Positions 1 to 32,000 of a stretch of DNA of 32,000 nucleotides are shown here, piece by piece. Every line of letters starts with the position of its first letter. Within the stretch, counting starts at the first letter, position 1. The stretch covers positions 2,460,001 to 2,492,000 of the forward strand of contig FP565575.1 in NCBI GenBank assembly GCA_000091165.1, given 5' to 3'. A program made the position numbers and the translations under genes. Below the pieces are notes generated by a model. The model worked only from the letters and a program-made list of their open reading frames with translations, was not told where the DNA came from and did no database searches. The stretch comes from Candidatus Methylomirabilis oxygeniifera. Its GTDB lineage: Bacteria > Methylomirabilota > Methylomirabilia > Methylomirabilales > Methylomirabilaceae.

Positions 1-50
1 GGGAAGTACCCTGATTTGATTTCTGTCGGCCAGCGCCTCGCAACGCTACC

Positions 51-386
51 ATGGGTACGGGGTTACCGATGCACGAGATCGTACAAAACCGGAAGGAAGT
101 CCTCGAACGCCTGAAATCAGCCGAGGCCGCAATCCGTGCGCTGGGAGTTCGGCGACTGGCGCTCTTTGGATCGTTTGTTCGAGAAACGGCGTCGCTCGAA
201 AGCGATGTCGATGTTTTGGTCGAGTTCGAGCCAGAACGCAAAACATATGACCGATTTCTCGATCTCTCGGAACTCCTGGAGCGCCTGCTTGGACGTCGGG
301 TTGAGATCGTGACGACCGAGTCGCTGAGTCCTTATCTTGGTGCTTACATCCTTTCCGAGGCCAGAGATGTCATTCGAGCCGCTTGA
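51..386 (+). CDS. mntA: MntA-like minimal nucleotidyltransferase (antitoxin of a HepT/MntA TA pair)
   Basis: 111-aa ORF. Pol-beta-type NTase signature GS-x(n)-DxD is visible as [22 protein letters not shown]. The 3' end overlaps the DUF86/HepT ORF by 20 nt. Confidence 0.8.
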
Positions 387-729
387 GTACCTGCGTCACA
401 TCCTGATCGAGGCAGACTATCTGGTCGAGCAGTGCGTATCGCTCAGCAAGGAGCAATTACTGGCCGACGAGACCTTACGCCGGGCGTTTGTACGCAGTCT
501 GGAGATCATTGGTGAGGCTGCTAAGAAAGTGCCCGATGCGTTTCGTGAGCAACATCCGGAGGTAGAATGGCGGGCAATGGCCGGCATGCGCGACCGGCTG
601 ATTCACGGGTACTTCGGTGTGGATTACGAGCTTGTGTGGGATGCCGTAAAGAACAAAGTGCCCGCGTTAAGGGGGCAAATCGGAAACATCCTCCGCGATG
701 CGGATAGCCGTTCCACTTCTTCAGGCTGA
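367..729 (+). CDS. hepT: HepT-like HEPN/DUF86 toxin
   Basis: ATG at 367 ([13 protein letters not shown]...) overlaps the end of mntA. Canonical HEPN motif Rx4HxY is present as RDRLIHGY. The 337 start in the ORF track is probably an upstream extension. Confidence 0.8.
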
Positions 730-803
730 CGCAGAAACGACGCAGCTGAGCTTAGGCAAGAACACTACTCCCTAGACCATACGCCCTGATTTTCGGAGGC
801 ATA

Positions 804-3800
804 ATGCACCATTCCGATTTCGTCCATCTGCACGTTCATACTCAGTATAGCCTCCTGGATGGGGCCTGCTCCCTGGAGACGCTGGTGGCCAAGGCGAAGG
901 AGTATAAGATGCCCGCCTTGGCCATGACCGATCACGGCAACCTCTTCGGGGCGATCGACTTTTACACCCTGGCGATGAAGGAAGGGATAAAGCCGATCAT
1001 CGGCAGTGAGGTGTATATTGCCCCCGGCAGCCGTTTCGAGAAGTCCAATCAGGACAGCGGCTACGAAGGTGCCAGCCACATCACCCTGCTGGCCAAGGAC
1101 CAGGTCGGCTATCGGAATTTGATGAAGCTGGTGTCGGCCGGCTATCTGGAGGGGTTCTACTATAAGCCGCGAATCGACCGGGAGCTGTTCGCCCAACATT
1201 GTCAAGGCCTCATTGCCCTCTCCGGCTGCCTGAACAGCGAGGCGGCCAAAGCGCTGCTGGATGGGGACGAGGCGCGGGCCAAGGAGACTGTCGGTTGGTA
1301 CATGGATGCGCTGGGGCGCGAGAACTACTTTTTGGAGGTTCAGAACCACGGGATAGCGGAGCAGAAGACAGTCACTGACGGAGTCCTGCGGCTCGCCAAA
1401 GCATTCGACCTGCCGATTGTCGCCACCAACGACCTGCACTATCCCAGCAAAGAAGACGCGCGCGCCCATGAGGTGCTGCTCTGCATCCAGACCGGGAAGA
1501 CGATTCAGGACAAGGATCGCTGGCGCTTTTCCACCGATCAGTTCTACTTCAAATCGGCGGCGGAGATGAAGCAGATCTTTGCCGAGCTGCCGGAGGCGGT
1601 CAGGAACACCATTACTGTGGCCGAGCGGTGCAACCTCCAGCTCCAGTTCGGGCAGCTTCGCCTGCCCCGGTATCAGGTACCCGAAGGCCAGACCCTCGAG
1701 TCCTACCTGGCCCATCTGGCCTGGGAGGGACTGAAGATCCGATACCCGGACGCGAATGTCGAGGTTGAAGCGCGCCTGAAGTACGAGCTGGACGTTATCC
1801 AGAAGACCGGTTTCTCCGGTTACTTCCTGGTGGTCTGGGACTTCATCAAGTTCGCCAAAGATCGAGGGATCTCGGTCGGCCCCGGCCGTGGCTCCGCGGC
1901 CGCCTCGCTGGTCGCCTATTGCCTCAACATTACAAATATCGATCCGCTCCGGTACGGCCTGATCTTTGAGCGATTCCTGAACCCCGAACGGATTAGTATG
2001 CCGGATATGGACATCGACTTCAGCGACGACCGGCGGGACGAGGTGATCGAGTATGTGACCCGGAAATATGGCGCCGACAATGTCGCCCAGATCATTACGT
2101 TCGGGACGATGGGGGCCAAGGCGGTCATACGGGACGTTGGGCGGGGCCTGGGGATGCCCTATGCCGAGGTGGACAAGATTGCCAAGCTGGTGCCCAACCG
2201 GATCAATATCAGTCTGGACGAGGCGATTGCCGAGAGCCCGCCGCTGACCGAGGCGGTACAAAATCGGACAGAGGTCGGGGAGTTGTGGCAGGTTGCCAAG
2301 TGCCTGGAGGGGCTGACACGGCACGCCTCAACCCACGCGGCGGGCGTCGTCATCTCCGGCGATCCGCTCACCGAGCATGTCCCGCTGTACAAAGATCCCA
2401 AGGCCGGCAGCAAGCCGACCACCCAGTACGCCATGAAGGCCATCGAGAAGATCGGCCTGTTGAAGGTCGATTTCCTGGGCCTGCGAACGCTGACGGTCAT
2501 CGCCAACACGCTGGAACTGATCGCCTCCGGACGCGGGGATAAGATCACAATCGAGAAGATCCCCCTCGATGACCCGGCGGTCTTTTCCCTGCTTAGCGAG
2601 GCGCGGACCTTCGGAGTGTTTCAACTGGAATCCTCGGGAATGCGGGATCTGATGCGGCGTCTGAAGCCGGAACGGCTGGAGGACGTCATCGCCCTCGTGG
2701 CGCTCTACCGACCAGGACCGATGGTGATGATCGATGATTTCATCAACCGTAAGAACGGAAAGGTCAAGATCCGCTACGACCACCCGTTGATGGAGACGAT
2801 CCTCAAAGAGACCTATGGGATCATGGTCTACCAGGAACAGGTCATGCGAATCGCCTCTGATCTCGCCGGATTCTCGATGGGAGAGGCGGATGTGCTGCGC
2901 AAGGCAATGGGCAAGAAAGACCCCGAGATGATGGATCAACAACGGAAGAAGTTTGTCGACGGGGCCAAGGTTAAAGGGGTTCAGGCGCGGACCGCAGAAA
3001 AGATCTTCGACAAGATGGCCCCCTTTGCGGGATATGCCTTCAACAAACCTCACGCGACCTCTTACGCTCTCTTGGCCTATCAGACCGCCTACCTGAAGGC
3101 CCATTATCCGGTAGAATTCATGGCGGCCCTCCTCACCTCAGAGATGGCGGATACCGACGGGATCGTCAAGTATATCGACGAGTGCAAACAGATGGGGATT
3201 ACGGTTCTGCCGCCCGACGTCAATGAGTCGGAAAGCCGCTTTACTGTGGTGGGAGAGCAGATTCGGTTCGGACTGGTGGCCATCAAGAACGTCGGTGAGA
3301 CGGCCATTCAGTCGATCCTGGCCACACGGCGGGACAAGGGTCCTTTCCGATCCCTCTTTGACTTCTGCGAGCGGGTGGATCTGCGGCTGACAAACAAACG
3401 GGTCATCGAAAGCCTGATCAAGTGCGGGGCATTTGACTCCCTCGGGGCGGCGAGGGCTCAACTCATAGCTGTTGCCGATAAGGCGATGGAGGCCGGCGCC
3501 GGCACACAGCGGGAGCGTAGCCACGGCCAAGGCTCACTGCTGGACGTCTTGGAGGCTACGGGCGGCCTCAGCCAACAGGCTGAAGCCCTTCCGGCTATTC
3601 CGGAATGGTCGCCGACTCAACGCCTGGCCGCCGAAAAGGAGACGTTGGGCTTCTACGTCACCGGCCATCCGCTGGCCGATTACCGGGATGTCATCGCAAA
3701 GGTTGGGGCCGTCACGACCGATCGCCTCGCGGCCTGTCAGGACAAAGAGACAGTCACGCTGTGCGCCATCGTGTCCGCCGTAAAGGAGATTACCACGAAG

Positions 3801-4244
3801 AGCGGGGATCGGATGGCCTTTGTGACGTTCGAGGACATGGCGGGGACGGTGGAGGCGGTGGCATTTCCTGAGCTGTATAAGGCGAACCTGCTCCACTTGG
3901 TGAAGGGTGCGGCCGTCATGGTAAAGGGACAGGTGGACGTAGGCGAAGAGGTGGTCAAGTTGCTCTTGGCAGAGGTGAGTCCCCTTGCAAATGCCAGACG
4001 CAACGGCAAGTCGGTGGTGGAGATCACCGTAGAGGAAGCGCGCCTGTCCGACCCAATGCTGGAGCAGTTAAAAGGCGTACTGCTGAAATTTCCTGGATCT
4101 ATTCCTGTCAGACTTCACCTGAGCGTTGCGCCGGGCGCCCAGGTCACCGTTGCCGCCTCGCCGGACCTGACCGTTGCCGCGAACGAGCGGCTCAGGCAAG
4201 AGGTGGAGGCCCTGTTGGGTCCTGGTTCGATCACCGGAGCGTGA
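804..4244 (+). CDS. dnaE: DNA polymerase III alpha subunit
   Basis: 1146 aa. N-terminal PHP domain (FVHLHVHTQYSLLDG), conserved pol III alpha core (GPGRGSAAASLVAYCLNIT, PDMDIDF) and C-terminal OB region. GGAGG sits 6 nt upstream of the ATG. Confidence 0.95.
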   Translation: MHHSDFVHLHVHTQYSLLDGACSLETLVAKAKEYKMPALAMTDHGNLFGAIDFYTLAMKEGIKPIIGSEVYIAPGSRFEKSNQDSGYEGASHITLLAKDQVGYRNLMKLVSAGYLEGFYYKPRIDRELFAQHCQGLIALSGCLNSEAAKALLDGDEARAKETVGWYMDALGRENYFLEVQNHGIAEQKTVTDGVLRLAKAFDLPIVATNDLHYPSKEDARAHEVLLCIQTGKTIQDKDRWRFSTDQFYFKSAAEMKQIFAELPEAVRNTITVAERCNLQLQFGQLRLPRYQVPEGQTLESYLAHLAWEGLKIRYPDANVEVEARLKYELDVIQKTGFSGYFLVVWDFIKFAKDRGISVGPGRGSAAASLVAYCLNITNIDPLRYGLIFERFLNPERISMPDMDIDFSDDRRDEVIEYVTRKYGADNVAQIITFGTMGAKAVIRDVGRGLGMPYAEVDKIAKLVPNRINISLDEAIAESPPLTEAVQNRTEVGELWQVAKCLEGLTRHASTHAAGVVISGDPLTEHVPLYKDPKAGSKPTTQYAMKAIEKIGLLKVDFLGLRTLTVIANTLELIASGRGDKITIEKIPLDDPAVFSLLSEARTFGVFQLESSGMRDLMRRLKPERLEDVIALVALYRPGPMVMIDDFINRKNGKVKIRYDHPLMETILKETYGIMVYQEQVMRIASDLAGFSMGEADVLRKAMGKKDPEMMDQQRKKFVDGAKVKGVQARTAEKIFDKMAPFAGYAFNKPHATSYALLAYQTAYLKAHYPVEFMAALLTSEMADTDGIVKYIDECKQMGITVLPPDVNESESRFTVVGEQIRFGLVAIKNVGETAIQSILATRRDKGPFRSLFDFCERVDLRLTNKRVIESLIKCGAFDSLGAARAQLIAVADKAMEAGAGTQRERSHGQGSLLDVLEATGGLSQQAEALPAIPEWSPTQRLAAEKETLGFYVTGHPLADYRDVIAKVGAVTTDRLAACQDKETVTLCAIVSAVKEITTKSGDRMAFVTFEDMAGTVEAVAFPELYKANLLHLVKGAAVMVKGQVDVGEEVVKLLLAEVSPLANARRNGKSVVEITVEEARLSDPMLEQLKGVLLKFPGSIPVRLHLSVAPGAQVTVAASPDLTVAANERLRQEVEALLGPGSITGA

Positions 4245-4281
4245 CCCAGGAGCTTCGGTCAGAAACTTGCAGCGTATTTGC
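4152..4281 (+). repeat. Direct repeat copy 1: last 93 nt of dnaE (stop codon included) plus 37 nt downstream
   Basis: Aligns without gaps to 5957-6086, with 109/130 identical by my manual count. Confidence 0.85.
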
Positions 4282-4342
4282 GAGGAATAGACGGGGGTGT
4301 TGCTGTTTGTCGACGAACATTAACACTCGGACGGAGGAAACG

Positions 4343-5932
4343 ATGCGGAGTGTAACCGAATTGAGGCGATGTACGTTCAGTGACAGAGAGGCAGGCGCGT
4401 GGTGGCGGTACGTTACCTTGGCGGTCATGATGTTGATCACCTGGTGGAATCCCGGGATCTCCGAGGCCCAGTATACATATTCCCAACTCACCACCACCAC
4501 CGGGGACGGTAGCGCCAGCCCCTCTATCTCCGCTGACGGCACACGGATCGCCTTTCGCTCCAATCGCAATCTGACCGGCGGCAACTCCGATGGTAACTAT
4601 GAAATCTTCCTCTGGATTTCCGGCTCCGGCTTTACCCAGATCACTGACACCACTGGGGACAGTACCTACTCCTACCTTTCTATCTCCGCTGACGGCACAC
4701 GGATCGCCTTTCGCTCCAATCGCAATCTGACCGGCGGCAACTCCGATGGTAACTATGAAATCTTCCTCTGGATTTCCGGCTCCGGCTTTACCCAGATCAC
4801 TGACACCACTGGTGGCGAAAACTTCACCCCCTTCATCTCCGCTGACGGCACACGGATCGCCTTTGGCTCTAACCGCAACCTGGTTACTGGCGGTAATCTT
4901 GACGGGAACCCCGAAATCTTCCTTTGGACTGCCGGGTCCGGTTTTACTCAGGTTACGGCTACCAACGGTGCTAGCACTCACTACAACCCCTCCATCAATG
5001 CCGACGGCACCCGAATCGCCTTTTACTCTACTCACGACCTGACCGGCAGCAATCTGGACCACAATTCCGAGATCTTCCTCTGGACCTTCGGCTCCGGAGT
5101 CATCCAGATCACCAACACCACAGAGGGCGGAAGCGACACTCCCTCTATCTCCGCGGACGGTACCCGAATCGCCTTTGTCTCCACCGGTAACCCGGTTCCG
5201 GGCGGTAATCTCGACGGTAACTATGAAATCTTCCTCTGGACCGCCAGCTCCGGTTTTACCCAGGTTACTGCCACCACTGAAGGCTATAACTGGCAGCCCT
5301 TCATCTCCGCCGACGGTACCCGAATCGCCTTTGGTTCTAACCGCAACCTGACCGGTAGCAACCCCGACGGTAACTGGGAGACTTTCCTCTGGACCGCCTT
5401 CTTCGGCTTTGCCCAACTCACCACCACCACTGCAGGTGTCAGTTCTGGCCAATCTCTCAATACCGACGGCACCAAAATCGCCTTCGTCTCCACCAGCAAT
5501 CTGACCGGCGGCAACCCAGACGGTAACCCTGAGATCATCCTGGCCAGCAGCCCGTCGGTTGAGCTGGCGGCTGTCGGCTCCGGTCCTGGTCCCATGCTGA
5601 CCAATCCCGTATCGGTAAGCTATACACTCCAAGGGTGTAACAACAAGGAGATCTTTCTGGTTGTCAACGCCCCGGCTATGGGCATACCCTGGTCATACCT
5701 CGGCGCCTCAGGGTGGGTCTCGCTTCCGGCGGATCTTTCGACGGTCACCCCGTATCTAGGTAGTGGGCAAGCCGACGGCACCTATTCCCTCTATGCCGGT
5801 ACCGCCCCGGCAGGCACCTATGAGCTGTACTTGGGGTGCGACTATGTCATGGATGGCCACCTCAATATCGATACCAGCGCCGGCCTGAACCTGAACGGGG
5901 TCTATGACTATCTGTCGGTTACGGTGCAATAG
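4343..5932 (+). CDS. Secreted or membrane-anchored 7-bladed PD40/TolB-type beta-propeller protein with an unknown C-terminal domain
   Basis: GGAGGA lies 5 nt upstream of the ATG at 4343. There is a hydrophobic N-terminal segment (VTLAVMMLITWW), then seven ~52-aa repeats (ISADGTRIAFxSNRNLTGGNxDGNxEIFLW...GFTQ[IV]T) typical of PD40 blades, then ~120 aa of non-repeat C-terminus. Confidence 0.75.
   Translation: MRSVTELRRCTFSDREAGAWWRYVTLAVMMLITWWNPGISEAQYTYSQLTTTTGDGSASPSISADGTRIAFRSNRNLTGGNSDGNYEIFLWISGSGFTQITDTTGDSTYSYLSISADGTRIAFRSNRNLTGGNSDGNYEIFLWISGSGFTQITDTTGGENFTPFISADGTRIAFGSNRNLVTGGNLDGNPEIFLWTAGSGFTQVTATNGASTHYNPSINADGTRIAFYSTHDLTGSNLDHNSEIFLWTFGSGVIQITNTTEGGSDTPSISADGTRIAFVSTGNPVPGGNLDGNYEIFLWTASSGFTQVTATTEGYNWQPFISADGTRIAFGSNRNLTGSNPDGNWETFLWTAFFGFAQLTTTTAGVSSGQSLNTDGTKIAFVSTSNLTGGNPDGNPEIILASSPSVELAAVGSGPGPMLTNPVSVSYTLQGCNNKEIFLVVNAPAMGIPWSYLGASGWVSLPADLSTVTPYLGSGQADGTYSLYAGTAPAGTYELYLGCDYVMDGHLNIDTSAGLNLNGVYDYLSVTVQ
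4523..4812 (+). repeat. Tandem duplication inside the PD40 gene (156-bp period; 134 bp identical)
   Basis: 4523-4656 and 4679-4812 are base-for-base identical when read side by side. This corresponds to blades 1 and 2. Confidence 0.9.
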
Positions 5933-5956
5933 CGAACAGGTGTTTGACTTCATTGG

Positions 5957-6086
5957 GCCGCCTCGCCGGACCTGACCGTCGCAACGAACGAGCAGCTCAA
6001 GCGAGAGGTTGAGACCCTGTTGGGTCCTGGTACGATCACCGGCGCGTGACCTCAGGGACCCCGTCAGAAATCTGCAGCGTTTTTGC
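5957..6086 (+). repeat. Direct repeat copy 2: relic copy of the dnaE 3' end
   Basis: Encodes ...ASPDLTVATNEQLKREVETLLGPGTITGA-stop, against the dnaE end ASPDLTVAANERLRQEVEALLGPGSITGA-stop. About 84% nt identity to 4152-4281. Confidence 0.85.
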
Positions 6087-6112
6087 TGTGGGCTATCTCA
6101 CCACCTTCGGTA

Positions 6113-7456
6113 TCAGTGTCCGGCGACGGTCATACGGCGAAGCTTGACGGTGGGGGCGACGACGCTCTGGCGGAAGCTGAGATCGTTGCCTACCATTTCA
6201 ATCCCCAACAGCATCTCCTTGAGGTTGCCGGCGATGGTGATCTCGTGCACCGGATAGGTTAATTCCCCCTTCTCGATCCAGAATCCCACCGCACCCTGCG
6301 AGTAGTCACCGGTCACAAGGTTCACGCCGAAGCCGATCAGTTCGGTGACGTAAAGCCCGGCGTCCACCGAGCGAATGATCTCGGTCGGCTCATGCGGCCC
6401 GGATTGGAGGTAAAAGTTCGTGGGCCAGGCGGTCGGCGAATCGCCGGCGCCTCGGCTCGCGTTACCGGTCGGCTTCATCCCGAGCTTGCGGGCGGAATAG
6501 CTGTCAAGAAGGTAGCTGCGCAGGACGCCATTCTCTACGATGGTATTCCGTCGGGTCGGCAGCCCTTCGCCATCGAACGGCTTTGAGCCGAGATAGCCGG
6601 GTAACGTGCCGTCATCGTATACCGAGACGGTCTCAGCGGCGATCCGCTCACCCAGCTTGCCAACCAGAAACGATGCTCCACGATAGAGAGCGGGACCGCA
6701 GAGCGCGCCACAGATGATGCGCAACAGGTTTGTGGCAGTCTCAGGGTCGAAAACGACCGGAACCTCCTGAGTCTTGATCTTGCGTGCGCCTAGGCGCCTG
6801 AGGGTGCGCTCGGCCGCGCGCTTCCCGACCGCTTCAGGCGACTCCAGGGCGCCCAGGTGTCGGGCGCGTGAGTACCAGTGATCGCGTTGCATGCCGTCCT
6901 CAGACGAGGCGATGGGCGACACCGCGAGACTGAAGGTCGAGCCGCGATACTCACCCAGAAAACCTTGGCTGCTGCCATAGATGATCCGATACAGGTTACT
7001 CGCAAACTCCGCCCCTTCGGAGTTGGTGATCCTGCTGTCAGAGGAGAGGGCTGCAGTCTCGGCCGCCTTGGCCCGATCAAGCTGGTCTTTGACAGTGAGG
7101 GTCTCGCCGTCCGAATCATATAGGTTGAGATCCGGGATGTTCTTGGCGCATTCTTCCGTCGGCGGCAGCCCGGAGCACTCATCGCGGGCGATCGCCTTGG
7201 CCAGGACGGCCGTATCCTCCACCAATCGCGCGAGCGACTCCGTGGAGAGGTCTGAAGTCGAGCTGGTAGCCGACCGTTTGTCGAAAAAAAGCCGTAACCC
7301 AAGCCGGACCTCTTTAGCGCTCCGAAGCGTTTCGGTCTCTCCCAGCCTGACCTGGGTAGCAACCAACTCGTTCTCGGTCAGAACCAGGTCGGCCTCAGTG
7401 GCCCCTTTTCGCTTCGCCTCCTGCAACACTTCTTCGACGATCTGCCGGCTGATCAT
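6113..7456 (-). CDS. pmbA: PmbA/TldE metalloprotease-associated protein
   Basis: PmbA/TldD-family sequence lacking the HExxxH motif. ATG at 7456 (MISRQIVEEVL...) forms an ATGA overlap with the tldD stop. The 7567 start in the ORF track is an extension into tldD. Confidence 0.85.
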   Translation of the reverse strand: MISRQIVEEVLQEAKRKGATEADLVLTENELVATQVRLGETETLRSAKEVRLGLRLFFDKRSATSSTSDLSTESLARLVEDTAVLAKAIARDECSGLPPTEECAKNIPDLNLYDSDGETLTVKDQLDRAKAAETAALSSDSRITNSEGAEFASNLYRIIYGSSQGFLGEYRGSTFSLAVSPIASSEDGMQRDHWYSRARHLGALESPEAVGKRAAERTLRRLGARKIKTQEVPVVFDPETATNLLRIICGALCGPALYRGASFLVGKLGERIAAETVSVYDDGTLPGYLGSKPFDGEGLPTRRNTIVENGVLRSYLLDSYSARKLGMKPTGNASRGAGDSPTAWPTNFYLQSGPHEPTEIIRSVDAGLYVTELIGFGVNLVTGDYSQGAVGFWIEKGELTYPVHEITIAGNLKEMLLGIEMVGNDLSFRQSVVAPTVKLRRMTVAGH

Positions 7457-8925
7457 TGAGCGCTCCCCCCTTTCGGCATGCCGAGGGTCCCGCCCACGGT
7501 CAGCCCCTCGATCTTTATGGTCGGCAGCCCGACGCCCACGGGAACACTTTGACCGTCCTTCCCGCACGTCCCGATCCCCTCATCCAGCTTCAGATCATTA
7601 CCCACCATGGTCACTCGGGTCAGGACTTCCGGACCGTGGCCGATCAGCGTGGCGCCCTTGACCGGCCTTGTGATCTTTCCGTCTTCGATGAGATAGGCCT
7701 CGCTGGCCGAAAAAACAAACTTACCGCTGGTGATATCCACCTGGCCGCCGCCGAAGGTCACCGCGTACAGCCCGTGCTTGACGGAACCGATGATCTCGTC
7801 AGGTGTCGAGTCGCCGGGCAGCATGAAGGTATTAGTCATGCGTGGAAGCGGTTGGTGGGCGTAACTTTCGCGTCGGCCGTTGCCTGTCGGCTCCATTCCC
7901 ATCAGGCGCGCATTCAGTCGGTCCTGCAGATAGCCGCGCAGGATGCCCTGCTCGATCAGGACGGTACGGCCGGTCGGCGTCCCCTCGTCATCGACATTCA
8001 GCGAGCCGCGGCGTCCGGGGATTGTGCCATCGTCCACCACGGTGACAAGTTCCGAGGCGACCCGCTGCCCGATCCGATCGCTGAAGGCCGAGGTCTTTTT
8101 CCGGTTGAAGTCGCCTTCAAGGCCGTGACCGATCGCCTCGTGCAGCAAGATCCCAGGCCATCCGGAACCGAGGACGACGTCCATCATTCCGGCAGGGGCA
8201 TCGGCTGCGCTGAGGTTCATGATGGCCAGTCGGGCGGCCTCCTTGGCATAACGCTCGAAGCGGCCTCCCTCCAGGAAGAACTCGAACTCGGCCCTGCCCC
8301 CCCCACCCCAGCTCCCTACCTGCCTGTTCTCGCCATCCTGGGCGATGCAGGTGATGCTCAGGCGTGAGAGCGGCTGGATGTCGCCGACCATGACGCCGGC
8401 CGAGGTCGCGATCAAGACGATCTTGGACTCGCAGGCAAATGATGCCATTACCTGGACGATCCGGGGGTCTTCTTTCCTGACGATGGCGTCGATTCGGTGG
8501 AGCAGATCGATCTTTTTCTCCAGCGGAATCTCTACCGGCTGGACGCGAATCGGGTACAGATCATGGGACGGCGCACTGCCAACCTTCACCGGAGGAGGCG
8601 TACCGGCGTCTGCCCGCTCAGCGATCCCCTTAGCCCGCGAACCGGCGAGTTTCAGGTTCTCCACACTGATCTCGTCGGAAAATGCGTACCCGGTCTTCTC
8701 GTGAGCGAGGGCTCGGACTCCGACCCCCTGGTTGATATGCTTCGTCGCCTGTTTGATGATCCCCTCTTCGAGCGCCAGGGACTCACTGACTCGGTACTCA
8801 AAGTACAGGTCTGCGTCATCGATCTGGCTGCCAAGGGCGGCGCCCAATCCCTGCTCAAGGTGCCGCTCCGTCAATCCGAACTTTTCCAGGAAAAACCGCT
8901 CCGGTTTTATCGGGTGTATCGTCAT
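7453..8925 (-). CDS. tldD: TldD metalloprotease
   Basis: 490 aa with the TldD zinc motif HEAIGHGLEGDF. Translationally coupled to pmbA. Confidence 0.9.
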   Translation of the reverse strand: MTIHPIKPERFFLEKFGLTERHLEQGLGAALGSQIDDADLYFEYRVSESLALEEGIIKQATKHINQGVGVRALAHEKTGYAFSDEISVENLKLAGSRAKGIAERADAGTPPPVKVGSAPSHDLYPIRVQPVEIPLEKKIDLLHRIDAIVRKEDPRIVQVMASFACESKIVLIATSAGVMVGDIQPLSRLSITCIAQDGENRQVGSWGGGGRAEFEFFLEGGRFERYAKEAARLAIMNLSAADAPAGMMDVVLGSGWPGILLHEAIGHGLEGDFNRKKTSAFSDRIGQRVASELVTVVDDGTIPGRRGSLNVDDEGTPTGRTVLIEQGILRGYLQDRLNARLMGMEPTGNGRRESYAHQPLPRMTNTFMLPGDSTPDEIIGSVKHGLYAVTFGGGQVDITSGKFVFSASEAYLIEDGKITRPVKGATLIGHGPEVLTRVTMVGNDLKLDEGIGTCGKDGQSVPVGVGLPTIKIEGLTVGGTLGMPKGGSAQ

Positions 8926-8943
8926 CCAGTCCTCACTCTCTCT

Positions 8944-8979
8944 TAAGCGGTCAGCGATCAGCCATCAGCTTGCTGATGG
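8944..8979. repeat. Heptanucleotide tandem repeat (TCAGCNN x3-4) ending in an 8-bp palindrome
   Basis: TCAGC occurs at 8951, 8958 and 8965 (period 7), with a TAAGC variant at 8944. CCATCAGC-TT-GCTGATGG lies at 8962-8979. The repeat sits in the divergent tldD/mutY intergenic region, 19 nt upstream of the tldD ATG. Confidence 0.8.
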
Positions 8980-9032
8980 TTTATACCGGAATGTTATTGA
9001 AATCGACCGTACAACTTTTTATACTACCGCCC

Positions 9033-9749
9033 ATGCCCCTCGTCAACAATCACTTCCCGGATCCTGTCATCAGGCGAAAATTTCAACAGCGACTCCTGCG
9101 CTGGTATGCGCGTCATCGGCGCGACCTGCCGTGGCGGAAGACCTCCGACCCGTACAAAATTTTGGTATCGGAGGTGATGCTGCAGCAGACCCAGGTCGAT
9201 CGGGTCGTCCCCAAGTATCAGGAGTTCATCCGAAAATATCCCACGCTGCAAGAGTTGGCCGGCGCTTCGGTCAGTGACGTCGAGGCCTCGTGGCGGCCGC
9301 TCGGCTACAATATTCGACCGGTCCGCTTGCACGCCATCGCGCAACAGGCTGTTGACCAACACGGCGGCAAGATCCCGAGCTCATTGGAGGAGCTCCAGGC
9401 ATTCAAGGGGATTGGCCGCTACACTGCCGGCGCAGTGATGAGCTTTGCCTTCCGCAAAGATGCCCCGATCCTCGATACCAACGTGAAAAGGCTGCTGCAG
9501 CGGGTCTTTCTTGGCCCGATAAAAAGTAACGGCTCGAAGTCAGTAAAACATCTCTGGGACCTCTCGACTGTCTTGATCCCCAACGGTAAAGCGTACGACT
9601 TTAACCAGGCCATGATGGACTTCGGCGCGCTCATCTGCACCGCCCGGAAGCCCAACTGCCCAATCTGCCCCATGCGGCCGCTCTGCCGCTCCTATCCACA
9701 AGATAAGGATCACACGCCATGCCCGAAGCCGCGCCGACCGTCGAGGTAG
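9033..9749 (+). CDS. mutY: MutY-type HhH-GPD adenine DNA glycosylase, catalytic domain only, with a 4Fe-4S cluster loop
   Basis: VSEVMLQQTQV (catalytic Glu region), the HhH-GPD segment LQAFKGIGRYTAGAV...ILDTNVKRL, and the Cys ladder CTARKPNCPICPMRPLC. Only 238 aa from the ATG at 9033, so there is no C-terminal MutT-like domain. Confidence 0.75.
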   Translation: MPLVNNHFPDPVIRRKFQQRLLRWYARHRRDLPWRKTSDPYKILVSEVMLQQTQVDRVVPKYQEFIRKYPTLQELAGASVSDVEASWRPLGYNIRPVRLHAIAQQAVDQHGGKIPSSLEELQAFKGIGRYTAGAVMSFAFRKDAPILDTNVKRLLQRVFLGPIKSNGSKSVKHLWDLSTVLIPNGKAYDFNQAMMDFGALICTARKPNCPICPMRPLCRSYPQDKDHTPCPKPRRPSR

Positions 9750-10132
9750 CGGCCGGACTCATCGTCAAAGGCGGGAAGATCCTCATTACCCAACGCCCGG
9801 GCCACGTCCATTTGGGCGGGCTGTGGGAGTTTCCCGGCGGCAAGCGGCAAGTCAACGAAAGCTTCGAGACCTGCTTGAAAAGAGAGGTCATGGAAGAGTT
9901 GGGGCTGACTATTGCGGTTCACGAACAGATCTTCTCCACCGAGCACCACGACGCTGGGCGCCATATCCGGCTCCGTTTTTACCGATGCACCGTCCTGGCC
10001 GGTGAACCCAGCCCCTTCGGGTGCCAAGCCTATCGGTGGATTACCCCGGTCGAGATCAGCGCCTACCCGTTTCCTCCTGCCGACCTGCCGCTGGTGCATC
10101 AGATCGCCTCGGGACGGCATATCATCGTTTAA
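9719..10132 (+). CDS. mutT: Nudix hydrolase, MutT-like (8-oxo-dGTPase type)
   Basis: Complete Nudix box GGKRQVNESFETCLKREVMEELGL (Gx5Ex7REUxEExGU). AAGGA lies upstream. Overlaps the mutY-like gene by 31 nt. Confidence 0.8.
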   Translation: MPEAAPTVEVAAGLIVKGGKILITQRPGHVHLGGLWEFPGGKRQVNESFETCLKREVMEELGLTIAVHEQIFSTEHHDAGRHIRLRFYRCTVLAGEPSPFGCQAYRWITPVEISAYPFPPADLPLVHQIASGRHIIV

Positions 10133-10659
10133 CGCTTCCAGTAACGACTGTACTCGGGAAGGTAGGACAGCGTCTCAAGGCTTTTCATCCGGTCGATAAA
10201 CAGCTTACCCAACAAGTGGTCACGCTCATGTTGAAGTACCCGCGCGTGGAACCCGGTCGCAACAAATTCAAACGACCGGCCCTCCCGATCGAGCGCCTTC
10301 GCCCGCACCTGTTGGTATCGTGGCGTCTGGCCTCGGAAATCGATCAGACTAAGGCACCCCTCCCAGTCGTCCTCTAACTCGGGAGCGAGCGGCGTCACCT
10401 CAAGATTAATTAGAACCGTGAGCGGAATCTCCGGGGCGTCAGGATAGCGCGTGTTTCCCTTCGACTCAATCACGGCGATCTGCTTGGAGACATGAACCTG
10501 TGGTGCGGCGATCCCGACGCCTTCGTATTCCCGCATGGTCTCGATCATATCATCGATGAGGCGCTGGATCTCGGCCTCTCGAATCGTCTCCGGTCTGACG
10601 GGCGGCGCAACCTGACGTAAAACCGGATGCCCCAGACGCGCGACCTTCAAAATCGCCAC
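10129..10659 (-). CDS. def: Peptide deformylase
   Basis: The three Def motifs are present: GIAAPQV, EGCLS, HERDHL. Its stop shares the TTAA palindrome at 10129-10132 with the mutT stop (convergent genes). Confidence 0.9.
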   Translation of the reverse strand: MAILKVARLGHPVLRQVAPPVRPETIREAEIQRLIDDMIETMREYEGVGIAAPQVHVSKQIAVIESKGNTRYPDAPEIPLTVLINLEVTPLAPELEDDWEGCLSLIDFRGQTPRYQQVRAKALDREGRSFEFVATGFHARVLQHERDHLLGKLFIDRMKSLETLSYLPEYSRYWKR

Positions 10660-10675
10660 TCCGCCCCCTCCCTAT

Positions 10676-11218
10676 CTACCACGGAATCTCTTCGATCCCT
10701 GCATCACGATTGACCGCCCTGGCCAAGGTGAAGAGGAGGTCGGAGAGTCGATTGATATAAGCAATGAGGACAGGTGAGAGCGGCTCACCCTGAGACAATG
10801 CGACCATCCGCCGCTCTGCCCGCCGGCAGACAGTCCTGGCCAGATGGAGCAGCGCGCCACCCTCTGAGCCACCAGGCAGGATAAAGGCGCGTAACGGGCT
10901 CAGCACGGTATCGTACCGATCGATGATCCCTTCCAGCTCTCGAACCCTTCCCTCGTGCACGCCCGCCTTCTCGGCCTTCTGTTCCACATGGCCGGTCGGG
11001 TCGGCGAGCTGCGCACCGACCGCAAACAGGTCGCGTTGGATCTGCAGCAGGTCTTTCCTGATCGTCTCGTCCGTCAACTTGGCTCTGATCCAGCCCAGGA
11101 CAGCGCTCAGCTCGTCCACCTCGCCGTACGCCTCGACTCGAAGGGCAGATTTGAACGCTCTCTTCCCTCCGATCAGCCCGGTCTCGCCCTTATCACCCTT
11201 CCGCGTATAGATTTTCAT
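10676..11218 (-). CDS. ATP:cob(I)alamin adenosyltransferase, PduO/MMAB type
   Basis: N-terminus is MKIYTRKGDKGETGL. 180 aa with the helical-bundle sequence typical of the PduO-type family. Confidence 0.85.
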   Translation of the reverse strand: MKIYTRKGDKGETGLIGGKRAFKSALRVEAYGEVDELSAVLGWIRAKLTDETIRKDLLQIQRDLFAVGAQLADPTGHVEQKAEKAGVHEGRVRELEGIIDRYDTVLSPLRAFILPGGSEGGALLHLARTVCRRAERRMVALSQGEPLSPVLIAYINRLSDLLFTLARAVNRDAGIEEIPW

Positions 11219-11220
11219 AA

Positions 11221-11255
11221 GCAGCGTTCAGCTCTCAGCCGTCAGCCCTCAGCCG
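11221..11255. repeat. Heptanucleotide tandem repeat (TCAGCNN x4-5)
   Basis: TCAGC occurs at 11228, 11235, 11242 and 11249 (exact period 7), with a GCAGC variant at 11221. It starts 3 nt upstream of the adenosyltransferase ATG, in its 5' leader. Confidence 0.8.
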
Positions 11256-11379
11256 TAGGTCGGGTGAGCGTAGCGTAACCAGACAACTCGGCCAAATCTT
11301 CCGTCTCTACCTTGGGGGGTAGAGGGTTTTCGTATGTCGTGGTGCGGCCATACCGCATGAGGTGTTCCTCTAAAAAAGC

Positions 11380-11498
11380 CGTTCTTCCGCAATGTCAGCG
11401 CTATTATAGTCTATGCCGCGAATGGGACAAAACGGTTCTTATGCGGTGTCCTGTACCGTTCTGAGGGAAAACACGGATAGGCCAGATGGGAATGTGGG
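11380..11498 (-). promoter_or_regulatory. Repeated promoter-like module, copy A
   Basis: Minus strand reads TTGTCC-16 nt-TATAAT (-10 at 11403-11408, -35 at 11425-11430). The 51-nt core 11400-11450 matches 19434-19484 at 39/51, with two near-perfect blocks. Weaker similarity continues to about 11498. Confidence 0.5.
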
Positions 11499-11532
11499 CG
11501 CATGAATGCCCGGTGAGGAAAGATAATGGGGC

Positions 11533-12018
11533 TTAGGCGGCTCTGCCGGGTCGCGCCCTGGTCGCTCGTACGACCAGATCGACGTCACAGTCTAGGACAT
11601 GAAGGAGGGACAGCAGTTGGTCTATGGACTTTCGATAGTTGGTTTGATCCAGGAGGCGGTACAACTGCGCGGCAGATGTCCCCAGCCGACGGATGATCTC
11701 CCGTTTCGAAAGGGGGCTGGCCTGAACCCGCTGTTGGGCCTCGATGGTGAGCTTGTACAGGAGCGCGTCCCGCAAGTAGCCAGGGTCCTGGTTGTATTCC
11801 AGTACCTGCTCGAGGTGCACCGTCCCCTCCAGCCCAGACATGAGAATATAGGTAAACCCTTCCTGGTTCAGTTCCGGATCTACGAAAACCCGTTCAAGGG
11901 GATCCTGGACCGTAGGCTGGGGTTCGAGTTTGGCGTAGGGGAAGACCAACGTCCCAGTCGAGGTTGTGACCTCAAACACTTTCTTGCGGTTATTGCCGGC
12001 CACTGCTCGGATCTTCAT
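11533..12018 (-). CDS. Hypothetical protein with a C-terminal HTH-like segment
   Basis: 161-aa ORF. The C-terminal SKREIIRRLGTSAAQLYRLLD looks like a helix-turn-helix. The N-terminal half loosely resembles DUF2442-type small domains. No firm family call. Confidence 0.5.
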   Translation of the reverse strand: MKIRAVAGNNRKKVFEVTTSTGTLVFPYAKLEPQPTVQDPLERVFVDPELNQEGFTYILMSGLEGTVHLEQVLEYNQDPGYLRDALLYKLTIEAQQRVQASPLSKREIIRRLGTSAAQLYRLLDQTNYRKSIDQLLSLLHVLDCDVDLVVRATRARPGRAA

Positions 12019-12222
12019 AGCCGTCCCTCAGACTCAAGTTCTCCAATGAACTTGCATCTTCCTAGAATCCTTGCGGTCTCGCCAGACCTTTCTTGTCCTA
12101 ATAATCGCCAACTTCAAGGCCTCCGGCACTATGCCAGCGAATCGCAGCGACGCTGATTGGCGTCACTGCAAGCTGATGTCGGACCCCCAATGTGTCTCAG
12201 GCAGGAGTATTTTACTGCCGTA

Positions 12223-13287
12223 CTATCGATGCTTCCGCCCCCCTTTTTTCAGTGTCGCCTCAATTCCGGCTCGCACCAAATCTGCAACACTTCGCGAGAG
12301 TTCCTTGGTAACCGATGTCCAAGGCGCCTGAGCATCGTCCCGTATGTTAGCGAAGGCGTTCGGCTGCGACTGGTTCCAATTGAATGCCTTTTCCAACTCC
12401 TCGATGTTTAATAGACCGTCGTTGAGGTGTACGAACAGCCGCCCTTGTCTCAGCGCATGCCGGCGCTCCATGAGGCGCTCGGATTGATCTAACATTGCGC
12501 GGCCATATCGCCAGAGAAATACTGCTAGCAGAACGATCATGCCGTATGCCGAAAACGACTTACTGAATCGAAGAAACCCCTCCCAATGGTAGTTAGCCTC
12601 TCCCATTGGGATCTTGTCTTCCACAGGCACCAAACCGAATATGTTACCGTGATGGTAGACTACTATTGGTATTGGATTCGCGCCTGGGAGAGATTCCCAA
12701 CCGAGCAGATGAGCTAGCGCTAGACCGGCGCCCAACGCGACAATGAAAATCGCTAATCGGCTCGCCCGGTAACCATTTCTTTGATGCCTGGCAGAGTGCT
12801 CCTCCAGATACGCAATCGCCTTTTCAACGAAAAGGTCTGTGACGGCTAGATGATATGCTCTCAGTGCTGGATTCAGGACACGTGGTCCCTGATCCTTACG
12901 GGCTGGTGCGGGGGTTCCGGCTGCTAAAGTTATAGGTTCTGATTGGTGCGGTTGCTTCTCATTACTAAGCGACTCGTGCGCTCCATACTCAAGCGCCTCT
13001 GCTTCAGCTCGTTTGAGTTGAACGTGTCTGAGCCTCAAACGTCTGTAGGTTTTGCGCGCTATCTCCTCGTGATGATCGGTTTGGCCTCGCGTCAACGTGC
13101 TTATAAAGCGTTTGAGCCTTAAAAGGAAATGTCTCGCTATCTCCTTGGGGGGATCAATTTGGTTACCCGCTTCTGCGCTTTGAATGAAATCGTTGGTGAT
13201 AGTTTCGATTAGTTTAGAGTATGCCTGATCAACTGTCTCTTTAGATGTCTGTTGTGCTGCTTTCGGTTCGTTAGCATTGTCGTTCAT
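12223..13287 (-). CDS. Hypothetical 2-TM membrane protein
   Basis: 354 aa, with GGAG 9 nt upstream of the ATG. Two hydrophobic helices (LAIFIVALGAGLALAHLLGW, YGMIVLLAVFLWRYG) separate a ~170-aa helical N-domain from a ~95-aa C-domain. No recognisable motif. Lies in the lower-G+C island. Confidence 0.55.
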   Translation of the reverse strand: MNDNANEPKAAQQTSKETVDQAYSKLIETITNDFIQSAEAGNQIDPPKEIARHFLLRLKRFISTLTRGQTDHHEEIARKTYRRLRLRHVQLKRAEAEALEYGAHESLSNEKQPHQSEPITLAAGTPAPARKDQGPRVLNPALRAYHLAVTDLFVEKAIAYLEEHSARHQRNGYRASRLAIFIVALGAGLALAHLLGWESLPGANPIPIVVYHHGNIFGLVPVEDKIPMGEANYHWEGFLRFSKSFSAYGMIVLLAVFLWRYGRAMLDQSERLMERRHALRQGRLFVHLNDGLLNIEELEKAFNWNQSQPNAFANIRDDAQAPWTSVTKELSRSVADLVRAGIEATLKKGGRKHR

Positions 13288-13668
13288 TGGCGGTTTCTCC
13301 AGGCTCGCCTTCCATTTGTATCTCTTGACGCCAGAAGGGTTCTATTGTGTTATCAGTATCATTTCCGCCTCACACACTGCAAGAATATTGGTGCTCCTTC
13401 CTGACATGGGGACAATCCCTCGCCTCCGGCAAAGCAAGGGGGTCGGCGACATGTGGTCGCTACAGGTAGAATGAACTACCCCGCGGACAGACCGATGGGC
13501 AAGAACACCTGGACGACCTCTGTTTGGGAAAACTAATCCTCGACCCACTGTTTACGCTTCGATGCCCAGACAGCTTGGGGAACGCTTGCACCTTACCCCT
13601 GGTTCTCCGAACGCGTTTAGAGAGGCGATGAAATCATCATAATCAGGCATGGCTACTCTACTCGATCA

Positions 13669-13980
13669 TCAGTTTGCTGCGCTCGCTGCATCATCGATAG
13701 TTGACTCGACGTCGTTGGCTGCACTTTCAATATCATCGACGGCGGCCCGTACATGGGAGACGGCAATTCTCCAATCCGCATGGTCGAATTCATCGACTGC
13801 GGACGTCAGATCATCAACCGCACCTTTTAATGTTTCCACCTCTGACTGAGCGTCACCAAGTTTTGAGCGGACGTCTTCAAGCTGGGCCTCGAGTTCGGTA
13901 GCATGGTCGTTGTCACACCCTATAAGGGGCAGCGATAAAGCGAGTATTGCAACAAGAGATGGGAACGATGGCAGCTTCAC
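13669..13980 (-). CDS. Small acidic coiled-coil lipoprotein (putative)
   Basis: GTG start. Signal peptide with lipobox LPLIGC. The rest is Asp/Glu/Ala-rich heptad-like sequence. No clear SD. Confidence 0.45.
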   Translation of the reverse strand: MKLPSFPSLVAILALSLPLIGCDNDHATELEAQLEDVRSKLGDAQSEVETLKGAVDDLTSAVDEFDHADWRIAVSHVRAAVDDIESAANDVESTIDDAASAAN

Positions 13981-14290
13981 TTAGTAGTCCCAATCAAGAT
14001 AGGAAGGGGTCTCGCGACCCCTCTCCTCTCACACCACCGTACATACGGATCACGTACACGGCGGTTCCGCGAACCAACAGTCGAGAATTCCGCATGATGT
14101 GCAATGATCCCCCTGAATCCCTGTTGCCATATGTGGGCGCCGGCCAAGTTGTTGCCCCCATGGCGCGGCCTATCGGAATCAGCTATGCGCCTCACCTCGT
14201 TGTAGATCGCAAAGTGCGAAGTCCGCGAGAAGTTACGCGGCGTTGGCCGCCGCAAAGGGTAGTTCGAATCCGATCCCAGTGTTCCAGTTG

Positions 14291-15127
14291 TTATCGTAGC
14301 GGTCCACGTGGTTGTTCGTCATTCGGAAATGGATAGGTCGTTATCAGCAGTTCCGTTGTCTGGCATCGGTGCGAGGCTTCTGCGGCAAGCATACTAGATC
14401 GGTTGATACGATGATGAATACCAAATTCACGATATAATTCGCGGACGCTGTGGTGATCGGCATTGGAGAGCATGATCTTCGCACCTCGACTCGCCGCTCT
14501 CTTGATCGCAGAGGCGAGCCGCAACTGATCAGACCACAAGAACAACCTGTCGTTATACTTTATGAAATTATTGTTGTTATGCATAACGGTGTAGGGCGGG
14601 TCAACAAATACGAAGTCGTCCTTGCCAGCCCTGTTGATGGTGTCCTCAAAGTCTGCGGCCTGCAGCGATGCCTTACTCAAGCAGCCTGAGAGGGTTTGTA
14701 GGTATCCTTCGGGATATTCGACCAGAGTCTTGGAACCTATTGGGACATTGAAGTCGCCATTACGATTGACTCGGTAGATCCCATTAAAGCACGTCCGATT
14801 TAGATAAATGAAACGCACTGCCCGCTCCAGCGCGTTTTTTGGAAGTGTTGCGCGAATACGATAATATAACTCCTTGCTGTGTTGTTTTTGGAGCAAGTGT
14901 AGCCGTCTGTCGACCAATGCTGGATACTGTTGTAGGCACTCATATGCATTTATGAGATCAGGGTTGGTATCGGACAGAACGGCGCTGGTAGGTAAGAGAT
15001 AAAAGAACACCGCCCCTCCGCCCAGGAACGGTTCAATATAGCGGCGATAGGACGAGGGGAACATGGTGGCATGCTGTTGGACAAGCCATCTTTTGCCGCC
15101 TGGCCATTTAAGGAACGGCTCAGGCAT
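14291..15127 (-). CDS. Dam-family (D12 class, alpha group) N6-adenine DNA methyltransferase
   Basis: KWPGGKRWL N-terminal motif, AdoMet motif PFLGGGAVFF, catalytic DPPY (VFVDPPYTV). ATG at 15127 is preceded by GGAGGA and overlaps the stop of the upstream 785-aa ORF (ATGCCTGA). Confidence 0.85.
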   Translation of the reverse strand: MPEPFLKWPGGKRWLVQQHATMFPSSYRRYIEPFLGGGAVFFYLLPTSAVLSDTNPDLINAYECLQQYPALVDRRLHLLQKQHSKELYYRIRATLPKNALERAVRFIYLNRTCFNGIYRVNRNGDFNVPIGSKTLVEYPEGYLQTLSGCLSKASLQAADFEDTINRAGKDDFVFVDPPYTVMHNNNNFIKYNDRLFLWSDQLRLASAIKRAASRGAKIMLSNADHHSVRELYREFGIHHRINRSSMLAAEASHRCQTTELLITTYPFPNDEQPRGPLR

Positions 15128-17477
15128 CTTCGTCCTCCGCATCAGGGTTGGCTTCAAGAACGGGATTCTCTTGCGCTTCTTTCAGACGCGTCATCAGCTC
15201 ATCGTAAATGAAGTCTATGTACTCAAAATCCTCGACCTTGTAGTGCCGCTCTCTCGCAGGATGTGCCGGTATTCTCCGCAGTTCGTTAATCCGATTCATC
15301 CACTTGAGGTTCTTCGCAAGTCCCTTCTCACCAGGTTCTGGAATGTTGAATACCGTCTTGAAGAGAGGCCAGTTCTGGCGATTTTCCACGATCTTTTTCA
15401 TCTCAACGACTTCCAGATAGGTTTCCAGTGGAAGTCGTTCTTCGACTTCGTAGTCGAGCGAACGCTTGTATGCATCAGCCTTCAGCGCTTTATCTGGTAC
15501 TCCCTTGTCCCAGTAGGCCCCCTTATCTTCGCCATGAATAGCCCGGAAAACGTCAAAGATGAACTTCCGCATCTCGGATACGGTATCCTTGAGCTTGCTA
15601 TCTGCCTCCTGAATTCGCTCTTCTGACTGCTCCTCTTCCCACTGTTGCAAGCCCTCAGGCTGGAAGTCGGAATATTTCGTTTTGATCATTCTGCAGAGAC
15701 GGTAGTAATACTCCGGTGGTCCACCTGAGCCGAAAGGAACTTGAAAGGCTGCCTTAATCTGAGATGGTGTGCTTGATTCGAGGAAGTCCTCGATCGATTT
15801 CATGTATTCTTCGATTCCTATCATCACATCCTCGACCGTCATCTCGCGAGCATCAGCGGCCGTATTCGCTTCCCAGTACTTGACCAGCGCCCCCATGAGC
15901 ATGATGTATGCCTGGACGGCGACATTCGTGCAAAGATAACCATCCCGACCGTTTTCCCACTCGGATAGGTTTGCATTCCGAATAAATCCGAAATATTGGT
16001 TGATCGCTGAACGTGCCCGATCTAATGTCTCGGAGTCAGTGCAGCCGCAAAGAGCGCCCAGTTCGTAATTGCTATTGTTTAGAAGTGCTCGGCCAAGAAG
16101 TCCGGAACGTCGCAAAGCCTCCTTCAAAGCGGGGATTGTTAGGCAGGTCTTGTTTGTTGAAGGCATCCCTTGTTGAGTAATCCGATTGTAGAACGGTTCC
16201 CCAAGGTCCGCGTTCAAGCAGTTGATGAGGCGTGCGCTAATTGCGCCAATACGTTCGCTTGGGATCGAAGAACCCCATTTGAGCTCACCCTCGAGATCAT
16301 CGAGCAAATGTTTAGGTACGGATTTCTGCTCGTGATTGATTGTAACGAAGAGGTTGGCCTCCTCTGCCTTTGGTAGCATTTCGAATGCTACAACAATTAC
16401 ATTCTGATCAAGGTATTTGTCGTGAATAGGAGAAAACCCATATAGACGGTGCTGACCGTCGATGATCCACGCTGACCTGTATCGATCTGGTAAGTAGAGA
16501 TTTCCGAAGGTGACATTAGCGACTTCATTCTGCGTGACTTTATCAAAACGGACAGCGCGCGTGAAGTTGATGATCAGGTTATTTGGAAAGTAGCCGCCAG
16601 TTTTGATGAACTCTCCGATGTCACGCAGCCTGGAGCGGCTTACAAGGCGTTGATAGGTCGGCGCCCCTTCTGGGTCATTGAGCGATCGATGGTTGACAAA
16701 AGATATTTTCAGCAGGTGCCGCGGAGTCGTGATAAAGCAATAAAAGGGTTTACCTCCGAGCTTACCCTTGATTGCCGGGACAACCTTCCCGCTGAGTTCA
16801 GGGATTTGCTGGTCCTTCAGGAATTCAGCAAGAAACTGGTAACGGGCTGCTTTACCGAGATGATCGGCAATCTGCACGTAGTATCGGAGCTCTCGCTCCG
16901 TTATGATGCGAATGTTTTGACCAAGTGCCCGCTGTTTGTCTGGAGCTGACCAGATAATGTTTTCGGTGACAAGTAGCCAGATGATCTTCAACTTGACATC
17001 TGAACCATAGTGCTTGCGCACCGCGTTCGATATGGATCCTTTGAGATTGGCAAACTCCTCAATGTCCTTCTGCAGACTGCGCCGCGTCAGCTTCTCCGAT
17101 GCCTTGCATTCGGCAACGATAATCGTTTCATCATCTTTGCCGAAGACATCAATCTGCTTACGCAAGGGCTCCGCCCCTTTTCGCTCTATAAGTACCGAAA
17201 AGTTCCGCCCATCACTTATCTCGGGGTAGCCCAGTTTACACAGAAGCATCCATAATCTGTTTTCCAGCCTTTCGTCGATCTCCTTCTCGCGCCTGACTTT
17301 AGTGAGACGCTTGAGCTTCCGGTCAACCTGCCACCCCTTGGCCTCGTGATCGGGAATAGTGTCGGCGGATACAGATTTTTCGTCGAACAACTTTCGCCTG
17401 CGAACAGCTTCTCTACGGATACGCGAGGGATCGGTTAATAGCGGTCCAAGATAACATTCTGTAGCAGAATTGTTCAT
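15120..17477 (-). CDS. Three-module protein: Mrr-like PD-(D/E)xK nuclease + DGQHR (DndB/ParB-like) domain + C-terminal HEPN-like domain
   Basis: 785 aa. E72...D110 (QIDVFG)...E123-C-K125 (IVAECK; nt 17103-17111). DGQHR at residues 340-344 (nt 16446-16460), preceded by YQRLVS...FPNNLIINF and followed by LFVTINHEQKSV. INELRRIPAHP gives R734-x4-H739 (nt 15261-15278). Confidence 0.85.
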   Translation of the reverse strand: MNNSATECYLGPLLTDPSRIRREAVRRRKLFDEKSVSADTIPDHEAKGWQVDRKLKRLTKVRREKEIDERLENRLWMLLCKLGYPEISDGRNFSVLIERKGAEPLRKQIDVFGKDDETIIVAECKASEKLTRRSLQKDIEEFANLKGSISNAVRKHYGSDVKLKIIWLLVTENIIWSAPDKQRALGQNIRIITERELRYYVQIADHLGKAARYQFLAEFLKDQQIPELSGKVVPAIKGKLGGKPFYCFITTPRHLLKISFVNHRSLNDPEGAPTYQRLVSRSRLRDIGEFIKTGGYFPNNLIINFTRAVRFDKVTQNEVANVTFGNLYLPDRYRSAWIIDGQHRLYGFSPIHDKYLDQNVIVVAFEMLPKAEEANLFVTINHEQKSVPKHLLDDLEGELKWGSSIPSERIGAISARLINCLNADLGEPFYNRITQQGMPSTNKTCLTIPALKEALRRSGLLGRALLNNSNYELGALCGCTDSETLDRARSAINQYFGFIRNANLSEWENGRDGYLCTNVAVQAYIMLMGALVKYWEANTAADAREMTVEDVMIGIEEYMKSIEDFLESSTPSQIKAAFQVPFGSGGPPEYYYRLCRMIKTKYSDFQPEGLQQWEEEQSEERIQEADSKLKDTVSEMRKFIFDVFRAIHGEDKGAYWDKGVPDKALKADAYKRSLDYEVEERLPLETYLEVVEMKKIVENRQNWPLFKTVFNIPEPGEKGLAKNLKWMNRINELRRIPAHPARERHYKVEDFEYIDFIYDELMTRLKEAQENPVLEANPDAEDEDA

Positions 17478-17938
17478 AATATTGCGTTCCTTATTGAATC
17501 ATTAAGTATGGTGCCACTGGGGCAGCATTATACCACGATAGGGCGTTCTGAAGTCTATAAGCAACTGATGTTGCGGGATCCCTGACTTACCGCAACGCTG
17601 CAAACTACGCCCTTTACGAAATACAACGCGGACCTTGCAGTCTATTTCACTATCCCCCGCAGTTATCCAGGCTGCTACGTTACCGCCATGATCGCAGGTG
17701 ATCAGCCTAGCCGTCCACACTCTGTCCGCCACGACAGACCTCTAGCGCCGACAGGCCCGGGACTGCCATAAACAAAACGGCCCCTTGGGGCATAAAAACC
17801 TCAAAGGGCCGCGAACATACGTTCCTTTGCCCACGCTGTTTAGGTGCGATTGCCGATCCTTACCGACTTCGTTGGGCGCATCCTCTCCTTCAATGAGGTG
17901 GAGCCAGTGTGCAGCGTAATTCGAGTCCGGTCCCAGTT

Positions 17939-18703
17939 TTACCTCATCGGCGGCTGCGGGATCACATGCTTATGAGAATTGCCTGAACGCTGTGTATGAT
18001 CCCGAAACCACAGCGTGATAGGCCCGACTGACGCGGGCTTGGCATCGAAGGCTTGGGGTGACCGAACGTCAATCCAAAACTCTGTTGACCGTTCAACGGG
18101 AATCGGGAAAGGCGCTTTTCTTCCATCGGCCTCCCGAAAGATTTCATTTATGGTCCACGTCCCCACTCCCTCCTCCGTAACTCCAAGCTCGATGATGTCC
18201 AGCGGCTGACCTTCCGCGATTAATCGGACCTTGAATCGCCATCCGCTGACATAGCTCCCACCAGACGACCAATAACCAATGGGATTCACTGGCTCCGGAA
18301 GTTCAATCCGAAGCCGTCCAGGAAATCGCTCTGCCTGAGTATCAGAAATTCGGTTGGCCGTCTTGCCAATCTCCGAAAAGGCCGCCTCTTCGGCCTTGGA
18401 CTTCCATTCGCGGAGAAGGTCGGCAGAGTAGCGGAAAAAGTCATTGTCAACCAGCTTCGCGCAGGTTTGGCACAGCCAGATCCCGTTATTAGGGTGGCTA
18501 CGCTCTTCGGAACTCAATGATGAATCATATCGTGGTCCGCCAGCGGACGCAGCCGTGATGTGCGCCGCCACACCGACGTTAAGAGTCTTTGCGGAGTCCA
18601 GTTGGGGACCACTTGTCACTGCTCGGCACTCAAGATTAGAGCAGCGATTCGCAACGCGGTTAGCGATAGCCCGCTTTACGTCTTCCGTAAAATCGTCTCT
18701 CAT
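17939..18703 (-). CDS. C4-type HNH endonuclease-like protein with an unknown beta-rich C-terminal domain
   Basis: 254 aa. Contains CSNLEC...GVAAHITAASAGGPRYD...NNGIWLCQTCAKLVDND (Cys21/26/78/81, His48, Asn72/73). The C-terminal ~140 aa has no recognisable motif. Confidence 0.7.
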   Translation of the reverse strand: MRDDFTEDVKRAIANRVANRCSNLECRAVTSGPQLDSAKTLNVGVAAHITAASAGGPRYDSSLSSEERSHPNNGIWLCQTCAKLVDNDFFRYSADLLREWKSKAEEAAFSEIGKTANRISDTQAERFPGRLRIELPEPVNPIGYWSSGGSYVSGWRFKVRLIAEGQPLDIIELGVTEEGVGTWTINEIFREADGRKAPFPIPVERSTEFWIDVRSPQAFDAKPASVGPITLWFRDHTQRSGNSHKHVIPQPPMR

Positions 18704-18825
18704 CTAGGCCCACGCAAGTTAGGAATAGTTACTCGCAGAGCGCTTTTCGAGTGCCGGGGTCCCAAAGCACTTTTCAGCACCGTATCGAGTGGCGCGTGCC
18801 GCCAACCCAACGTCCTCGGGCAATG

Positions 18826-19071
18826 TCACGCCAGCTTTGCGCGCTTCTGTGTTGAGCGGCGTGTTATGCGTGACGTTTTCTCCGTTAATTCCAACAGGCC
18901 GAACAAGGCCTCGTTTACCGCACGCGATGTGGGAAACGCCTTCGCGATCGACGGCTCAAGCAGCGCGACGGACGTACCCTTCGCTCCCTCAGCCTAAAAC
19001 TCTCCCCGCTCAAGCTTCGAAAAATCGGAGCGTTTGTACTCTCACCGCATTTGATCTTTAGCCTTCTTCAT
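18826..19071 (-). pseudogene. Decayed small antitoxin gene (EYxxSDFSKxERG family, partner of a BrnT-like toxin) with two in-frame stops
   Basis: A single frame reads MKKAKDQMR-TGA-EYKRSDFSKLERGEF-TAG-AEGAKGTSVALLEPSIAKAFPTSRAVNEALFGLLEL.... Stops lie at 19042-19044 and 18994-18996. The ATG overlaps the end of the upstream toxin relic. Confidence 0.5.
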
Positions 19072-19300
19072 AGAGCTTCTTCTCGCCTCGCGTCACGCGA
19101 CGCGCATTGATGCTGCGTACATTTCTCGCGAATGCGGGAATTCTCCCGCCTTTCCAGTGTGTTGTCAAGGTTCTCCATGACCCCCAAGAAGAGCGGAGGA
19201 CTTCGCAATCAACCGATTCCGCCCGTCATTGCGAACCGTAGGCAAAGCGATCGAAATGTTTTGGCTCCGGCCCCACTGCTCATGAGGATAGAACGGTGAG
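19058..19300 (-). pseudogene. BrnT-like (DUF497) toxin relic
   Basis: The C-terminal frame reads ...FARNVRSINARRVTRGEKKLYEEG-stop, resembling the conserved IRIISARxATxxExxxYE tail of BrnT toxins. Upstream sequence is broken by stops and frameshifts. Confidence 0.35.
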
Positions 19301-19414
19301 ATTGCCACGCACCCTTCGGGTGCTCGCAACGGGGCTAAAAGGACGTACTCGCGCCCATGGAGCGTACCGCCGGCTTGCGCGGTATTACGAGCCGTGGCTA
19401 AAGAGCAATCTACC

Positions 19415-19532
19415 CCGTCTAAAAATATCAGGTGCTATTATAGTCCAACCGGCAGACAGGGCAAAACGGCTCTTGTGCGGTGTCTTATGACTGCATCACG
19501 CTGAGAAATCGGTAGGATAAGAAAAATGTGAG
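19415..19532 (-). promoter_or_regulatory. Repeated promoter-like module, copy B
   Basis: Minus strand reads TTGCCC-16 nt-TATAAT (-10 at 19437-19442, -35 at 19459-19464). Homologous to 11380-11498. It points toward the decayed BrnT-like pair. Confidence 0.5.
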
Positions 19533-19550
19533 TGAGGGATGGAGGTCGTG

Positions 19551-19583
19551 AGGCGGAGGCGGGGCACAGGCCCGCCTCCGCCT
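19551..19583 (-). terminator. Strong GC hairpin downstream of the WD40-like gene
   Basis: 13-bp perfect stem AGGCGGAGGCGGG / CCCGCCTCCGCCT with a 7-nt loop, 13 nt past the stop codon. No immediate U-tract. Confidence 0.5.
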
Positions 19584-19595
19584 TCACTGCGAGGG

Positions 19596-20996
19596 TTAAC
19601 CGCCGGAGGGGAGGACCTTGAAGCCGGTTTCGCGGGGTTCGCCGGTGGTGGTGTTGGCGCGGATCAGACCTTCCTGAGGGGCCGAGACCGATGAGGTCGT
19701 GACGGTAAACGTCTGGCTGGTCGCACCGGCCGGAACCGTCACGCTTGCCGGCACCCGGGCGGCCGAGTTCGTGGATGCCAGCGTCACCACCTGTCCGCCG
19801 TCCGGCGCCGGACCGGCGAGTTTGACGCTGCCGCCGGCACTCTGCCCGCCGACGACCGCCTCGGGGCTGACCATCAGTTCGGTCAGCGCCTGCGGACCTG
19901 TGGCAACCGGCGGGGGTGGCGGGGTTGTGACCGGAGCCGGGACGAGCGGCGCCTCAGCAACGACATACGGAGTCGCGGGCGCCATCGGGTTGCGGGCCAT
20001 GATGACTACGCCATCTGCGCGCACATAGACGAGCCCCATCCCATCCGGGGTAAACGTCAGCCCGTTCACGTCCGCCGTCGCCGCATCGTACAGCGCGACC
20101 AGGGCGCCGTCGGAGAGGCGATAGATCCGGATCTGATCGCTATAGAGTGAGACGGCAGCATAGTTGCCGTCCGCCGAGAGCGCAAAAGCTCGTAGTTGCT
20201 GTCCGCCCTCATAAATGATGATATTTGTGAGCAGCGTGCGGTCGGAGATGCGGAACACTTTAATGGTCACGGCGGAGCCTCCCCATGAGGGGTTACCGGC
20301 GTACTGCGCCGGCATCGTTCCCGACGTGACAAGCTTGGAGCCGTCAGGGGTGAACGCTACGCCCCGATCACCCGCCCACGGAAAGAACGAGTTCTTGAGT
20401 TTATAGGTGCTGGTGCTGTACATCCTGGCGTATGAGTTCTGGCCGTTGCTGACTACGAAGATGCTGTCCGGTGAGAACGTCACCGAGCTGTTCTGAATAG
20501 GGAAGGAGTAGAGAACCGAATCGGTGGCGAGGTCCCAGAGCTTCATCTCCGCCATCATATCGCCGGAGGCGAGCTTTTTGGCGTCGGGTGAGAACGCCAG
20601 CGCCCAGACCTGCCATTTGTGCTCGTTCATCGTCTCGCGGACCGATCCGTCGCCGGTGTCATAGAGGCGCATAAGCGAAGCGGTCCACCAGCCCGTGTCG
20701 GGGGCCTGGGTCACCTGGGCAGCGGCGATAACATCGCCGGCTGGCGATACGGCGATGGCCTCGGCCTTGTCCGGAATGCTGAGCTGTGTCGCGCCCGTAT
20801 CCGGATCGAGGGCCACGATGGCGTTACCCGATGCAACGAGGGTCGTGCCGTCCCTCGATATACCGATCGAGCTTCCGGCACTGAGCGGCTGCTGCTGCCA
20901 GATGATGTCCGGTACTCCCTGGGCGCCGGCAGCCGACGCGACCAGCATGACTCCGATAGCCAAACCTACTGCGTTAACGTTCTTGTACTGTTTCAT
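19596..20996 (-). CDS. Secreted WD40/beta-propeller repeat protein with a Pro-rich linker and C-terminal domain
   Basis: Signal peptide MKQYKNVNAVGLAIGVMLVASAAGAQG. Repeated SPDG/SPDA...L(A/V)S blade motifs. A PPPPP linker is followed by ~100 aa of Thr/Ser/Val-rich domain. Confidence 0.7.
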   Translation of the reverse strand: MKQYKNVNAVGLAIGVMLVASAAGAQGVPDIIWQQQPLSAGSSIGISRDGTTLVASGNAIVALDPDTGATQLSIPDKAEAIAVSPAGDVIAAAQVTQAPDTGWWTASLMRLYDTGDGSVRETMNEHKWQVWALAFSPDAKKLASGDMMAEMKLWDLATDSVLYSFPIQNSSVTFSPDSIFVVSNGQNSYARMYSTSTYKLKNSFFPWAGDRGVAFTPDGSKLVTSGTMPAQYAGNPSWGGSAVTIKVFRISDRTLLTNIIIYEGGQQLRAFALSADGNYAAVSLYSDQIRIYRLSDGALVALYDAATADVNGLTFTPDGMGLVYVRADGVVIMARNPMAPATPYVVAEAPLVPAPVTTPPPPPVATGPQALTELMVSPEAVVGGQSAGGSVKLAGPAPDGGQVVTLASTNSAARVPASVTVPAGATSQTFTVTTSSVSAPQEGLIRANTTTGEPRETGFKVLPSGG

Positions 20997-21099
20997 GATG
21001 CACTTCCTCCTTTGGACCAGATGGTACGCCAGGCCAAATGAAGGAATCCTGAACAGAACGTGAATTTTTCTTCAGAATTCGGATCGGAATGGTGGTCGA

Positions 21100-22500
21100 T
21101 TAGACCGCACGGGCAAGACGGACGGTCACCGTGGTCCCGGCTCCGGACGTGCCGTCGACTGAGATCGATCCGCCCTGAGCCTCGACGATGCCGCGGCAAA
21201 TGGCCAGACCCAACCCAACGCCTGGGACCTCGGAAGAGCGCGCGGTATCGCCACGATAGAAGCGCTCGAAAACTCGGGGCAACTCATTACATGGGATGCC
21301 GGGCCCGGTATCCGAGACGGTGAGCAGTACGTGATCGTTTTCGCTGCGGGCGCGCACCGTGATGTTGCTTCCCGACGGAGAAAACTTGATGGCGTTCTCA
21401 AGCAGATTGGCTATCACCTGCTCCAGGCTCCCGTCGTACACGGCGACGGAGAGGTGGGCCGACGGCTCGATGGCAATAGCCACGTTCTTACGCTGTGCCT
21501 CTTGCTGAATCCGCTTGACTGCCCGATCAACGACTGTTGTGATGAGGACCGACTCGCGCTTACAACCGTGGCGTTCACCCGCATCGAGTCGGGCCAACAC
21601 CAGCAAGTCGCCCGTGAGGCGCGACAGCCGCTCCACCTCCTCGAGGCAGGAAAGGAGCACCGTCCGGTACTCCGAGAGATCTCTCGGCCGTCGAAGGGCC
21701 ACCTCCAATTCCGCGCGCAGCCGCGATAGCGGCGAACGAAGCTCGTGGGCGGCATCGGCGGTAAAGCGACTCTGCACGGCGAAGCTTCGCTCGAGTCGAT
21801 CGAGCATGCCATTGAGTGTATCGACCAGATGGCCGATCTCGTCCTTGGTGCCGGGATACGGAAGTCGCTCCTGAAGATTCGTCTCGCCGACGCGCTGGGC
21901 CATCGCAACCATTGCCTCAATCGGGCGCAATGTATTCTTAGCGAGGATGGCCCCCGTCACCGTCACGACCGCCAGGAGGACGAATGAGACGATGATGATC
22001 AGAAGGCGAGTCGTGGCAAGGAATATCCTTGTCGGACGGAGAGAAGTCGCGACTTGAAGCGCGTAGCGAACTTTACCGCCCTCCTCGATCGGCATGGAGA
22101 CCAGACGCACCGGGTCTCCGGCAAAGTTCTGCAGCGTGTCCAGGACGGTTTCCCGGTTGCGAATGCGGGAGAGCAGAATCGACGACATCGGAAGCGTCGT
22201 GTCGCCAAGACTGACGCTCCGGATGATCACGCGGCCATCCAGATCCAGAATCTGGACCAGCTTGTCGAGGGTACGGAACTCCGGTGCCCCAGACGCGCCC
22301 CTATGTTCGTGGAGATGGATCGTCGTGCTGTCTAACGCCGATGCCGCCTCGGTCTCGGCGAGCGCCAGCAGGGCCGCATCGACCTGATCGCTGAGACTTC
22401 GCCGCAGCAACCAATCGGCAGCGGCGAACGTCCCTGCCAGGATGACCGCCAGACCGATCCCGTGCCAGAAGACCAGGCGCGCCCTGAGCCCCCAGCGCAT
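21100..22500 (-). CDS. Sensor histidine kinase (2 TM, HAMP, HisKA, HATPase_c; heavy-metal-sensor-like)
   Basis: H-box AAHELRSPLS, N/G boxes (NLLENAIKF, DTGPGI, GVGLGLAI). The start overlaps the response-regulator stop by 1 nt (TAATG). Confidence 0.9.
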   Translation of the reverse strand: MRWGLRARLVFWHGIGLAVILAGTFAAADWLLRRSLSDQVDAALLALAETEAASALDSTTIHLHEHRGASGAPEFRTLDKLVQILDLDGRVIIRSVSLGDTTLPMSSILLSRIRNRETVLDTLQNFAGDPVRLVSMPIEEGGKVRYALQVATSLRPTRIFLATTRLLIIIVSFVLLAVVTVTGAILAKNTLRPIEAMVAMAQRVGETNLQERLPYPGTKDEIGHLVDTLNGMLDRLERSFAVQSRFTADAAHELRSPLSRLRAELEVALRRPRDLSEYRTVLLSCLEEVERLSRLTGDLLVLARLDAGERHGCKRESVLITTVVDRAVKRIQQEAQRKNVAIAIEPSAHLSVAVYDGSLEQVIANLLENAIKFSPSGSNITVRARSENDHVLLTVSDTGPGIPCNELPRVFERFYRGDTARSSEVPGVGLGLAICRGIVEAQGGSISVDGTSGAGTTVTVRLARAV

Positions 22501-23177
22501 TACTCCTGCTCCTCACTCAACCGATATCCGCGGCCGCGCACGGTATGGATAAGCGAAACCGTTGAGCCGGCATCGATCTTCTTTCTCAGATTGCTGATAT
22601 GCACATCGACAAGGTTGGTCAGGTTGTCGAACTCGTCTTCCCAGATGTGCTCGCCCAACGTGGTGCGGGTGACAACCTCTCCGACGCGGCGCGCCAGGAA
22701 CTCGATGATGGCATATTCCTTCGTAGTCAACTTGATGCTGGCCCCGCCGCGAGTGACGCGATGGCTGGCCGGATCAATGACGAGATCGGCCACTCGAAGC
22801 ATCGTCGGCCGCGGACCCGTCCCACGTCTCATAAGCGCTCGAATTCTGGCAAGTAACTCGGCGAAGGCGAACGGCTTCACCATGTAGTCGTCCGCTCCGG
22901 TATCGAGTCCCTTGATTCGGTCTCGAAGGGCATCCTTTGCCGTTACCATCAGAATGGGCGTGGAGAGACCGCGGGCTCGCAGTTCACGGCAGAGTTGAAT
23001 CCCGTCTTTTCCGGGCAGAAGCCAGTCAAGGACGATCACATCGTAGTCGTTCACGGAAGCGAGATATTCACCTTCGTCGCCGGAATTGGCGATGTCAACG
23101 ACCACGCCCTCCTCGGCCAGCCCCTTCTTTAGGACACGCGCAGCCTTTTGATCGTCTTCGACTAGCAGGAGTCTCAT
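22500..23177 (-). CDS. OmpR-family response regulator (CusR/CopR-like)
   Basis: Receiver domain (LLVEDD...VIVLDWLLPGKDG...DDYMVKPF) plus a winged-helix trans_reg_C domain (VHISNLRKKID...TVRGRGY). Confidence 0.9.
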   Translation of the reverse strand: MRLLLVEDDQKAARVLKKGLAEEGVVVDIANSGDEGEYLASVNDYDVIVLDWLLPGKDGIQLCRELRARGLSTPILMVTAKDALRDRIKGLDTGADDYMVKPFAFAELLARIRALMRRGTGPRPTMLRVADLVIDPASHRVTRGGASIKLTTKEYAIIEFLARRVGEVVTRTTLGEHIWEDEFDNLTNLVDVHISNLRKKIDAGSTVSLIHTVRGRGYRLSEEQE

Positions 23178-23268
23178 GGCATCAACGGTACGGTCGGATG
23201 TGAGTGAGTGTTAAGGGGAAGCCAGCGGACCCGTAAGCTTGGACGTCTGAATTGGAGATAGGCCTGGA

Positions 23269-23320
23269 TTAGCCTTGCAGTGTCTGCAACTGTTCAAGCG
23301 ATGCGCTGTCCTCGCCGTCG
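23269..23320 (-). repeat. Direct repeat copy 1 (higA 3' end)
   Basis: 44/52 nt identical to 24247-24298 in the same orientation, stop codon included. Confidence 0.8.
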
Positions 23321-23652
23321 GCTTCAGTGCTTTGTGAGGCCGGGGTACCCGAATGAACCTCGCGCAGAGTCCATGGTTTGATCTTCGCCAGCGTCTTGGC
23401 AAGGGAATCCTTGGCCTTGGTTGCGTCGTAGTCCATCTGTAAGCCGATCCAGAAATCCTCGGACATGCCGAAAAACCGCGATAAACGCAGACCCGTATCG
23501 ACGGTAATGGCGCGCGTGCCGGTCACGATCTCACCGATGCGTCGTTGCGGTACGCCGATCTCCTTGGCCAGTCGATACTGCGTGATGCCTATGGGTTTTA
23601 GAAATTCTTCCAGCAGAAGTTCTCCGGGGTGGGGATAGGGGACTTTACGCAT
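23269..23652 (-). CDS. higA: HigA-type HTH antitoxin with an extended C-terminal tail
   Basis: HPGELLLEEFLKPIGITQYRLAKEIGVPQRRIGEIVTGTRAITVDTGLRLSRFFGMSEDFW is the classic HigA/VapI HTH. About 30 extra residues end in DGEDSASLEQLQTLQG. Overlaps higB by 8 nt. Confidence 0.85.
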   Translation of the reverse strand: MRKVPYPHPGELLLEEFLKPIGITQYRLAKEIGVPQRRIGEIVTGTRAITVDTGLRLSRFFGMSEDFWIGLQMDYDATKAKDSLAKTLAKIKPWTLREVHSGTPASQSTEADGEDSASLEQLQTLQG

Positions 23653-23944
23653 GATGTCTCTCCCAGTGATAGTCTACGATCTCAACGTCCTTCGGGCCTT
23701 CCGTCGTCCACACGAAGCACACACGGAACTGATCGTTAATGCGGATGCTATACTGCCCGAAGCGGTCGCCTTTCAAGGCTTCGAGCCGGTTGCCCGGCGG
23801 CACGCGCAAGTCATCGAGTCTTCCGACCCGGTTCAGTATTGCCAGCTTGCGCATGGCAACGCATTCGATGTGCGCAAACCGCTTGATACGTTTGCCGCCA
23901 AACAGGCCTTGCGTCTCAGCGCACTTGAACGACCGGATCGGCAT
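23645..23944 (-). CDS. higB: HigB-type toxin (RelE/ParE superfamily, plasmid-maintenance killer protein)
   Basis: IRSFKCAETQGLF...LNRVGRLDDLRVPPGNRLEALKGDRFGQYSIRINDQFRVCFVW...VEIVDYH matches the HigB family pattern. ATG at 23944. Confidence 0.85.
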   Translation of the reverse strand: MPIRSFKCAETQGLFGGKRIKRFAHIECVAMRKLAILNRVGRLDDLRVPPGNRLEALKGDRFGQYSIRINDQFRVCFVWTTEGPKDVEIVDYHWERHHA

Positions 23945-23979
23945 ACGCAAATACTAACGATATGCGTTAGTATTGTCAA
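23942..23979 (-). promoter_or_regulatory. higBA promoter with an overlapping palindromic operator
   Basis: Minus strand reads TTGACA-17 nt-TAGTAT-TTGCGT-ATG. A perfect 10-bp inverted repeat AATACTAACG-N5-CGTTAGTATT (23950-23974) covers the spacer and the -10. Confidence 0.65.
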
Positions 23980-24076
23980 GGGCCAGCATGGGGGGATGGA
24001 CTGCACCATAAAGACGGTGGATCGTCACGATATAAGGACTATATCGATCGCTACGATCCCATTGCTCAGGTACAAC

Positions 24077-24208
24077 TCACATTGAAATGAACGTGTTCAG
24101 TGAAACAGCGGTGTCAGGAAACTCCGCCAGTATCTGGGCGTCCGATGTCACAAGCGGGATGTTCAGATGCTCGGCCAATGCAATGAATTCGCAGTGATGT
24201 GCGGGCAT
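24077..24208 (-). pseudogene. VapC (PIN-domain) toxin C-terminal stub
   Basis: The frame reads MPAHHCEFIALAEHLNIPLVTSDAQILAEFPDTAVSLNTFISM-stop. This matches the C-terminal xxYDAxYxALAExLxxPLVTxD part of PIN toxins. The N-terminal ~90 aa is absent. Confidence 0.45.
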
Positions 24209-24246
24209 CTGTCTCAGCGTAGGGCCGGTCTGGCCGAAGGTTGAGA

Positions 24247-24298
24247 TTATCCTTGGAGGGTGTGCAACTGTTCGAGGGATGCGTTGTCATCGCCGTCG
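24247..24298 (-). repeat. Direct repeat copy 2 (TPR gene 3' end)
   Basis: Partner of 23269-23320. Confidence 0.8.
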
Positions 24299-24864
24299 AG
24301 GTTCAGGGCCGCCATGAACTCTCCGATGGCCAGATCGCTCATTTCCAGCCGCTTGTAGGCAAGTCCCAGGTGAAAGTGAGAGGAAGCAGCCTCAGGATTC
24401 TCGGATACCACCTGTGAGAATTCCCGAATCGCGTCGTGCCACATCCGTTTCCGCTCATAGATGATGCCCAAGTGGTAATGCACCATGATATGCGTGGGGT
24501 CCGCGTGCAGCACCTTCCCGAAACTCTGTATCGCCAGATCCAGCTTGCCCAAATGGAAATAGGACATCGCCATCCGATAGTGGGCCCAAGGGTGAGTGGG
24601 GTCCAGAGCTAAGACCTTTTTGGCGGCGTCAACGGCGGCGTGGAACATGCATCGCCCGTAATACCAGAGGCTGAGCTGAAAGTGGGCATCGAGACGCCTG
24701 GGATCCAGCATGATGACCCGTTGCATCTCAGCGATCGCTTCCTTTACCCGTCTTACCTGGTGATACTCCAGCGCAAGCTGATACCGGGCCTCGATGTTCT
24801 CCGGGTCCTGCTCGATGGCCTTGCGATATGCCTCAAGGACTGTCGGCGCTGTTTCGTCCTGCAT
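24247..24864 (-). CDS. TPR-repeat protein
   Basis: 205 aa of consecutive 34-aa TPR units (A..Y..Al..dP....A...Lg pattern repeated about 5 times). The C-terminus is DGDDNASLEQLHTLQG. Confidence 0.8.
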   Translation of the reverse strand: MQDETAPTVLEAYRKAIEQDPENIEARYQLALEYHQVRRVKEAIAEMQRVIMLDPRRLDAHFQLSLWYYGRCMFHAAVDAAKKVLALDPTHPWAHYRMAMSYFHLGKLDLAIQSFGKVLHADPTHIMVHYHLGIIYERKRMWHDAIREFSQVVSENPEAASSHFHLGLAYKRLEMSDLAIGEFMAALNLDGDDNASLEQLHTLQG

Positions 24865-24979
24865 CCGAGTCTCCTCCCTCGTAGAAGCAGCCAGGGCAAC
24901 CGTGTCCTTATCTTACTGCCGGTCTGAAGCGGGGGTCAAGATACTTTAGCAAAACAGCTTGCCAGTATGCGCTATCAGC

Positions 24980-25852
24980 TCATGGTTGCTCTTCTTGGGG
25001 CAGGCTCTCGATCCGTGTCAGGTGTACTTGTGTAGGAAAGGGGATCTCGATCCCCTCCTTCTCAAAGGTCGCTTTAATTCGCCTTCTTAACTCCCGAGCC
25101 ACCTCCCATTGTCGCTGAGGCAGCGTTTTGACCAGCACCTTGATGGTAACCTGAGATTCGCCGAAGGACTCGATACCGAGAACCTCCGGCGGTTCCAGGA
25201 TCAGCGGACCCATCCTCTCATCCCTTGCCAGCCCCTGTCCGATCTGCTGCAGCACCTCGACGACCCGATCAATATCCTCGTGGTAGGCGACGCCAATGTC
25301 CAGAGCTACTCGCGACCACTCCTTTGTCAGGTTTGAAACAACCTTGAGTTCGCTATTCGGGATAAAGTGCACCGCGCCACTGCTGACATCCCGAAGGATC
25401 GTCACGCGCAGATTGAGTCGCTCCACCACACCGCTGATCTCACCCGTCTTGATGACATCGCCCACTGCAAACTGTCCCTCGAGGATGATAAAGAAGCCGG
25501 CGATCACATCCTTGATCAGGCTCTGGGCGCCGAAACCGACGGCCAGCCCCACCACACCTGCGCCGGCGATGATGGGGGTGATGTCCAGTCCGATCTCCTG
25601 CAGTCCCATCATCGTGGCGATGATCACAACCACCGTCGTCCCGACGGTCTTGACGATACCGGCCAGCGTCAGGGCGCGCTTTTCCTGCTCACTAACCTGT
25701 CCGGCGCCCCCATCCGCAACGGCGCGGACGACACGATCCGAAGCCAGCTTGAGGAGGTGAACCAGTACCAGGCTTCCTGCCACGATAATTGCTAGCCGCA
25801 GCCCGCCGGTCCGCAGCCACTGGAAGCTCTCCTCAAAGGGCCGCGTGTTCAT
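24980..25852 (-). CDS. MscS-family mechanosensitive channel
   Basis: TM helices followed by the conserved MscS beta-domain (FAVGDVIKTGEISGVVERLNLRVTILRD...G..V.IPNS). ATG at 25852 forms an ATGA overlap with the GH57 stop. Confidence 0.85.
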   Translation of the reverse strand: MNTRPFEESFQWLRTGGLRLAIIVAGSLVLVHLLKLASDRVVRAVADGGAGQVSEQEKRALTLAGIVKTVGTTVVVIIATMMGLQEIGLDITPIIAGAGVVGLAVGFGAQSLIKDVIAGFFIILEGQFAVGDVIKTGEISGVVERLNLRVTILRDVSSGAVHFIPNSELKVVSNLTKEWSRVALDIGVAYHEDIDRVVEVLQQIGQGLARDERMGPLILEPPEVLGIESFGESQVTIKVLVKTLPQRQWEVARELRRRIKATFEKEGIEIPFPTQVHLTRIESLPQEEQP

Positions 25853-27969
25853 CCCGACACCGTCACCCTTACCTGCCCCCTCCACTCCTCACCAGGATTG
25901 AGATCGAGATCCCAGGTGGGCATGGCAGCCACTCCTTGCACTGTTCGTTCGTACCCATCCTCCGATTGCGAGACCGTTGCAACCAGGTGGCTGTACAGGG
26001 CGGCGGGATGATCGAGTTCAATGCGAAGCTGAGAGCCTGACTCCAGAGCGGACAGGGTGAACTCTTCGACTCCCGCTATAGAGATCGGGAAGTCGAGCGA
26101 GATGTGCCGGTCGCCCAGCGTGATAAACGATCGGCCCAAGGCAAGACCGAGTAGGAAGAAGTTCAACTCTACCCCAAAGCGGATGCGCAGGTGATCACTT
26201 CCCTGATTCGTCATCCGGTAGGATACGGTCAAGCCTCGATCATCTGCGAAGGTGTATTCCTTTCGTAGGAAGAGCGGGTGATTCGGCTCATGGTTCGTTC
26301 GAACTCGCCCCAATCGAGTGATCGCGACGCCGGTAGCCGTGTGCTGCCAGTCCCAGTCCCCATTGACAAAATCCCCCCGTTCATCCAGGTGGCCTGAAAC
26401 CCAGGCAGCCAGGGGATCAGGTTCCGCAAAAAAATGGTCGAGGAACGCTGCGCGTTCCCATTGATCGCAGCAAAGCCCCTCCACAAGATCGGTTGACGCC
26501 GCTCGCTGCAGGTCGTGAATCCCAGGGATCCCCTCGGGTGTCTGCCCTTCGGGTTGCGCTGCCGCGCGCCTGATCGCATCGTGATAGGTCTCCGGACGGC
26601 GCGTGAGGGTATTGAGGAGGTTCACCTCCCCGGCGAAGTCTGTCCACTCCACCAGCCGACCGCCGCGATGCGGCTGAATTTGGGCCGAGAGACGGCTGTT
26701 CGAGACCCAGACCTCCGGTGACCCGTCGCAATCAAGATCGGCCGACTCAACCTTGAGCTTCTGGCGACGGCGGATGAACGCCTCAGCGCGCGCCAAATGT
26801 CGCCAAATCTCATGCCGCAAATGGGGCAGATACAGGCCGCCGAATATCCCGTGCCAGTAGCTGTCGTTACACTGAGCCGCAAAGAGCTCAAGCCTGGCTT
26901 GCGTGGCCCCATGCCCCCCAGGCAGCAGTCGACTCAGCGCCAGCCCCTTCTTGTGGGCCCGGTTCGCCTCGGGATATCGGACCAGGAAATGCTTCCAATG
27001 CCCTCCGTGCAGATGCGGCATGAACCGATCGACATCGGAGCCGAGACGACCCTTCAGCTCCTCAAACCGTCGCCCCCCGTCCGGTCCGAGCGCCCATTCT
27101 TCCATCTCGACATAGGAGCAGGTAGGGAGGTAACAGAGTCCGGCGGGATGAACGTCCTCCAGCGCCTCGCTCACCGTCTGCGATACGAGCCAGTCGTCTG
27201 CACCTTCAAGCAGGTCCAGGAACCCCTTCAGCCATCCGTCGTCGTAGACCCACTTTGCCGTCCCGGGCCAGCCGCCGAACTTTTCACCATCGTCGGCAGC
27301 GATGGCCAGCCGCCCGCCAATCTGTGCGATCCAACGCAGGTGCGCCTCAATCTCCTCCGGCGGGCGAAACGGGATCAGGTACCGGAGCCGCTTATCGATC
27401 GGGAAGATGGCCAGCGGCTCGCCCTCGGCTTCGGTGAGATAATAGTCGTGCAGCCGATCGGCCTCAAATCCTGACGTGAGAAACGCCCGGTCATCCATCA
27501 GGACATAATCGACCCCTGCCCCCACAAGGGACGGGATGATCGCGCTGTCCCAGATCCGTTCGGTCAGCCACAGACCGCGCGGGCGGACACCGAAACGAGA
27601 CCGGATACGCTCGCTCATCAGCGTAATCTGGGCGATGCGATCCTCATGTGGAATGGCCGCCAGGATCGGCTCATATAACCCTCCAGACAGGAGTTCAAGT
27701 CGACCGCGCTGGACCAGTTCACCGATGAGATCGAGGTAATCCGGGGCTCGGCGCTCCAGCCATAGCAGAAGCGGCCCACTCAGGTGCAGGCTGAATTTAA
27801 GCGTGGGTCTACTATAGATGGCCCCAAGGAGAGGTCGGTAGGCCCTATCCATCAGCGTCTGGATTACCTCATCAAAATTGCCCAGCGGCTGATGGTTGTG
27901 TAGGACAAGCAAGAAACGGAGCTTGCCCTGACCGCTGTCGAAGGATCTCACGACTGGTTTCTTTGTCAT
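25849..27969 (-). CDS. Glycoside hydrolase family 57 alpha-glucan enzyme (amylase / 4-alpha-glucanotransferase type)
   Basis: GH57 signatures HNHQP, GLWLTERIWD (nucleophile Glu region) and ADDGEKFG (acid/base Asp region), with a long C-terminal domain. Start at ATG 27969 (MTKKPVV...). The upstream extension to 28056 runs through a terminator hairpin. Confidence 0.85.
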   Translation of the reverse strand: MTKKPVVRSFDSGQGKLRFLLVLHNHQPLGNFDEVIQTLMDRAYRPLLGAIYSRPTLKFSLHLSGPLLLWLERRAPDYLDLIGELVQRGRLELLSGGLYEPILAAIPHEDRIAQITLMSERIRSRFGVRPRGLWLTERIWDSAIIPSLVGAGVDYVLMDDRAFLTSGFEADRLHDYYLTEAEGEPLAIFPIDKRLRYLIPFRPPEEIEAHLRWIAQIGGRLAIAADDGEKFGGWPGTAKWVYDDGWLKGFLDLLEGADDWLVSQTVSEALEDVHPAGLCYLPTCSYVEMEEWALGPDGGRRFEELKGRLGSDVDRFMPHLHGGHWKHFLVRYPEANRAHKKGLALSRLLPGGHGATQARLELFAAQCNDSYWHGIFGGLYLPHLRHEIWRHLARAEAFIRRRQKLKVESADLDCDGSPEVWVSNSRLSAQIQPHRGGRLVEWTDFAGEVNLLNTLTRRPETYHDAIRRAAAQPEGQTPEGIPGIHDLQRAASTDLVEGLCCDQWERAAFLDHFFAEPDPLAAWVSGHLDERGDFVNGDWDWQHTATGVAITRLGRVRTNHEPNHPLFLRKEYTFADDRGLTVSYRMTNQGSDHLRIRFGVELNFFLLGLALGRSFITLGDRHISLDFPISIAGVEEFTLSALESGSQLRIELDHPAALYSHLVATVSQSEDGYERTVQGVAAMPTWDLDLNPGEEWRGQVRVTVSG

Positions 27970-27983
27970 ATTCCGACGACCTG

Positions 27984-28033
27984 TAAAAAATCCCCCCAAC
28001 TCCCCTTTGGTAAAGGGGGGCAAGGGGGGATTT
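27984..28033 (-). terminator. Rho-independent terminator-like hairpin after glgB
   Basis: On the minus strand: AAATCCCCCC...(inner stem CCCCTTT/AAAGGGG)...GGGGGGATTT followed by TTT. Located between the glgB stop (28076) and the GH57 start (27969). Confidence 0.55.
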
Positions 28034-28075
28034 GCCTCGCACGTCGCACCTTGCACCTCGTTCTCATGCGGAACC

Positions 28076-30295
28076 CTACGTGGATGCGGGCTTGAGAATC
28101 AAGCCGCCTAGCGGAGGGATGGTGAGAAGCAATGAGAACGGTCGTCCGTGACCCGGGATCGGCTCTGCTTCGACGCCGCCGCCATTCCCGAGATTGCTGC
28201 CACCATAGATCGCAGCATCTGAGTTCAGGATCTCCACATAGTAGCCCCCGGTCGGTACGCCGATGCGATAGTCGTGTCGCGGGACGGGGGTGAAGTTACA
28301 GACCACGATCATGAAGTCATCCGGATTCCTGGCGCGCCGCAAGAACGAGACGATGCTCCCCTGCCAGTCATGGCAGTCGATCCACTCGAATCCGTGCGGA
28401 TCAAAATCGACCTCGTGTAGAGCCGACTGGCATCGGTAGAGCTGGTTCAGGTCCCGCACGAGCCTCTGCAACCCTTGATGGTGAGGACCTTCTGCCAGAA
28501 GGTGCCAATCCAGGCTCTGGTCGTGATCCCACTCGCGCCATTGACCGAACTCTCCTCCCATAAACAGAAGCTTCTTGCCGGGATGTCCATACATAAAGAC
28601 ATAGAAAGATCGCAGGTTGGCGAACTTCTGCCAGGTATCACCCGACATCTTGCCGAGGAGTGAGCCTTTCTCGTGTACCACCTCGTCGTGGGAAAGGGGC
28701 AGGACGAAGTTCTCAGTGAAAGCATAGAGCAGACCAAAGGTCAGGTTGTTGTGGTGGTAGCCTCGATGGACCGGGTCGAGCGTCATGTAGCCCAGCATGT
28801 CATGCATCCATCCCATGTTCCACTTCAACCCAAAGCCGAGTCCGCCCACGTAGGTTGGGCGCGAGACCTGGGGCCACGCGGTCGATTCCTCAGCAATGGT
28901 TATCACGCCAGGATGGCGCTCGTAGACCAGTTCGTTGAAGCGCTTCAGGAAGGCGACCGCCTCCAGATTCTCATGCCCCCCGTAGATGTTAGGAACCCAC
29001 TCGCCGGGCTGACGCGAGTAGTCCAGGTAGAGCATCGAGGCCACCGCGTCTACCCGCAGACCGTCCAGGTGATAGCGTTCAAGCCAGAAGAGCGCATTGC
29101 CCAGCAGGAAGTTGTCCACTTCCTTTCGGCCGTAATTGAAGATGAGCGTACCCCACTCGCGATGTTCGCCCTTACGAGGATCTTCATGCTCATAGAGGCA
29201 GGTCCCGTCGAAGTAGACCAGCCCGTGCGGGTCACGAGGGAAATGGGAGGGGACCCAGTCAAGGATTACGCCGATCCCGCGCTGGTGCAGGTGATCTACG
29301 AAGTACATGAAGTCGGTCGGCGTTCCATACCGGCAGGTTGGCGAGAAGTAGCCGATGGTTTGGTACCCCCACGAGCCGTAAAACGGGTGCTCCGTAATCG
29401 GAAGTAGTTCGACGTGCGTGTACCCCATCTCCGTCGCGTAATCGGCAAGCCGGTGAGCCAGCTCCCGGTACGTCAGACAGCTATGCCCTTCCTCAGGCGA
29501 CCGCATCCAGGAGCCCAGATGCACCTCGTAGATCGCGACCGGTCGCTCAAGCCAATTCTGATGCGCTCGCGCGTCCATCCACGACGCATCCCCCCACCGG
29601 TAGGCATCGATGCTGAACACGCGCGAAGCGGTTCGGGGTGACGGCTCGAAGGCGAAGGCGAACGGATCGGCTTTGAGGGCGAGCGGCTCGCCGGATTGCG
29701 ACTTGATCTCGAATTTGTACAGGGCGTTCTCCGTGAGAGAAGGGATAAAGAGATCCCATATGCCGTTGCCGGGATGGTTTCGCATCGGATGGCACCGGCC
29801 ATCCCAGCGATTGAAGTCTCCGACGACGCTGACTCTTCTGGCGTTGGGGGCCCAGACCGCAAAGCGGACCCCTGGTACGCCGCCGAGGGTCATCAGATGA
29901 GCCCCCAACTTTTCATAGTTTCTGAGGTGACTGCCCTCGCCCAACAGGTACAGGTCATAGTCACTCAAGGTCGGAGGAAAACGGTACGGGTCTTCAATCT
30001 CGTATCCCTGTCCCTGCCGATCTACGACACGCAGTCGATAGGGAAAGAGGCCGTTCCGCGTCGGAACGACGACCTCGAAGAGACCGTCCGGGTGTACCAA
30101 CTCCATGGGCCGGTCCTTGATCTCGCCATCGGCATGGACGACCATTGCCTCCCGGACATCCGGGAGGAAGGCGCGCACGACGACGCATGGCTCTGCGGCG
30201 ATGGGTACCTCATGCGGGCCCAGTACGGCGAACGGATCGCCGTGCTCACCCCGGACAATCGCCTCGATCACCTCAGCAGCAAGACTGGAAAGCAT
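28076..30295 (-). CDS. glgB: 1,4-alpha-glucan branching enzyme (GH13)
   Basis: 739 aa with typical GlgB regions ([63 protein letters not shown]). Confidence 0.95.
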
Positions 30296-30314
30296 TTATG
30301 TAATCTCCTGTATC

Positions 30315-30332
30315 TTGGGCAACGCTGCCCAA
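30315..30332 (-). promoter_or_regulatory. 5'-leader hairpin next to the glgB SD
   Basis: 7-bp stem TTGGGCA/TGCCCAA with a 4-nt loop, directly upstream of AGGAG and the glgB ATG on the minus strand. Function unknown. Confidence 0.3.
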
Positions 30333-30483
30333 AGATAACACCATCCCTCCTTCATTTCAATCGCGGTTGCGTGGTGGCATGATCTAGAGGAATCCAAGGA
30401 TGGCGGAAAGGCAGAAAGGAAAGCAATCGGCGCTCCTTGCGAGCGCACCTTCTGCTTTAGCCAAAAGAGTTCACGGGTGGCCA

Positions 30484-30525
30484 AGAAAAAAGAAAAGGCG
30501 ACTCGCGTAGGTGAAGCCGCCTTTT
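30484..30525 (-). terminator. Rho-independent terminator of the small secreted-protein gene
   Basis: On the minus strand: AAAAGGCG-17 nt loop-CGCCTTTT followed by CTTTTTTCTT, about 20 nt past the stop at 30546. Confidence 0.6.
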
Positions 30526-30545
30526 CCTGGCTGTTTCGCGTCGGC

Positions 30546-30872
30546 TCAGCCGCCGGCCGGAAGCCTCGTGATGGACTCAGCGAAGGCCTTCCAGTCGCCA
30601 GCCTCATGATAATTAACAGGTGAGAAATCACTAAGGAAACTGTGTGTCGCGACTTCCACCATGTCACCCGGCTTAAGATTAGCCAGCGCCATTGTAGCCC
30701 GGTCGATGGCCGTGAAGGTCACCGGAAACCCCGAAACATTTATTGTCAGTTCCTGCCAGGAGGGGTTTACCGCGATCACCTCACCGGTGATCATATGTAG
30801 CGCCGACGCCGTGCCGGCAAAGGACACCACTGCTAGAAAAGCGATAAAAGCCACCAACACTTTTCTCGACAT
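30546..30872 (-). CDS. Small secreted protein, unknown function
   Basis: Strong SD (GAAGGAGGTG) 7 nt upstream of the ATG at 30872. Signal peptide MSRKVLVAFIAFLAVVSFAGTASA. 108 aa. Confidence 0.55.
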   Translation of the reverse strand: MSRKVLVAFIAFLAVVSFAGTASALHMITGEVIAVNPSWQELTINVSGFPVTFTAIDRATMALANLKPGDMVEVATHSFLSDFSPVNYHEAGDWKAFAESITRLPAGG

Positions 30873-31040
30873 GACCGATTCACCTCCTTCTGTATTTACC
30901 GTAGGTCGCAAACCAGGTCACGTCAAGGGCTGTACAAAAAATGAGTCGGGTGGAGGGCATTGTACCGGTACATTGTGATGCCCAATGTATTGATGTTACG
31001 TCCTTCTTCCTGTATGTTCTTCCTGGGGAGTTAACAGCAA

Positions 31041-31402
31041 ATGGTACAGCCACTCACCATGACGGTTTCAGATACAGGGACGACCGATCTGGATGGCTTG
31101 AACGTGGCCCAGCAGGCGGCGGTCACGCACGGCGATGGCCCGTTGCTGATCATTGCGGGCGCCGGGACGGGGAAGACCACGGTGATCGCGCGCACCGGAT
31201 CGCCCACCCGATCAACAGCAGGCGAGTCCGGCCGGAGCAGGTGCTGGCGCTGACCTTTACCGAGAAGGCGGCGGCGGAGATGGAGCGGCGTGTCGACCTG
31301 CTGGTTCCGTACGGCTTCACCGATACCTGGATCTCCACCTTTCACGCCTTTGGAGACCGCGTGCTTCGGGAGCACGCCCTGGTGCTGGGGCTGAGTCCGG
31401 AC
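31041..31402 (+). pseudogene. UvrD/PcrA-type superfamily-1 helicase, N-terminal fragment with a frameshift
   Basis: LNVAQQAAVTHGDGPLLIIAGAGTGKTTVIA (Walker A) is in one frame, then HRIAHPINSRRVRPEQVLALTFTEKAAAEMERR...STFHAFG (motifs Ia/Ib) in the -1 frame. The switch is near 31191-31195. Similarity ends at about 31402, 36 nt before the convergent AbiEi stop. Confidence 0.6.
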
Positions 31403-31437
31403 CGAGGCTGCGATGTTCGTCGGTTGCCCCGCCGGAG

Positions 31438-32000
31438 TCATCCCACAGCCTCCAGATAGGGGCGGATCAGTGTCACGCGGTCCACCGGAGCGAAGCGCCA
31501 GACGGCCTCCAGGCGTTTAGGGTACATCCTCCGGTAGTCGCGCAGCGCCTCGATGGCGACGTCGATGCCGATCTTGTTGCGGAACTTGAAACAGTCCGCG
31601 ACGGTCTTGGCCGCGCTGAACACCCGTACCGTCACGCCGGAGATGCGGTGCTCCTCCACCCCTTCCAGCAACGCGGGGCCTGACAGGTAGAACAGCCGCA
31701 GGGGAGGCTGCTCCAGTCGCGGCCTCCACGCTTTGCGGTCGATCGCCATCCAGATCTCGAACGGGTTCTGCGTGGTAAGCCCGTGAAAGCGCAGTGCCAA
31801 CAGTAGGCAGAGGACGCCCACAGGCACGCGGCGCGCGACCTCTACGAGATGCTGTCGCTCCGTTACGGGGGCACCCGGGAGCCGGTAGAGACCGCGCCCC
31901 ACCCGCTCGAGCAGTCCCCTATCCAGCAACCGGCGTAGTTGTATTCTCGAGACGCCAACGCGCTCAATGTCCCGGGAGCGCGCGATCCCAACTCGCTGCA
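31438..32000 (-). CDS. AbiEi-family antitoxin / transcriptional regulator (5' end beyond the window)
   Basis: The frame is open to the window edge: ...GIARSRDIERVGVSRIQLRRLLDRGLLERVGRGLYRL is the AbiEi N-terminal wHTH pattern, followed by the C-terminal AbiEi domain. No AbiEii toxin gene lies downstream. Confidence 0.7.
   Translation of the reverse strand, partial: QRVGIARSRDIERVGVSRIQLRRLLDRGLLERVGRGLYRLPGAPVTERQHLVEVARRVPVGVLCLLLALRFHGLTTQNPFEIWMAIDRKAWRPRLEQPPLRLFYLSGPALLEGVEEHRISGVTVRVFSAAKTVADCFKFRNKIGIDVAIEALRDYRRMYPKRLEAVWRFAPVDRVTLIRPYLEAVG

Follow-up and report, generated by a model that had tools for sequence, protein, structure and literature searches.

A conserved two-gene cassette of a Dam-family methyltransferase and a candidate REase-ParB-HEPN protein resembles a restriction-modification system of an undescribed kind

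The window, a 32,000-nucleotide stretch of the Candidatus Methylomirabilis oxygeniifera genome, carries three minus-strand ORFs in a lower-G+C island (Table 1), as an earlier sequence-only reading had described: between about 12 and 18 kb its G+C is 0.49-0.53, and the flanks have 0.57-0.63. On the minus strand, a promoter-like TTGCCC-16-TATAAT lies within the left copy of the direct repeat around this island. The same reading had claimed a translational link between the 785-aa gene and the methylase gene, and this is confirmed: the methylase ATG overlaps the TGA of the 785-aa ORF (ATGCCTGA), and the Shine-Dalgarno GGAGGA lies inside that ORF, five bases 5' of the ATG. The 8-nt overlap is also present in every close homologue with called genes that we examined, and the Shine-Dalgarno site at this junction is found in close homologues as well. 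Alignment of the regions upstream of the cassettes revealed no conserved operator, the Shine-Dalgarno site alone being aligned. As 461 bp of non-coding DNA separate the HNH stop from the 785-aa start, the HNH gene is tied to the other two genes by co-orientation alone.

Table 1. Features of the locus, in window positions.
Feature	Position	Strand	Basis or detail
Dam-family (D12 class, DPPY) N6-adenine DNA methyltransferase, 278 aa	14291..15127	-	profiles, from ATG
Candidate restriction/effector subunit, 785 aa, PD-(D/E)xK - DGQHR - HEPN fusion	15120..17477	-	ORF
PD-(D/E)xK nuclease domain, about aa 65-225 (E72, D110, E123-C-K125)	16803..17285	-	model, Foldseek, homologue profiles
DGQHR (DndB/DpdB-type ParB/Srx-fold) domain, aa 233-545	15843..16781	-	TIGR03187, PF14072, PADLOC DpdB
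C-terminal helical domain, R734-x4-H739, candidate Swt1-like HEPN	15168..15623	-	homologue profiles, motif
Translational coupling, large gene to methylase	15120..15138	-	GGAGGA 15138-15133, ATG 15127-15125, TGA 15122-15120
C4-HNH protein, 254 aa, island neighbour outside the conserved cassette	17939..18703	-	ORF
51-nt imperfect direct repeat, right copy	11400..11450		brackets low-G+C island
51-nt imperfect direct repeat, left copy, 78% identical	19434..19484		brackets low-G+C island

The large protein belongs to a family of 534 clusters (50% identity) at E<1e-30, whose members keep the same 750-790 aa architecture even at 27% identity; relatives are encoded in about 420 stretches of species-representative genomes. 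The three domains proposed from the letters alone are all backed by profile matches in this family, and the motif numbering was correct (D110, E123-C-K125, D340-G-Q-H-R344, R734-x4-H739). In the window protein itself the DGQHR domain is the sole one detected by profile (TIGR03187 1.3e-45 over aa 235-531, above cut-off; PF14072 3.9e-12; PADLOC DpdB 1.6e-25), with no Pfam match for the REase domain or in the C-terminal HEPN-like domain. Its motifs, Q276-R277, D340-GQHR344 and F377xxxN381, are invariant in 64 of 64 diverse members, two family members being also weakly matched by PF03235. The protein scores 19.7 bits against the DndB equivalog (cut-off 328) and 85 against the DpdB equivalog (cut-off 300), and PADLOC and a Pfam scan found no Dnd, Dpd or Ssp partner genes among 24 other ORFs of the window, which bears out the view that this is not a Dnd/Ssp/Dpd locus.

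A Foldseek search of the PDB places the N-terminal domain, modelled by AlphaFold at pLDDT 84-93, among Card1/Cdn1/McrC-type nucleases: the top matches are the nuclease domains of Cdn1, Card1, VC1899 and AF1548 (E 1.6e-3 to 4e-2), then McrC and Hjc, and BrxU appears at rank 26 (E 1.4). Pfam Card1_endonuc matches 13 of the 64 homologues (best 8e-6), Hjc 15 and NERD three; D110 is kept in 60/64, E123 in 56/64 and K125 in 40/64. The structure search suggested earlier was less informative for the C-terminus, which gave no significant Foldseek match, HEPN structures first appearing at E 3-5. Pfam HEPN_Swt1 nevertheless matches 21 of the 64 homologues (best 1.2e-7; aa 642-742 in homologue P0147), and the family consensus of the Rx4H region is I-R-N-x-x-x-H-P, with R734 kept in 57/64, H739 in 54/64 and W726 in 64/64. 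AlphaFold pLDDT falls below 50 at the DGQHR (339-351) and Rx4H (737-741) segments, and the models leave both sites unresolved. To call the protein "multi-effector" was thus an overstatement, although the motifs behind the term are present.

The D12-class DPPY methyltransferase was correctly recognized (PF02086 2.5e-51; TIGR00571 Dam family 4.7e-73, above cut-off; PADLOC MTase_II 1.8e-93). Its nearest solved structures are DpnM (2dpm, 6e-52) and then E. coli Dam (7e-32), and because of this resemblance GATC is the most likely candidate for its methylation site. GATC shows no avoidance: its observed/expected ratio is 1.01 in the window and 0.96 over 1.04 Mb of loci that carry the cassette.

The check on homologues called for in the sequence-only reading came out in favor of a pair of genes. 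In 80 species-representative genomes with a large protein at 40-84% identity, a D12 methylase adjoins the large gene in about 75 loci, directly downstream on the same strand in about 72 and upstream in L060 and L074; the enzyme is divergent in L076, and an MT-A70 methylase (PF05063, 3.7e-31) stands in for the Dam enzyme in L071, L080 and L082. Blind clustering of neighboring ORFs returned the large gene and the methylase as the sole conserved genes. A second set comprised 80 metagenome loci that share 28-65% identity with a plasmid member. In 62 of them a D12 methylase lies upstream or downstream of the large gene; in 11 its place is taken by a radical-SAM gene, which may be accompanied by a GHKL ATPase and a small DGQHR protein. 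The order of the genes and the distance between them differ among distant members. A DNA-modifying enzyme is nearly always adjacent, intact large genes without an adjoining methylase being seen in L052, L136 and L143. Such neighbors tie the large protein to DNA-modifying enzymes generally, the pattern expected of a restriction partner, and the proposed functional pairing is upheld by an adjacency that persists as far as 28% identity, whichever gene comes first, and when non-homologous enzymes replace the methylase. The large protein is the more conserved of the two (90 versus 78% identity, 78 versus 62%), and it diverges smoothly while methylase identity levels off near 49%. The conserved unit consists of two genes and is found in hundreds of bacterial species. 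It occupies varied genomic places, as mobile restriction-modification (R-M) cassettes do, some of them defense or prophage settings: one copy has a Ymh-HEPN gene on one side and a CBASS Cap15/CD-NTase pair on the other, one lies at the end of a Mu-like prophage and others are in seven IMG/VR contigs, and several neighborhoods are plain housekeeping genes.

Of the three-gene module first envisaged, only the methylase and 785-aa genes are conserved together. That the HNH protein is a third component would fit its co-orientation, its place in the same island and an N-terminal head that resembles defense-effector HNH domains (1e-22 to the N-terminus of PADLOC PDC-M68A, 1e-17 to CBASS HNH effectors; in Pfam, HNH_2 alone, at 0.065), with C21/C26/C78/C81, H48 and N72/N73 read from the translation. 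However, besides the 461-bp gap, the gene is missing from all 84 other cassette loci, recurring solely in the same strain (L090, L091), and its homologues sit in unrelated neighborhoods. We regard a three-gene system as very improbable; the conserved cassette does not include the HNH gene. The longest contig is 6,763 bp both for the HNH homologue P0274 and for the closest large-protein homologue, P0001, perhaps one and the same contig. The genes at 12223-13980, earlier considered as possible associates, are not linked to the cassette either.

Among known systems, DpnII-type Type II R-M is similar in being a compact mobile two-gene cassette with a Dam-family D12 methylase beside a co-expressed nuclease gene. 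It differs in that the partner here has 785 aa with ParB-fold DGQHR and HEPN domains and is more conserved than its methylase; the lack of a PADLOC REase_II match suggests that it is unrelated to known Type II endonucleases. GmrSD, SspE and BrxU, in which a DUF262 ParB-like NTPase is fused to a DUF1524 HNH nuclease, likewise unite a ParB/Srx-fold DGQ(Q/H)R nucleotide-binding domain and a restriction DNase in one polypeptide (PMC4619093), but these modification-dependent Type IV enzymes have no cognate methylase, use an HNH nuclease in place of PD-(D/E)xK and lack HEPN. DndB of phosphorothioation systems and DpdB of 7-deazaguanine systems have the same DGQHR domain (TIGR03187; QR, DGQHR, FxxxN) and likewise lie beside DNA-modifying enzymes, yet the 785-aa protein is far under their equivalog cut-offs, the window has no dndACDE or dpdA, and neither protein has a REase domain or the extra 240-aa C-terminal domain. 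In the PrrC and RloC anticodon nucleases, as outlined in PMC3710099, an HEPN RNase functionally attached to a Type I R-M system forms a further line of defense, whereas in the cassette the HEPN domain is part of the candidate restriction subunit itself and an ABC-type ATPase is absent. Domain combinations of the same kinds are among the fusions listed in 2013 surveys, ParB (Saro_3948)-Swt1-like HEPN and COG1479-PD-(D/E)xK/HEPN (PMC3710099 Table 1; PMC3632139), as entries in tables that define no system and give no partner gene, distribution or experiment. The Novosphingobium matches to the large protein are on plasmid pNL1, and Saro_3948 is at most a possible member of the family. The degree of novelty was overstated: these computational surveys had already recorded ParB/DGQHR-PD-(D/E)xK/HEPN fusions and linked them to R-M loci (PMC3632139, PMC3710099). 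The cassette as a system appears to be undescribed, as no PADLOC v2 system or NCBIfam equivalog names it and our literature search found no paper describing it, the 2013 surveys listing domain fusions only.

From comparative genomics, we consider it reasonably probable that these two genes form a horizontally mobile, R-M-like defense cassette. The Dam-family enzyme would place N6-methyladenine on host DNA, and the 785-aa protein would be the restriction/effector subunit, perhaps in a putative complex with it. In that protein, the DGQHR domain is probably a switch that binds DNA and a nucleotide triphosphate, as in other DGQ(H/Q)R proteins; it would license the PD-(D/E)xK domain to cut unmodified incoming DNA, cleavage being blocked by methylation. 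The Swt1-like HEPN domain, a predicted RNase, might add growth arrest if DNA restriction were insufficient, and the whole would act against phages. There are precedents: binding of both ATP and GTP is known for a DndB-like protein (PMC12704722), restriction enzymes include ParB/DUF262-nuclease fusions (PMC4619093), and HEPN fusions to R-M nucleases have been predicted to be suicide back-ups (PMC3710099, PMC3632139). Several observations nevertheless fit an R-M system poorly: a lethal Type II endonuclease would not usually stand without its methylase, as some large genes do here, in typical Type II pairs the order of conservation is the opposite of that between this large protein and its methylase, the REase lysine K125 is kept in just 40 of 64 members, GATC is not avoided, and several cassettes lie among housekeeping genes.

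Some of these observations would suit an abortive-infection sensor-effector, in which unmethylated or foreign DNA is mainly what the REase-like and DGQHR domains are there to sense, the HEPN RNase is the real effector that arrests or kills the cell and the methylase blocks self-activation. The HEPN R/H pair is better kept than the REase lysine, orphan large genes are tolerated, GATC is not avoided, and HEPN domains fused to R-M nucleases have been proposed as suicide effectors (PMC3710099). We still find this unlikely: a working metal site is suggested by the retention of D110 and E123 in 88-94% of members, and the HEPN call comes from sequence profiles, its RNase activity being a prediction. 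A Type III-like complex, in which the methylase recognizes the sequence and a large protein without specificity of its own slides by a ParB-fold NTP switch and cuts, would explain how one scaffold works with unrelated methylases. The promiscuous partners (D12, MT-A70, radical-SAM modules), the plateau in methylase identity, the greater conservation of the large protein and a gene overlap favoring co-expression agree with it; but a physical complex is purely putative, order and spacing vary in distant members and orphan large genes exist, and we rate it as distinctly unlikely.

A modification-side role, in which the DGQHR protein regulates or assists the methylase and the nuclease-like domains serve for DNA binding or access nicking, has in its favor the tight translational coupling and the greater conservation of the large protein. 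It is also favored by precedent: as far as PMC4507180 and, for DpdB, the summary in PMC12839542 go, all characterized DGQHR proteins act on the modification side, DndB as repressor of the dnd operon and DpdB as an ATPase required for base insertion. Against such a role, Dam-family methylases need no helper, two nuclease-type catalytic motifs are conserved in the large protein, no conserved operator lies upstream of the cassette, and radical-SAM variants already have a small DGQHR protein in a DpdB-like slot beside the large protein; we therefore judge it improbable. The R-M-like reading is the one we retain. The cassette appears to be a so far undescribed type of R-M-like system, whose restriction subunit is best read as a new REase-ParB-HEPN fusion.

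The two minus-strand genes that encode the 785-aa protein and the Dam-family methyltransferase form a cassette of 3.2 kb. The methyltransferase gene starts (ATG, 15127-15125) before the 785-aa ORF ends (TGA, 15122-15120), and a GGAGGA lies within that ORF, 5 bases 5' of the ATG, so that the coupled junction described in the sequence-only reading holds. ORF translation and composition likewise confirm the three ORFs noticed there, their positions and the low-G+C island around them (G+C 0.49-0.53 over ~12-18 kb, versus 0.57-0.63 outside). The third ORF encodes a 254-aa C4-HNH protein, here called HNH, and a non-coding gap of 461 bp separates its stop from the start of the large gene. All three genes had been proposed to form one defence module; the two-gene part of this proposal turned out to be a widespread, methylase-linked cassette, while HNH is not part of it.

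Features of the window, with strand and basis
Feature	Coordinates	Strand	Basis or remark
HhH-GPD glycosylase-type protein	8970-9749	+	PADLOC 'Type II nicking endonuclease' model, 2.3e-44
51-nt direct repeat, first copy	11400-11450		imperfect, 78% identical
161-aa protein, weak HTH_37 match	11533-12018	-	island cargo
354-aa protein, hydrophobic, possibly membrane-spanning segments (by eye)	12223-13287	-	island cargo
103-aa lipoprotein-like alanine-zipper protein	13669-13980	-	island cargo
Methyltransferase, 278 aa in ATG-initiated form	14291-15127	-	ORF translation
785-aa protein	15120-17477	-	ORF translation
254-aa protein (HNH)	17939-18703	-	ORF translation
51-nt direct repeat, second copy	19434-19484		imperfect, 78% identical
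HigB-like toxin and HTH_3 antitoxin pair	~23269-23944	-	called genes of identical contig L090
UvrD/GajB-like helicase fragment	30941-31459	+	beside the AbiEi-like ORF
AbiEi antitoxin-like ORF, at window edge	31438-31929	-	PADLOC 6e-67

Relatives of the 785-aa protein are numerous: 1,433 matches were obtained, the best 120 of which are all full length (69-93% identity), and 534 clusters (50% identity) are found at E<1e-30. An architecture of 750-790 aa is constant in the family down to 27% identity, and a relative is encoded in about 420 stretches of 185,579 species-representative genomes. Linkage was examined in 80 genome loci spread over many phyla (40-84% identity) and in 80 distant loci from a metagenome scan whose query alignment was headed by a 30%-identical plasmid member; individual loci from these sources carry L-numbers. 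As the sequence-only reading would have it, a D12 methylase adjoins the large gene in about 75 of the 80 genome loci and in 62 of the 80 metagenome loci. Of the 80 genome loci, about 72 have a Dam-family methylase directly downstream in the same orientation, the methylase is upstream of the large gene in two (L060, L074), a divergent D12 enzyme follows the large gene in L076, and an MT-A70 methylase (PF05063, 3.7e-31) takes the place of the Dam enzyme in three (L071, L080, L082); L052 alone combines a full flank with the absence of any methylase. In the distant loci the D12 methylase occurs in either gene order, a radical-SAM gene replaces it in 11 of the 80, and seven are truncated or have no detectable modification gene. 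Blind clustering of all neighbouring ORFs returned the large gene and the methylase as the only conserved genes. Since the adjacency outlasts a fall in identity to 28%, an altered gene order and the swap to a non-homologous enzyme, there is strong comparative evidence that the two genes act as a functional pair.

The radical-SAM gene is usually accompanied by a GHKL-type ATPase and often by a small 340-aa DGQHR protein, an arrangement also present in the annotation of two plasmids, pNL1 from Novosphingobium aromaticivorans and one from Agrobacterium, and this group may constitute an undescribed DNA-modification module. Loci of this type, with a radical-SAM protein of ~540 aa, usually a HATPase_c ATPase of ~520 aa and often the DGQHR protein of ~340 aa, are L085 (7254-11394), L086 (7431-11654), L096, L115, L117-L120, L138, L144, L157, L176 and L177. 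Intact large genes without an adjacent methylase were found in L052, L136 and L143, the last adjoining an Mrr_N-like protein. L156 has an apparently split large gene, followed by a divergent D12-like methylase. Co-evolution of the two cassette proteins in a mirror-tree comparison is modest (Pearson 0.39), and methylase identity reaches a plateau at about 49%. A search for an upstream operator or C-box conserved across 22 loci aligned only the Shine-Dalgarno site.

The most constrained portion of the 785-aa protein, as judged from 64 diverse members of its family, is the DGQHR domain, which TIGR03187 matches over its full model (aa 235-531, 1.3e-45, 156.3 bits; cut-off 58.85). Q276-R277, D340-R344 (DGQHR) and F377xxxN381 are invariant in all 64 members and correspond to the QR pair, DGQHR pentapeptide and FxxxN that are the three defining motifs of the domain (PMC4619093). 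The DndB profile matches 63 of the 64 members, and the window protein scores far below the equivalog cut-offs for DndB (TIGR03233, 19.7 bits versus 328), DpdB (NF041060, 85.3 versus 300) and 'DGQHR_dnd_1'. It is thereby placed, by profile scores, as a predicted restriction-side protein of the DGQHR domain family that belongs to none of its characterised subfamilies.

A Pfam scan of the window protein alone gave no match outside the DGQHR domain, and the 64 members (26-51% identity) were therefore scanned as well. Profiles for the nuclease and HEPN domains proposed from the sequence alone matched some of these homologues and not the window protein, where only the DGQHR domain was matched directly. 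N-terminal nuclease matches were obtained with Hjc (15 of 64), Card1_endonuc (13 of 64, best 8e-6) and NERD (3 of 64), and HEPN_Swt1 (PF18731) matches the C-terminal 100-150 residues of 21 members (best 1.2e-7), the window protein not being among them. D110 is kept in 60 of the 64 members and E123 in 56, while K125 is kept in only 40 (T in 12, R in 6). The AlphaFold2 model has a mean pLDDT of 76.6 and reaches 84-93 in the N-terminal domain, for which Foldseek ranks the nuclease domains of Cdn1, Card1, VC1899 and AF1548 highest in PDB, with McrC and Hjc coming next. The N-terminal domain as modelled therefore has both marks of a PD-(D/E)xK nuclease, namely the E...D...(D/E)xK motif and a predicted restriction-endonuclease fold. 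At the other end, R734 and H739 of the R734-x4-H739 motif are kept in 57 and 54 members, and the consensus I-R-N-x-x-x-H-P reads as a typical HEPN signature. Foldseek with a separate C-terminal model gave nothing significant, HEPN structures appearing only at E 3-5, and pLDDT falls below 50 at residues 339-351, the DGQHR loop, and at residues 737-741, the Rx4H segment. Among PDB chains, neither sequence nor profile searching turned up anything related to the 785-aa protein, and PADLOC REase_II models do not match it.

The methyltransferase proved to be what the sequence-only reading had called it: PF02086 (2.5e-51, 175 bits versus a cut-off of 22) and TIGR00571 (Dam family, 4.7e-73, 246 bits versus 114.85) both match, the DPPY catalytic motif is present in its translation, and by these profiles it is a predicted Dam-family D12 N6-adenine enzyme. 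The E. coli Dam equivalog is not reached (145.6 versus 441). Among solved structures, DpnM (6e-52) is nearest, with E. coli Dam (7e-32) next, and equivalents of K9, N120, R124 and P134 are kept, with S in place of R137; its predicted target is GATC. Avoidance of GATC was examined as a possible sign of the target site, but it is uninformative on this point: the observed/expected ratio is 1.01 for the window and 0.96 across 1.04 Mb of loci.

HNH is a separate island gene: none of 84 other cassette loci carries it, nor do they carry the 354-, 103- and 161-aa island genes, and all four were rejected as system components. Residues 1-114 of HNH match PDC-M68A (1.2e-22), a match to the N-terminal part and not to the full length, and the matches listed for scanned window ORFs include no PDC-M68B partner. 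This head recurs joined to other C-terminal domains (PF13676, PF18864), and full-length homologues in L112 and L113, two unrelated contigs, have giant Guanylate_cyc-AAA_16-TPR proteins nearby. HNH may be a stand-alone effector gene; an identical protein is on record for Candidatus Methylomirabilis oxygeniifera.

The ~8-kb low-G+C island is flanked by the two copies of the 51-nt repeat, which holds a promoter-like TTGCCC-16-TATAAT on the minus strand and may be either an att-like duplication or a duplicated promoter. Neither an integrase nor a tRNA was found, and tRNA and Rfam scans of the window gave no matches. Every contig with an exact copy of the 785-aa protein, or of the flanking cobalamin adenosyltransferase, shows the same island arrangement, so that the search for an island-free 'empty site' beside the latter found the island every time. 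The HhH-GPD glycosylase-type protein of the window is probably a housekeeping repair enzyme rather than a defence gene. In other genomes the genes flanking the cassette vary, as would be expected of a mobile cassette. Several neighbourhoods are housekeeping, and others belong to defence loci or prophages: in L089 the cassette lies between a CBASS Cap15/CD-NTase pair and, on its other flank, a Ymh-family HEPN gene together with a CI-type repressor, and in L087 it marks the end of a Mu-like tail module. A phage origin was rejected: the large protein has no PHROG match, none of 50,697 isolated phage genomes carries a full-length member, and only seven IMG/VR contigs do. A separate pair, a DndB-like protein (361-458 aa) with a ~195-aa protein without a Pfam match, lies beside the cassette in several unrelated genomes (L001, 5562-7541; L003, 11824-13501; probably also L015, L017, L043 and L048).

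Dnd, Dpd and Ssp membership was rejected, in agreement with the sequence-only reading, since scores are below threshold and partner genes are absent: no dndCDE-type component was found among scanned window ORFs, and DpdA/TGT had no match in the window. GmrSD Type IV enzymes combine DUF262 (PF03235) with a DUF1524 HNH domain, whereas here PF03235 is weak in two of the 64 members and DUF1524 is absent. For PD-Lambda-5 and MADS, only the methylase matches, and generically (PD-Lambda-5_B 2.2e-12, mad8 0.052); the 785-aa protein matches neither. In line with the sequence-only reading, no PADLOC system or NCBIfam equivalog names the composition, although its domain fusions are not new: two computational surveys of 2013 list ParB/DGQHR with PD-(D/E)xK and HEPN, together with a restriction-modification (R-M) link (PMC3710099, PMC3632139). 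Our literature search found no paper in which the cassette or its partner is defined, nor one that defines its distribution or activity.

The cassette appears to work most like an R-M system, and an R-M-like role is the best-supported reading. Beyond domain identity and gene linkage, we infer that the methylase would mark self DNA, that the 785-aa protein would be the restriction or effector subunit, that its DGQHR domain would act as a DNA- and NTP-dependent switch licensing the PD-(D/E)xK nuclease, and that the fused HEPN RNase would act as a back-up effector, a role proposed generally for HEPN fusions to R-M nucleases (PMC3710099, PMC3632139). The switch is suggested by the behaviour of related domains: a DndB-like protein binds ATP and GTP (PMC12704722), DndB is a sequence-specific DNA-binding dimer (PMC4507180), DpdB is an ATPase partnering the DNA-modifying enzyme DpdA, as summarised in PMC12839542, and GmrSD-type restriction enzymes have DUF262 as their N-terminal module (PMC4619093).

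The cassette shares with Type II R-M systems the adjacency of a (candidate) nuclease gene and a methylase gene. Four features nevertheless fit a classical Type II pair poorly: the large protein is better conserved than its methylase (90 versus 78%, 78 versus 62% and 70 versus 54% identity), partners are promiscuous, some intact large genes are orphans, and GATC is not avoided. These misfits keep three other explanations alive. The cassette could be an abortive-infection sensor that acts chiefly through the HEPN RNase, or a Type III-like complex that takes its specificity from the methylase. The 785-aa protein could also be a modification-side accessory like DndB or DpdB, but the conserved nuclease motifs of its family, the lack of a conserved upstream operator and the separate small DGQHR protein already present in the radical-SAM variants make this less likely. 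Returning to the R-M-like reading, it is possible, if doubtful, that the family supplies the restriction subunit for an R-M class of its own, switched by NTP, in which a ParB/Srx-fold domain replaces the helicase or AAA+ motor, DNase and RNase share one polypeptide, and at least three unrelated modules serve as partners (D12, MT-A70, and the triad of radical-SAM protein, GHKL ATPase and small DGQHR protein). This triad may install an undescribed DNA modification.

The cassette is real, widespread and uncharacterised, and it has the domain composition that had been proposed; its interpretation is partly supported, and the activities claimed for it stay predictions. With only two genes in so short a stretch, strongly conserved, it should be easy to test. 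If confirmed, a widespread type of restriction subunit, which current defence finders miss, would join the known set, and the poorly understood DGQHR/DndB-type ParB domain would gain a role in self versus non-self DNA recognition that can be tested, while the radical-SAM variants hint at a possible new DNA modification. For annotation, genes for a 'DGQHR domain-containing protein' beside 'orphan' Dam methylases become candidate R-M pairs, and reading such methylases as R-M partners would alter their interpretation in methylome studies.

Follow-up and report, generated by a model that had tools for sequence, protein, structure and literature searches.

The 32,000-nucleotide stretch of DNA analysed here (the window) carries a pair of genes on its minus strand, at 14291-17477. 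The upstream gene, at 15120-17477, is a single ATG-to-TGA open reading frame of 785 codons, and its product has a restriction-endonuclease-like (REase-like), a DGQHR/ParB-like and an HEPN-like domain. The plus-strand frame over the same positions is crowded with stops; the initial annotation, made from the sequence alone, had missed that the gene lies on the minus strand. The downstream gene (14291-15127) encodes a Dam-family N6-adenine DNA methyltransferase of 278 aa, which we regard as the cognate modification gene. The methylase ATG (15127-15125) shares 8 nt with the TGA end of the upstream reading frame, the junction being ATGCCTGA. This overlapping methylase gene had also been missed. An identical 785-aa gene has been called on independent metagenome contigs, and the 278-aa methylase gene is likewise called on other contigs.

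All motifs on which the initial annotation was based were found at the residues given for them in the 785-aa translation: LENRLWMLLCKLGYPEIS at residues 71-88, KQIDVFGKDDETIIVAECKAS at 107-127, YQRLVSRSRLRDIGEFI at 275-291, FPNNLIINF at 297-305, WIIDGQHRLYGF at 337-348, LFVTINHEQKSV at 376-387 and WMNRINELRRIPAHP at 726-740. These motifs are not due to chance, because homologues of the protein are numerous and full-length. A word-indexed search gave 1433 homologues, the best 120 of which share at least 69 % identity and are about 780-790 aa long, and 2286 representatives of clusters at 50 % identity were matched, among which the full length is preserved down to about 27 % identity. The 785-aa protein is a three-part chain of a PD-(D/E)xK domain, a DGQHR/ParB-like core and an HEPN domain. 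Many database entries of the family are misnamed 'DNA sulfur modification protein DndB'. All parts of the protein are given below with their minus-strand coordinates.

The N-terminal 64 residues or so (17286-17477) form a small alpha/beta segment in the AlphaFold2 (AF2) model, with pLDDT values of 81-89 beyond residue 10. No Pfam family, RAMA included, matched this segment, which is among the more variable parts of the protein (mean identity 25 % across the family) and contains an almost invariant G48-W49 pair. It is followed by a domain at residues ~65-195 (16893-17285) for which a PD-(D/E)xK fold is well supported by the model, by Foldseek and Pfam comparisons and by motif conservation. The AF2 model (pLDDT ~85) has helices at residues 67-81 and 136-157 and strands at 94-99, 102-114, 118-125 and 164-171, i.e. 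the alpha-beta-beta-beta-alpha-beta core of the restriction-endonuclease-like fold, and places the predicted catalytic positions on the canonical elements: E72 on helix 1, D110 on strand 2 and E123-x-K125 on strand 3. Among 94 diverse members, D110 is conserved in 94 %, E123 in 85 % and E72 in 80 %, while K125 is present in 69 % and replaced by T in another 14 %. The initial annotation had described a Mrr-like nuclease core; the nuclease fold and the placement of the catalytic residues were confirmed in the model, whereas the nearest structures are those of Card1, Can2 and VC1899 and not specifically Mrr. When the full model was searched against the PDB with Foldseek, the best E value was for Cdn1 (4e-4), and the N-terminal nuclease also matched VC1899 (1xmx), Card1 (6xl1), Can2, AF1548 and McrC with probabilities of 0.75-1.0 (about 1.0 for Cdn1, VC1899, Card1, Can2 and AF1548). 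Superposition with Card1 (6xl1) covered 133 columns with an rmsd of 3.4. The Pfam family Card1_endonuc was touched below its threshold in the 785-aa query (E 0.055, 13.5 bits compared to a gathering cut-off of 26.4), and in relatives the matches to Card1_endonuc (E 0.003-0.04) and Hjc (E 0.015) were likewise all below threshold. Card1 and Can2, the nearest structural relatives, are non-specific effector nucleases, which we counted against reading the gene pair as a restriction-modification (R-M) cassette.

Residues 233-531 (15885-16781) are certainly a DGQHR domain at the level of sequence profiles, with a ParB/Srx-type fold as in DndB and DpdB. TIGR03187 was matched with 156.3 bits (E 1.3e-45, cut-off 58.85) over model positions 1-275 of 276, Pfam DndB (PF14072) with 46.3 bits (E 3.9e-12, cut-off 29.1) and the PADLOC DpdB profile with E 1.6e-25. 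The hallmark motifs as defined in PMC4619093, namely the QR pair (Q276-R277), the DGQHR pentapeptide (residues 340-344, nt 16446-16460) and FxxxN (F377-N381), are invariant in 94/94 members. The middle domain proposed in the initial annotation is thus borne out by the length of the TIGR03187 match and the invariant motifs. The AF2 model is poor within this domain, pLDDT falling below 50 near residues 339-353. Binding of both ATP and GTP is known for a DndB-like protein (bioRxiv 10.1101/2025.10.10.680097), and PMC12839542 describes DpdB as an ATPase of the ParB-like type and GmrSD as a combination of ParB and HNH. By analogy, the core is most likely to bind a nucleoside triphosphate, which it may also hydrolyse, and the earlier idea that a ParB-like core may govern the nucleases is a reasonable one. 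Identity with DndB itself was rejected (TIGR03233 equivalog, 19.7 bits compared to a cut-off of 328; no dnd genes in the window), as was identity with DpdB (NF041060 equivalog, 85.3 bits compared to a cut-off of 300; no TGT-like gene among the scanned neighbours).

A helical connector (residues 545-613, 15639-15845) without a match to any family joins the core to the C-terminal domain. In an AF2 model of residues 545-785 (pLDDT 89.6) its helices span residues 548-568, 571-578, 586-601 and 610-616. Residues ~614-775 (15153-15638) are assigned as a Swt1-like HEPN domain on the basis of sequence profiles and the position of the motif in the model. Pfam HEPN_Swt1 (PF18731) matched 19 of 37 C-terminal segments of the family (E up to 1, best E 2.4e-7), and other HEPN families gave 2-4 matches each among these segments, agreeing with the placement in the Swt1/Abi branch proposed earlier. 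In full-length relatives the HEPN_Swt1 match spans residues ~624-763, and the ten that were scanned scored 16-24 bits compared to a gathering cut-off of 27.5; the 785-aa query itself had no Pfam HEPN match. The best hit in a PDB profile search with the tail was HepS, aligned on the motif, but with E 0.24, and a Foldseek search of the tail gave nothing significant (best E 1.5 against the PDB and 0.7 against BFVD). The model has a long helix at 619-648, helices at 663-673 and 725-734, short inserted ones within 684-710 and a long last one at 748-770. Within the motif N731-x2-R734-x4-H739 (nt 15261-15287), R734 closes helix 725-734 and H739 lies in the next loop of an all-helical domain, an HEPN-like arrangement which is the same as the helix-3/loop placement of the Rx4-6H motif in HEPN domains (PMC3710099). 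R734 is conserved in 88 %, H739 in 85 % and N731 in 72 % of the 94 members.

The distribution of these catalytic residues bears on how the protein may act. About 17 of the 94 members lack D110 or E123, and at the surveyed loci several of them still have Dam as a partner and keep the N..R....H motif intact. The REase-like domain can therefore not be a universal DNA-cutting effector, and in such members it may only bind DNA. This pattern is consistent with methylation-gated abortive infection, in which the HEPN RNase would be the chief effector, unmethylated incoming DNA would be what the REase-like and DGQHR domains mainly sense and the methylase would only block self-activation, so that cells would be defended by RNA cleavage and growth arrest and not by cutting of phage DNA. 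A role as suicide or back-up effector has been proposed for HEPN domains fused to R-M nucleases (PMC3710099, PMC10853773), and folds of the Card1/Can2 type are found in indiscriminate effectors. However, R734 or H739 is lost in 15/94 members, nearly all of which retain the PD-(D/E)xK acidic residues and 10 the full E-D-E-K set, the HEPN domain is the fastest-evolving region of the protein (mean identity 22 %), and the window protein, like those of 65/92 surveyed loci, has an intact REase triad. We consider this explanation unlikely, although not negligibly so.

As only the DGQHR core is universally invariant, the protein could also be a regulator resembling DndB or DpdB that controls or assists the methyltransferase, by transcriptional repression or ATP-dependent loading, without restriction, the nuclease-like domains being vestigial DNA- or RNA-binding modules. 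DndB has been reported to repress the dnd operon in a manner modulated by ATP, and DpdB to be an ATPase aiding DNA modification (PMC10853773, PMC12839542). Against this, most members retain the catalytic residues of both nuclease folds, and among the 94 both motifs are lost in P0239 only, when K125T is counted as intact. The protein is furthermore encoded upstream of the methylase and translationally coupled to it, Dam elsewhere needs no helper, no operator-like repeats were found upstream of the 785-aa gene, and the equivalog scores fall well short of the DndB and DpdB cut-offs. A purely regulatory role thus appears improbable.

The methylase matched Pfam MethyltransfD12 with E 2.8e-51 and TIGR00571 (dam) with 246 bits (cut-off 114.85). 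It retains the EcoDam positions K9, N120, R124 and P134 together with DPPY, which we take, from the EcoDam-DNA structure, to be involved in reading GATC, and by this analogy its specificity is probably GATC. Avoidance of GATC was not seen (observed/expected 1.01 in the window and 0.97 in pooled host loci), a statistic that is uninformative and does not speak against this reading. In 84 of 92 related loci across many phyla, an intact m6A methylase gene of one of three types adjoins the big reading frame, and with the 8-nt overlap this is the arrangement of an R-M-like system, a nuclease gene adjoining and co-inherited with a methylase. A Dam-like gene lies directly downstream on the same strand in 74 loci and upstream in three; four have a longer D12 methylase, two MT-A70 and one a convergent D12 methylase. 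In one further locus the big reading frame is broken, and all that is left of the Dam gene is a fragment on the opposite strand. Seven loci have no adjacent methylase: four end at a contig end, two are plasmid relatives and one (L064) is the sole locus of the 92 with full flanks and neither a methylase nor a replacement. The two plasmid relatives adjoin a triad of a small DGQHR protein, a radical SAM protein and a GHKL ATPase, which we also counted against the cassette reading.

Since the methylase is translationally coupled, the 785-aa protein is best regarded as the nuclease half of an R-M-like cassette and not as an isolated curiosity, and the interchange of unrelated m6A methylase families beside a big protein that is retained is as expected of a restriction subunit that reads adenine methylation. 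The ParB-fold and nuclease enzymes GmrSD, BrxU and SspE are modification-dependent or modification-sensing (PMC4619093, PMC12839542), and a Type IV-like nuclease of this sort would attack modified foreign DNA, with the methylase functionally separate. Type IV systems do not, however, have a cognate methylase, whereas here an intact one is nearly always adjacent and usually overlapping, and there is no match to DUF262 or DUF1524/HNH. A Type IV-like function is accordingly very improbable. The GmrSD or Type IV ParB-HNH class was discarded as an assignment on the same lack of DUF262 and DUF1524 matches, the DGQHR form of the motif and the presence of a methylase partner.

The gene pair lies in a low-GC island (12200-17800, to which no strand applies) with a GC content of ~50 % in the composition profile, compared to 55-65 % in the flanks, which points to horizontal acquisition by the NC10/Methylomirabilota host. 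The flanking GlgB is 88 % identical to NC10, and the 785-aa protein is 83-84 % identical to proteins of Acidobacteriota and Planctomycetota. A copy at 93 % identity adjoins a ThsB-TIR gene, and distant members of the family are found on plasmids. The cassette moves horizontally. A Dam-family methylase that probably reads GATC, next to a PD-(D/E)xK nuclease, could also suggest a housekeeping role, in which the cell's own Dam would be partnered by a nuclease that, like MutH, discriminates between strands in mismatch repair or in the control of replication. The patchy cross-phylum spread at 83-84 % identity, the low-GC island, the plasmid copies and the defence-island neighbours speak against it; Foldseek found no fold match to MutH in the PDB, and an HEPN domain plays no part in mismatch repair. 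We give this possibility hardly any weight.

The explanation that we favour, and consider probable, is that the gene pair is a mobile two-gene R-M-like defence cassette with the 785-aa protein as its restriction/effector subunit. The methyltransferase would mark host DNA with N6-methyladenine, probably at GATC, and we infer that this mark is protective. The DGQHR/ParB-fold core would act as a DNA-engaged NTP switch, after the example of DndB, DpdB, GmrSD, BrxU and SspE, and would link the sensing of unmethylated DNA to the Card1-like PD-(D/E)xK nuclease, which would then cut DNA. The Swt1-like HEPN domain most likely serves to dimerise the enzyme and to add a second activity, directed at RNA, which would act as a back-up or in abortive infection; the tail would probably be an RNase under the NTP switch. 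More tentatively, a single chain may provide two tiers of immunity, with the ParB-fold switch sensing DNA that lacks the m6A mark of the cassette and licensing both the DNase, for restriction, and the HEPN RNase, for abortive infection or translation shut-off. If so, lineages may lose either arm and almost never both, and the family would be an undescribed class of NTP-gated R-M enzymes, distinct from Types I-IV and present in at least a dozen bacterial phyla.

The initial annotation held that DndB-type proteins are normally stand-alone and without nuclease modules, which is contradicted by fusions described in 2013. ParB-like cores (COG1479/DUF262/DGQHR) are said to be often fused to HNH, PD-(D/E)xK and HEPN nucleases and tied to R-M systems (PMC3632139), and a Swt1-like HEPN-ParB fusion is tabled as Saro_3948 (PMC3710099). 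As such fusions in R-M contexts were already catalogued, the architecture is not unheard of; targeted literature searches found no characterised family or member with the PD-(D/E)xK-DGQHR-HEPN arrangement. The fusions of Anantharaman et al. 2013 and Makarova et al. 2013 resemble the present protein in having a ParB/DGQHR core with a Swt1/Abi2-branch HEPN, 'mostly active', in an R-M context. They differ in that they amount to one sentence and an entry in a table, and the portions of text searched describe no N-terminal REase domain, obligate Dam partner or experiment for the 785-aa family. A full-length relative of the protein (30 % identity, E 8e-121) is encoded on plasmid pNL1 of Novosphingobium aromaticivorans, the organism of the Saro_ locus tags, and is a candidate for Saro_3948.

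GmrSD, BrxU and SspE are similar in joining a ParB/Srx-fold domain (DGQxR phosphate-binding motif, QR, FxxxN) and an endonuclease in one chain for defence (PMC4619093, PMC12839542). They have DGQQR (DUF262) where the 785-aa protein has DGQHR, and a C-terminal HNH (DUF1524) instead of an N-terminal PD-(D/E)xK and a C-terminal HEPN domain, and they are Type IV or modification-sensing systems without a cognate methylase, whereas the 785-aa protein is coupled to an m6A methylase in nearly all cases. DndB and DpdB have a homologous DGQHR domain, and an NTP-binding or ATPase role is likely to be common to them and the present protein; they are, however, ~350 aa long, without nuclease domains of this kind, and their partners dndCDE or dpdA are absent at this locus. 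The Type II systems of the DpnII/MboI type are likewise two-gene R-M cassettes with a Dam-family m6A methylase that has the EcoDam DNA-contact positions, but their restriction protein is unrelated (no DpnII-family match), and the one described here is three times larger, with ParB-like and HEPN domains. The N-terminal nuclease has its best structural matches in the effectors Card1, Can2, Cdn1 and VC1899, and Card1_endonuc is the only Pfam nuclease family touched by the protein. The likeness is at the fold level only (12-17 % identity), and these effectors are switched by cyclic oligoadenylate through a CARF domain, which the 785-aa protein lacks, its presumed switch being the DGQHR/ParB-fold core. 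PrrC and RloC, finally, also tie an HEPN Rx4-6H RNase module to a restriction system, as a proposed second line of defence (PMC3710099). They are separate proteins with ABC-ATPase-type N-domains, kept latent via a Type I enzyme, whereas in the 785-aa protein the HEPN domain and the presumed restriction nuclease form a single chain.

The 785-aa protein encoded at 15120-17477 on the minus strand and the Dam-family methylase gene that follows it form a cassette which is quite probably a restriction-modification (R-M)-like defence module, with the methylase marking self DNA and the large protein acting as the restriction/effector subunit. The ORF listing and the translation both give a single ATG-to-TGA frame of 785 codons; the plus-strand reading contains stops throughout, and independent metagenome contigs with the same neighbourhood carry an identical gene call of 785 aa. 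The ORF is real and a chance ORF is excluded. The peptide strings quoted in the initial annotation were all found at their residue numbers, including WIIDGQHRLYGF (337-348) and WMNRINELRRIPAHP (726-740). A word-indexed search returned 1433 homologues, the best 120 of which have at least 69 % identity and lengths of about 780-790 aa. An exhaustive HMMER search covering 1.84 billion cluster representatives gave 2286 matches at E ≤1e-3 and 534 at E ≤1e-30; among the matches listed, most are 745-795 aa long and align end to end, with identity down to ~27 %. A second search with a C-terminal profile recovered for the most part fragments of this family, without any novel architecture, and in phage genomes the family is essentially absent, with only three partial, DGQHR-only matches.

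The central region matches the NCBIfam DGQHR domain TIGR03187 over the full model length (residues 235-531, E 1.3e-45, 156 bits compared to a cut-off of 58.85). The hallmarks of DGQHR-type proteins, i.e. the QR pair, DGQHR and FxxxN (PMC4619093), are invariant in all 94 diverse members of an aligned family sample. Pfam DndB is matched at residues 233-386. That the protein is a DndB-like regulator is a rival reading to which we give little credence. The score against the DndB equivalog is 19.7 (cut-off 328) and there are no dnd neighbours; the corresponding values are 85.3 (cut-off 300) for DpdB, likewise without dpd neighbours, and 78.5 (cut-off 450) for the Dnd-associated equivalog. Because these scores are far too low and the expected neighbours are absent, the protein is placed in the DGQHR superfamily as neither DndB nor DpdB. 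No dedicated PADLOC model was found for it, and among the PADLOC models only DpdB and DndB match, both partially. Many database copies of the 780-aa family carry the name 'DNA sulfur modification protein DndB' (JGI annotations), which is a systematic mis-annotation, as the members fail the DndB equivalog and lack dnd neighbours.

The whole-chain AlphaFold2 model has a mean pLDDT of 71, rising to ~85 across residues 10-200. In this region a helix (67-81) is followed by a sheet (94-99, 102-114, 118-125), a second helix (136-157) and a further strand (164-171). The first helix carries E72, and of the sheet strands the second carries D110 and the third E123-x-K125. The element order and residue placement in the model are those of the canonical PD-(D/E)xK layout. 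Foldseek searches of the PDB matched the domain to Cdn1 (E 4e-4), VC1899, Card1, Can2, AF1548 and McrC (probability range 0.75-1.0), the alignment to Card1 covering 133 columns at an rmsd of 3.4 Å. The only Pfam nuclease families touched were Card1_endonuc (E 0.055 for the query, 0.003-0.04 for relatives) and Hjc (E 0.015), all sub-threshold. We accept the predicted PD-(D/E)xK fold; the proposal of an Mrr-like nuclease thus holds as to the fold, but the closest relatives by Foldseek are Card1/Can2-type effector nucleases and not Mrr. No significant relative emerged from sequence and profile searches of the PDB with the full protein, a profile of the 94 members or a profile of the C-terminus.

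Residues 545-785 were modelled separately from 37 diverse sequences, giving an all-helical structure with a pLDDT of 89.6, in which R734 ends helix 725-734, H739 lies in the next loop and the domain ends in a long helix (748-770). The C-terminus of the query itself has no Pfam match. HEPN_Swt1 (PF18731) was matched by 19 of the 37 homologous C-terminal segments (best E 2.4e-7), spanning ~624-763 in full-length relatives, and fewer segments matched the Abi_2, HEPN_Apea, RiboL-PSP, DUF4145 and MAE_28990 HEPN models. When the HEPN-segment profile was compared with the PDB, the HEPN protein HepS (9oij) came top, aligned on N..R....H, in a weak match (E 0.24). The family matches and the predicted positions of R734 and H739, which agree with those given for Rx4-6H in PMC3710099, argue for a probable Swt1-like HEPN domain, as had been suggested. 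Structure comparison did not confirm the HEPN fold, the best Foldseek E-values being 1.5 against the PDB and 0.7 against BFVD.

Conservation differs between the three parts. DGQHR is conserved in 100 % of the 94 members, while the nuclease residues vary: D110 94 %, E123 85 %, E72 80 % and K125 69 % (T in 14 %) in the N-terminal domain, and R734 88 %, H739 85 % and N731 72 % in the HEPN domain. Mean identity to the query is 45 % in the first half of the DGQHR region, 33 % in the REase domain, 25 % in the N-terminal 64 residues and 22 % in the HEPN domain. By this pattern the ParB-like core is the indispensable part of the protein. Both nuclease motifs are fully intact in 48 of the 94 members; about 17 lack D110 or E123 and keep N..R....H, and 15 lack R or H, nearly all of them retaining the PD-(D/E)xK acidic residues. 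With K125T scored as intact, a single member (P0239) has lost both, so that at least one nuclease motif is almost always kept. Members with a dead REase triad retain Dam, so that in some lineages either the DNA-level effector must be a different one or defence proceeds via the HEPN arm. A methylation-gated abortive-infection system would also accommodate a retained HEPN motif, and we regard this as unlikely.

The methylase gene (14291-15127, minus strand) directly follows the large gene in the same orientation, its ATG overlapping the TGA of the large gene in ATGCCTGA. Its 278-aa product belongs to the Dam family of N6-adenine DNA methyltransferases (Pfam D12, E 2.8e-51; TIGR00571, 246 bits compared to a cut-off of 114.85). 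We surveyed 92 loci carrying relatives of the large protein, from Acidobacteriota, Planctomycetota, Verrucomicrobiota, Desulfobacterota, Ignavibacteria, Actinobacteria (Coriobacteriia), Gemmatimonadota, Alpha-, Beta- and Gammaproteobacteria and others. A Dam-like gene lies directly downstream on the same strand in 74 loci and directly upstream in three; the large gene is adjoined by a longer D12 methylase in four, an MT-A70 methylase in two and a convergent D12 methylase in one, and one locus has an opposite-strand Dam fragment beside a broken large ORF. No adjacent methylase was found in four loci where the contig ends beside the large gene, in one with full flanks (L064), and in two plasmid relatives of ~30 % identity that carry a triad of small DGQHR, radical-SAM and GHKL ATPase genes instead. 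The survey revealed no other conserved neighbours of the gene pair. An adjacent m6A methylase is thus kept with the nuclease-bearing protein while the methylase family swaps, which is a signature of restriction-modification. A Type IV enzyme we consider very improbable. No RAMA or other known m6A-reader domain was matched in Pfam at the N-terminus of the large protein even at E up to 10.

Some loci differ in other ways. In about seven of the 92 (L019, L025, L027, L033, L037, L061, L046) the large ORF is interrupted or N-terminally truncated beside a Dam-family gene or fragment, which may reflect either a decaying R gene with its methylase left as an orphan or indel errors of long-read MAG assembly. 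The conserved plasmid triads, in N. aromaticivorans pNL1 (L087, 7254-11394) and an Agrobacterium plasmid (L088, 7431-11654), encode a small DGQHR protein of ~340 aa, a radical-SAM protein of ~540 aa and a GHKL-type ATPase of ~520 aa; they may represent a distinct DNA-modification module, so far undescribed, that partners the same effector. In three unrelated genomes (L001, 5562-7541; L003, 9824-11465; L056, 2988-4614) the cassette is flanked by a second gene pair, which encodes a DndB-like protein of 360-458 aa and, after it, a protein of ~180-197 aa without a Pfam match.

An alignment to E. coli Dam shows K9, N120, R124, P134 and DPPY retained in the methylase, positions which read GATC in the EcoDam-DNA structure, and GATC is for this reason its likely target. 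GATC avoidance was sought as a clue to specificity; the site is not avoided (O/E 1.01 for the window, 0.97 across 80 host loci), which says nothing either way. The site is very frequent in the window (284 per 32 kb). CTAG is the only depleted motif, and strongly so in the window (19 observed compared to 39.5 expected, O/E 0.48), and this is regarded as generic. The resemblance to Dam also brings to mind a MutH-like housekeeping role, which we find scarcely credible; distant family members are plasmid-borne.

The cassette lies within a ~5.6-kb stretch of ~50 % GC, with flanks of 55-65 %. The flanking GlgB has 88 % identity to NC10/Methylomirabilota proteins; the large protein has 83-84 % identity to proteins from Acidobacteriota and Planctomycetota MAGs, which across phyla is plausible only by recent horizontal transfer. 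In L090/L091 (497-1424) the closest relative of the cassette, a copy of 93 % identity, comes straight after a ThsB-type TIR gene and a 173-aa ORF, an arrangement suggesting a defence island. The window ORFs given with coordinates below are on the minus strand. A 254-aa ORF (17939-18703), without Pfam or NCBIfam match, shows the HNH-like arrangement CxxC ... H ... N ... CxxC (CSNLEC...AAHITAAS...NGIWLCQTCAKLVDN) and has an 85 %-identical copy in L090/L091, which there follows the methylase on the opposite side of the cassette; the ORF may be a mobile nuclease gene of its own, travelling in the same island. The remainder of the low-GC island holds a 354-aa ORF (12223-13287) without family match, a 103-aa coiled-coil or lipoprotein-like ORF (13669-13980) that recurs next to the cassette in L090, and a 161-aa protein (11533-12018) with a weak C-terminal HTH; the 354-aa and 161-aa genes are shared by near-identical contigs alone. 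The 354-, 103-, 254- and 76-aa ORFs were rejected as system components, being confined to near-identical contigs and absent from other loci, apart from the additional presence of the 254- and 103-aa ORFs next to the 93 %-identical copy. A HigB-like toxin (101 aa) and an HTH_3 antitoxin (127 aa) are encoded a few kb from the cassette (23269-23950). No operator-like repeats were seen upstream of the large gene, and promoter and terminator scans gave background levels only.

In the R-M-like module that we favour, self DNA would be marked by the methylase and the DGQHR core would probably be an NTP-binding switch coupling DNA engagement to nuclease activation, by analogy with a DndB-like protein that binds ATP and GTP (bioRxiv 10.1101/2025.10.10.680097), the ParB-like ATPase DpdB (PMC12839542) and GmrSD, which combines ParB and HNH domains (PMC4619093; PMC12839542). 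The PD-(D/E)xK domain would probably be the DNase, and the HEPN domain probably a dimerisation element and RNase back-up, as generally proposed for HEPN-restriction fusions (PMC3710099, PMC10853773). The mutational targets are clear: D110/E123/K125, R344 and R734/H739.

The family is noteworthy in that it is very large, mis-annotated, and makes the long-standing proposal on HEPN-restriction fusions directly testable. If the reading is true, thousands of genes named 'DGQHR domain-containing protein' or mislabelled 'DndB' encode nuclease subunits of a very widespread, uncharacterised R-M-like family. A new methylation-sensitive nuclease, perhaps directed at GATC, could then be obtained from it, and it would be a natural test case for the 2013 idea that HEPN RNases fused to restriction enzymes serve as a back-up suicide arm. 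Targeted literature searches found no paper that describes the complete REase-DGQHR-HEPN chain as obligately partnered with a Dam-family methylase, and no experiments on the family. The initial assumption that DGQHR/DndB-type proteins normally come without nuclease modules was incorrect: according to Makarova et al. (PMC3632139) the COG1479/DUF262/DGQHR ParB-like core frequently occurs in fusions with HNH, PD-(D/E)xK and HEPN nucleases and is linked to R-M systems, and Anantharaman et al. 2013 list Saro_3948, a Swt1-like HEPN fused to ParB, as 'mostly active' (PMC3710099). The pNL1 relative comes from the same organism as Saro_3948 and may be the same locus. We rate the cassette as a probable R-M system whose R subunit is unusual and uncharacterised; the domain fusion in itself is unsurprising to specialists. 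If this is true, the family would illustrate how a restriction nuclease can be gated by a nucleotide switch of the ParB type, which is better known from chromosome segregation and from GmrSD, SspE and DpdB.
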